From Leucoraja erinacea (lineage: Eukaryota): a DNA stretch of 64,000 bases. Below the pieces are notes generated by a model that ran no database searches, was not told where the DNA came from, and saw nothing but the letters and a program-made list of their open reading frames with translations. This document shows, one piece after another, positions 1-64,000 of this stretch; position 1 is the stretch's first letter, and the number at the start of each line of letters is the position of its first letter. The stretch lies in assembly GCF_028641065.1 (NCBI RefSeq), contig NC_073396.1:8804001-8868000 (forward strand), in the 5' to 3' direction. A program made the position numbers and the translations under genes.

Positions 1-269
1 CCATCCCCCTCAGCTCTTAACCCCATCTCCTACACCCATTCCCTCCCCTCCTGCTCCTCCCATTTCTCCCCTGCCCTCACCTCCACACCCTGCCCCATCC
101 CTCAACCCCCTCCACACCCTGACCTTCCCTCCATACCTTCCCCTGCATCTCCTGTCCTTCCCCTCTCCCCAAACCTTGCCCTTCCCTCTATCTCACCCCT
201 CCCGGCTCCTCCTCACCCCCCTCCTCATTCCTCCACCACTCGCTCCTTCCCCTTCTCTCTCCCACCACC

Positions 270-472
270 CCCACAGTCCCGGCGCCAGGACACGGACACA
301 GGGCCTCACTCGCTCACTCACCCCCCCGTCAGCGCCCGCCGGCCGGGCCCGGTGCAACCTCCTGTCCGCTCCGCCCGGCGGAACCGATGTCCGGGGTGCG
401 GGGTTCCAGGGGAAGAGCGCAGGGCAGCGCCGGGCCCGGGGAGGGGGAGGGGGCGTTGAGGACGCGGGGCCG
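270..472. promoter_or_regulatory. CpG-island promoter of POLR3K, probably bidirectional
   Basis: GC/CpG-rich segment directly upstream of the ATG; minus-strand GTGAGT donor at 321-316. Confidence 0.6.
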
Positions 473-583
473 ATGCTGCTCTTCTGTCCCACCTGTGGCA
501 ACGTCCTCATCGTGGAGGAAGGGCAGAAGTGTTACCGGTTCGCCTGCAACACCTGCCCCTATGTCCACAACATCACCCGGAAA
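473..583 (+). CDS. POLR3K: POLR3K coding exon 1
   Basis: ATG at 473; MLLFCPTCGN...HNITRK; donor GTGAGG at 584. Confidence 0.96.
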
Positions 584-3131
584 GTGAGGGGGGAGTGTGG
601 ATGGAGGGGCAGTGGGAGGGAAGGGAGGAGGAGAGGAGGGGTGAAGTAATGGGAGGGAGAGTGTGGGAGGGGTGGACGGAAGGAAGGGGATGAAGGATAG
701 AGGTAGATGGTAGATGGGAGGGTGAATGGGTGGGGAGTAGAGTGATGGAGGGTGTGTGCTGAAGGGGTTGGAGGGTAGGACTTGGGGTGGAAGGAAGGGG
801 AGGATGATGGATAGAGAGGTGGTAGAGAGGAGAGAAGGATGGATGGGGTGGAGAAAGGGGAGGTGGAGGAGGGTGAATGGGGAGAGGAGGACGCATGAAG
901 GGAGTGATGAAAGAGTGAGGGGAGGAGCATGGAGGGAGTGAGGGAGAGGAGGATGGGGTTGTGGAGGAAGGGTTAAGAGGGAGGGAGGACAGAGAGGGGT
1001 AAAGGAACTCGGAATGGTAGAGGCAAGGGAAGAAATTAAGGAGACTAGCCATTGTCAGAATGATTAAAACTAGCCTGATGACTTGCCCATCCTTGGATTA
1101 AATGTAGAAGGGTTTATAAACATTTTGTTGGAAAATGCTGCATGAAACAGAATTGCTGAATTGCGTTTAAGACATGTTTCCTCTTCACTTCTTCAAATGT
1201 CCATGTGGAATAGCATATATTTCTCTTTTGCGTTTAAGATAACCAACAGAAAATATCCTAAGCTGAAAGAAGTTGATGATGTGTTAGGTGGTGCTGCAGC
1301 TTGGGAAAATGTGGACTCTACAGCAGGTATGGCATGTACTAACAAAATTATATCCAAAATTAAGCATTATGATGGTACTGTAGGTTGGACTGTTCTGAAA
1401 TGATATGGTTGTTGTGGATGTCTCGAGTTGTAGTAATTTACAATGATACTTATGCAAATCCAAACGTTTTAGAATGTGACTTTTTTTTTTTAATTTAGGA
1501 ATATAAACAAAGTATGTGATTGTTAAGATTGTTTATAAAATCTAACCACGTCTACTAATACTTAACCCACTGCTACGTGATAGTCTTGACGATGATGTGG
1601 GTCACTGTAGCTAAGTTGGGAACACAGTGGAGCGGCTCAATGTCAGATTTAGTAAAGCCTCTGACTCGCAGCTCGTCCTGAGTTTCTTCCTGACCACCGG
1701 TGCTGAATATGTCTGGTGTCCTTTCTCATGGATGAGCGAGAGAGAGTCAAGAGTGGTTTATTGTCATAGGTCCCGAAATTGAATAATGAAATAATGAAAC
1801 CCATAACAAAACAAGTACAGGTACATATATATAAAAAAAAGAACAAACAAACAAATAATAGTGCAAAGATGAAAATAATGTCCCAAGTCTGTCGTTCGAA
1901 TCTTATTTGGAGATTGTGTTGTTTAATGACCTGATGGTTGTAGGGAAGATGGTTATAGGACATGTGTAGGAAGGAACTGTGGATGCTGGTTTAAACCGAA
2001 GATAGACACAAAAAGCTGGAGTATCTCAGTGGGTCAGACAGCATTTCTGGAGAGAAGGGATTGGTGACATAAAGGAATATTCCTTTTCTCCAGAGATGCC
2101 ATCTGACCCGTTGAGTAACTCCAACTTTTTGTGTCTGTCTATGGTTATATGATATGTAGGTTAATTGGCCAATGTGAGTTGGCACTGGTGTGCAAGTGAG
2201 GGGCAGATATTGAGAGAGCCGTCAGGAATCTGGACAGAAAACATTGGATTTCTACAGGATCAGTGTAAATGGGTGCTTGATGGTGTGGTGGACTCAGTGA
2301 ACCAAATAATATGTTTCTGTACTGTATGACCCTATTCACCACATATGAATTCCCGTTCAAGCACTGAATGATCTTTGTTGTGTTTTATACAATGGTGGGT
2401 ATCTTGGGTCTGAAACTGCGGGCCTGTACGAAGTTGAGGACAAATAAAAATAACGAGGTTGAAGTTGTGGACAAGTTTCATGAATCAGGTGACCTTTGTC
2501 CTAAGGCCTCAAAGATAAGGTGGCTGCTGAGATTGTGGATTGATTAGTTGCTTTGATCGAAAGTGGGATAATATAGAACTAGTGTGAGCAGGTGATTGAT
2601 GTCAGTGGGCCAATTAGCTTTGCCATTACATTGATAGAATTCTGTTAACAAAATAGGTTTAGACAGGTAAAAGTAACAAAGCTGTACTAATTAGGACTTT
2701 CATTATAGAATCATGTAGATAGTCATAGTCATGCGGCATGGAAACAGGCCCTTTGGTCCAATTTGCCCTCGCCGACCCACATACCCCATCTACACTAGTC
2801 CCATCTGCGTGCATTTGGCCCATATCCCTCTAAACCAACCTATCCATGGACCTGTCCAAATGTTTTTTAAACATTTATTTTAAACTTAACGTTTAGTTGA
2901 CAAATGTTTTTGCTGCCGACTCTTAACAAAAGTAATTAATTTTGTACTACTCAAAAGTAGACTTGGTTTCTTTAAGATTAATTCTCTCTCTTCTTTTATG
3001 CAGAAACCTGTCCCAAATGTGAACATCCTCGGGCATATTTTATGCAAATACAAACCCGATCTGCTGATGAACCCATGACCACATTTTACAAGTGTTGTAA
3101 ACTAGTATGCGGACATCGGTGGAGAGATTAA
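473..3131 (+). CDS. POLR3K: RNA polymerase III subunit RPC10, spliced CDS join(473..583,1239..1326,3004..3131), 108 aa
   Basis: Spliced translation MLLFCPTCGNVLIVEEGQKCYRFACNTCPYVHNITRK|ITNRKYPKLKEVDDVLGGAAAWENVDSTA|ETCPKCEHPRAYFMQIQTRSADEPMTTFYKCCKLVCGHRWRD*. It has two zinc ribbons and the TFIIS-like QTRSADEPMT hairpin. Introns are GT-AG; 111+88+128=327 nt. Confidence 0.97.
1239..1326 (+). CDS. POLR3K: POLR3K coding exon 2
   Basis: Acceptor tttaag; ITNRKYPKLKEVDDVLGGAAAWENVDSTA; donor GTATGG, phase 1. Confidence 0.96.
3004..3131 (+). CDS. POLR3K: POLR3K coding exon 3
   Basis: Polypyrimidine tract + cag; TCPKCEHPRAYFMQIQTRSADEPMTTFYKCC...HRWRD; TAA at 3129-3131. Confidence 0.96.
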
Positions 3132-3336
3132 AACCCCAGCATAGGAAATTTAGGCCACAAATTGAAAGAACACGTTCTGAATTATTGATATGATGGAGAG
3201 AAAAACATTTTTTTTGCAATAGTTAAGCTACCAGCTAATGTTTATTCAAACTCATTTAAATTGCTGTTCAGTCCATTTTAATCCACGTATTTAGTGTTTT
3301 AGAATGTTTGTTGTTTTGTTTGACGCTTTAATGTAC

Positions 3337-3451
3337 AATAAATGTATTTTCCTTGACTAATTTAATTTTGATGGATAATTTGTGAATTACACTTGGCAGA
3401 CTTGACTTTTATGCTGCATACTTGGTACTAAACATTGGGGTTCTGAATAAA
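3337..3451 (+). terminator. Candidate POLR3K polyadenylation signals
   Basis: AATAAA at 3337-3342 and 3446-3451, downstream of the stop codon in AT-rich sequence. Confidence 0.55.
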
Positions 3452-4599
3452 ATTGAGCTCATTCAGAATTCATGCACAGTCATAATACTGTTGCAGAAGA
3501 GGAGCTCCCAACATCTGCTGCACAGCCGTGCTGGAGCGGACCTGGCTGGTAGATGCTGCGGGCAAGTTCAATCGCAGCATCCAAAGTGACCGCCGGGAAC
3601 AAGGACGGACCGGACAAGTGGCCAACGAGATCAAAGACCCATCGGCCACTGTGAATGAAGACCCAACGGCCACATGCGGGGGAAGCTCGGAGCCCCGAAG
3701 ACCGGAGAGCCGAAGAGGGAGCTGCTGGCGGCGACGTTTGAGAGGAGTGGGCTGGTAGGAGAGGTACCGGAGTTTTATCGCCAGTGTCTTCAGGGTCAGA
3801 GGGAGCGGGAGGGGGAGAAAGGTGGGAAAATGACCTCGGCGTCCACCCTGCCAAGGTTGTGTTTCCATCTCATTTTTCCAAACTAAAATCACACAAGCCC
3901 AATCTAATCAAACATATCATCCTAGGCTTCAAACTGGTGAAGAGTTCTCTAAACTGGTTGCATAAAATAATCTTCCTTAAATGAGGCCAGATCTCCAACA
4001 GTTCCCTGGTGTGGTCTTGCTAATGTCTTCTACTAGCATAGCAACACGTCCATCCTTTATTATGCACCATCCTCTGCAATAAAGGCAAACATACAAATTT
4101 GCCTTTCCAATTATTTCCTGCAATTGAATGCTGTTTTCCATGTACAATATGTTCTTGGCTCTTTTGCTTAATCTAATGAAATTTCAATTGTTCCCAGAGG
4201 CTGATCTCCCACAGCCACCATTTCTTCATGCCCAAGTTCATTCTCCAAAACTAAACTTGGCTCCACTGTTGTTCAGCTTGCTATGTACAAATTATGTCCC
4301 CATCATAATAAATCTTCACTTTCTTATGCTACCTTCCTAACCAAGGCTTTTGTCTTGCAGTTTATTCAGTTGCATACATAGTTGCTCCGTCACCCTGTGT
4401 TTTGGGTCTATGGTACTCCACTGACAAATCGATTTTCACATCTTTTCTGAACCTCAGTTCAACCTACATGGTCTCATTTGATGTTTTGCTCATTTGATAA
4501 TCTTCCTGTAGGACAATTTTAGACCCCACAACAATATAAAAATGATTGGGGGAAAAAGTGCACATTATTTTTTTTAATTGCATTGTTTTGAATAAGGAA

Positions 4600-7500
4600 T
4601 TAAATCAAAGTAATACTATTGGCATTTATTAGCTTCCAAGATGTATACACTTTGTACACGCGAATACATGGATATGAATAATTTGTACACAGCGTTACAG
4701 AAAACTTACTTAGGACATTGCAAAGTGTCTTCTAACAAAAAGGTGCATCATTTAAGAAGCATTATATATTAAAATATTTCAGAACATTACATTTGAAACC
4801 GACAGGCAAATACTATTCATTTCAAAAAAGACCATGAATGCAAGTAAATTATGCACATTGCACAGATATGCAAACTAAAGATTGGCATTTTACAGAAAAT
4901 ACAGACATTTTATCCATCATTTTCATAGTTTATCATAGTCATACAGCATGGAAACAGCCCATCGGCCCCAACTTATCCACACTGGCCAACATGTCCCATC
5001 TGCACTAGCCTCACCTGCCCGAGTTTGGTCCATATCCCTCCAAATCCGTCCTATCCATGTGTCTATCTTTCCTTAAACGTTGGGATAATCCCTGCCTCTA
5101 AGGATATACCTTAAATATGCAAGTAATCAAATCAATCAAGACTAATTGACAGTGGAATTTTCATACTTTTCTGACACAGAAGCCTTCAAAAAGCCGTGGA
5201 TGTAGACAAGGTATTTAAAACAAGTAACTAGTTTTAAATAGGCCCATTTAAAAAAAAATCCAATATTTTACAATTATTCAGTGAACCTAATTGTGAAATT
5301 GACTTAAATTGTCTAATCAGCAATTGAAAATATTGCATCAGATATTAATCTTTTATTTATGCGTCCAACATAGCTGGATCTGCTCCATTAAAATTTAGTA
5401 TACATATGTATGGTCTACATCATTCTATTGATGAACAGCATTAAAATCTACAAATCCACCAGATCGTAATTTTGAAAATGGAAATAATTTCCTAGTTTAA
5501 ATCAAAATTTTCATTTTACAGAAATTGTTTTCTGCACTCACAATATAACTTGAAATTCAAAGTATTATAAAATGTGATTTCCGTGCAAATTGTAGAAACA
5601 AGGAACTGCAGATTGCTTATTTTAAAGACACTGGAATAACTTCATCTTCCCAGTTCCACCCATTTCTCTCTTCCGCGGAGCATATCTTCCTAGCCCCATT
5701 CCTTTTCACCTTCCACAAGGACCTCTTCCTCACAACACCTTGATTTACTCCTCCCTTCCCAACCAAACCCCTTCCCAGGTATCTTCCCGTTTACCTAAAA
5801 TTGGAGAATTCAATGCTCATACAGTTGGGTTGCAAGCTACCCAAGTGCTGTTCCTCCAGTTAGTAAGAGGCCTCACCCTGGCAATGGAGGAGGCCTTTCT
5901 CCCCCACAACGCCCCTTTATATTCACCCCCTCCCCGACTCCCACCTGTTTCTCCCCTCCCATAGGTTCATAATTTGCAATTCATCAACGCCATCTGCTTT
6001 TATCTTTGGCCTGTGTTCCAACCAACTGCCTACCAAAAGCCACCTATTAGCTGCCACATTTTGTCCTGCCTCTCCCCTCTTCTCGCTTTCTTCCCCCCAC
6101 CATAATTAGTCTGAAGGTCCCAATGTGAAACATCTCCTATCCTCGTTCTTCAGAGATGCTGCCTGAGCTGCTGAGTTACTCCAGCCCTTTGTGTCCATAT
6201 GCATGCAAGTAACCTGCTGATATCCTTCCAATGATTCCCAATTAATGACAGTAAGAAACTACTTCTGAACTTAAATCTAGGCAAGTTTGATCCACCCATG
6301 ATTGTGTGCCGGTATCGGAAAAGCTCAGTTTAAAGCAAAATTGTTGAAATATTAATATTTCAAAGTACTGAAATGTTTCCCAATAAGCAATAATTTCCAC
6401 CTCATCAACCCAATTGTTGAGTTGGTTAAATGCATTAAGCTACAACATGATAGGCAGAAAAAGGTCAGCCACATGCACACCCCTTCTGCACTCTGAAAAA
6501 TAAGTGTATTTTCTATTAATTTTGTATTCCAGTAATATATTTTCAGAGGAGTATTTGTTATAATTCCCCAAGTTCATAATGCAAATTGTACAGTAGAAAC
6601 ACTAAAGCAAAGTGCAAGTTTATATGTGCAGCAGAATCTTAGCAAAGGCAATACTTGCAAGCTGCACAGTTATTTTACCACATTTATATTCTGAATATAT
6701 CCAATATTTCTGCACTGTACAATATTTCAAAACACTACTATAAAGAACATTTCAGGACACCCTGACAGTTATCATTAACAGACAATATTCCTCAAACTGG
6801 GGGGAAAAAAAAAACCTTGTTTGGATCCACAAAATCTAAGCTACATGTTTGGACTTAAAGCTTACAGGTGATGTTATTTTTAAAAAAATATCCTCTGTTA
6901 AAGTTCCATTAAAATGATTTAGACTGACACGAGTTCACTATAATCATGATAACACATTTGTCATGGCTCAGAACCTTTAATGTTTTGTTTTAAACTAAAT
7001 TAGAAAGGCAGCAATAAAATGTGCCAAGTTCATATTTTAGCAGATTAAAACCTTCATCTCTTCAAAATACTGTTTCTAACATCAACATTCATTTTAACCT
7101 TAGTTCCTTTCCGGCAACTAACAGCTGTTCAGAAATTCAGTCTCAGACCTGTATCGGGATGGATTTTTGAACCAAGAAAAAAACATACCAATTGCAAGTA
7201 TTGAATGACAAGAATGCATGTCATATTATAAAACACACCCATGCATGTGCTCCCATTAAGCAGTAACACGTGCCAGACGCCAAAACTATTTTCCCTGGGG
7301 TTTAAAGAATGCACTCGAATTCCTGTATTTTCTATAGAGCACATTAATAGATTTATATTAAACTACATATTAAATATAAACATCACAAACATATTGCTGC
7401 ACCAGGCAATATTTTGGGACGGAAGGCTGACTTTTGATACCCTAAACTAATTATTTATCCTTCATTTTCACACTACTCGGCACAATAATCCACATCAATA

Positions 7501-7774
7501 TGCAACTGACATGATTCCACACTGAATATAGTTTTCAAAAAGGTATTAGCCATAAGTTTGTTTCACTAGCAATTTCACTACTTTAAGTGGAATTAAATAT
7601 TATGTTTTGGATTTTCAGTTGGGAGATCTAAACTTCATTGTTAATACATTAATAGTTCAATTTATATATTCTGCAGATAAGGCATTCACAGTTTGTTAAA
7701 CAGCACGAGACAATGCTGCATCACTATGTGTGTAAATTGAAACAAAAAAGTTAACATCATTGTAAGGGTCGATG
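4600..7774 (-). other. CDIP1: Probable long (~3 kb) CDIP1 3' UTR
   Basis: AT-rich tract downstream of the stop codon, with minus-strand AATAAA at 4630-4625. The end point is inferred. Confidence 0.4.
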
Positions 7775-7886
7775 TTAACACACACGCTTGTATGTATATA
7801 TGTAGGCTTTACAGTTTGGACAAGTATGCATTACATCCTTCAGGTCATCTATCAAGCATGGGATTAAGCAGCAGCCCAAATCGCAC
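7775..7886 (-). CDS. CDIP1: CDIP1 last coding exon
   Basis: [36 protein letters not shown]; ttttgctccag acceptor. Confidence 0.95.
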
Positions 7887-10800
7887 CTGGAGCAAAAGAA
7901 AATAAGTTTTGTAGAAGTTTACCATGACCATATATCAGTTGCAACACATCAAATGGCAAAGAACTTTGCGGGTGAAATGGAAAATCAAATATTTATTTTT
8001 TGCTCCCGCAAGAATGGAATAACTAATGATTAAGTGGTAAAACGTGCTGTGGAGAGTTTCAATCAAAGTAATATTTATCAGCAATTAATCGTAGTGTCTC
8101 ACAGCGCAGGAAAGCATTGTTTCTGCGTTATTGCTTTCAAACGAGAAATTGTCCCAATACTGGAGTTATACAAGTTACAGGAAGAAACTTTGCAGCTCCA
8201 GGAGCAAATAGTAAAATTGATCCAGAGACTATTACTGACTGGGTGGAATGAGTGAACAAAGAGGAATTGGATTATATCAATTTCCTAACTGCAGGATTCC
8301 CTCATTCCTACATGGAAGAGTTATTTTAATATGGTAATAAAATAGATCAGACAGACAAGACAGCCATTCCTTTTCTCCCGAGAGGTTGACAGGAGGGCAT
8401 CTGAAAATAACAGTTTGCTTTTACAATCACAAACAAACAATCCTTCCATTGACTAATTACACTTCACGCTGGCTCAGTAACGCCACCAGCATAATGCCAC
8501 CAGTCTCATCCCGGTCACTCCCTCTTCTCCCCTCTCCCACCAGGCAAGAGTACAGAAGTGTGAAAACGCCCATCTCCAGATTCATGAACAATTTCTTCCT
8601 AGCTGTTATCGGGGAACGGAATCACCCCATCAAAAGCTAGAGAGCAGTCTTGAGCTACTATCTACCTCACTGGAGACAATTGGACTATCTTTAATTGGCC
8701 TTTACCTTGCACTAAATGTTATTCCCTTTATCATGTATCTGTACTCGATTGTAATTATGTACAGTCTTTTCACTGACTGGTTAGCAAGCACCAAAAGCTT
8801 TTTCTCTGTACTTCGGTACATGTGACAATAAACTAAACTTAAATGAGAACACTTATAAATAAGAATTGAATACAGTCAATGAGAGTTACTTACCCCATAA
8901 AACAGCAGAAGAGACAGAATAAAGTATTGAGCAAGCCTAGTTCATAAGTGATCTTGGTTGTGATGGCCTGCTGGCAATGAGGGCACACAGTCTGCACAGG
9001 TGCAGCTTGAAACATCTCCCCCTGCAGTACGGTCACTGTTGTTGCTGCACCAGGGGGAACTATAACAGTTGCTGTTTGTCCACTGAGAGGGGGATAGTGC
9101 CCAGGAGGGGGCGCATAGGGACCTGGGGGTACAAAGTGACCCGGAGGTGGGAAATGCCCTGCAGCTGGGTAGTAACCTGTTAAAAGGGAAAATAAGACAA
9201 AATGTATTAATAGACAATAGGTGCAGTAGGCCATTCGGCCCTTCGAGCCAGCACCTCCATTCAATGTGATCATGGCTGATCATCCCCAATCAGTACTCCG
9301 TTCCTGCCTTCTCCACATATCCCCTGACTCCGCTACCTTTAAGAGCCCTATCTAGCTCTCTTGAAAGTATCCAGAGAACCGGCCTCCACCCCCTCTGAGC
9401 CAGAGAATTCCACAGACTCACAACTCTCTGTGTGAAATGTGTTTCCTCGTCTCCGTTCTAAATGGCTTACCACTAATTCTTAAACTGTGGCCCTAGTTCT
9501 AGACTCCCCCAACATCGGGAACATGTTTCCTGCCTCTACTGTGTCCAAACCCTTAATAATCTTATATGTTTCAATAAGATCCCGTCTCATCCTTCTAAAC
9601 TCCAGCGTATACAAGCCCAGCCGCTGCATTCTCTCAGCATATGACAGTCCCACCATCCCGGGAATTAACCTTGTGAACCTACGTTGCGCTCCCTCAATAG
9701 CAAGAACGTCCATCCTCAAATTAGGGGACCAAAACTGCACACAATACTTCAGGTAATAGTATGAAGAAATCAATAGCTTTGTCTTTTAAACTTTTTAGTT
9801 CAGAGATACTGCATGGAAACAGGCCCTTCGGCCCACCAAGTCCAAGCTGACAATCGATCACCCATTCACACTAGTTCCACGTTATCCCATTTTCTCCTCC
9901 ATTCCCTACACGACAGGGGGCAATTTACAAAGGCTAATTAACCTACAAACACACACGTCTTTGAGCTGTGGGAAGAAACCAGAGCACCTGGAGGAAACAG
10001 GAAGAACGTGCAAACTCCACACAGACAGCATCCCCAGTCATGGTTGAACCAGGTGCTGTGAGGCATTTGTTCCATCAGCTGTGCCCCTGTGCCACCCAAA
10101 TAATGGTTGAGGCAATTAAAATTGTATGGAAAAAACACAAATAATCCTGCATTACATAAGATGCTGCATCCACAAGGTTTAGCCACTTATGGGGTACTTG
10201 CAGTGTTGGAAGAGTCATGGACATTGTAAACCCTGGAGTGTTATGTAATGTTCTGGTCACATTACATGCTATAGCAGGAGGATGGGGTAGTGCAGAGGTG
10301 TTGTAGTTGTCCCAGAGCTACAGCAACCCAGGTTCAATCCTGACCTCTAATGCTATGTGCTTGGGGTGGAAGATTGCAACCTTCACGTGGTCTGCCCTGT
10401 TTCGACTAATGCAATCAACTCGACGTGCACAAACGGAAGATCAAATAGAACAAGTTGTCCGACAACTTTAAGCTGTGCACGCCACACAAAAGAAGAAGAA
10501 GATGATATGTGCTAATGTGGCACATTCTTCAGGTGCTCCCATTTCCTTTCCCATCCCAAAGATGAGCTGGTTCATAGATTAAATAGGTCCCCCACAATGG
10601 ACTACTGGCAGAATGAGGGGAGTTTTAATGGATGAGAGAGTGAATAGGTTACAACGAAGTAAAAGAGGAGGAATTTAGAGAGGTGGCAGAGGCTTGGCCC
10701 GATGCCCCCTTCATATGTTGTAAGGAAATATAACGGTAGGGTGCATGGATTTACAAGGATTTTACTGGAATTGAATATCAGCTTGGAGAAAAGAGTTCTA

Positions 10801-13800
10801 AGCCGTGGTGATTTCTTTCCAAATTTTTTTAAGTTGCTTGGAAGAATGGTCACATTTCCTTCTGAGAGATTAAGAACCTGTAATTGCTGGCAGTTTTGGA
10901 CAGGGTTCAGACTGACAAACTAACTCCCCTTCTCCCCTCCCCCCCCCCTGCACAATCTTTGTGCATCCCCAATCCTGGACTTTCCACTCGTCACTTTAAT
11001 TTCATGTATCTTGTTGTGTTTTATGACTGTTTGCAGACCAATTTCCCTCCTGGGATAAATAAAGTTATATTGGATCGTATCGTTGTGAAGCCAAGCTATT
11101 TACATGCTATATTAAGGGGACCAAATGCGTTATGTTAAGAAGTTTGCAGATGATGCAAAACTTGGTGGGATTACGAGTAAAGGGCCTGTTCCACTTGGTG
11201 ATTTTTTTTCGGCGACTGACGGCATCATTGACTGATGTATCAGGTCACCGAAAAAGTTGCGGCGTGACAACGTATTGACGCACAGTGTTTCCTCAAGTGT
11301 CACAACTTTTTTTTTGTCGCCGCTGGATTTTGAAATGTTCAAAATCTTTTGACGACCCTGATATCCAGCAGTCACCGAAAAAAATCGCCATGTGGGACTG
11401 GCCCTTAAAGGGGCTCCGAGGTCGATAAACAGGTTAAGTGGAATGGGCAAGAACATGGCAGGTGAAAATAAAGTGAGATCACTAGGTGTGTATAGCAGAA
11501 AAGTGACTGAGTGATTGGGAACAAAGAGTCATCAGAATGGCTCCTGGGATGGTGTTTGCCATGGAATAGTTGGGCGGCACAGTGACGCAGTGATACGAGT
11601 TGCTGCCTTACAGTGCAGGTTCGATACTGACAACGGGTGTTGGCTGGACGTTCTCCCCGTGACCGTGTGGGCTTCCTCCCGCACTCCAAAGACGTACAGG
11701 TTGTAGGTTGATTGGCTTCGGTAAAATTGTAAATTGTCCCTAGTGTGTAGGATCGTGTTAGTGAATGGGGTGATCGTTGGTCAGCGCGGACTCGGTGGGC
11801 CGAAGGGCCTGTTTCTGCAATCTATTTCAAAGGCTAAAGTAAAGTATAAAGTGTTCAGAATAATGAGATGATCTAATTGAAACCTCCTGAATTCTCTTGG
11901 GATCAGCAGATTGGATGCAGAAAGAATGCTTTCCTTGGCTAGATTCTTGAACGCGAAGAGTCTCACAAATAATGGGAGAGGCAATATACGATTAAGATGA
12001 TGGGAGAAGAATGGCTTCAAGCAGAGAAACATGGAATTCACTGTCTTTTAAGAGCTATTAAAAGCAGATTCGTTGATTTCCCTACTATGTAGAAATGTTA
12101 AGTTCTTTGGGTATATAGGGCAAGAAAAGTAAACCATGGTAGATCAGCCATGATCTTGGATGGTTGTGTGGTGTTGAGGGAAGCTTTGATAGGCTAGGCT
12201 TGTTTCTGCTGGAGTTTATAAAAGTGTGGGGCGAGTCTGATGAAACATAGATCCTGACGGGTCTTTACAGACTAGATGCTGAAGGGATGTTTTTCTCTTG
12301 TGGGATTATCTAGACTGAGTCATTCTTTAAAAATAAAGGATCATGCATTTAAGACATACAAAGTAAAAAAAATACCCAGGAAAAGAGAGTTTCAGGGACT
12401 TTCAATGCACAGCGCAGTGGAATGCAAGTCTTCAAATATCTTGACGGGATTGGTAGATAGATTTTTGATAAGGGGGTGATAGATTACCAAGGGTCAACGA
12501 GAATGCAGAGCTGAATTTCCAATCATTGAGTCATAAAGTGTGGAATCAGGCCCTTCAACCCATCTTGCCAACACCAACCAACATGTCCCATCTGCACTAG
12601 CCCCATCTGCCTGCATTTGGCCCGTATTCCTCTAAACCTGTCGTATCCATGCACGGGTCTAATTGCTGCTTAAACTTTGTGATAGTCCCTGCCTCGACTA
12701 CATTCTCCGGCAGCTCGTTCCACACTTTACATGAAAAAGTTCTCTCAGATTCCTACAAAATCTTTCCCCCTTCACCTTAAACCCATGGCATCTGGTTCTC
12801 GATTCCCACCCTCTGGGCAAGAGACACTGCGCGTCCAGCTTATCTATACCGCTCATGATTTTTAACACCTCTACAAGATCACCCCTCATCCTCCTTGCAC
12901 TCCATGGAGTATAGTCCCAGCCTGTCTCAACCTCTGCCTATAACGCAGATCAGCTGTGATTTGGCTGAGCAAGCTGAAGGGCCAAGTGATCTGTGCCTAA
13001 ATCTTATTTTTGTGCTATGATGGAAGAGGCTGAAGGACCACACAGATTACACCTGCTCCCAATCTGCACGTTCTTAACAACAGATAACACATCAGCTCTG
13101 GTTCTGTTGCCGCACCAACCACAAAATTTGACCTATTTCCAGATTTATGTTTATTTGAAACTTAGTTCAGTGAAATAACATAAAAGGAAGATTACTTGGC
13201 AACATGGTAGATGACTGAATTATCATAAAGGTCAGATGTATACATCAAGAAGATGAAGATTCTCAATAGTAATTACACAATATTTTTTCACCCCGTTACT
13301 CTCAATGTTCATCATTAAGCCTGGAGATTTACTCAAAATAGTTTGTGATGAGGTGTTACAGTTTTGCAGACTGACTGAAAAAGATTAGTCATAAAATAAA
13401 TAAATTTGATACAAGATACTTCCAATCTCCAAATGTTTCTCAGACAACAAACTACTTCCTGAAAGATAACCCGAAAAGATCTATACCATTGATTATATTT
13501 GATAATAAACAATACGTGCAGGAGTAGGCCATTCGAGCCAGCACCGCCATTCAATGTGATCATGGCTGATCATCCACAATCAGTACCCCGTTCGTGCCTT
13601 CTCCCCATATCCCCTGACTCTGCTATTTTTAAGAGCCCTATCTAGCTCTCTCTTGAAAGTATCCAGAGAACTGGCCTCCACCGCCCTCTGAGGCAGAGAA
13701 TTCCACAGACTCACAACTCTCTGTGTGAAAAAGTGTTTCCTCATCTCCTAAATGGCTTATCTCTTATTCTTAAACTGTGGCCCCTGGTTCTGGACTCCCC

Positions 13801-16800
13801 CAACATCGGGAACATGTTTCCTGCCTCTAGCATGTCAATACTCTTAATAATCTTATTAACTCACTCTTAATAATTTAAGAGGGAGTTAGATGTGGCCCTT
13901 GTGGCTAAAGGGGTCAGGGGGTATGGAGATAAGGCAGGCACAGGATACTGTTGGATGATCAGCCATGATCATATTGAATGGCGGTGCAGGCTTGAAGGGC
14001 CGAATGGCCTACTCCTGCACCTAATTTCTATGTTTCTATATGTTTCAATAAGATCCCCTCTCATCCTAAATTCCAGAGTATACAAGCCCAGCTGCTCCAT
14101 TCTATCAACATATGACAGTCCCGCCATCCTGGGAATTAACCTTGTGAACCTACGCTGCATTCCCTCAATAGCAAGAATGTCCTTCCTCAAATTTGGAGAC
14201 CAAAACTGCTTTATTTGGGATGAAATTGTAGAATGTGTAATGTGTTGTCTAATGGTGTGGATAAATAATATGGGGAAAAATAACCTCAAATGTGGGAAGG
14301 AAACCATAAGTGGTACAACTAGATTTCTCCTCAAAAGGGCTGGTCTCTGATTTACCATTCTTTGATTGCACACAACAAAATTCAAGTGAAATTTACTAAT
14401 GTTTCTCCGTCATGAAATAATCTACCCATTACTACATTTTATGACAGCACAAAACTAAGTTTAGATTTTACCGTACTTGTTCAAAGTGTGAATTCTACAA
14501 TGTCATCCCAATTTTTGGAGTCCAGTTCCATTCCTAGCATCAGAGCAGAGATCCCAGTGCTTGCAAGAAGTACAATTGATCCTATTAATGAAGCCTTTGC
14601 TCCCTTCGTCTATGTCAAAAGACATGCACTGGACATTGTACCAGATCATTTTATGTTATCCATTCAGGGGCAAAAAGAAAAAGGGCATTAAAATAAAAAT
14701 TGCTGGAAGTTACTTGTTTATTAATATTTTTTAATCTATTAATCTGCTAATGGAAAATCAAATAAAGCAGCCATTTCCTAAACATTCTAACAAAACTATG
14801 GCAGAGCAAACTCATTCCTAGCATACATCAATTGATCTTCACCTCACCACAGAATGTTTAATTATGGTGGAAATCACTTACAAAAAAATTCAGTGCTGTT
14901 AATAAATTCCATAATCGCATCAACGATAGTTACCATGTGGTGGCATTGGCATACCACCTTCTGCAGGTGTATGAAGTGGTATAAATCCTGGTTGTGGCGT
15001 TAGCTCATACGGAGGTGGTCCAACCTCTGGTGGGATAAAATATCCTTGAGGTTGAATGGTGGTAGGAGGAGCAGTAGGAGGCAACATATACCCTGCAGAA
15101 ACTAAACAAATCTGCATTGTAAATTACTGTAATGTAAAAATCAACAAATTGTCAATCACAAATTCTTTATCTAATGTCCAAATCTCTTACAGTATTTACT
15201 GTAAGACAGTTCATTTTGAAGCCATCAATAAAATACTACCTATATTATTTTAGGGCAGATCTTATATCTTTGTGTTGCTCCAATTTGCCATACTCTGAGA
15301 ACGATTTCTGTTCAACATATGGATAAGCAGTTGGAATAAACACTGATGCAAGTGAATCTCTTCGTGAGCCCTGCCTGAAATGTTGTCTTTATCTTTGGTA
15401 TAGGAAGAAGTGACCCGACCCGAAACATCACCTATTCATTTTCTCCAGAGTTGCTGCCTGACCCACCAAGTTATTTTGCATCTATATTCAACCTGAAATA
15501 CTATTGCACATATTCAAACTCAGGATCTGCCTTTCCACCCAGAACAAGGTATTAAAGAGATAAATGGAACAATATATTTACTTATTTACAATAAAATAAA
15601 GATTGGTTGTTTAATCTATAATAAAATAAAGATACATCAAAATGGTAAAATACAGATTAGGAAACCAGTATAAAATGTTCAGAACAGTTACATCCATTTG
15701 AAAATAAACTTTCACTTCTAACTTCAACTTCTGCAATGATCACTTTCAGTTCCTTTAGGCTGTGGGCCGAGCATCAAAAATGTGTCTAGAAATATGATTT
15801 TGTGACCCAAGTCACCAAACTACATGAAATTTTCACATATTGTGTAAAAATTTTTATATAAATCACCCCTGAAACTCGATATGAAGAAGACTTGCACATT
15901 TTAATTAAATTAGAGAAAAACCGGAAAAATGTCGGGAATTTTTTAGTCCAATCAAAGCACTTTTAACATTGAGTTGTCTGCCAGTTGGCCAATCACGCGC
16001 TTTGTTTCAGGCTAGCACACAAAATGGCTGAGGGGGCTTCACAGATGCCTGTTTTACTGGAGATTCCGATTTGTTGTTCTGTGGAATAAATGTCGTGGAA
16101 ACTTGCAGCGGGTTAATTGTATTTAGTGGGAAAAGCATTAAAAAGGCTGAAGAAAGTGCTGCGGTGGATTAAAGTGCAAGAAAGCCTTCAAAGTCCCTGC
16201 TGATGTGCTGGAACACAAAGAAGGCCCCCATGAATCAACTCTAACTGAAAGGTAAGACTAAAGTCTGAATTTTTGAAAATCTATCTGTATGGACTTTAAT
16301 TAATTTAATTGCACCCTTTTATAATGTGAATAATAACATTTATTCCACATATTTATTCACATTATAAAAGGGTGCAATTAAATTAATTAAAGTCCATACA
16401 GATAAATTTTCATAAATTCAGACTTTAGTCTTACCTTTCAGTTACAATATGTACAATATAGTTACATATTTTACAATATGTAAAAATTTCATGTAGTTTG
16501 GTGACTTGGGTCACAAAACTGCATAATAAAGCTCCTCGACCCACAGCAAGATATTTAATTATATTGTTTTTTGTATGCCAGTAGAAGAGTCTAATTTCAT
16601 TACACTGTTAGTCAGGATACATTTTTTTTTTAAGAAGAGACCCAACCGGAAACGTCAGATCCATTTTCTCCAGAGATGCTGCCTGACCCGCTGAGTTACT
16701 CCAGCATTTTGTCCACATATTTGATATAAAGCAGCACCTGCAGTTCCTTTACATTACATATTGGATTTGTACCTGTTTGTGCAGATTGTCCTCCCTTCTC

Positions 16801-16857
16801 TTCAAGCAGTGGAGCAGAAGGCCCCCCTGGGTATGGAGGAGGTGGTTCTTCTGACAT
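7775..16857 (-). CDS. CDIP1: Cell death-inducing p53-target protein 1 (LITAF family), complement(join(7775..7886,8894..9176,14934..15092,16773..16857)), 212 aa
   Basis: N-terminus [21 protein letters not shown], a Pro-rich region with PPPY motifs, and a C-terminal LITAF domain (CPHC...hydrophobic segment...HTCPNC...YKRVC*). Exons 85+159+283+112=639 nt with consistent phases. Confidence 0.95.
8894..9176 (-). CDS. CDIP1: CDIP1 coding exon 3
   Basis: [13 protein letters not shown]...[47 protein letters not shown]; donor GTAAGT. Confidence 0.95.
9203..9752 (-). mobile_element. CR1 LINE 3' fragment
   Basis: [11 protein letters not shown]...RRFTRLIPG...[11 protein letters not shown]2 tail plus the shared 3' UTR GAAGGGCCGAATGGCCTAC. 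Confidence 0.85.
9793..10097 (-). mobile_element. HE1-like V-SINE
   Basis: Reverse-complement copy. Confidence 0.78.
10363..10416 (+). ncRNA. Minimal HDV-like (CPEB3-type) self-cleaving ribozyme fold
   Basis: P1 GGGGTGG/CTGCCCT with G1-U wobble; P2 GATTGCA/TGCAATC; P3 ACC/GGT; L3 TTCACGT; no real P4; J4/2 CTAA. Confidence 0.75.
10363..10501 (+). mobile_element. Short non-autonomous non-LTR retroelement with 5' HDV-like ribozyme and (GAA)n tail
   Basis: Flanked by ATG(C/A)TATGTGCT (10350-10361 / 10502-10513); tail AAAAGAAGAAGAAG; interrupts a decayed V-SINE. Confidence 0.7.
11181..11405. mobile_element. PIF/Harbinger-like MITE
   Basis: TIRs AGGGCCTGTTCCAC / GTGGGACTGGCCCT with TAA on both sides; sits in a decayed CR1 RT fragment ([10 protein letters not shown]). 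Confidence 0.75.
11571..11846 (+). mobile_element. HE1-like V-SINE
   Basis: Same family, with internal deletions. Confidence 0.78.
13515..14210. mobile_element. Nested CR1 fragments: a plus-strand 3' end (~13873-14040) inside a minus-strand copy
   Basis: The minus copy breaks at ...CTTAATAATCTTAT and resumes at ATGTTTCAATAAG after the inserted plus-strand tail. Confidence 0.75.
14934..15092 (-). CDS. CDIP1: CDIP1 coding exon 2
   Basis: [53 protein letters not shown]; ttctgcag acceptor, GTAACT donor. Confidence 0.92.
15759..16547. mobile_element. Non-autonomous TIR element of unassigned superfamily with internal 92-bp hairpin
   Basis: Ends GCTGTGGGCCGAG / CTCGACCCACAGC; ~36-bp subterminal inverted repeat TTTGTGACCCAAGTCACCAAACTACATGAAATTTT. 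Confidence 0.65.
16773..16857 (-). CDS. CDIP1: CDIP1 first coding exon
   Basis: [28 protein letters not shown]; acceptor just upstream (exon starts 16863); donor GTACAA. Confidence 0.93.
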
Positions 16858-16999
16858 TGTCCCCTGCAGATGATTAAAATCAAAATCAGAACTCCAAAAT
16901 CATGCAACTTCAAATGGAAGTTCAGTCAATACCCAAGAGGCCCTTCAAAACAAAGTATATGTTGGTCCCTGGAAGAGACAATGCTGTCATTCCCATTAC

Positions 17000-17232
17000 A
17001 CTAACACTATCTACACACTAGAGACAATGTACAATTTTACCAAGCCAATTTGTACAATTTTACCAAGCTAATTAACATACAAACCTGTACGTCTTTGGGA
17101 TGTGGGAGGAAACCTGATCACCTGATGCAGTCACAGGGAGAATGTACAAACTCCGTACAGACAGCACATGCAGTCAGGATCGAACCTGGGTCTCTGACGC
17201 TGTGAAGCAGCAACTCTACCGCCGTGCCGCCC
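17000..17232 (-). mobile_element. HE1-like V-SINE (3' truncated)
   Basis: Reverse-complement copy. Confidence 0.75.
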
Positions 17233-17544
17233 CAGTTCTGCAAATTAGATACTCAATTACCTATTCCATCCCCATTTTTTAAAACCTCAAATACTTGTCT
17301 CCACGCCCTATGTGACAGTAAGTCTAAACCACAACTATCTGCGTTTAAAAATAAATTCCCACATCCCTTTTAAATACAACATCTGGCCCCAGCTATTGAC
17401 CCATCTGCTAACAGGAACATCTCCCTCTACACATCCAGTCTAAACATTTCCTGATCTAATACACTATTAAACACCTCTCTCTGCATTCCTTGCTCTAAAG
17501 GAGAATAATCCCAGTTTGTGCAATCTAACTTGTTAGTAAAATCT

Positions 17545-17830
17545 GTTGGATGTCCTACAGTTCCTCCCAATTGGTAAGAGTCAAAGGCTTTAGTGAGGTC
17601 AAGGACAGCCATGTGCTGACGCTGATAAACCTTCCTGCATTTTCCTGTACTTGCTGCACAAGAAAACTTGCCCAATGTGCATTGGGGTAGACAGAGTCCA
17701 TACTATGAATCTGGCAGCAACTCTTCAGGTAGTGGGAGGTGGTAGGACTCCAGCACTTTCTTGAAGTTGGTCCTGTTTACACACCTAAAGTTCCCTTGTA
17801 ATTCATGTCTCGGAAGAGGACTGGATTCCC
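17545..17830 (-). mobile_element. Decayed RTE-clade LINE RT fragment
   Basis: Minus-strand remnants ...ELLPDS..., KCRKV...MAVLDLTKAFDS resemble RTE RT motifs. Confidence 0.55.
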
Positions 17831-18498
17831 CCACAAATGTATCTCTGACTACACTGTTAGAAGGATGTGATGGACTGAAATGCAGACTCAGTTAATGCAC
17901 TTTGTGAAAAGATAAAGGGTATTAGATAGCATGGAAAAGAATTATGGCAAGGAGTGACTTCAACTATGAAAAGTTATAATGGAAAGACCGGGTTTGATAT
18001 CTGTGCAATGAAAGGAGGATATTTGATAGGTGCACAAGATTATGAATATTTGTTTTCTAAACTAACTAAAAGTTAAGCCCATTGGAAGACCATTCAAGGA
18101 CCAACACATAGATTAAAAAAATTATGGAATGAAGAGGAGAAATTATTTTACATCGACTCCTGGAACTCACTTCTGATTCTATTTCAACTACCTTTTGCAA
18201 TCAGGCCTTTCAAAAGGGGAATTGGATTAGTACTTGTGGGAAAACAATTCAAGTTGAGGGGGGGTGGGGGGAATAAAATACGACTGATAGAATTTCTCTT
18301 CTAGGAACCAACATTATCCTTTGTTGCTGTAACCTTTTTATCAGGCAACCATTTGTAATGCTCATGATAACATTTGAAACTAACATGTACATCTTAACAC
18401 AAATTATTACATTTCCATCACACACATTTAATCTTTTAATGCCTTACAAAAATAAAGATTAGATACATTACTTTATCAGAGAACTACATGTGCATCAG

Positions 18499-19208
18499 CG
18501 GAGCTGCCAACTCTCACGCATTGAGTGTGAGACTCACGCATTTCGCCAAATTCTCACGCTCTCACGTCAGATATGGGGCTTTATGCGTGAACCAGATTTA
18601 TTGTCAGTCCGGAGTGGCTAGGAGCAAGGCCAAGTGTGCATCCAGAGTCAAGGTCTGGAATAGTACTAGGTGTGCAGTTAAAGCTAGGACAGTGGGAAGG
18701 TTCAGCACTGGGAACCTAAGCAGGTAAGCAGCTATGATCAGGGTAGAATAGGGGGCCAGGTGTAAGGCTGGACTCAGGGTCAGGAATGAGAGAAGGTATG
18801 CAACTGGAGTCAGGGTCAGGAGTAAGACCAGGTGTACCCAGGTCGGTCATCATGGGCCAAGTGCTTGATTATAATCAGATTTCTATACATGAATACACTA
18901 AGATCATTCATGTGCTGCACCTGTTGATCAGAGCCTGGCTCTACTGTGGAATGTAATTAGGAATGTAATTTAGCCTAACCTTATTCATAGCTAATCCAAT
19001 TTAAAGCATAAATATTGAATTCAAGTGCAAGTTAAAAGACTCGCTCCAGTATGCACCAGATTACACAATTTCAAGCTGAAAAATGCAAAAGCTCCGTACC
19101 AATAGCTCCGTACCCCCCCCCCCCCCCCCCCCCCGGTTGCTAGGCTCCCTTGGGTTTGGTCTCTTGCAATTTCTCACTCCCAACTCTCACCCAATGTTGG
19201 CAGCCCTG
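18499..19208. mobile_element. Non-autonomous DNA transposon, hAT-like TIRs, 6-bp TSD
   Basis: CGGAGCTGCCAAC ... GTTGGCAGCCCTG flanked by CATCAG; degenerate ~30-bp internal repeats at 18610-18840. Confidence 0.65.
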
Positions 19209-19649
19209 CATCAGTTTAAGCTATTGTCTTTATTTTTTTTTAAACAAGGCATAGTGGTGATCTGGGAGCAATAAAAAAAATCAGAATCTGTGTTTATTTT
19301 TCATGAGAAACTGTGGAAATAATTGATAAAAATAAACTGCCTACATGTCATATGTGCTGCAAAGCAACATTCTCTGGGTTGTGTTTACTGAGAGTTATAT
19401 AATATTGTTTAAAGAAATGTTTTTACATGCAGGTTTTATTCAATTTTACATTGAATAGAATTAACAATGAATTTCTCTCAAAGGGAAGATGTTTTATAGG
19501 TAGACAAATATGCTGGAGAAACTCAGCGGGTGAGGCAGCATCTATGGAGCGAAGGAAATAGGCAACGTTTCAGGTCAAAACCCTTCTTCAGACTGATGTG
19601 AAGGTGGAGGGTGTGGGAAAAAGAAAGGAAGAGCAGTGGGCTGAGGAGA

Positions 19650-19892
19650 AACATAGAAACATAGAAATTAGGTGCAGGAGTAGGCCATTCGGCCCTTCGA
19701 GCCTGCACCGCCATTCAATATGATCATGGCTGATCATCCAACTCAGTATCCCGTACCTGCCTTCTCTCCATACCCCCCTGATCCCCTTAGCCACAAGGGC
19801 CACATCTAACTCCCTCTTAAATATAGCCAATGAACTGGCCTCAACTACCCTCTGTGGCAGAGAGTTCCAGAGATTCACCACTCTCTGTGTGG
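19650..19892 (-). mobile_element. Young CR1 3' end inserted into a Penelope-like 3' fragment (19500-20090)
   Basis: (CATAGAAA)n tail; near identity to 33240-33486. Confidence 0.8.
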
Positions 19893-22119
19893 GGGAAAAA
19901 AAAAAAAAAACTGAGAAGGGGAGGAAAAAGTAGGGACTACCTGAAATTAGAGAAGTCAATTTTCATACCACTGGAGTGCAAACTGACCAAGCGAAATATG
20001 AGGTGCTGCTCCTCCAATTTACAGTGATCCTCACTGGCCCTGGAGGAGGCCCAGGACAGAAAGGTCGGATTTGGAATGGGAGGGGGATTCATTCATACTT
20101 TATACTTCATGAATACTTCATTCATTCATCATCGTTGAAAACATTAGCAACGTAGTGGTGCTGGTTTCCAACGGGAATGGTGACGGACGCACCACACATC
20201 TGTCCTCCAGTTCTTGCAGACTTCCGCCACTGGAAGTATAGGATTTTGGTATGTGTGCTTTATCATCATTCCTTACAATGCAATGTACGACAGTAATCGC
20301 AACTTTTACCGAAGTTTAGATGGCCGTTGGCTCGCTAGAAGCTCATCCGCCCTTTGACAGGTCTTGTTTTTGGTCCTGCTGGGGGTTCACAGCCCCCTCC
20401 TTACCTGGCAAACCAGGTGGGGGAGACGGTTTGGTAGCCAACTATCCGACCATGGAGCACATATATACACAACCTGGCATTCATTTTCCTCAGCATAAGA
20501 CTGCAAAATAAATCTTCATCTGGAGTCCATTTTAGAACCAAATTATATTTGGCTTGCATATTTGCTTCTCATGGCAGACTTTCAGCAACTGATCAGGCAT
20601 AGAGAGAATAGCAGCTTTGTCCCAAATCTTACTTTGTTTGACTTGAGTTACCCAAGCAGGAAAGGAGGAAATGTACATCACACACGATGCCTTGGGAAAA
20701 TTCTATCATCCACTTAAAGTTTTGAAATATGAAACAGGATTTACTAGGAACAGCAATATTTACCATCCATCCCTACTTGTCCTGGTACCAAATAGAGTCG
20801 AGCTACCTTGAATCAATGCATAAAACAAAGTGCTGGTGATACTCAGTCAAGACCCTTTTTCAGTTGCCCCACTACTCCAGACTGAAAGAGCCAGACAGAC
20901 AGGAGGTCTGAAGTGTCCTGACCTGAAACGTCGTCTGTCCATTCCCTCTACAGATGCTGCTTAATGGCTGAGTTCCTCCAGTTCTTTCTTTTTTTGCTCA
21001 AGATTTCAACATCTGCAGTCTCTTTTGTCTTTGCCTTGAATCAATGCATTTCGTGTTACAAAGATATCTGAACTTGCCATATCTCTCTTTGGAAGGAGTT
21101 TCAGAATTTTGACCAGGTGAAAAGAGCCAAGCTGTCCAATTAATGGCTGCATTATTTCACCCTATTATAGATATTCCTCTTCTCCCACCTATTTCTGCCC
21201 ATTCCCTTCTTCTCTGCTACTTAGACTAACTTGCTTTCACTTCTCAGTTCTGATGGTTGCTCTGAAAAATTTACTGTTTCTCTTTCGATTACTTTTCATT
21301 CATTGTCTTTATCTTACAGATTTCTATCATCTGCAGTTTGTGCTTTCATTTTCATTTTAGGTCCAAATTAAGCTTTCTTTACCAGCACTCAGCAGGCGAA
21401 GAGTTATGAAGGGACCAAAACATTGTAACCAAGAGCAAATATCATCATAGATAGACACAAAATGCTGAAGTAACTCAGAAGAACAGGCAGCATCTCTGGA
21501 ATGATTCAGGAAAGTAATTCTAAAGAGTTTAAAAACAAGGTCACCATTTGAATGAGACCAGAGTGGTTTAGATAACCCAGACCCTGGATTACTTTTAATT
21601 ATTGATTTTTAACTATGCCATCATCCTGCATTTTCCTTCTGATGGTGAGGGGCTGCTTTCTAGAACTGCATGAGAAGATGTAGTCCAGTCTTTTATCATC
21701 CTACACTAGTAATGACACGATAGGTGCACATCAATGGATACAAAGAATGCATTTTCCGGACCATGAAATAAAGCTGTTTGGAGTAATATGTTTTTCTTCG
21801 GTGATGAGGTCATACACAGAGGAACTGCCAAAGATGCCTGAGCAAGATGCCACAGTTCTGCAGAAATCACACACTATAAATACATCACACCACTGGTGCC
21901 AGCAGTGAATGAGCTACTTTCACAATGGTGTCACCTTTTATTGTTGTTACAACTACAGCCATGCTGACCAACAAAGATTATTCCACCATATTTCTTTCTG
22001 GTACCATGCAGGCAGCAGAGAGAATTCCCATAACCATGGGCAACCAATTCCATCCCCTGCCCATTTTTAAACTAACCTTATTCATTGATCATGAAGGTTT
22101 TGCTCTGGACAACAATGAT

Positions 22120-22422
22120 TAGTTTAGTTTAAAGGCACAGCAGGGAAACAGGTTCTTCAACCCACCAGGTTCATGCTGACCATCGATCACCTGTTCACTC
22201 CAATTCTATGTTACCCCACTTTCTCATCCACTCCCTACACACTAGAGGCAACTTAGACACCAATTAACCTACAAACCTGCACGTCTTTGGGATGTGGGAG
22301 GAAACCGGAGCATCCAGAGGAAACCCACAAGTTACAGGGAAAATGTGCACTCCACACAGACAGTAACAGAGTCTCTAGTACTGTGAGACAGTAATTCTAT
22401 CCACTGCATCACTGTGCCACCC
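22120..22422 (-). mobile_element. HE1-like V-SINE
   Basis: Reverse-complement copy. Confidence 0.75.
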
Positions 22423-24029
22423 AAATGTCACATTTAGCAATGTAACTAAAAACCATAAAGTATTAAAATAACTGAAAAGCCTTGTGTCTTGCTAACTCAA
22501 AGTGCAATACAAAAGGTTCTCAATTATATAGCATTTGTCAATCCACAGAATATCCCAAGGTACTTCACTGGCTGTAAAACTAATTGTTACAAGACAATTT
22601 TGTAAATTGTCATTTTTATAATGTGCAAATTACAGGGCTTTAACACAGTAAAACATCCCATTGCTGCCTAACCCTCTGAGTTACTCCAGCATTTTGTGTC
22701 TATCCCAAGGCACTTCACAGGACAACATGCCACATAAAGGAGAACATTGGCTTAATGGTAATACTTTTAGTAATATATATACTGAAGGATAAAGTAGAAG
22801 AATGATTCAGGAAGAGTTCCAGAGCCCAGCCAAGTCTACTCTGCCATTCAATCATGGCAGATCTATCTCTCCCTCCTAATCCCATCTTCTGTGTTCTCCA
22901 CATAACCCTTGACACCCGTACTAATCAGGAGATTAAAATACAGTGAAGAAATATGTCATGGAATAATTTTAAAAGCAGGCTGTTCTTTTTCTAAGTTTCA
23001 TCTCCACATTGCGAAAAGCTTCAATGTAGGTTCATAAGCCAAAGGCTGTTAGATGGATGAGGCATGATGCAATTGGGACAGTATCAGCAGTTTAGAATAA
23101 GCATGCTGATGAATGGTGCTGAAGAGGATAGCAGGGAGAACTGGGTATTCCAGATCAAAGAATGCAAAAGCAATATGTAGACCTCATATCTTCATAAATT
23201 ATAGGAGCAGAATTAGGCCATTCGTCCCATCATGACTATTTCGCCATTCAATCGTAGCCGATCTATCTTTCCCTCTCAACCACATTCTGCTAATTTTTCC
23301 CCATAACCCTTACAAATTAGACCTCTGCTAAAAGCACCAACGTCCTACTTTTTCAATCCTACAATTTAAATACCTTATCAACCTAGATGTAGAATTGAAA
23401 CTAAAGGCAACATTGTAATTTAAAAAGTTAATTGAAGATCTTCATGAAACTGTGAAAGTACCCGATATGTGCAGCATTTAAATCAACCACAACATCCACA
23501 AAATAATCATTTCACTTAGTGATTGTAACTCCGCATTTAAATGTCACATTTAGGATGTATTAGAACATCTGCAGCTATTAAATGGACTGTCAACTCATGT
23601 GTTAAATGAAGTGACGCCTGGAATTAGCTATATAAAATACAAAAAATATGATTTTCAAACATAGTGCAAATATACTGCAATTAATAACTGCTGCACACCA
23701 AAAAAAAACTCCTGGCTCTTCATTCTTGCATTCGCGTGGCACAACATCTCATAGCATTTGATATTTTAATTAAATATTCAAACTCCAGAATCTCAAGTAC
23801 AGAGGTTGGCTTCTAATTGGAGACACCAGTGATTTCAGATACTGAAATCTTGAGCAAAAGAGCTGGAGGAGTTGCTGCCTGTCCCTCTGAGTTACTCCAG
23901 CATTTTGTGTCCATATTCGGTGTAAACCAGCAACCAGTCCCTTCACTACAGAATATAAAGAATGTATTGCCTAGTCGAGTCCCAGTCACTTGCAAGGCCC
24001 AGACACTTCAAAGGTCTTGTCATAAGGCA

Positions 24030-24430
24030 GAGGCGAGTGGTGTGATGGGAGGATGGGAGATGTAGTTCAACCAGTCGCGCTGCTGGCCGGGAAGTCACGG
24101 GGACCACGTGACCAGTGGGACTACAACTCCCACAATGCCCCGCCGGCAAAACAAACCCTGACATGGAGAAGATAACGCGACCGTTCTCCTCAGCATCAAC
24201 GGTCGGCTAATCGCATCGCGGATTCGGTAAAACAAAAAGGAAGCAAGTTTCCCCCCCCCCGCCCGCTTATTTATAAACTGTCTTTCTATGTAAGGATACG
24301 GACCTCTCCGGGCGTCCACAGCCGCCGCCGCCGTCGTGTGAGTCGTCGTGGTGTGAGCGGAAGATTCTGTCGCCGCCGCTCCACCGCAGCCGCAGGGCAG
24401 CAGCCGCGCATGCGCCGCTGCCAGGAACCA
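24030..24430 (-). promoter_or_regulatory. CDIP1: CDIP1 CpG-island promoter and probable non-coding first exon (~24304-24400)
   Basis: CpG-rich island with an NRF1-type GCGCATGCGC (24406-24415), ZNF143/THAP11-type ACTACAnnTCCCA motifs (24120-24140 and reverse 24054-24066), a GTCACGTG E-box on the minus strand (24105-24112), and a candidate minus donor GAG|GTCCGT at 24303. Confidence 0.65.
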
Positions 24431-25271
24431 CTAACTCAGCAGAGTTAAGCCGTCAAATTCCCAGTCCCGTTACTTTAGCATAAACACTTCCCCCTCCAGC
24501 CCAGCAATTACGATCATAATCAAATGCCAACTGCTGACCTTTAGTTTGGGAGGGGAGGATGGGAGAGGAGAGGAGAGAGGAGGAGAGAGGAGGAGAGGAG
24601 GAGGAAGAATTGTAATTCTATCTGCCATTCTAAATCTTCATTTGGTCTTGTGTGGCTGGATTGCAAACAAGGTCAACATCCCACTTTGGGGGCATGACCA
24701 TTGAATCCTCCCACTTTGCTGTGTTCAAGTTTAAGTGAGTTTATTGTCATGTGTCCCTCTATAGGACAATGAAATCCTTGCTTTGCTTCAGCACACAGAA
24801 CATAGTAGGCATTTACTACAAAACAGATAAGTGTGTCCATATACCATGATATAAATATATACACACACGCTAATTGTCCTTGAAAAAGTGCTGGAGAGCT
24901 TTCCTTCTTCGACTATACTGCAGGGCTATACTATACAACGCTGCTAGGAGTAAGGAACTTTGTGTGGGGAAAAACAACCGATTTCTTTGCAATTAAGGAA
25001 TATTGTGTAAATTGTAGGAAATGCTGATGGCTGCTAATGTGGCCGCACCTCTTGTCCTTCTGGTTGTAAAAGCCCTGGGTTTGGAAGGTATCAACAACTT
25101 GGCCATGGGGAGTTGTTGCAATGCATTTTGTACGGGGTACACAATGTAACCATAGTTCGCCAATTGGAGTAAATGTTCAGGGTCGCAGATGAGGCACCAA
25201 TCATAGAGTTATACAGTGTGGAAACAGGTCCTTTGGTCCAACTTATCCACACCGGCCAACATGTCCTATCA

Positions 25272-25590
25272 AAGGTACACAAAAATGCTGGAGAAACTCA
25301 GCAGGTGCAGCAGCATCTATGGAGCGAAGGAAATGGGCAACGTTTCAGGCCGAAACCCTTCTTCAGACTGATGGGGGGTTGGGGGAGAAGAAAGGAAAAA
25401 GGAGGATGAGGAGCCCGAGGGCTGAGGGATGGGAGGAGACAGCCCGAGGGCTGAGGAAGGGGAGGAGACAGCAAGGGCTAACAAAATTGGGAGAATTCAA
25501 TGTTCATGCCCCCAGGATGCAGACTCCCCAAGCGGAATATGAGGTGCTGCTCCTCCAATTTCCGGTGTTGCTCGCTCTGGCCATGGAGGA
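25272..25590 (-). mobile_element. Penelope-like 3' end with hammerhead core
   Basis: The minus strand encodes ...KLEEQHLIFRLGSLHPGGMNIEFSQFC and then the terminal repeat; nearly identical to 44533-44812. Confidence 0.8.
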
Positions 25591-28175
25591 AGGTAGTCAC
25601 ACCTGCCTGTGTTTGACCCATATCCCTCCAAACCTGCCCTATTCAAGTACCTGTCTAAATGCTTCTTAAACAGATTTTAAGAAGGATATAGGCATCACTG
25701 GCAAGGACAACATTTATTGTCCTTCCCTGCTTCAAAGCCATCTCAGTGGGGCATTTCCGAGTCAACTGTAAATCAGGTTCTGTAAGGACAGTAGATTGCT
25801 TTGCCTGAAAGATATTAGTGAACAAGAAGAGCATTAATAAGATTCATCACTGATACTAGAGTTTTATTCTTGTTTTATTTAATTGCTTTGATTTACATAC
25901 CTTGGAAGCTTTCTGATCTACCTAGTTTGGCCTACATGTGACTACACACACGCTGGCCCACATGCTGCCTTGATGCTAAGGACAGTCAGTCAGTCTTATC
26001 TTGTCTCTGGACATCAACTCCATTGATCACGATTAGACCAAGGCTGAAAACGTAAGTTATTGACGCCTGAATTACAGACCTGCCAGAGACAGGTTTCATC
26101 ATTGTGACACAGGACACCATACTTGTAGGTGGATTGTCATGTCCTTGTGGTATACAAGGACAGAGATTGTTCATTGGCTGTCTCACCTTCAGCTGGACAA
26201 ATGCAGGCAGGACATGCATCTAAATGCGCAACAAATGGCAAAGCAAAACAGCCAAGGTTTTTCCGAAGATAAACACAAAATGTTGGAGTAACTCAGCGGG
26301 ACCGGCAGCATCTCTGGGGAGAACGAATGGGTGACGTTTCAGATCGAGACTCTTCTTCAGAGTCTGAACAAGGGTCTCGACCTGAAACATCATCCATTCC
26401 TTCTCTCCAGACATACTGCCTGTCCCACTGAGTTACTCCGGCATTTTGTGTGTATCTTCAGTGTAAACCAGCAACTGTAGTTCCTTCCTGCACAGCCATG
26501 GTTTTTTAGCTATTGTAAGTATTAAGGATGAGATCATGAGCGTTTGGAAAATAAATTTTATATATTTTTGGAAAAGTAAGCATAATATGGATTGGAAGAC
26601 CATTTTACAAATGCTACACGGTGAACAGATGTATAAGGTATAAAGAGTGGATGAGCTCAGGGTGAGCTCAGTTTAGGATAGAGGTGGGGTAAGATTCAGA
26701 ATGCCAGGAAGCTGGCACTCCCAGTCTGAAGAAGGGTCTCGACCCGAAAGATCACCTATTCCGTATTTCCGGAGTTGCTGCCTGACCCGATGAGTTACTG
26801 CAGTCTTTTGTGCCTATCTTCAGATAAACTCTTTGATAAGAAGACCCAGCGAGATAATATCTACTCCAAAGGCAAAAAAACTCCTAAAACCGAAGCTGGC
26901 TGGGGTGGTGTTCTGTTGAGGTGGTGAACCCAAAGAATCAGCATATCTGTGATGTGTATTTCATCAAACATGCCCACACCATATTGGGAGTCCAGGTGGG
27001 GCAAAGGTGTGGGGAGAGAAGGATTGAATGTTTCTCTCCCCATTGATGCTGCTGCATCTGCTAGAACTGAATGCATCCAACATTTTCTTTTTGTGCTTTC
27101 TGTTTTGGATTTGCAGCATCCGCAGTTTATTTTTGTCAAGGAAACACAAGCGTTGCCAAAAGATATGGAAGGGTGTTTTGGCATATTCAAATGCATGCTT
27201 TAAGCCCTCCGAAATAGGCGCAAAAAGCTGCAGTAACTCATCGGGTCAGGCAGCAACTCCGGAGAAAAAAAAATAGGTGACGTTTCATGTCGAGACCCTT
27301 CTTCAGACTGGGAGTCAGGGGAGAGGAAAACGAGAGATATGATAAGGTACAAAGAACAAATGAATGAAGTATACAAAAGGACAAAGCCATCAACGATGAT
27401 CAAGGAAAGGTGGAGCCCACAATGGTCCTTTGTTGGCTGTGGAGAAGGTGATAATGAGTGATACAAAAAGTGAAACTCGGCAGGACAACAGTGAGACTAG
27501 GGTGGGGGAGAATTTTTTTCCTCATATGAAACACTTCATCTTGGAAGCAGATGCAGGTGTAGAGGGAGGAATTGGGAGTAAGGGACAGAGTTTTTGCAGG
27601 AAGCAGGGTGGGAAAAATTGTAGTATAGAAAGTCGTGGGAGTCAGTGGGTTTATACTAGAAGTCAGTAGATAGTCCATCTCCTGGGATGGAAAAGGATGA
27701 GATGCAGTGTTCCTGTTGAATACATTAAGCAGCAAAACCCACCACCCTGTAGTTTCACTGTTTGTGTCACTTTCTCCTCAGCCTACACTGGACCATGATG
27801 GGCGTCCATCTTTTCTTGCTCACCATTGCTGGCTCTTATCTTATTTGTCCCTAAAAAAAGTAAAAGCAAAACATTTGCGTTGTGTTACTGCGTGGGGACA
27901 ATGCAGCCCGTGACATAAAGCCACCAAGCCACAATGGCAACTGAGGTGACATAGGAGCAACCCGAATAAAGGCGTTTCCATGCCGCGGTGGAGGTATCTT
28001 AGCAACAGAGGTGTAACGGGCCAGGGGTGGGGAGGTTGTTTGGCGAGTTGGTGTCAATGGAAGACGCCCGGGACGCATGAGGTTCCATTTGCAGCCAGGT
28101 CGTCCTGAACTGGGTTGCAATTCCGCGGCGGCTTCACACAAGGCGCTACTTATGTCCCAATAGACACGATAAGAG

Positions 28176-28673
28176 ATGGCACACACTTTCACGTTGAACG
28201 AGCTGGTCAACCTGTCCATCGGCACCCCCGAGGTGGGTGTGTGCAACTTCAACGCGTTGCATGCGCTCTTGCACGGTATCCTGGAGCACCTGAACCTACA
28301 GGACGCGCAGAAGACGGTGGAAGAAGTTGAGGTGGAGTTCATCAAACCCAAGAGGTCCAAGGACAAGGTCCCCGAGGATGAAGCGCCAGCTTCGGAAGAA
28401 ACCGCGGAGAAGGAGCCGAAGGAAAGCGGGAAATCGGTCTCGCTCTTCCACCAGCTGGAGGAAAAAGTGGCCAAGCTGCAGAACGCCATGGAGGTGTTGG
28501 GGCAGCTGCCCAGTGTCCCGGAGCTCATGGCCCGCAGCCAGGCGGAGACCAGCAGTCGCAAGTACTCGGTCAGCAGCAGCATCGGCGTGGGCGGAGCAGG
28601 GCCAGTGAAGGAGATGTGGCAACTCATGCAGGTCAAAAAAAAGGTGGAAGCCAACGAGGATGGAGTCCACAAG
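28176..28673 (+). CDS. C16orf96: C16orf96-like exon 1
   Basis: MAHTFTLNELVNLSIGTPEVG...VKEMWQLMQVKKKVEANEDGVHK; donor GTGCGG; CpG-rich. Confidence 0.9.
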
Positions 28674-31600
28674 GTGCGGCATTGGGTTTTAACTTTCCTT
28701 AGCTGTTATAGATACTTATCTATATATAAGTATTATATAAGTATATATACATAAGTATCTTTAGCATTATATATATATATATAAAGATTTTATATATAAA
28801 TCTTTATCTAAAGACTTTAAGACTTTTGCCTTCCATCACAGTGAGGAGGTGCCTGGTGAACTCCCTGTGGTGGATGTTAAATTTGTGTTTATTGTGTGTT
28901 TTGTTATTTGTATTACATGTATGACTGCAAGGCACTGCAAGGCAAACATTTTGTTCAGACCCACTTTGACATACCTTGACATATATATATATATATAAGC
29001 CTAGGTAAGTACTTGTAGTTCTCATCTCTCTCTTCCAAACCAGTACTGAGGCAGGGTTTTCCTCTACCAAGATCTCTCTTGGAGATTACTTCTGTTTTAT
29101 TTGCATTGTTTTTAGATGACTATTCCCAATAGAAACATAGAAACATGGAAAATAGGTGCAGGAGTAGGCCATTCGGCCCTTCGAGCCTGCGCCGCCATTC
29201 AATATGATCATGGCTGATCATCCAACTCGGTATCCCGTTCCTGCCTTCTCTCCATACCCCCTGATCCCTTTAGCCACAAGGGCCACATCTAACTCCCTCT
29301 TAAATATAGCCAATGAACTGGCCTCAACTACCTTCTGCGGCAGAGAATTCCAGAGATTCACCACTCTCTGTGTGAAAAAGGTTTTCCTCATCTCGGTACT
29401 AAAAGATTTCCCCCTTAATCTACCTTTACACTATACCATTCCCTGAGTTGGTGTTGGACAGGATAAAGGACATGGTACGACATTGTCACGGTAAATACTG
29501 CTGTCAGTTTGACTTTCTTTGCATTAAGCATGGTCTGCATACCAAGGGCACAAGGACGAATTGTGAGTATTTAAACAGGCAAATCAAAATGTGATGGGAA
29601 CTCTGACTTGCTGGGGGAAAGCAGCTGAACATTCAAGTTAAGATAGAGTTTAGGGATTGCTTCCATTCCCGCCTTCTACATAGTCATTGTCATAAGTTCC
29701 TACGCGATATGAGCAGAATTAGGCCATTCAGCCCATGAAGTCTACTCTGCCATTCAACCATGGCTGATCTATCTTTCCCTCTTAACCCCATTCTTCTGCC
29801 TTCATCCCATAATCCTTAACACCCAAACTGTCATTTTCTGCAAACTTTTTGAGGCTTTGGTTACAATTCTTCAGTAGTCCACACAACTCTTGGTAATTTC
29901 ACAGTTCCACTATTAGGTAGCTTACACACCCAATGGTATGATGGTCCTTACGGGTTTGTTTAGGGTTTTAACCATATCCACCTTTTTTAGCACTAAACTT
30001 TTCCATGTTTAAAACATGTTGCCTCTTCTGCTTCCCTACTGAATACTGAGGACCATCAAGCTTCAAGTGACTCCTTTTTGAGCATGGTCTCTCATTATTT
30101 GCACCAGGCACTTTTTCTGGCCTTATTAATCATTATTTCACGCATTGCATGATAATTTAAACGTTTGAAGTGATTTATTTTGTAGATTCCATCATACAAT
30201 TCTGTAACATTTCTAATTATCTCTCTTTATCATTGTGCACCCATTTCTATCTTTGAATGTACACAAAAATGCTAGAGAAACTCAGCGGGTGCAGCAGCAT
30301 CTATGGAGCGAAGGGACCAGCATTCTGGCAGGCAGGTTTGCCACAGCTACACGGGTGGCTTTAAACTGAATAAGGGGGGTGGGGTGTTGAATGGGACAGT
30401 GGAGGATGGAGTTAAAGGGAAAGGGTTTCTTAAATGTGTGAGCGTAGAGACCGAAGGGTGTAAAATGAGGGTAGAAGAAATAGGTAGCAAGGTGAAAAGT
30501 AAAAGTGGCAGGCAGGCAAAACCAGGGCAAAAATCAAAAAGGGCCACTTTTCAACATAATTGTATAAGGGGTAAGTGTTGTAAAAACAAGCCTGAAGGCT
30601 TTGTGTCTCAATGCAAGGAGCATTCGTAATAAGGTGGATGAGTTGAATGTGCAGATAGCTATTAATGACTATGATATAGTTGGGATCACGGAGACATGGC
30701 TCCAGGGTGGCCAAGGCTGGGAGCTGAACATCCAGGGATATTCAATATTCAGGAGGGATAGACAGAAAGGAAAAGGAGGTGGGGTAGCGTTACTGATTAG
30801 AGAGGGGATTAATGCAATGGAAAGGAAGGACATTAGTTTGGAGGATGTGGAATCGGCATGGGTAGAGCTGCAAAACACTAAGGGGCAGAAAACGCTGGTG
30901 GGTGTTGTGTACAGGCCACCTAACAGTAGTAGTGAAGTTGGAGATGGTATCAAACAGGAAATTAGAAATGCGTGCGACAAAGGCAAAACGGTTATAATGG
31001 GTGACTTCAATCTACATATAGATTGGGTGAATCAAATTGGCAGGGGTGCTGAGGAAGAGGATTTCTTGGAATGTATGCGGGATAGTTATCTAAATCAACA
31101 TGTAGAGGAACCAACGAGAGAGCAGGCTATTTTAGACTGGGTATTGAGTAATGAGGAAGGGTTAGTTAGCAATCTTGTTGTACGTGCCCCCTTGGGCAAG
31201 AGTGACCATAATATGGTTGAGTTCTTCATTAGGATGGAGAGTGACATTGTTAATTCAGAAACAATGGTTCTGAACTTAAAGAAAGGTAACTTTGAGGGTA
31301 TGAGACGTGAATTGGCCAAGATTGACTGGCAATTAATTCTAAAAGGGTTGACGGTGGATATGCAATGGAAGACATTTAAAGACTGCATGGATGAACTACA
31401 AAAATTGTTCATCCCAGTTTGGCAAAAGAATAAATCAGGGAAGGTTGTACATCCATGGATAACAAAGGAAATCAGGGATAGTATCAAAGCGAAGGATGAT
31501 GCGTACAAATTAGCCAGAAAAAGCAGCATACCGGAGGACTGGGAGAAATTCAAAGACCAGCAGAGGAGGACAAAGGGCTTAATTAGGAAAGGAAAAATAG

Positions 31601-34600
31601 ATTATGAAAGAAAACTGGCAGGGAACATAAAAACTGACTGCAAAAGTTTTTATAGATATGTGAAAAGAAAGAGATTAGTTAAAACAAATGTAGGTCCCTT
31701 GCAGTCAGAAACAGGTGAGTTGATCATGGGGAACAAGGATATGGCGGACCAATTGAATAACTACTTTGGTTCCGTCTTCACTAAGGAAGACATAAATAAT
31801 TTGCCGGAAATAGCAGGGGACCGCGGATCAAAGGAGTTGGAGGAATTGAGTGAAATCCAGGTTAGCCGGGAAGTGGTGTTGGGTAAATTGAATGGATTAA
31901 AGGCAGATAAATCCCCAGGGCCAGATAGGCTGCATCCCAGAGTACTTAAGGAAGTAGCTCCAGAAATAGTAGATGCATTAGTAATAATCTTTCAAAACTC
32001 TTTAGATTCTGTAGTAGTTCCTGAAGATTGGCGGGTAGCAAACGTAACCCCACTTTTTAAGAAGGGAGTGAGAGATTGGGGAATTACAGACCAGTTAGTC
32101 TAACATCGGTAGTGGGGAAACTGCTAGAGTCAGTTATTAAAGATGGGATAGCAGCACATGTGGAAAGTGGTGAAATCATTGGACAAAGTCAGCATGGATT
32201 TACGAAAGGTAAATCATGTCTGACGAATCTTATAGAATTTTTCGAGGATGTAACTAGTAGCGTGGATAGGGGAGAACCAGTGGATGTGGTGTATCTGGAC
32301 TTCCAGAAGGCTTTCGACAAGGTCCCACATAAGAGATTAGTATACAAACTTAAAGCACAAGGCATTGGGGGTTCAGTATTGAAGTGGATAGAGAACTGGC
32401 TGGCAAACAGGAAGCAAAGAGTAGGAGTAAACGGGTCCTTTTCACAATGGCAGGCAGTGACTAGTGGGGTACCCCAAGGCTCAGTACTGCGACCCCAGCT
32501 ATTTACAATGTATATTAATGATTTGGATGAGGGAATTGAAGGCAATATCTCCAAGTTTGCGGATGACACTAAGCTGGGGGGCAGTGTTAGCTGTGAGGAG
32601 GATGCTAGGAGACTGCAGGGTGACTTGGATAGGCTGGGTGAGTGGGCAAATGTTTGGCAGATGCAGTATAATGTGGATAAATGTGAGGTTATCCATTTTG
32701 GTGGCAAAAACGGGAAAGCAGACTATTATCTAAATGGTGGCCGATTGGGAAAGGGGGAGATGCAGCGAGACCTGGATGTCATGGTACACCAGTCATTGAA
32801 GGTAGGCATGCAGGTGCAGCAGGCAGTAAAGAAAGCGAATGGTATGTTAGCTTTCATTGCAAAAGGATTTGAGTATAGGAGCAGAGAGGTTCTACTGCAG
32901 TTGTACAGGGTCTTGGTGAGACCACACCTGGAGTATTGCGTACAGTTTTGGTCTCCAAATCTGCTGAAGGACATTATTGCCATAGAGGGAGTGCAGAGAC
33001 GGTTCACCAGACTGATTCCTGGGATGTCAGGACTGTCTTATGAAGAAAGACTGGATAGACTTGGTTTATACTCTAGAATTTAGAAGATTGAGAGGGGATC
33101 TTATAGAAACTTACAAAATTCTTAAGGGGTTGGACAGGCTAGATGCAGGAAGATTGTTCCCGATGTTAGGGAAGTCCAGGACAAGGGGTCACAGCTTAAG
33201 GATAAAGGGGAAATCCTTTAAAACCGAGATGAGAAGAACTTTTTTTTCACACAGAGAGTGGTGAATCTCTGGAACTCTCTGCCACAGAGGGTAGTTGAGG
33301 CCAGTTCATTGGCTATATTTAAGAGGGAGTTAGATGTGGCCCTTGTGGCTAAGGGGATCAGGGGGTATGGAGAGAAGGCAGGTACGGGATACTGAGTTGG
33401 ATGATCAGCCATGATCATATTGATTGGCGGTGCAGGCTCGAAGGGCCGAATGGCCTACTCCTGCACCTAATTTCTATGTTTCTATGAAATGGGCAACGTT
33501 TCAGGCCGAAACCCTTCTTCAGATCTTGGTATCCAGCTCCCCTGGATTATTCTAGTCCACCCTCGTAACATCTGTAAACATATCTCTGAGGAAATTGGTT
33601 CCTCACTTCTGCAATGACACTTCTTTATTGATCAATGTGACATTGGTCTTTAGTATTTTTAGCTTGTAGTAACAAAAATAAACGTATTGCTATCGAACTG
33701 ACCTTTATGTTTGAAATCACTACTGGGGAAAAATAGTTGTTATTGCACGACTGAAATGCTCAAGCCCTGAATCTCCTTTCCCTGTTTGTCACGGTTGCCA
33801 TAATAACGCACTTGTCTATAATATAATGTTTCTTGGGATTGTGACTATTGTGTTATAGCAGATAGAAGATAATCGTCACTGTTGCTGTTAATCTGCAATC
33901 AAAGTAATCGCATGTTTCCATTTTTTCAGGCGATGGGATCACTACAAGAATTGATGAATGCGATTAATCTCTTGACTAGCAACCATGAGAATATGAAGAA
34001 GGACCTTGAGAAAGTAAGTTGTTAGTTATTCCAGGAATTTAATATGCTGATATTTACCAATCGGGGCTAATCTTCATAATAATTTTGTTTTTAGTTTTAG
34101 AGATGCAGCGCGGGAACGGGCCCTTCGGCTGACAGAGCCCGCGCCGACCGGCTATCACTGTACATTATCTCTACCCTACACACACAAGGGACAATTCTTT
34201 ATTCATACACCAAGCCAATTAACCTACAAACCTGGACGTCTTTGGAGTGTGGGAGGAAAATGAAGATCTCGGGGAAAACCCATGCGGTCACGGGGAGAAC
34301 GTACAAACTCCATGCAGACAGCACCCGTTATGTGGATCAAATCCGGAACCCCGGTGCTGCAAGTGGTGTAAGGGAACAACTCTCCACTGCACCACCGTGC
34401 CACCTTCTTCTTCAATAATCTTCTTCTCTACCTTACTGTACCGTTAAGATACAAATTATGCATTTTACTTTTCTACTGGTTATACAAATGTCATATTTTC
34501 TGTGCATCAATTACCTGTTGAAATCTATCTTTGCTCCATAAAGACTCAAACTCTTCGCTGTCCTTCCCTCTTCCGTGCAATTGAGATTTTGGAGCAGTTC

Positions 34601-37600
34601 ATTTGTGCGACAGACTAGTTTCATTAATTTCCTGCATTCTTCATGAGGGGCATTGATAAGGTGAATGGACAGTCTATTTACCCCGGGTAGGGGAATCAAC
34701 AACCAGAGGACGTGGTTTTAAGGTAAAATGGGAAAGATTTAACAGGAACCTGAAAGACATATTTTTCATTCAGAGGGTGTTGGTTATATGAAATGAGCAA
34801 CAGGAGAGAGTTGATGCCGGTACAATAACATTTATAAGACACTTGGACAGGTACATGGGTAGGAGAGGTATAGAGGGAGAGTGACCAGATGCTGGTAAAT
34901 GGAACTAGCTCAGGTGAGGCATCTTGGCTGGCATGGACGAGTTGGGCCATAGGGCCTGTTTCAATGCTTTATAACTCTGACTCTCCAAGATACCAACAAT
35001 AACATGATACATGGGTAGGAAAGGTTTAGAGGGATAACGACCAGATGCGGGCAAATGGAACTAGCTTAGATGGGGGGCATCTTGGTTGGCATGGACGAGT
35101 TGGGCCGAAAGGCCTGTTTCCATGCTTTCCTATGACTCCCCAAGAATCCAAGAATAACGTGCATGGGTTTTGCTCGAACAAATTATTGCAGAGAGGGGAA
35201 AATTGCCTATTTGTGTCCAGTCGTTTCTTTGACTGGTTAGCACACAACAAAAAGCTTTTCACTGCACCTCAGTACATGTGACAATGCTAAACTAAATGAA
35301 GCTAAACTGCACTAAACATAAAATCAAACTAAATGGGGATATAGAACTGAGTAGAAAGAGTGGAAGAGTTAATAGGTGACTGAATTTCAGAGCAGCTTTT
35401 CAGACAGAACAGTAGTAAAATAGAAATCTTTACTCATAGTTTGGGATCAAGGAGACAATATTAAACCCCATGTAACCGCATTCACTTGGGACAGGGTAAT
35501 GTAAATGTAATGTAAGATGTAAATGTGGAGAATTTCTCATCAGTGTACATAGACCCAAGGAAATCTCGATGCTGGTTTACAAAGAAAGACAAAGTACTGG
35601 AGTAACTCAGCAGGTCAAACAACATCTATGGAGAACAGGGATTGACAATGTTTCTGGTCGAGACCCTTCTTTGTACACTGGCGGTCAGAGTATCTAAGTG
35701 TCTTTAAACAGAAAAGATTGACCTTTAAGGTTGCTGTCGAACTTCCAGAATGTAACATGGAGCATATTTTTAAAATTCCCGCAGATTTATTGGTTTTCTA
35801 GATTTGTGCAACATAGCAGTAACTAGGAATCTGAAATTGCAGGTTCCACTGGTGCCTTTTGTGAGCTTGGGGGGAGAGCCTTTTCCTCACTCATATTTAA
35901 GTAGATGGCAAAGGACACAAAGTAATGGAGCAACTCAGTAGGTCAGGCATCATCTCTGGAGAACATGGATAGATGACATTTTGGGTCGTGTACGTTCTTC
36001 AGACTGATTGCGGGGGTGGGAAAAGAAAGCTAGAAAATGCCCCGTAGACAGTATTGATTTGAATCACAGTCATATAGCATGGAAAAAGACACAATATGCT
36101 GGAGTAACTCAGCGGGACAGGTAGTATCTCTGGATAGCAGGAATGGGTGACGCTTCGGGTTGAGACCCTTCTTCAGCACGGAAACAGACCCTTGGGTCCC
36201 ACTAGACTGTGCTGAGCAAGATGTGTTTCTACACCAAGTCCATTTTTCTGCATTTGCTCTACTAGCTTCCTATACATGCACTTGCCCCAAAGCTTCTTAA
36301 ATGCTGTCATTGTGCCTACCTCTACCATGACCTCTGGCAGCTTGTTCCATATGTCCGCCACCCTCTAAGTGGAAGATCTCCTTCAAAAGGAATGATAGAA
36401 TAAGGATGAAGAGGTGTGCGCAAGGTATAATTGTTTATGATATTCGCGGCACTGTGTTTTCTGCGCCATATATCATTCAGTATGAATTTTCCCACTTGCG
36501 TCTGTGCTATGGGTTTTACTTTGAACCCCAATTTACTGCTTGTCTGTCCTTGAATCTAATTTTCAAACTTTAAATATTTTCAGCTGCAGCAAAGCAAAAC
36601 ACGGAACACTGAAGAGACGACTCGAAAATTGGTGAGTTATGCGCAGAAACTGTTTAAATTTTGATATCCAACCGACAAATAACCAAGTAATCTCAAGCTC
36701 TCTTCGCATTTCTGATACAAAATTGTTCTAAAAGTGAGGTAAAAATGATTTTAAAATGTAGAACTTAATAGTAACTTTTTAATGATTTTTTTTTCCTTGG
36801 CTCGAACAATAGATTTAGATTAGATTTTGAAAACTATGATTATGCTTAGATGAAAAGGTAACCATGTCCATGCAAACAACAAATTGTGTCCAGTTTAATT
36901 TTTAGTAAATCAATAATGTGCGGCAATAAAACTTTGATATGATGACACTGCCAAGTCCCTTCTCCAGTCTGAGGATGTGTGAACTGAATTCTCAGTGCTG
37001 CCTCTTGCACTCCAAAGAATGAAGTACTAGCCAAGAGTCGAGAGTGTTTTATTATCATACTAGACCAAGTGGGACCCGTTGGGTCCCTGTCACACGGGAA
37101 GCCTTGTTCCCCAACGCAACCCATTCTCCCAACGCAATATTCCACCACTCACGCATAGCCCCCAACTGCGCAGGTGCAGATCATTTCCCCTTATACACCT
37201 TCCCTCTTTTTAAACTTAAAAAAAAAATCCAATTGCACTTGCTGCCAGGAAAAAACAATCTAATTTTGCACTTACTGCCAGGACTCGGTGTCCTGGGATT
37301 TGCAACAATGTAACGGGCAGGGCCAGCAATTGGATTTGGATTTTTTACAGTGAGAAGTTAAGTGAAAAGTTAAATTTGTTAAATTGAAAATGTGAATAAC
37401 TTGTAAAATATACCATCAATCTGAACGAAACTTGATAAAAACACACCGCAGGACAATTGTGAGTAAGGTGGTCCAAAAATTGTAGCGCTAACGTGTACTG
37501 TTTTGGTGTAATTCTGGGAGCACATGGGCACGCACACAAAATCACAAACAAGATGAGTATTTTAGTAATATTTAGATGTCAAGAAATGGAACAGTTAAAT

Positions 37601-40400
37601 TCGGACTTGCAACTTTGTACTCTTACTCTGTCACTTAAGAAATATACTTCAAACCACATCTGCACCATCTTTACAGAAATATCTTCTTTCCGTTGATCAG
37701 AAATGAACGCACCGCCGTTGTAAAACCCATTTCCAATCTTGGATCATTGGGATGTGTTTTCCTTTGGTATTAGTACAATAAAGTGATTTAATTGTCCAGG
37801 TGATTATTTTACGGTAACTGAGTAAATACATCAATGTTATTTTAATGAATTCATGGTAAGAATTGTTCTTTTTCCAATTAGAGTAATTTTGAAGACGCGC
37901 TGAATAATCTGCCAGACCCAAAAGATTTTGTTTTGTGGAATACTGTGCAGACAATGCTTAACAAAGAGGTGAGTAAAGAATCATTGCATGTACTGTCTAA
38001 TAGGACAGACTAATAGGAGAATTGCAAATTAGATAGTGGAGTGATGAGGTATGGGGAAGCCAATCAAATTAGATGGGATTATAGTGAGTGAAGAGTTTTA
38101 CGATAGTGTTAGTGTACAGAGATCACTGATCGGCACGAACTCGGTGGGCCGAAGGGCCTGTTTCCACGCTGTCTAATCTAAACTAAACTGCCTTGGATAG
38201 AAGAGAGGTTAAGGGAGTAAGTTTCTGCTCTGCTGTCAAGCCACAGGGAGTGTGACCCAACAGATCTTAGTTTAGAATTAACAATGAGGGCGAAAAAGCA
38301 AAGAACAGGGATAAGAAATATTCATAGCTCTATGCTGTCATTTGTTTACATATTTCTGCAAGTATATTTTTTATTTGATTCCCAAAGTTAACTTGTTACA
38401 TCCATAACTAAATCTTGCCCGTATGAGTAGGGATTGGCAAAGGCATTGGTGGAGGAAAAAAGATAATTACACCCACAGATCACAGTAGAGATATGGGAGT
38501 TCTGTACGGTGGGGAATCAGATTTTGAGCACATTTATGGGATATTTGCCCATTTCCAGCTACATAGGTAGCTTAGTTTAGCTTAGTTAGCTTAGAACCCA
38601 GCAACACGACCCTACAAACACTAGGGACAATTTACACTTTAACCAAGCCAATACCAAGCCATAACCAAGCCATACCTGTACGTCTTTGGAGTGTGGAAGG
38701 AAACCGAAGATCTATGAGAAAACCCACGCGGTCAATGGGACAACATACAAACTCCGTACAGACACACCTGTAGTCGGGATCAACCCTGGGTCTCTGGCGC
38801 CCGAAGGGCTGTTAAACAGTTACTCTACCCCTGCGCCACCGAGCCACCATGTTATAACAGACACTTGGGGGGAAGTATGTGTGGAGTAGACAGGTAACCT
38901 TGCCCAGTACTCTTCACTCGGGGATCAGCAGATAGCCTCTCATTTTCCACAATGTCTCCCATGAAGAACACAAAAATGTTCTGGAAGAAACTTAATAGAT
39001 ATCTTCAGGGGGCCCTGGCAGCCAATAAGGTATCTTCTATGTAGAGCATGGCAACCACAAGGTTTGCTACTTTTGAACCAAACTTTTATTGCCTTTCCAA
39101 TGTGTCTAGGATAATGCTAATCATTAAAATGGGACGGGGTTAGAGAGCAATTGGAATTATAGTAGATGTGATGACATTACAGCTTTGTAGAACACATATT
39201 AAGGCTTTTGGTAGACAGTTGGGTAAGTTCTAGATTTTTTTCATTAAAAAAATGTATATATATAATATACATTTAATTCTGTATATATATAATATATATA
39301 TAAAAGAATATGACTATTTTATATCTATATGTAATATATATATATGTATATATATAAAAGAATATTGAGGGGGGATCTTATAGAAACGTACAAAATTCTT
39401 CAGGGATTGGACAGGCTAGATGCAGGAAGATTGTTCCTGATGTTGAGGAAGTCCAGGACAAGGGGTCACGTCTTAAGGATAAAGGGGAAATCCTTTAGAA
39501 CCGAGATGAGAAGAACATTTTTCACGCAGAGTGTGGTGAATCTCTGGAACTCTCTGCCACAGAAGGTAGTTGAGGCCAGTTCATTGGCTATATTTAAGAG
39601 GGAGTTAGATGTGGCCCTTGTGGCTAGAGGGATCAGGGGGTATGGAGCGAAGGCAGGTACGGGATACTGAGTTGGATGATCAGCCATGATCATATTGAAT
39701 GGCGGTACAGGCTCGAAGGACCGAATAGCCTACTCCTGCACCTATTTTCTATGTTTCTAATATAGAAATAAAAGAATATATAGATATAATTCTGGGGCTG
39801 CATTTTCATTAGGTAGCTGGCAATTTTAATTGAGAGAAGGAATGGGTGACGTTTCGGAGTATGAAGAAGCGTCTCAACCCAAAATGTCACCCATTCCTTC
39901 TCTCCAGAGATGCTGCCAGTTACTCTAACATTTTGTGTCTACCTTTGATTTAAACCAGCATCTGCAGTTCTTTCCTACACATGGCAATTTTAATTGACAA
40001 CTTCAGTTTCTGGAAAAGCTGCGAGTAAAGTTCTTTTTAAAAAAAATAGAATCACCAATGTATTATATTGCATCTGGCTGTTTCTCTTTTAATCGTAATC
40101 GGGTATTTTTAATGCATGTTAAATAATTTAAATATAATGTCTGTCTTTATTCAAGGTGCTGTTGAGTACATTCAGGATTTGGTTCTAATTGTTATAATAA
40201 AACACCATGCCCTGTATATAAGCATTTTTATCCATTATTGATAATTGGAACTGCCTTGGATATTAATAATAAATTTAATCATTTCTATTTTTATACTTAG
40301 CTTGATTATAATTCAAAAATATCTTTGCTCGCCCTTCAACCAGAATTGATGGAACTGGAGACGAATGATGAAGGTCAAAAGGTGGTAAGTAAAATCACAT

Positions 40401-40431
<31 letters not shown>

Positions 40432-41218
40432 CATTTTTTATGAATTTGTGTTTTGTATTCTAGTTATTGGTTTCCAGTTAGAATGTAATAAAGCTGTTTT
40501 GTTTCGCTGATACTTGGAACTGATTGGAGAAATTTTGGACTTCGGAAGAAATGTCATCGTGACTGACTGATATTATAATGCTGTCGACCAGGTCTAACAG
40601 ACATCTGTCTTTCGTTGCATTGAAATTTTTAATTGAATAAGGATAACACATTGGATAGATAACTCTAAATTTCCAGTTCAAAAGGAGAAGTGCTTGCTGA
40701 CTTTAATCCTAGAATTACATGGTTTATGATCCCTTCTTGCACCAAAGGCAAGTTTTCTCACATTCATTTTCTCTACTTTGAACATTTGTCGGCACTGGGC
40801 CCTGCACTCACTGGAGTTTAGAAGATTGAGGGGGGGCCTCGTTGAAGCATACATAATAGAGATAGGCTTGGATAATGTGGATGTGGGGAGGATGTTTCCA
40901 TTAGTGGGAGAGTCTAGAACTAGAGGTCATGGCCTCAGAATTAAAGGACCTTCTTTTAGGAAGGAGATGAGAAGGAATTTCTTTACTCAGAGGGTGGTGA
41001 ATCTGTGGAATTCTTTTCCACAGAAGGCTATAGAGGCCAAGTCAGTGGATATTTTTAAGGCAGAGATAGATAAATTCTTGATTAGTACGGGTGTCAGAGG
41101 TTATGGGGAGAAGACAGGAGAATAGGGTTAGGAGGGAGAGATAGATCAGTCATTTGAATGGCAGAATAGACTTGACGGGCCGAATGGCCTAATTCCTTAT
41201 GACCTACCACACGCCTGC

Positions 41219-41265
<47 letters not shown>

Positions 41266-44200
41266 TCTCTTCTGAATCCGTCTCTATAGGTTTCTGGGGC
41301 AGGGATATAAGGATTCACGAACCTCAAGATGAAGTCTCCATCTTCATCTCAAACTGTGCACCTTTTTATTCTGAAACCATGACTCCGTGTAGGCAGTGCC
41401 CGAGCATTCTCTTTCCCTTGTGAACCCTCCTCAACAGCATAATCAGTAATTATAGGGTCAACCTCGTTATCCCAGCGATCGATCTAGAGAATCTTCTCTG
41501 AAATGCCACCAAAGTCAATCTTTCCCTGCATAAATAAGGAGATCAAGTCATTCCATCAATTTGTTCATTTACTTTTACTTCTCCACAGATATTTTGTCAA
41601 GCTCAGTCCTACTTTTCATTTTGCAAATACTTTTATGTTTCGTCTTGTGTCCTTGCTCATTAACTTCACACCATTGTCGACTTGTATTGCTGAGATTCTT
41701 CGAGCAACCATACTCTCTTATCCATGAATGTTCCTTCCATCTATCATCTATAGTGAATTTCTTCTTTGTAAACCATCGATAAGGATTTTGTGCCTTGGTG
41801 TTAAGGTCATGTTCACAAAATCTCTTGTAGAGAAGTGACCAAATAGTAGACAATGTTTAAAGTAAAAGTGGGGGAGGGGGGAGGCGAAAAGCAAACATCA
41901 TTGATGGGAGGTATTCAGATAGATTTAAAGCCCTGTCCCACGGTACGAATTCATTCCAAGAGTTCTCCCGAGTTTGCCCTGATTCGAACTCGTAGAAATT
42001 CGAATTCTGATTCGAGCTCTCGTGGACATTTTTCATCATGTTGAAAAGTCTTCACGAGTCTTCCTGTGCTTACTTGCCGTTAGCGAGTCTTCCCGAGTAC
42101 CTGCCGTTAGTACTCAGAGACTTCCCCGAGCTCCGACGTACCCGCTACGTTCATTCTCCGTGCTTACCAAGAGTTTGATTTTTTTTTAACTCGGGAGAGC
42201 TCTTGGAATGAACTTGTACCGTGGGACGGGGCTATTAAGCTTCCATTTAATTACTTGTGCTCCAAGTACAATTTTTGGTCCCATTTCCCAAAGCTAGCTT
42301 GCTATGTAAATAATAAAAAATCTTTATTTTAAATGAAATTGGAACTTTTTCTTTTGGAAAATAATAAAGAACTTATGACCATATCCATACATCGATGAAG
42401 CAACACAAAACATTGCGTTTAACCATGGGTCTGTTCTTTACTCGATCTTTTTCAAAAATACGCTTCCATGTTGCATTTGGCTAATGATTACATAAAAGGT
42501 TGGGACAAATTGTACAGAACATTAGAGGGTTCTCAAATATTGTGTTTTTTAAATTCAAAAACATTATTCAATTACCTGTATTAAAAAAAATAATATTACA
42601 CTACAATGAAACAAACCAGAACTCACCACTATAATACAATACAAACAAATATCCTTTATAAACTACTGTACAAGTATCTTACACTCCTTGTCAAGGATGC
42701 ATTCATCACTCTGCTCAAATATTGTGTATTGCCAGGCCATAGATGGTAGGGAGACTTTTAGCTAAATCAAAAATAACCCAAGGCCTTTTCATTGTGTTAG
42801 AACATTTTCAGATCTATAATAGTTAACCTCTTGGGCTCAACGCCACTGGTCATTCCCTTGTCTTTTTCTTTGTGAATATTTGGCTTTCTACTGCCCAATA
42901 TCTAGTCAAATAATAACTTGAACTAGCTTGCTAACGGTGGCTCATTGATGGACATGCTAGATACTACAAGCTGACGTGCTGCCAGATGGAGACTGGTATT
43001 GGGAATGAGCTGCCAGAGGAGATTGTGGATTTGGGACAGGAACCACATTTAAGAATCATCTTGACAGGTTCTTGAAAGTACATGGCATAGTAGGATATGA
43101 GATTAATGTAGCCAAGTGGGATGAGTAAAAATGGGCATGATGGTCAGCATTGCTACGATGGACCAAAGGGCTTGTTTCTACGCTGTACAACACTGACTTT
43201 ATAAAGTGGTTGATACAAGTGCCATATGTTCCAAAATCGCCAGAGCTCCCACTTTTGTGTCGAGTTGGTACAGGTGCCTTGATCCATCAACTTTTGGATA
43301 TTTGGGGATGTGAAGAAGGAAATGACACTGAGATCAAATATTAGCCGTGGCCTTGCGAATAGCAGAACAAGTGTGAGGGGTTGAATGGCCTCCTCTTTCA
43401 GCTTTTATTCTATATTTTAGATGTTAGAAGTGCAAAGAGTTACAATAATATCTGCATCAGTGCAAGCATTTCAGAGCTTGTTGATCTTGGATCAGTTTAG
43501 TTTGGAGAAAACAGTCCCTTCGCCCCACTGAGTCCCTGCCGACCAACAAACACCCGTACACTAGTTCTATCCTACACAATAGGGACAACTTACAGAAGCC
43601 AATTGACCTACAAACCTGCTCGTCTTTGGAGTGTGGGAGGAAACTGGAGTGCCTGGAGAAAACCCATGCAGTCACAAGGGGAAAGTACAAACCCCGTACA
43701 GAAAGCACCCATGGTCAGGATCAAACCCGGGTCTCTGGTGCCGTAACATGGCCCAATGTGGATTGCAGTATAGCAGGTTGAGTATCCATGACAATGAAGT
43801 GCCAAACTAGAGAAAGTGAAAGCACAAAACTGTATGCAGGTTAAACCATGGATGCACCAGACTGAAGGGGGCCAAACAATCCCAGCACCAACAGATCAGA
43901 TCAAGTATGGCAATCCAGCCAACATCAGCCATGAAATGTGCTGGGCAGTTTATCTAAGATGAAGGAAGATGCAAGAAATTCCCTATTCCTATGATGGGAA
44001 TATCAGCACAAGTGCAAAAGGCTAGGTTTTTTTGGCACATTGGCCTTCATCAGTCATAGTATTGAGTATAGAAATTGGGAGGTCATGTTGCAGTTGTATA
44101 AGACGTTGGTAAGGCCACATTTAGAGTATTGTGTTCAGTTCTGGGCACCGTGTTATTGGAAAGCTGTTGTCAAGCTGGAAGGGGTGCAGAGAAGATTTAC

Positions 44201-47200
44201 GAGGGTGTTGCCAGGACTAGAGGGTCTGAGCTATAGGCAGTAGGCTGGGACTCTATCCCCTTGGCGTGCAGGAGGATGAGGTGATCTCATAGAAGTGTAT
44301 AAGATCATGAGAGGAATAGATCTGGTAGATGCACAGTCTCTTGCCCAGGGTAGGCGAATCAAGGACCAGAGGACATAGGCTTAGGATGAAAGGGAAAAGA
44401 TTTAATAGGAATCTGAGGGGTAACATTTTTGCACAAAGGGTGGTGGGTGTATGGAACAAAATGCCAGAGGAGGTAGTTGAGGCAGGAACTATCTCAACAT
44501 TTAAGAAGCAGTTAGACAGGTACATGAATAGAAGGTACACAAAAAAGCTGGAGAAACTCAGCGGGTGCAGCAGCATCTATGGAGCAAAGGAAATAGGCAA
44601 CGTTTCGGGCCGAAACCCTTCTTCAGACTGATCGGGGGCGGGGGTGGGCGGGGACAAGAAAGGAAAAAGGAGGAGGAGCCCGAAGGCTGGGGGATGGGAG
44701 GAGACAGCAGGGGGACTGAGGAAGGGGAGGAGACAGCAAGGACTAACAAAATTGGGAGAATTCGATGTTCATGCCCCCAGGATGCAGACTCCCCAAACGG
44801 AATATGAGGTACAAAATAGATCTTAAACACAGGTACATGGATAGGACTGGTTTGGAAGGGTAAAGACCAAATGCTGGCAGGTGGGACTCGCGTAGCTGGG
44901 ACATGTTGGCCGGTGTGTGGAAACGTTGGGTCAAAGGGCCTGTTTCCACACTGTATCACTTTATGACTCTAGGTATTATCAGCCAGGCAGCATAGTGGAC
45001 AGCGGTAGAGTTGCTGCCTTACAGCGCCAGAGACACGGGTTTGATCCTGACTACGGGCGCTGTCTGTACAGAATTTGTACTTTCTCCCCATGGCTGCGTG
45101 GGTTTTCTCCGGGTGCTCTTGTACTCCCAAACGCCAAAGAGGTGCAGGTTGTAGGTTAATTGACTTCATTAGGTTGTAAAATTGTCCCCAGTGTGTGTAG
45201 GATAGTGTTAGAGGTTGGGGTGATTGCTGGTCGGCACAGACTGGATGGGCCGAAGGGCCTGTTTCCACGTTGTATCTCTAAAGTGTAAATTCCAAATACT
45301 GAGTGGATTCTCTTCATAAAGACCATTCCCCTCACAAGGTTAAACTGGTCTGATTAATTTTGCATAGTTTCAGAAAACAGTTGAAACTACCAAGTGTGTT
45401 GTTGAGTGTCACTGACTGTGGTGCTGAAAACGTGAGCTTCATAGATGATAGATTCTCCACCCAGACTCTTTCACTACAGCTCCATACTGCCATCTACCTG
45501 TCAGGGTGAAATAATAACCATATAATAACCATATAACAATTACAGCACGGAAACATGCCATCTCGGCCCTACAAGTCCATGCCGAACAAATTTTTTTCCC
45601 CTTAGTCCCACCTGCCTGCACTCGTACCATACCCTCCATTCCCTTCTCATCCATATGCCTATCCAATTTATTTTTAAATGATACCAATGAACCTGCCTCC
45701 ACCACTTCCACTGGGAGCTCATTCCACACCACCACATAATGCACAAGACGTCCAGTGCAAAATGTGCAGCAGAAATTAAACCTCCTCATCATTATTGTGG
45801 ACCAGCAAAGTTATGGAAGGCTTTGTCAACAGTGACTTCTGATATTATCACCAATAATAAGAATAAGATAGACACAAAATGCTGGAGCAATTCAGCGTGA
45901 CAGGCAGCATCTCCGACGAGAAGGAATGGGTGACGTTTCAGGTCCAGACCCTTCATCAGATCTTTTTTGGTGACGCAAGAAACTGCAGATGCTGGAACCT
46001 TGAGCAAAAGACAAAGTGCTGGAGGAATTGGGTGGGCACTGTCTTGTTGTTCAGTTTAGTTTAGTTTCGAGGTACAGCATGGAAACATGCCACGAGTACC
46101 TACGACTGGCATCACGGCCTGCTACGACCTACCGACGACCTCGTGACGACCATGCTTGCGAGTATGAGTCACGTTTAAACTCCGCAGAGGTCGTGAATTA
46201 GGTGGTGAAAGTGGGACAGGCCCATTGCTTAGATAAAGATTGCGAAAAGTGAAAATGGGGCATTTTCGTTCAATTTTGTTCTATGGTGAAAATAAGATGC
46301 CAATTTCCTGTAAAGAGACTTTGAATGTCTTGTTCTCTTTTTCCTATTTTCTTTTCTTCAACTTTCTTCATCTTTTTTCTTTTTCTTCACATACTACATA
46401 TCTCACGTCTTTTTGTCCTTTACTATCTAACTTCATTTTTCTTATTCTTATCTTTCTTTATAATAACAAAAAAAAAATAAGAAGCTGTACATAAAATGTA
46501 TTATGAAAATATATATTAGGCACTTTGGTGCCATATGATTGTACTTATACTTCTAATAAAATAAAATATTAAAAAAGACTTTGAATGATGTTTAGTTTTT
46601 GTAATCAACTATAGGGTGTGTTTTATGCTTACTGTTAGAAAAATAATGCAAATGTGTGTTTGGGAAGCCTACTGGGTATATGCATTGTAAAAAAAGCCGA
46701 CCTGAGGATTAATTCACTGTTTTTGTCTTTGCTTAAGCCTTCAGCACAGCGAACCCCAGCCTTAACCGCTCTGCATCAACTGTCTCAATTGCCAACCCTA
46801 CACGAGAGTCTTAAAATCAGAGTAGATTTGCTGGAAGAGGAACTCAAACGCCAAATGGAGGAATTAGGTCAGCCGCAACATGCAGACAGAGATACAAGAA
46901 TCGTGACACAAAACTCGTTTTGGTCATATACCGTTCATTCATTTGTTCTTTGTACCTTTTCATACCTCTCGCTTCCCTCTCCCCTGACTCTCAGTCTGAA
47001 GAAGGGTCTCGACCCGAAACGTCACCCATTCCTGTTCTCCAGAGATGCTGCCTGACCCGCGGAGTTCCTCCAGCATTTTGTACCTATCCTCGTTTGTAAA
47101 TAATGCTTGACCAAATTCAGAGTAAATTGAGAGTGCGGGGACTGGAGGATATTTTAATGTATTCTCCATTTTATGAGGGTATTCATCTCTTAAAAGCATG

Positions 47201-50200
47201 AGGGAGGACTCCCTGGTTTGAAGCTTCTTGGCAGATCTACCCAGAACAATTGGTTAGTCACCAGGAGAATGAGCTTCACCAAAGCGGTATCATCTATTCT
47301 ATCTCTCCCCGGGGTGGGAAGTGCACGATACACGATCCAAGCAGAGAAAGAAAGATTTCTTTCCAGGGCGGCAAGGTGGTGCAGCGGTAGAGTCGCTGCC
47401 TCATGTGGTATCCAGTCAGTGGAAAGACTATACATGATTACAATCAAGCTGTTCATAGCGTACAGATACTGGATAAAGGAATAACGTTTAATGCAAGATA
47501 AAATCCAGTAGTCTCAAAATCAATTGTGTCTGTAGGCGCATGAGTGCTGTAAGCACATAAGTGATGCTACATATGATTTAGTTTAGATTAGAGATACAGC
47601 ACGGAAAGAGGCCTTTCGGCCCACCGAGTCCGCACCGACCAGCGATCCCCACACAATAACACTATCCCACACACACTTGGGACAATTGACTTATACCAAG
47701 CCAATTTACCTACAAACCTGTACGTCTTTAGAGTGAATGCAATGTTTGGATCCCTGCAATTTGTGGAAGTCTCCAATTGTAGCAAGTTGCTTTGCCTGCG
47801 TGTGGATGAAAGGAAGTATATTAAGTCCCCTCTGCCAGAATATGAAGTGTGGAGGAGTTTATAGCAGTGATTAGCCATCTATGAGATTCAATGGTTCAAT
47901 TATATGATGGGAGAGGGGTGAAGAGGGAGTGAGACTGGTCCTTGATTATGCTGGTGGCCTTGCTGAGGCAGCATGAAGTGTAGATGGAGTCAATGATAGG
48001 CTGGTTGCTTTGCGTGATGGTCTGGGCTGCGACCATAATACTCTGCAACATCTTGCATTGTGGCAGGGACAGAGGGGAGAGCCCTTCACAACTCTGGCTA
48101 CTTCGATTCGCGCAGTATAATGCACTGTGTCAATTTGAGCACGTTTTTTTATTTTAATCCATTGCAAGATCCTTCAGATGCCAACAGTTTTGCCGCACAG
48201 ATGTGAACGTGGGAGCCAGTATTGGACCACGGCAACAATACCGTTCTTCCATTCATATGGAGAGAGGCTAGTTCAAGATTAGCTGCTGCAATGATATGTG
48301 GAAGGAGTCTCAGAGAGTTTACCTGATGGAGATCCTTGGGAAAGGTGCTCTTTGTGCAAGGGTTTACACAGAGATCTGAGAGTGGCAGGGTGGCGCAGCG
48401 GTAGAGTTGCTGCCTTACGGCGCCAGAGACCCGGGTTCGATCCTGACCACGGGTGCTGTTTGCACGGAGTTTGTACATTCATTCTCTGTGTGGGTTTACT
48501 CCGAAATCATCAGCTACCTCCCACACTCCAAAGATGTACAGGTTTGTAGGTTATTTGGTTTGTTATAACTGTAAATTGTCCCTAGTTTGTGTAGGACAGC
48601 GTTAATGTGCGGGGATCGCTGGTCAGTGCGGATTCGGTGAGCTGAAGGGCCTATTTTCGCCCTGTATTTCTAACCTAAATGAAATCTTTTAAGGAGACAG
48701 TCTCAAAATCAATTGTGTCTGTAGGCGCATGAGTGGTGTAAGCACATAAGTGATGCTACATATGATTCAGTTTAGATTAGAGATACAGCACGGAAAGAGG
48801 CCTTTCGGCCCACCGAGTCCGCACCGACCAGCGATCCCCACACATTAACACTATCCCACACACACTTGGGACAATTGACTTATACCAAGCCAATTTACCT
48901 ACAAACCTGTACGTCTTTAGAGTGAATGCAATGTTTGGATCCCTGCAATTTGTGGAAGCCTCCAATTGTAGCAAGTTGCTTCGCCTGCTTGTGTGGATGA
49001 AAGGAAGTAATTTAAGTCCCCTCTTATCAGAATATGAAGTGTGGAGGAGTTTATAGCAGTGATTAGCCATCTATGAGATTCAATGGTTCAATTATATTTT
49101 ACCACATGCATCTAGGAACAGTGAAATGCTTTGTTTTGCATACAACCCGGTAAATGAATACAGCAGACCTCACCGAGGCAGCACACAAGAGTTGCCACGT
49201 TTCTGGTGCCTAAATGCGGTATAACTCCTTGTGAATGATTCTGAAACTAGGAAGTCTAACATGACCTTAACTTTAATGATGGGGCACCTTGTGAAGACCA
49301 GTGCAGTTAATAATCTTGCTGGAATCACAGATCGCCTGTAGCATTATTCTTGACATTAGCTTGACCAGAATTCTGTTTCTAGTTCCGACAAAAAACCCAC
49401 TGGATAAGCATGGACTTAATTTCCTATCAGGCGAAGAGATATCCAGGATCAGTTTTGTTCTATTCCAGGTGACACCACATATCATTTGCCTCGCACTTTG
49501 TATTTCAGCCATGTTAGAATACATTTCTCGGTCTTATTGCCAGAATGAGACATTTAGGTTGAATGAAAAAAGAACAATGCTTTACGGTTATTGGACTTTA
49601 AGCATCAATTTTTAAAAAGTAATTACACAATTTTTTTTAACTGATCTATTTTTAAGAGCAGAGCAATGATAGAGCTTGAATGAAATGGTGAGTTATGTCT
49701 GTCTCTTTTCAGAAAAGAAAGGTGTTCCTGATGATCTGTTGATGAGATTGGACTTACTCGAGAATGGAGCGCAAATCCAGCAGAATGAAAATAGTCAGGT
49801 TATAACATTTTTTTTTAATTTCAAATTTGTATTGACTTGTCAGACATAGTATTGGTATTTGTTTACTATTTTCGCACCGATACAGTGAAAAACATTGTTT
49901 TGCGTGCTATCCAGGTAGATCATGCTGTACATGAGTACAGTCAAACTGTACATTAGTGTAGCAGGCAGTGCACAAAGAGAAATATATAGTTGCATCTGCA
50001 GAGAAATTGCGGATAATTAAAGAAAAAGTACAAAGGCCATAACAAGATGGATTGGAATATGGGGAATCCATCTTTAAGAGAGAAGAGAATATCAGAGACT
50101 TATGTTCATGTGATAAGGGCAGAATTAGGTCATTTGGCCCATCAAGTCGACTACGCCATTCAATCATGGCTGATCTATCTCATCCTCCTTACATTCTCCT

Positions 50201-53200
50201 GCCTTCTCCCCATAGCCCCTAACACCCGAACTAATCAAGAATCTATCTATCGCTGCCTATATCCAAAGAATATCCATTGACTTGGCCCCCCCGGCCTTCT
50301 GTGTCAATGAATTCCACAGGTTCACCACCCTCTTATTAAAAACTGAAGGGTTCAGCAAAGAAAAAAATCTAAACATTATTCAAGGCAGTGAAGAAAGCTA
50401 ATGGCATGTTGGCCTTCAAAACGAGAGGATTTGAGTAAAGAGGTCCTTCTGCAGTTGTACAGGGCCCTCGTGAGACCACATCTGGGGTAAGCTGGACAAA
50501 CTAGATGCAGGAAAAATGTTCTCAATGTTGGGGGAGCCCTGAAACAGGGGCCACAGTCTAAGAATAAAGGGGAGGCCATTTAAAACTGAGATGAGAAAAA
50601 AACAATTCGCCCAGGTAGTTGTGAATTTGTGGAATTCCCTGCCACAGAAGGCAGTGGAGGCCAATTCACTGAATTAATTTAAAGTTGGATAGAGCTCTTG
50701 GGGCTAGCAGAATCAAGGGGTATGGGGAGAAGGCAGGCACAGGTTACTGATTGTGAATGATCAGCCATTATCACAATGAATGGTGGTGCAGCTTGAAGGG
50801 CTAAATGGCCCCCTCCTGCACCTATTTTCTATGTTTCTATCTGTGTGTTCAGATATTTTGCATTGTAAATTCATTTTGTCAAAAAGTAATTATTTGTAAT
50901 TGAAGGCACTAGACTGCATACTTTGTGTACGGTGACAAGAGACCATGCGATCTACTCACTTGGCCAGCAATACAGCCAATATTGCTTAATTGACTGGAAG
51001 GTGTTTGGTACCTTTTGAAAGATATGAAATACACACGGCGCGTTTTGTCCAATCCATACAATGTTCAAGCCTCCCATTTATCACTATTCATTTCTCCCTC
51101 ATATGCTTATGCAGCCTTCTTTTGAACACTAGCAAACTGTTTGCATCAACTAAGCCCTGTGGTAGTTAGTTCCCTTTCAAAGATGTCGATTGTCTTGGGA
51201 ATCCCCAATTCCCCAGCTGGATGATGTGGAGCTGTCAAAGTCATAAGTGATAGGAGCATAATTCGGCCATTCGGCCCATCAAGCCTACTCCGCCATTCAA
51301 TCATGACTGATCCATCTCTCCCTCCTAATCCCTACTCTCCTGCCATCTCCTCATAGCCCCTGACACCCGCACTAATCAAGAAAGAGGCCTAATAATGTTT
51401 CCTTCTTAATGATGTCTGTGCTTTGCATTTCCATTTCATTAGGATAGAGAATTGTTGGCAGCCCTCAAGAGGAAGTTGGAAGAAATGGAAGAAGATTTTG
51501 AAGGCCGCCTTGCTGTGTTGCAGGCTGACCACGATGAGCTCCAGGTGATCATTTTAGTTTGCGTACTGATTTGAAAGAGTAATTGATTTTGTGGTTTGAT
51601 ATGTTCATTGTTTCAAATAAGCAATCGTCTTTTAAAGTTTTAATTTCAAAGGAAATCCTGATGATTTGAATTGATTTTAATAACATATATATTGTAATTT
51701 CCAACTGTGCTTATGTAGGGTATTCTTGAAAAGTTGGACCAACTTGAGGAAAAGAAGGTTGACAAAGAGTTTTTGGAAATGGAGATTAACGGGGTAAGGA
51801 TATTTTATTAAGAAATGATGAGCTGAAGATTTCAAGACAAACCCTATGTGGTTCATGATAGCAATTAGAAGAGGAGAGCAGAGATTAGGAAATAACATTC
51901 CATAAAGTTTAGAAACATTTCCAATCCTCTGCCCAGAACATCTGAAAAAGCGTTGCTGTTCTGGAGGGATTTGGATTATCCATATACAAGCAAGGGTTAG
52001 AAGAGGGAAGAAATCCTGAAATTAATTCCCACCAACATTGACGTTTCACCAATATCTCTCCTTTTGCAAATGAATCGATGCTCGAGGCCCACCATCAGGT
52101 TCATCACTTGAATTATTTAGTTTAGCATTTTTACATTTTCGGTTAGTTGTGATCGGGAGACATTTCAAGAAGGGTTTTGATCAAAAGGCCTGTCCCACTG
52201 TACGTGCTAATTCAAGAGTTCTCCCGAGTTTCCCCTGATTCGAACTCAGAGAGTTACGGTAATGGCCGCTCGTAGGTACTCGGGGCTCTCGTGGACATTT
52301 TTCAACATGTCGAAATGATGAGCTGAAGATTTCAACAAACATGTTGAAAAATCTTCACGAGTCTTCACGAGTACCTGCCGTTAGCGTTACGAGCCGCTCA
52401 GAGACGTCCCCAGCTCCAACGTACCCGCTACGTACATTCTACGTGCTTACCATGAGTTTGATTTATTTTTTAAACTCTTGAATTACCTCGTACAGTGGGA
52501 CAGACCCTTAAGAGTTGTTTGGTTCACACGGTTACTGATCACATCACATGTAGGACACCTTACCCTTCCACGTCTCCATGTCTCTCCCCTGACTCTCAGT
52601 CTGAAGAAGGGTCTCGACCCAAAATGTCACCCGATTCCTTCTCTCCAGAGATACTGCCTGTCCCGCTGAGTTCCTCCAGCATCCTGTGTCTATCTTCGGT
52701 GTAGACCAGCATCTGCAGTTCCTTCCTACACATCTGGGAATACAATTGTGTTTTACAATAAGAATACATAGAGGTTGGAATGCCTGTACCTCAGTATCAT
52801 TGTCATGGTTTCATGGCAACAGCTGTTATGCAAGAGATTCCAAAGATGCAGAGATCACTACAAACAGGCACAGAAGACAAAGCAGATGTGGGGGAGGGTT
52901 AGTTTAAATTAGCTTAGAAATACAGAGCAGAAACAGGCCCTTCAGCCCACCAGGTCCGCACTGCCCAGCGATTCCCACATTCTAACACTATCCTACACAC
53001 AATTTATTATTTTTTATACCAAGTCAATTAACCTACAAACCTATACATCTTTGGCGTGTGGGATGAAAGCAAAGATCTCTGAGAAAAATGATAATAAATA
53101 GTTGAACTGGTAACAGATTTCTTTAGATTTTATTTTGCACTTCATAGATACAGTGTGGAAACAGGCCATTTGGCCCTCTGAGTTCATCAGTGATACCCCA

Positions 53201-53857
53201 CCCCATACACTAACACTATCCTGCACACATCAGGGACAATGTACAATTTTTACCGAATCCAAACGACCTACAAATCTGTACATCTTTGGAGCGTGGGAGG
53301 AAACCGGAGCACCCGGGGACAACTCACGCGGTCACAGGGCACGTGCAAACTCCAAACAGACAGCACCTGTGTTCAGGATCGACCCAGGTCTCTGGCGCAG
53401 TAAGGCAGCTGCTTTACCACTGCGCCACCATGTCGCCTCAATTTCCTTCCTAATTTAATTCACAGATGGTCAATACCTTTAGTGGATCCCACATTTCCCC
53501 ATCTCCACCCCTTTCTGCTTTCCACAGAGACCGTTCCCTCCGCAACTCCCTGGTCGACTCGTCCCTTGCCACCCAAACCACCCCCTCCCCAGGTACTTTC
53601 CCCTGAAGCCGCAGGAGATGCAACAGCACCTGTCCCTTTACCTCCCCCCTCGACTCTGTCCAAGGACCCTGCAGTTTTTTCAGGTGGGGCAGAGGTTCAC
53701 TTGTACCTCCTCCAACCTCACCTACTGTATCCGCTGTTCCAGGTGTCAACCCCTATATATCCGTGAGACTGGGCACAGGCTCGGCGATCGTTTCGCTGAA
53801 CACCTATGCTCAGTCTGCCTAAACCTACCTGATCTCCCAGTTGCTCAGCACTTTAAT

Positions 53858-53906
<49 letters not shown>

Positions 53907-56900
53907 ACTGATCTTTCTGTCCTGGGCTTCCTCCATTGTCAGATGGAGGAGGCCCAGCGCAAATTGGAGGAACAGCACCTCATATTTCGCTTGGGTAACT
54001 TACTCCCCAGCAGTATGAACATTGACTTCTCCAACTTCAAGTAGCCCTTGCTTTCTCCGTCTCTCTCCATCCCCACTCCTTTCCCAGTTCTCCCACCAGT
54101 CTTACTGTCTCTGACTACATTTTATCTCTATACCGCCCACTCCCCTGATATCGGTCTGACGAAGGGTCTCGATCCGAAACGTCACCCATTCTTTCTCGCC
54201 AGAGATTACAGATTACAGATTTCCTTTATTGTCATTCAGACCGAAGTCTGAATGAAATTTCGTGCCTGCAGTCATACATACAATACAATAAAAAACAACA
54301 ATAAACACATATTAACATCCACCACAGTGAGTCCACCCACCTAGCACCTCCTCACTGTGATGGAGGCAAAAGTCTTAGGGCTGCAGTCTCTTCCCTCCTC
54401 TTCTCCCTCTGCACTGAGGCGATACCCCACCGGGCGATGTTAAAAGCAGTCCCGCGGCTCAAACACCACGGCCCGGGGTTGTCGAAGCTGCCGCCCACCA
54501 GTCCTGCTAATGCAGCTAACGTGATAATAGATGCTGCCTGTCCCGCTGAGTTACTCCAGCACTTCGATTTAAACAAGCATCTGCAGTTCTTTCCTACACG
54601 ATACTTTTAGCGTTGTCCTAATGGCTTAATATCGCAACCACTGGTGTTGCTCACCCTCCAATAACAGCCAGGGTTTCCCTACACTAATATTTCCTATCTT
54701 TCACTCCAGAAAGCCGACAAAAAGTCATTAGAATCGAAAGTGAGTCGAACGCTTCTTGACGCAACGGCACAGCAATTGAACGCAATGATGCAGGAGCTGT
54801 TAAATAAGGTGTGCGCGCAGGAGAAGGACTGGCAGAAGGTGCTGGAGAAACTTCTTTGTGACATGGATTGCAAGGTAACAATATCCAGTATTTTACAATT
54901 GTCCATGTATTTCAACGTTAATCTAAGAATCTCATAACTTCAAAAAGTTAATGGCATTTTTTATTAATAAGCTTAGAGTCATAGAGTCATGCAGCGTGGA
55001 AGCAGGCCCATCCATCAGCCCAACCTGCCCACGCCGACCAACATGCCCCATCTACACTAGTCCCACCTGCCTGCGTTCGGCCCATATCCCTCCAAACCTG
55101 TCCTATCCATGTACCTGTTGAAATGCTTCTTCAATGTTGTGATAATACCTGCCCCAACTACGTCCTCTGGCAGCTTGTTCCATACACCCACCACCCTTTG
55201 TGTAAAATAAGCCACCCCTCAGGTTCCTGTTAAATCTTTTCCCCCTTCCTTAAACTAATGTGCTCTGGCTCTCGATTCACCTATTCTGTGCAAAAGTCTC
55301 TGCGTTTACCCAATCTATTTGTCTCGTGATTTTGTACACCTCTCATCCTCCTGCGCTCCAGGGAGTAAAATCCTAGCCTGCTCAACCTCTCCTGGTAGCT
55401 CAGGCCCTCGAGCCTTGGCTTATAAAATTTTACTTTCATTGGTACAAATTATGATATTCATACTATATTTGATTACTTCAATTTAACCTTGTAACTCTCA
55501 GGTTTCCATTAAAATCTTCCCCCTCCTCACTTTAAACCTTTGTCCTCTGATTTTCGATTCCCCGACTCCGGCAAAAGTCTCTGTCCGTTTGCCGATCTAT
55601 TCTCATGATTTCATGAACTGAAATTATCAAGGTGATGATAGGAATAAGGATTTAATATGCTACAAAGTTGAACGGTAGTCAAAAGCAAGGTACGACCGAT
55701 ATTGGAAATATACAGGAAATACTCAGCAGGTCAGGCAACAGTTGTGGAGTGAGAAACGGATTCAACTTTTAAGAGTAGTGATCTTTGATCAGAATTTTGA
55801 TCAAAAAATTAGAGATGAAGTAAGAGGTTTAAAGGACACACGGGGGGGGGGGGGGGGGAAGAGCAGAGGGAACAAAAGAAAGGTCTATGGTTGGATGAAC
55901 AACAGCAAAGATCGAGTGTTAAAAACACTGATGGAGATAACTGAATGAGGGTGGCACATGATATGTGGAATAATTACCTAAAAATTAACTTTTGAGTTCT
56001 CATTGCTCGAAGTTTATTAGAGCACATAGAAGTGTTTTCTCAATATATTTTCAAGAAGTTATCCAAATAATTTCCAGCCTTAAAGAGGGGAAGATAGATC
56101 AGCTCTGACTGAATGGCGGAGTAGGCTTGATGGGCCGAATGGCCTAATTCTGCTCCTATCACATATGACCTTATGAACTCTCCGTTCATTTAATTTGCAG
56201 CTGGATCGAATGGAGTTGGATCCTCTAAAGAAACAGTTGGAGGATCGATGGAAACAGCTGAAAAAACAACTGAGAAACGGCCCGGGATTTGAGGCCGATT
56301 CTGCAGCTGGATTCAGAAAGTGAGTGACTAGAATGCAAATGGATAAGTTGTGCATCTTGGAAGTAACCTGACGAGACATTGGTATAAAGTTTCTACAGAA
56401 TCAGTCAAATCTGTTGTTGTTCCACCAAAATCACGGCAAGGAAAGGCCTCCATATTTCCGCCAAATAATTTTATTAATATGCAAGTTCCCTTAATCAATA
56501 GATGGTGCTGGGGCTATTGTTGTTCTCATTTAGAAAAACCACTTAGGTTCTGGAACTGGCAAATATCTGGAGACATTTAAGAGAGGCAGCTGAGGAAGAG
56601 TATATTAACGAGCAGCGTTAGTATTTGCAATCGTGGAAACGCAGTTAGTTTGTTACCCTGCTGATTATTATTAAGAAATGAAAATGTTTGAAGACTGACC
56701 TTAGAGCTCTGAAAAAAGTCGGAAATATCTTCTGTTTGAACCAGTATCAGCAGTTCCTTCCATCGTTCACCTGTTGCAGACCCTGACGAAGGGTCCCGAC
56801 CTGAAGCGCCACCCATCCTCATTCACAAATGAATTGAATCTTTGTATTAAAAAATCAATCAATCAGATTATATGAAACCTGACATTGAATATGTGTTTAA

Positions 56901-59900
56901 ATGTTGTATCATCCAATTTCAGGCAGTTGCTGGAGCGATTTAAGTGCCTTTCCTGTGCCAAATCCACAAGGATGATGCCCGGACCGTAAGTAAATACTTT
57001 ATGTAATATATTAGGTCAATTTCCTATTTACTGACATTATTCTTTACAAAATTGACGGGGTTTAAGAAAAGATCGGATTGCATTATATCATATTAAGGAA
57101 ATAAGTTTTGAAATAAATAAGCAGTTCTTTTGTCATGAATTAATATTTCTATACACTCTTGGAATGATATTAAGACCTAAAATGTGTGTAGTATTTTCAG
57201 AAACACTGAGGGGATGTAATGCACTTCTTTGAACTGACGTTAATTTAAGCTACAAAAGCAATGCTGCTCAACAGTGGATGGGCTCCGAAATAGGCTGGTT
57301 CGATCAAATGGTCGGCTTTTATGAGGATGATGCATCCAGTTCTCCCGAATATTTATTCTATCTTCAGTTCATACACAAGTTTATTTGCGAAAGACTTTGC
57401 TTGGGGAATCACACTTCTTAAATTTGTTACTGCTTTTTTACAATGGAAATCCCGGGGTCACTGAGTGAGGTTTGAGAACGTTTTCAAGAAAGAGTTAGAT
57501 TTACCTCTTAGAGCTGACAGAATCGAGGGATATGCAGGAAAAAGCAGGAATGGGGTAATCAGCCGATCATATTGAATGGCGATGCTGGCTCGGAGGGCCG
57601 AATGGCCTACTCCTGCACTTATTTTCTATGTGTCTTCTATTCTGGTCTATCCGTGCACTGCTGAACCAAGTACCACTCGTTGTCCATGAACTCGCCTTTA
57701 CTTATGATAAAGGAGACCATTCGGCCCATTGTGGCTATGCTGGTTTCCACCCAAGGAAATAATTCACATTTATACAACGCCTTTTCATGTGTTGCCAATC
57801 AAGTGTAGGAAAAGAAGAATACTTGGTTAAGAGCTGGAGGATCGGTGCACAGTGGCACAGCAGCAGAGTCGCTGCCTTATAGCCCCAGAGTTCCGGGTCC
57901 CAGATTTGATCCTGACCACGGGTGCTGTCTTTACGGAGTTTGTACGTACTCCCCGTGACCTGCCTGGGTTTTCTCCGAGATCTGCAGTTTCCTCCAACAC
58001 TCCGTTGTAGGTTAATTGGCTTTGTGTAAATGTAAATTGTCCCTAATGCGTGCAGATAGTGTTAATGTGCGGGGAACGCTGGTTGGTGCGGACTCGGTGG
58101 GCCGAAGGGCCTGTTTCCGCGTTGTACTTCTCATAAAAATAATCAGCTAATAATAATAAACTCAGCGGGATCAGGCAACGTCTGTGAAGGAAATCGATCA
58201 ACGACATTTTGGGTCAAGGCCTTGAGCCCCTCCAGCACTTGGTCTTCTTGCTCAAGATTCCAGCATCTGCCGTCTCTTAGAAACATAGAAAATAGGTGCA
58301 GGAGTAGGCCATTCCGCCCTTCGAGCCTGCACCGCCATTCGATATGATCATGGCTGATCATCCAACTCAGTAGCCCATCCCTGCCTTCTCTCCATACCCC
58401 CTGATCCCTTTAGCCACAAGGGCCACATCTAACTCCCTCTTAAATATGGCCAATGAACTGGCCTCAACTGGCCTCAACTACCTTTTGTGGCAGAGAATTC
58501 TTGTGAGTCCAGAGAAGAATAATCGATAAGCTTGAAATCAGTTGTGAAATTAGTTTAGCAATTTTCCATCTTTGTCTTTCAGACACCTGATCACAATAGC
58601 AGCATCAGCATTGCATCCTAGAATCCGTCCAACCACCGCACCTGAACTGGATTCTCTGAAGCAACAAAGGGGGTATGTATCATCTCCAAGAAGCTGGGTG
58701 TAAAATAGCTGTCTGGTGGCTGTTAAGATCCATGATTGAAATGGCTTTAGCCTGAAAACTGTAACGCCCAGGTTCAGGAACAGCTTCTTCCCTACAGCCA
58801 TCAGGCTATTAAACACTACAACCTCCATTAAGCTCTGAACTACAATAGACTATTATTGTTATTATTGCACTATTATTGTTGTTTGCTTTTTAATATGAAC
58901 ATATGTGTGTGCATGTATATATCAGTGTATGTGTGTGTTAGAGTTGTCAACTTTCTCACTCCCAAATAAGGGACAAAAGGTCAAAGTATGGGACAAGTTC
59001 TCGAAGGCAATTCGTTGACCGACTCGGACGTGGCTGGGTGAATGTTGAATTGGCCGGGGCGCTGGACTGCACACAAAGCCCAGCCGGCGGGCCAGCTGAG
59101 GAGTTTTGGCCTGGGCCACACGACGTCACGTGCAATGTCCAGCACCCCCATCCAACTCATGAACCGGTGATCGGTGGTGTCGGCGGTAAGCGAAGGTCCG
59201 AAGGTCGGACCGACGGAGCCACGGGCGAGGAGCTGCTGCTGCACTATGTCGGGACGGGTGAGGCGGGGCCGGACGCAGCGCTCCGACCTGACAGTCCCCT
59301 CGACCCGAATAGTAGCAGTCAAATACGGGACAAGGGCGTATGAGACAAACCAATTTCGCCCAAAATATGGGATACCCCGGTTAATACGGGACAGTTGGCA
59401 ACCCTAGTGTGTATGTATGTGTGAGTATATGATACAATACGATAGAACTTCTTCTTGCGTTTGAGTCAGCAGAAGTCCGCAGCCATCCGGTTCGACATTC
59501 GTAGGTGCCTGCCCGCATGCTCTGGGTTTAACGCCGAGCTGCGCGCTGCTGCTGTCTCTGTTTGTTGTCGTTCGCCTGACTGAGATCAGTTGACAGGGCT
59601 CACCACGGGGAGGTCGACAACATGAGCCCCATGATAGAACTTAATTTGTCCCACGAGGGAAATTGCTGCCAACAGTCGTGAAACACAAGATATATGAAAC
59701 ATGAGATTAAAGTGATGAGTGGAAAGGATTAGGGGTGTGCAAACATTGTGGGGGGAGGGGGGAAGGGAGTCGGTCTACCCCACGACCTAAGGGGGACGAG
59801 TTGTGCATGTGTACACATAATTCATGCCCCCATACATATGTGTATATGTACACACACACACTGAACTTTTTTCTCATTCATTATATTGTTTGCAAAGTAC

Positions 59901-62900
59901 TATGTTTACATATGCTGTTGTGCTGCCGCAAGTAAGAATATCATTGTTGTATCTGGGACATATGATAATAAAACCCTCTTGACGTAACTCTTGAAATATA
60001 TTCGGCCTACTTCACAGTACAGGAATTCCGAAACTGTCAGACTGTCTTTGAAATCTCATGGGACTAGCCTAGATGAGGCATGTTGGTCAGCATGGACAAG
60101 TTGGGCCGAAGGGCCTGTTTCCCATCTGTATGGCTCTATAATGTCATTATAATCTTTAGACGGTGCACATGCACCTACCCCTCTTCCTTTAAAGTCTGAA
60201 TTGCAAAGGCTGCCGAATGAGATGCAGTTTGTGATTGACAACATCTCGCATCTCACCAAGCCTTGCCGACTTGTTTCCGATGATTAACATCACTTATTCA
60301 TTGGGAGGAATGCAATGAATGGGAGAATGTACAGTTTTGGTCTCCAAATCTGAGGAAGGACATTATTGCCATAGAGGGAGTGCAGAGACGGTTCACCAGA
60401 CTGATTCCTGGAATGTCAGGACTGTCTTATGAAGAAAGACGGGATAGACTTGGTTTATACTCTCTAGAATTTAGGAGATTGAGAGGGGATCTTATAGAAA
60501 CTTACAAAATTCTTAAGGGGTTGGACAGGCTAGATGCAGGAAGATTGCTCCCGATGTTGGGGAAGTCCAGGACAAGGGGTCACAGCTTAAGGATAAGGGG
60601 GAAATCCTTTAAAACCGAGATGAGAAGAACTTTTTTCACACAGAGAGTGGTGAATCTCTGGAACTCTCTGCCACAGAGGGTAGTCGAGGCCAGTTCATTG
60701 GCTATATTTAAGAGGGAGTTAGATGTGGCCCTTGTGGCTAAGGGTATCAGAGGGTATGGGGAGAAGGCAGGTACGGGATACTGAGTTGGATGATCAGCCA
60801 CGATCATATTGAATGGCGGTGCAGGCTCGAAGGGCCGAATGGCCTACTCCGGCACCTAATTTCTATGTTTCTATGTTTCTAACCACGCATGTGCTTGAAA
60901 TATTGACATATTAAATATTAAGCAAACTGACTGTAGACCCACGCACAAAAAGCTGGCGAAACTCAGCAGCTCAGATGGCAGCTCTGGAGAAAAGGTAAAG
61001 GTGATGTTTTGGCTCGAGACCCTTCCTGTCCTTTTTCTCTGGAGATGCTGCCTGACCCGCTGAGTTGCTCCAGCATTTTTGTGTCTTAACTTCGGTTTGA
61101 ACCAGAATCTGCCGTTCCTTCCGACACACTTTGCAACTAACTGCTGTTTTTTTTCTCTTCTCGGTTTGTTTAGAAGTATGACCAATGATTACTACGAGAC
61201 CATGGGCAGAAGTTCGATTCGACCTTGTGGTGGCAGTCACACTGTCACGGGCCCGGTCAGCAGGCGGAATGGCCGTGGTATAAATTATCAAACCGTCTAC
61301 CAGTACGGTGACCCCAGCCCACCATACCGACGGGTAAATCCTCTCACTCATCGCAACAACTGTACTTGCCTTCCACAGGAACACCTAAAAATGCATTTTG
61401 CTTAATATATATTTCCTGATGCAGTGAGCAGTTATGACATTGCGTGCAGTTTTGGTCTCCTAATTTGGGGAAGGACGTACTTGCTCTTGAGGGAGTGCAG
61501 TGTAGGTTTGCCAGGTTAATTCCCTGGGTTGGCAGGACTGACATATGATGAAAGAATGGATTGACTGGGCTTAATTCACTGGGAATTAGAAGGATGAGAG
61601 GCTATCTTATAAAAACATATAAAATTCTCAAGGGATTGGACAAACTAGATGCAGGAACAATGTTCCCAGGGTTGGGGGAGTCCAGAATCAGGGGGTCACA
61701 GTTTAAGAATAAGGGGTGGGCCATTAAGGACTGAGATGAGGAAAGACCTTTTCATCCAGAGAGTTGTGAATCTGGGGAATTCTCTGCCGCAGAAGACATT
61801 GGGGCTAATGGAATCAAGGGATATAGGGAGAAAGCAGGAATGGGGTACTGATTTTGGATGATTAGCCATGATTGAACGGTGGTGCTGGATCAAAAGGCCG
61901 AATGGCCTAATCCTGCACCTATTTTTATGTTTCTATGACACCTGATCAAGTTTTTTTTGTTTTGTTTAGTTTAGAGTTAGTTTACTATTTAGCTAAATAT
62001 TAATTCTTCAGACATTTTCTTCGCTTGAATGTTCTCCTTTTAGGAAGAGGTTGAGCTTCAAGGCATTGATGGCGTAATGTACAAGGGGCGACTTGATCCC
62101 AAGCTTCCGACAATATATCAGATGCAAGATGATGAGCCATTGGGTATAAAAAAAATTCTTGGATATAATACAGTGAAGCAGCTATCTTATTAGTGATGTT
62201 AACAGTTTATTGTTTGTTATTCATTTTTCCTCAGTTTCCAATAATTAGCTAGCCCGTCAACGTGAGAGTTTTAACATTTTGACCACATATAGATGTGGGG
62301 AAAGAAAGTAGGTCCCTATTTCTGTGCAGCCTTTGGGTCCAATTTCACTTCTTCTTGGTAGTTAATGTTCAGTGAGTAGTCGGCTCCACAGAAATGGAGG
62401 ACCAAAGTTTCCTATTTTATTCAAGATTAGCTTAGTTTTAGTTTGGAGATACAGCGTTGAAACATGACAAGTGTGCGCCAACCAGCAATGCGTGTACACT
62501 GGGACTGTCCTACACACTTAGGGACAATTTACAATCTTTACCCAAGCCGATTAACCTCCAAAACCTGTATGTCTTTGGAGCGTCGGAGGAACTACCTTTC
62601 CCTCTCAACTCCATTTTCCTGCCCTGACATCCGTACTAATCAAGAATCTATCAATCGCCACCTTAAAAATATCCATTGACTTGGCCTCCATAGCCTTCTG
62701 TGACAATGAATTCCACCAATTCACCAATTTATCCTCATCTCCTCTCTAACGGACCCTACTACTTAATTCCTACTTCTAATTTTTACATTAGTATGTACGT
62801 TCTTATTTTTCTTAAAAATAGTACTGTGAGTGACAAATCTTTTGCAAAAAATAACATTTTTTACTTGGTTAAATAGAATACTGCATGAACATAATTGTCC

Positions 62901-63127
62901 AACTTGTGCTTCCCACAAATAAAGTTTATTACGATGTTCTGCCCCGTTTCTTTGGGTGGGGAGATAGCTTTCTGCTGATTTAGATATTAAATATGTCCAG
63001 CAACTTGTTTATTTATCAGCTCATCTTAATTTGTCTGCAGAGAAGAAAATGAGTGGAACGAAACAGCAAGTCGCTCGGCCAGAAGCTCCTCCTGTTTCTC
63101 CAAAATGTGTTTACTGCAATCAAACTT
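28176..63127 (+). CDS. C16orf96: C16orf96/QRICH2-family (DUF4795-type) coiled-coil protein; 16 coding exons found, 3' end beyond the window (~659 aa here)
   Basis: Family N-terminal motif (LNELVNLSIGTPEVGVCNFNALHALLHGILEHL) and C-terminal motifs KADK..LESKVSR, LDRMELDPLKKQLEDRW, FKCLSC, RPCGGSHT, GIDGVMYKGR. All exons join in frame. The gene is head-to-head with CDIP1, like human C16orf96; the symbol rests on this synteny plus recalled similarity. Confidence 0.8.
29128..29418 (-). mobile_element. Young CR1 3' end
   Basis: Near identity to the 3' end of the 30315-33486 element. Confidence 0.85.
30315..33486 (+). mobile_element. CR1-clade (HER1-like) LINE, 5'-truncated, near-complete ORF2 with frameshifts
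   Basis: Probable ORF1 C-terminus (GTSILAGRFATATRVALN*), then ORF2 APE endonuclease (NARSI, TETW, VYRPP, GDFN, SDH) and RT (DFQKAFD, GVPQGS, FADD). Frameshifts occur near 32070 and 33070; tail is (TTTCTATG)n. Confidence 0.93.
30601..33395 (+). pseudogene. CR1 ORF2 endonuclease/reverse transcriptase, frameshifted
   Basis: ORFs 30601..32103 and 32076..33083 overlap in different frames; the C-terminus continues in further frames to ...AGTGY*. Confidence 0.85.
33930..34013 (+). CDS. C16orf96: C16orf96-like exon 2
   Basis: ttttttcag|AMGSLQELMNAINLLTSNHENMKKDLEK|gtaagt, phase 0. Confidence 0.85.
34085..34404 (-). mobile_element. HE1-like V-SINE
   Basis: Reverse-complement copy. Confidence 0.8.
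36584..36631 (+). CDS. C16orf96: C16orf96-like exon 3
   Basis: ttttcag|LQQSKTRNTEETTRKL|gtgagt, 48 nt, phase 0. Confidence 0.7.
37060..37576 (-). mobile_element. Non-autonomous Helitron
   Basis: The minus strand starts A|TC and ends with hairpin GGGACCC-AAC-GGGTCCC shortly before CTAG|T. There is no TSD. Removing it restores a TTTATTRTCATATGTC-type repeat seen intact elsewhere in the window. Confidence 0.8.
37882..37968 (+). CDS. C16orf96: C16orf96-like exon 4
   Basis: attag|SNFEDALNNLPDPKDFVLWNTVQTMLNKE|gtgagt. Confidence 0.85.
38570..38842 (-). mobile_element. HE1-like V-SINE
   Basis: Reverse-complement copy. Confidence 0.72.
39360..39758 (+). mobile_element. Young CR1 3' end
   Basis: [12 protein letters not shown]...AGTGY* plus 3' UTR and TTTCTATG tail. 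Confidence 0.85.
40301..40384 (+). CDS. C16orf96: C16orf96-like exon 5
   Basis: cttag|LDYNSKISLLALQPELMELETNDEGQKV|gtaagt. Confidence 0.7.
40795..41200 (+). mobile_element. CR1 3' fragment (diverged subfamily)
   Basis: SLEFRRLRG...RNFFTQRVVNLWNS ORF2 C-terminus. Confidence 0.8.
41222..41262. repeat. (CA)n microsatellite
   Basis: About 20 CA units. Confidence 0.95.
41929..42233. mobile_element. PIF/Harbinger-like MITE
   Basis: ~45-bp TIRs GCCCTGTCCCACGGTACGAATTCATTCCAAGAG... / ...CTCTTGGAATGAACTTGTACCGTGGGACGGGGC; related copy at 52187-52507. Confidence 0.75.
43493..43745 (-). mobile_element. HE1-like V-SINE
   Basis: Reverse-complement copy. Confidence 0.75.
44030..44970 (+). mobile_element. 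Older CR1 3' fragment interrupted by a Penelope-like 3' end (44533-44812, minus)
   Basis: QLYKTLVRPHLEYCVQFW...; ACAGGTACATG(A/G)ATAG repeated on both sides of the insert. Confidence 0.75.
44985..45282 (+). mobile_element. HE1-like V-SINE
   Basis: Same tRNA head, V-domain and tail. Confidence 0.82.
45932..45959 (-). ncRNA. Minimal hammerhead ribozyme core with canonical CUGAUGA
   Basis: Minus strand CTGATGA-A-GGGTC-TG-GACCT-GAAA-CGTC. Confidence 0.55.
46738..46867 (+). CDS. C16orf96: C16orf96-like exon 6
   Basis: ttaag|PSAQRTPALTALHQLSQLPTLHESLKIRVDLLEEELKRQMEEL|gtcagc, ends phase 1. Confidence 0.75.
46996..47023 (+). ncRNA. Minimal hammerhead ribozyme core in a Penelope-derived repeat (representative copy)
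   Basis: CTGAAGA-A-GGGTC-TC-GACCC-GAAA-CGTC; stem I is only about 2 bp. Confidence 0.6.
47510..49097 (+). repeat. Local direct duplication of ~395 bp (47510-47905 and 48699-49097)
   Basis: Both copies run from AGTCTCAAAATCAATTGTG to CAATGGTTCAATTATAT with few differences. Confidence 0.9.
48381..48680 (+). mobile_element. HE1-like tRNA-derived V-SINE
   Basis: A box TGGCGCAGCGG, B box GGTTCGATCC, V-domain-like core and CR1-shared tail GAAGGGCCT...CTGTAT. Confidence 0.85.
49713..49798 (+). CDS. C16orf96: C16orf96-like exon 7
   Basis: ttttcag|(E)KKGVPDDLLMRLDLLENGAQIQQNENSQ|gttata; phase 1 in, phase 0 out. Confidence 0.78.
51443..51544 (+). CDS. C16orf96: C16orf96-like exon 8
   Basis: attag|DRELLAALKRKLEEMEEDFEGRLAVLQADHDELQ|gtgatc. 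Confidence 0.82.
51719..51793 (+). CDS. C16orf96: C16orf96-like exon 9
   Basis: gtag|GILEKLDQLEEKKVDKEFLEMEING|gtaagg. Confidence 0.87.
52187..52507. mobile_element. PIF/Harbinger-like MITE
   Basis: TIRs GGCCTGTCCCACTGTACG / CGTACAGTGGGACAGACC; interior similar to 41929-42233. Confidence 0.75.
52900..53438 (-). mobile_element. Two adjacent HE1-like V-SINE copies
   Basis: Partial copy at ~52900-53080 and fuller copy at ~53145-53438. Confidence 0.75.
53484..54600 (+). mobile_element. Penelope-like retroelement 3' remnant (GIY-YIG endonuclease plus terminal repeat with hammerhead core), interrupted at ~54205-54528
   Basis: FTCTSSNLTYCIRCSRCQPLYIRETGHRLGDRFAEH...VAQHFN...RKLEEQHLIFRLGNLLPSSMNIDFSNFK* is the PLE GIY-YIG C-terminus. 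It is followed by CTGACGAAGGGTCTCGATCCGAAACGTC. Confidence 0.85.
53859..53904. repeat. Poly(C) run (others at ~19113-19134 and 40402-40428)
   Basis: Homopolymer seen directly; it has expanded within the GIY-YIG remnant. Confidence 0.9.
54710..54874 (+). CDS. C16orf96: C16orf96-like exon 10 (DUF4795-type core)
   Basis: ccag|KADKKSLESKVSRTLLDATAQQLNAMMQELLNKVCAQEKDWQKVLEKLLCDMDCK|gtaaca. Confidence 0.92.
56201..56319 (+). CDS. C16orf96: C16orf96-like exon 11
   Basis: ttgcag|LDRMELDPLKKQLEDRWKQLKKQLRNGPGFEADSAAGFR|gtgagt, phase 2. Confidence 0.92.
56923..56985 (+). CDS. C16orf96: C16orf96-like exon 12
   Basis: tttcag|(K)QLLERFKCLSCAKSTRMMPG(P)|gtaagt. Confidence 0.9.
57845..58130 (+). mobile_element. 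HE1-like V-SINE
   Basis: Same family. Confidence 0.82.
58583..58672 (+). CDS. C16orf96: C16orf96-like exon 13
   Basis: tttcag|HLITIAASALHPRIRPTTAPELDSLKQQR|gtatgt. Confidence 0.85.
58939..59406. mobile_element. Non-autonomous DNA transposon, hAT-like TIRs, 6-bp TSD
   Basis: TAGAGTTGTCAAC ... GTTGGCAACCCTA flanked by GTGTGT; subterminal GGGACA repeats; GC-rich interior. Confidence 0.7.
59451..59630 (-). mobile_element. Short non-autonomous non-LTR retroelement with 5' HDV-like ribozyme and (GAA)n tail
   Basis: TSD A(C/T)GATAGAACTT at 59439-59450 / 59631-59642; minus-strand 3' end ...AAACGCAAGAAG(AAG). Confidence 0.75.
59563..59630 (-). ncRNA. HDV-like (CPEB3-type) self-cleaving ribozyme fold
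   Basis: The minus strand reads GGGGCTC A TGTTGTCG ACC TCCCCGT GGT GAGCCCT GTCA ACTGA TC TCAGT CAGG CGAA CGACAACA. This gives P1 of 7 bp with G1-U, P2 of 8 bp perfect, P3/L3, a short P4 and J4/2 GGCGAA. Confidence 0.85.
60328..60880 (+). mobile_element. Young CR1 3' end
   Basis: Open 134-aa ORF2 C-terminus, nearly identical to 32940-33486; (TTTCTATG)n tail. Confidence 0.88.
61174..61333 (+). CDS. C16orf96: C16orf96-like exon 14
   Basis: tttag|SMTNDYYETMGRSSIRPCGGSHTVTGPVSRRNGRGINYQTVYQYGDPSPPYRR|gtaaat. Confidence 0.87.
61440..61937 (+). mobile_element. CR1 3' fragment
   Basis: CVQFWSPN... region plus 3' UTR and TTTCTATG tail. Confidence 0.8.
62044..62143 (+). CDS. C16orf96: C16orf96-like exon 15
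   Basis: ttttag|EEVELQGIDGVMYKGRLDPKLPTIYQMQDDEPL|gtataa. Confidence 0.88.
63041..63127 (+). CDS. C16orf96: C16orf96-like exon 16 (gene continues beyond window)
   Basis: ctgcag|(E)KKMSGTKQQVARPEAPPVSPKCVYCNQT|gtaagt; phase matches exon 15; no stop codon. Confidence 0.72.
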
Positions 63128-63169
63128 GTAAGTAATTCCTTCCGGTTGTTGTGTTGTTTAACTTAATTT

Positions 63170-63481
63170 TTTAGTTTAGTTTAGAGATACAGCGAGGAAA
63201 CGGGCCCTTTCGGCCCACCGGGTCCGCGCCGACCAGTGATCCCCGCACATTAATACTATCCCATACCCACTAGGGACCATTTTTACATCTACCAAGCCAA
63301 TTAACCTACATACCTGTATGTCTTTGGAGTGTGGAAGGAAACCGAAGATCTCAGAGAAATCCCACTCATGTCACGGGGAGAACGTGCAAACTCCGTACAG
63401 ACAGCACCCGTAGTCAGGATCGAACCCGGGTCTCTGGCACTGCATTCGCTGTAATGCAGCACCTCTACCGCTGTGCCACCG
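63170..63481 (-). mobile_element. HE1-like V-SINE
   Basis: Reverse-complement copy with (TTTAG)n tail. Confidence 0.82.
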
Positions 63482-63794
63482 TTAACTGTTCTTTAACTAT
63501 TGATGTCTATGAACAAAGTAATCCCTTTCTGAACTGTACCAACTGGTTATGATCCACACGGGGAGAACGCACTTACCCCGCACGGTGTGATGGAGCCAAT
63601 GTGTGTATTAACACGGACTCTTCCACACATGGGACAGGGTGGGTGGGTAGTTACATTGTGAGTGTGGGGTGCTTTTTCCACTGCTGACACTGAGCTTCCG
63701 TGTAGTGACGTCGAGTCATACAGCGTGGAAACAGGCCCTTCAGCCATCAACCCATCACCACCCACACCATGTTATCCCACATTCTCTCCATAGC

Positions 63795-64000
63795 CTCAAA
63801 AAGGCTGCCAGCATCATCAAGGACCCACACCATCCTGGCCACTCACTCATCTCCCTGCTGCTTTCAGGTAGAAGGTGCAGGAACCTGAAGACTGCGACAT
63901 CCAGGTTCAGGAATACGTTCTTCCCCACAGCCATCAGGCTATTAAACTCAACTCAAACAAAACTCTGAACATTAATAACCAATTGCACTTTATCTTTATC
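63795..64000 (+). mobile_element. Rex1/Babar-like LINE 3' fragment (similar pieces at ~8460-8840 and ~58750-58860)
   Basis: KKAASIIKDPHHPGHSLISLL.SGRR.RNLKTATSRFRNTFFPTAIRLLN C-terminal signature. Confidence 0.6.

Follow-up and report, generated by a model that had tools for sequence, protein, structure and literature searches.

A high-copy, non-coding vertebrate retroposon whose 5' end carries a predicted P4-less HDV-like ribozyme

The 64-kb stretch of DNA analyzed (the window) included a minus-strand LITAF-domain gene, whose exon at 9279-8893 gave a zf-LITAF-like Pfam match (E 5e-8) and which we take to be CDIP1. A short inserted element, termed E1, was located in an intron of this gene in antisense orientation and interrupted an older tRNA-headed SINE, presumably a V-SINE: the E1 flanks matched adjacent and colinear parts of one such SINE at six other places. 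The first-pass annotation had described a retroposon of 139 bp with a 12-bp target-site duplication (TSD) containing one mismatch, which split an old V-SINE antisense in a CDIP1 intron. The element, its direct repeats, its intronic antisense position and the interrupted SINE were all recovered, while the names of the SINE and the gene stay at the level of our assumption. An extra T at 10362 falls outside of the TSD. The features of E1 and of a copy of a sister family, E2, which carries internal deletions, are listed in Table 1. The window also contained a nearly complete CR1-type ORF2 at 30568-33083 (+), split into two frames of 511 and 340 aa, and an exon-like frame of 193 aa without Pfam match at 28173-28754 (+), belonging to a second gene.

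Table 1. Position of E1, its predicted parts, its surroundings and the E2 copy in the window
Feature	Position	Strand	Evidence or remark
Host LITAF-domain gene, CDIP1-like	7790..16860	-	coding exons near 16857, 9279-8893, 7837
Older tRNA-headed SINE interrupted by E1	10283..10586	+	65-80% to other copies
5' target-site duplication, 12 bp	10350..10361	+	direct repeat, 92% to 10502-10513
Inserted E1 element, 140 bp (extra T at 10362, then 139 bp between G1 and the end of the tail)	10362..10501	+	
Predicted minimal HDV-like ribozyme, 54 nt	10363..10416	+	descriptor, weak Rfam match, cross-family alignment
P1, 5' strand (partner 10392-10398; G1.U36 next to the predicted cleavage point)	10363..10369	+	sequence; covariation in three families
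P2, 5' strand (partner 10410-10416)	10372..10378	+	7 Watson-Crick pairs
P3 (3 bp) and 7-nt L3 with U20, C22, G25	10379..10391	+	
G37/U38 of P1.1, P4 remnant, C44, J4/2	10399..10409	+	
Five-base P4 remnant	10401-10405	+	
Predicted catalytic C44	10406	+	putative role, by analogy to HDV/CPEB3 (parts of PMC13635239, PMC4836649)
3' stem-loop	10424..10481	+	outer stem 10424-10431/10474-10481, inner hairpin 10452-10468
(AAG)4 tail	10490..10501	+	sequence
3' target-site duplication	10502..10513	+	direct repeat
E2 copy, ~200-bp retroposon, full HDV-like head including P4	59448..59630	-	descriptor

Comparison of four sequencing runs at the E1 site, X3 (organism B), X7 (organism C), X9 (organism D) and X11 (organism E), revealed an empty orthologous site in X11, where a single 773-nt contig joined 10000-10348 to 10501-10900. 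This contig was shorter by 152 bases, i.e. the 140 bases of the element and the 12 bases of one TSD, and contained a single TSD copy, as the first-pass annotation had anticipated. The insertion was present in X3 (contig covering 10441-10900) and likely in organisms C and D, whose contigs entered E1 from both flanks by less than 31 bases and did not firmly bridge it. The family itself was found in all four runs, with loose ends piling up at 10362-10363.

A 25-nt pattern from the E1 5' end with T at position 5 had 4,411 exact matches in the 2.19-Gb genome, and two 3' variants had 712 and 2,354. The first 30 listed loci for each 3' pattern (60 of 3,066, selected by the 3' end) were sampled, giving 30 copies of a young and 30 of an old subfamily. 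Since the 5' pattern was exactly preserved only in 17/30 young and 8/30 old copies of this sample, the copy number was roughly estimated at about 10^4. The 5' boundary was sharp: 50 of the 60 3'-selected copies started at G1 (+/-1), six at positions 3-12 and four were truncated. TSDs were detected in 37/60 copies with a median length of 12-12.5 bp. The non-CpG divergence from the subfamily majority was 3.1% in the young (n=28) and 5.0% in the old (n=22) subfamily. The copies were dispersed and had TSDs, a simple-repeat tail and an empty orthologous site, i.e. the attributes of a non-LTR retroposon. Retrozymes were rejected, the E1 copies being monomeric with TSDs and variable flanks, and Rfam giving no hammerhead match in the window.

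The two subfamilies differed at two of the 54 head positions (8 and 45, both unpaired), and by six substitutions and a 2-nt indel within positions 55-110. The window copy belongs to the young subfamily and deviated from its majority by three substitutions in the first 110 nt (10393, 10461 and 10471). C44 was retained in 56 of the 57 copies covering it, while every core element was intact in 22/60 copies (~37%), as expected for neutral decay. Some copies (10/57 covered) had A at position 32, converting the U5.G32 wobble into U-A, which may be either a subfamily trait or CpG decay.

An HDV-like descriptor scan of the whole window produced two matches, 10363-10416 (+) and 59630-59563 (-), and a second descriptor likewise gave two, as against none in 20 dinucleotide shuffles (both strands). 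Direct inspection of 10363-10416 agreed with the first-pass annotation in letters, coordinates and helices. The pairing potential is that of a nested double pseudoknot, with P1, P2, P3 and P1.1 in the right order: P1 of seven pairs including the wobbles G1.U36, U5.G32 and G6.U31, J1/2 of 2 nt, P2 of seven Watson-Crick pairs, P3 of three pairs, L3 of 7 nt, G37/U38, five nucleotides in place of P4 and finally C44. As those five, in both subfamilies alike, can form at most one pair, the ~54-nt fold is P4-less, as had been proposed. The candidate catalytic C stands first in J4/2, and both U20.G25 and the position-1 pair are present in the sequence. The numbering of E1 coincides with that of CPEB3 at G1, U20, U21, C22, A23, G25, U26, U36, G37 and U38, as given in the cited portion of PMC4836649, in line with the CPEB3-like L3 claimed before.

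Rfam gave no gathering-level match over the whole window, and its RF02682 model matched exactly 10363-10416 with E 8.5 and 14.2 bits (gathering 44); because Rfam models are sequence-specific, the missing gathering-level match is weak evidence. In an alignment of eight gap-free heads from E1, E2 and the LINE family RTE-A (RTE-B and RTE-D were omitted, since their J1/2 length shifts the P1 register), 95.5% of the cells paired compared to 45-53% in slid controls. All seven P1 pairs and P1.1 (C22-G37 versus G22-C37) changed on both sides, while the outer P3 pair failed in the three RTE-A rows; the eight sequences, related to each other, come from three families and do not represent independent events. 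Several features counted against a ribozyme. The pseudoknot-free minimum free energy was unremarkable (z 0.39), and the catalytic base could be sequestered in a competing UUCG hairpin of two pairs, closed by G37-C44. Furthermore, the J1/2 of E1 has 2 nt, and Agam-2-1 deletion constructs with a J1/2 of 0-1 nt showed little or no cleavage (PMC4908430). A non-canonical second P1.1 pair, on the other hand, is compatible with fast cleavage (PMC13635239, in part).

The suggestion that P1 had suffered CpG decay was correct for one of its positions. At 10393 (position 31), C was present in 48/57 sampled copies and in ~90% of E1 copies in the four runs, so that G6.U31 is a decay particular to the window copy, weakening P1 from -11.3 kcal/mol in the master to -8.4, with all pairs still possible. 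At position 5, in contrast, T was found in 52/53 copies and C never; the master P1 thus contains the G1.U36 and U5.G32 wobbles, and a CpG-restored P1 as the family master was rejected, the C version of the 25-nt pattern having 98 exact genome matches versus 4,411 for T.

The earlier claim that the two retroposons of the window are unrelated in sequence was too strong: 26/38 head positions are shared between E1 and E2, their termini are of the same type, and the terminus of the old E1 subfamily is identical to that of E2 at 15/16 positions including the tail. The genome contained 787 E2 candidates, and a strict match recognized the head in 20/30 loci. When this core was sought in combination with a longer P4, the matches listed (100 of 194) were E1 variants and E2. 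The middle part of E2 may be a remnant of a LINE ORF start, presumably of a Vingi-like ORF, and the terminus common to E1 and E2 is, as we assume, similar to Vingi 3' ends.

Taken together, E1 is a high-copy, non-coding retroposon of ~140 bp, which, in our opinion, a predicted P4-less ribozyme likely releases and a LINE likely copies in trans. According to this scheme, sense-oriented copies would be transcribed by read-through from the host, and the RNA would cleave itself 5' of 10363 (predicted point between 10362 and 10363), with C44 serving as the putative general acid and Mg2+ at U20.G25. The uncapped RNA might be protected by the ribozyme fold. An APE-type LINE protein would then recognize the 3' stem-loop and the (AAG)n tail and copy the RNA in trans by target-primed reverse transcription. 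The stem-loop, with a folding z-score of -1.3 in the window copy and -2.8 in an old-subfamily copy, is likely the signal recognized by the helper reverse transcriptase. The window copy itself is probably an inert insertion; being antisense to the host gene, it would not cut the host pre-mRNA.

Transcription from an own promoter has to be considered, because an internal promoter, too, can give an RNA of 139 nt its sharp 5' end. The head might be a catalytically dead or slow relic acting through such a promoter, like Pr77 of L1Tc/NARTc, and/or through a cap-like fold, in which case the 5' end would be the transcription start. Pr77 is both promoter and ribozyme (parts of PMC3383444 and PMC4035085), insertion of R2 is made more efficient by a stable HDV fold (PMC11331408, in part), and the very short J1/2 together with the missing P4 may slow down cleavage. 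However, C44, U20.G25, G1.U36 and P1.1 were kept in both subfamilies while the remainder drifted, and minimal P4-less ribozymes are active according to the cited sections of PMC10879173 and a preprint. We regard a relic as rather unlikely.

Much less probable still is an ordinary Pol III SINE whose head, tRNA-derived but degenerate, mimics the pseudoknot, and which was mobilized by young (AAG)n-tailed LINEs of the Nimb/I type. It would account for the initial G run, the lack of a T4 run and the high copy number, and the Nimb families have intact members with (AAG)n ends and 13-16 bp TSDs. Yet neither an A or B box nor a head of tRNA, 5S or 7SL type was found in E1, and no tRNA was called in the window; the lack of boxes, together with a T5 run in E2, counts against Pol III transcription. 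The shuffled sequences yielded no descriptor matches, the head covaries with LINE ribozyme heads, and the Nimb 5' ends are ragged and without such a fold, with no significant 3' similarity to E1. A sigma-70 promoter scan gave nothing, its consensus being irrelevant to a vertebrate.

The build of E1, a LINE-type ribozyme head without any ORF, is that of a bipartite non-autonomous LINE derivative. Ribozyme-headed elements of this kind include SIDEs (PMC3414825), NARTc/RIME/SIDER (PMC4035085), Vingi-1_EE derivatives and RTE-N (PMC5786205, PMC4494074), on which the reviews agree as far as the cited parts go (PMC6765202, PMC7761336, PMC13708176). The first-pass annotation had overlooked this bipartite logic, as well as the occurrence of the same loop at the 5' end of a Vingi LINE. 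Similarly to SIDE, NARTc, Vingi-N and RTE-N, E1 is short and non-coding, with the ribozyme fold at nucleotide 1, a 3' recognition region, a simple-repeat tail, TSDs and no Pol III promoter. In contrast to them, its predicted ribozyme is without P4, its copies, an estimated 10^4 or so, are dispersed in a vertebrate genome, and it has no matching parent among six RTE and three Nimb families. The literature search found no report of the E1 family, with PMC5499810 describing other chondrichthyan SINEs; Repbase and Dfam were outside of its scope, and the family may already be catalogued.

Minimal P4-less ribozymes are described from gut phages, many of them adjoining tRNAs: the minimal drz-Mtgn and the theta ribozymes (PMC10879173, in part). 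Screening of human, mouse and protist genomes gave, in the same part of that source, minimal ribozyme matches only in bacteria. The E1 head has in common with both the absence of a P4 helix, the short J1/2 and the catalytic C first in J4/2, but is the head of a eukaryotic retroposon without an adjacent tRNA. With no tRNA in the window and variable E1 flanks, a theta ribozyme identity was discarded.

The CPEB3 ribozyme and the 5' end of the LINE Vingi-2_Gav are close to E1 in the G-rich P1 with G1.U36, the same L3, the single C22-G37 pair with U21/U38 and the intronic location, as far as the cited text shows. Both, however, differ from E1 in their P2/P3 sequences and in possessing a P4 hairpin. 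CPEB3, moreover, exists as one conserved copy on the sense strand, while E1 in the window is a single copy, in antisense, of a repeat that is young. The printed 5' end of Vingi-2_Gav (PMC5786205 supplement) includes a G-rich P1, the L3 of E1, C22-G37, G37-U38 and CGAA. As printed in the same supplement, its positions 2-74 resemble the CPEB3 ribozyme, which suggests, judging from sequence likeness, a Vingi origin of the latter; a literature search for Vingi together with CPEB3 found no paper.

To recover possible helpers, a PF20049 profile and an RTE endonuclease query were applied, resulting in six RTE families, and a PF14529 profile (150 of 16,995 candidates scored), resulting in Nimb and L2/CR1-like families; six RTE and three Nimb/I families in total were recovered. 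The 3' part of E1 had no match in these nine. Only one of 36 3' alignments to the nine LINE ends reached p<0.05, none of the 60 E1 and 30 E2 copies (3'-selected) ran into LINE sequence, and blastn of E1 against 40 further RTE loci hit only an inserted E1 copy. No recognizable Vingi family was detected when 12 reference LINEs were compared by tblastn with loci totaling 1.19 Mb. A resemblance of the Nimb-B 3' UTR motif to E1 was dismissed as not significant (p 0.25-0.9); the corresponding pattern found only Nimb-B and deleted E1 copies among the matches listed (100 of 480).

The Nimb/I LINEs were young, had an intact ORF2 of ~1,200 aa, began raggedly at the 5' end and carried an (AAG)n tail. In Nimb-B, part of the 5' UTR was complementary to the 3' UTR of the same LINE. 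Full-length Nimb copies were younger than E1 (divergence 0.8-2.1% in a biased sample). An automatic rule detected TSDs in 5/33 RTE-A and 5/13 Nimb-B copies, and TSD length did not discriminate RTE-A from Nimb. A helper of the Nimb/I type appears improbable.

The full-length RTE LINEs of this genome had a sharp 5' boundary at an HDV-like fold whose register is that of E1, as is also the register of the E2 head. The P1, P2, P3 and L3 of these RTE heads correspond to those of E1, and the stretch 10372-10392 (P2-P3-L3) was identical to the RTE-B head at 19/21 positions, to RTE-A at 17, to RTE-F at 16 and to E2 at 14, with the bases before the catalytic C matching as well. RTE-A shows an A.A mismatch in P3. 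E1 could be an RTE derivative or a hybrid of an RTE head with another tail, in which P4 was deleted and P1/P1.1 flipped, mobilized by the (AAG)n-tailed RTE-A; hybrids have a precedent in the R2/R1 SIDEs (PMC3414825, in part). RTE-A is the only one of the six RTE families with an (AAG)n tail, present also in all three Nimb families, and its non-CpG divergence of 3.9-5.2% overlaps that of both E1 subfamilies. RTE-B gives rise to many internally deleted bipartite derivatives of several lengths in this genome, with a sharp start at the HDV-like fold, a long P4 region and an (AAGT)n end. Nevertheless, the heads of RTE-A, -B, -D and -F all have a pyrimidine-first P1 and the flipped G22-C37 pair, a P4 region of ~100 nt and different 3' ends, the P2-P3 block is conserved among RTE heads and partly by function, E1 has no 3' homology to RTE-A/B, and clear TSDs were seen in few RTE-A copies. 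An RTE or hybrid origin of E1 is the main rival, though the less likely one, and RTE as its helper a possibility of similarly limited weight.

Bipartite elements are reported only from RTE, Ingi, Vingi and R2, to the extent covered by the cited part of PMC5786205. All lines considered, we lean somewhat towards an LINE of the Ingi/Vingi type as the helper. The reasons are the G-rich P1, C22-G37 and L3 at the Vingi-2_Gav 5' end, together with the Vingi likeness that we assume for E2 and the common terminus.

The general mechanism, ribozyme release combined with mobilization in trans, is already known; the variation seen here is the lack of P4 in the HDV-like fold of a vertebrate retroposon with a high copy number. 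A bolder interpretation, which we put forward as speculative, is that the head is an active 54-nt P4-less ribozyme, which would rank with the smallest found in nature and be the first of its kind in a eukaryote, and that it drives a vertebrate retroposon devoid of a promoter, whose matching parent LINE either was lost before it or never existed; part of the same doubtful proposition is an RTE-type core set in a Vingi/CPEB3-type frame. If true, thousands of intact E1 copies would be potential transcript-cutting sites, and E1 would be a living model for the seeding of CPEB3-like intronic ribozymes. The rise of a family so headed to thousands of copies would demonstrate that a vertebrate cell can do without P4. 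The subfamilies and the fraction of copies with an intact core provide a natural mutational library in which activity, exaptation and any bias of orientation within genes can be tested, and E1 defines a minimal template of ~140 nt for LINE-driven insertion, which is relevant to RNA-templated gene insertion.
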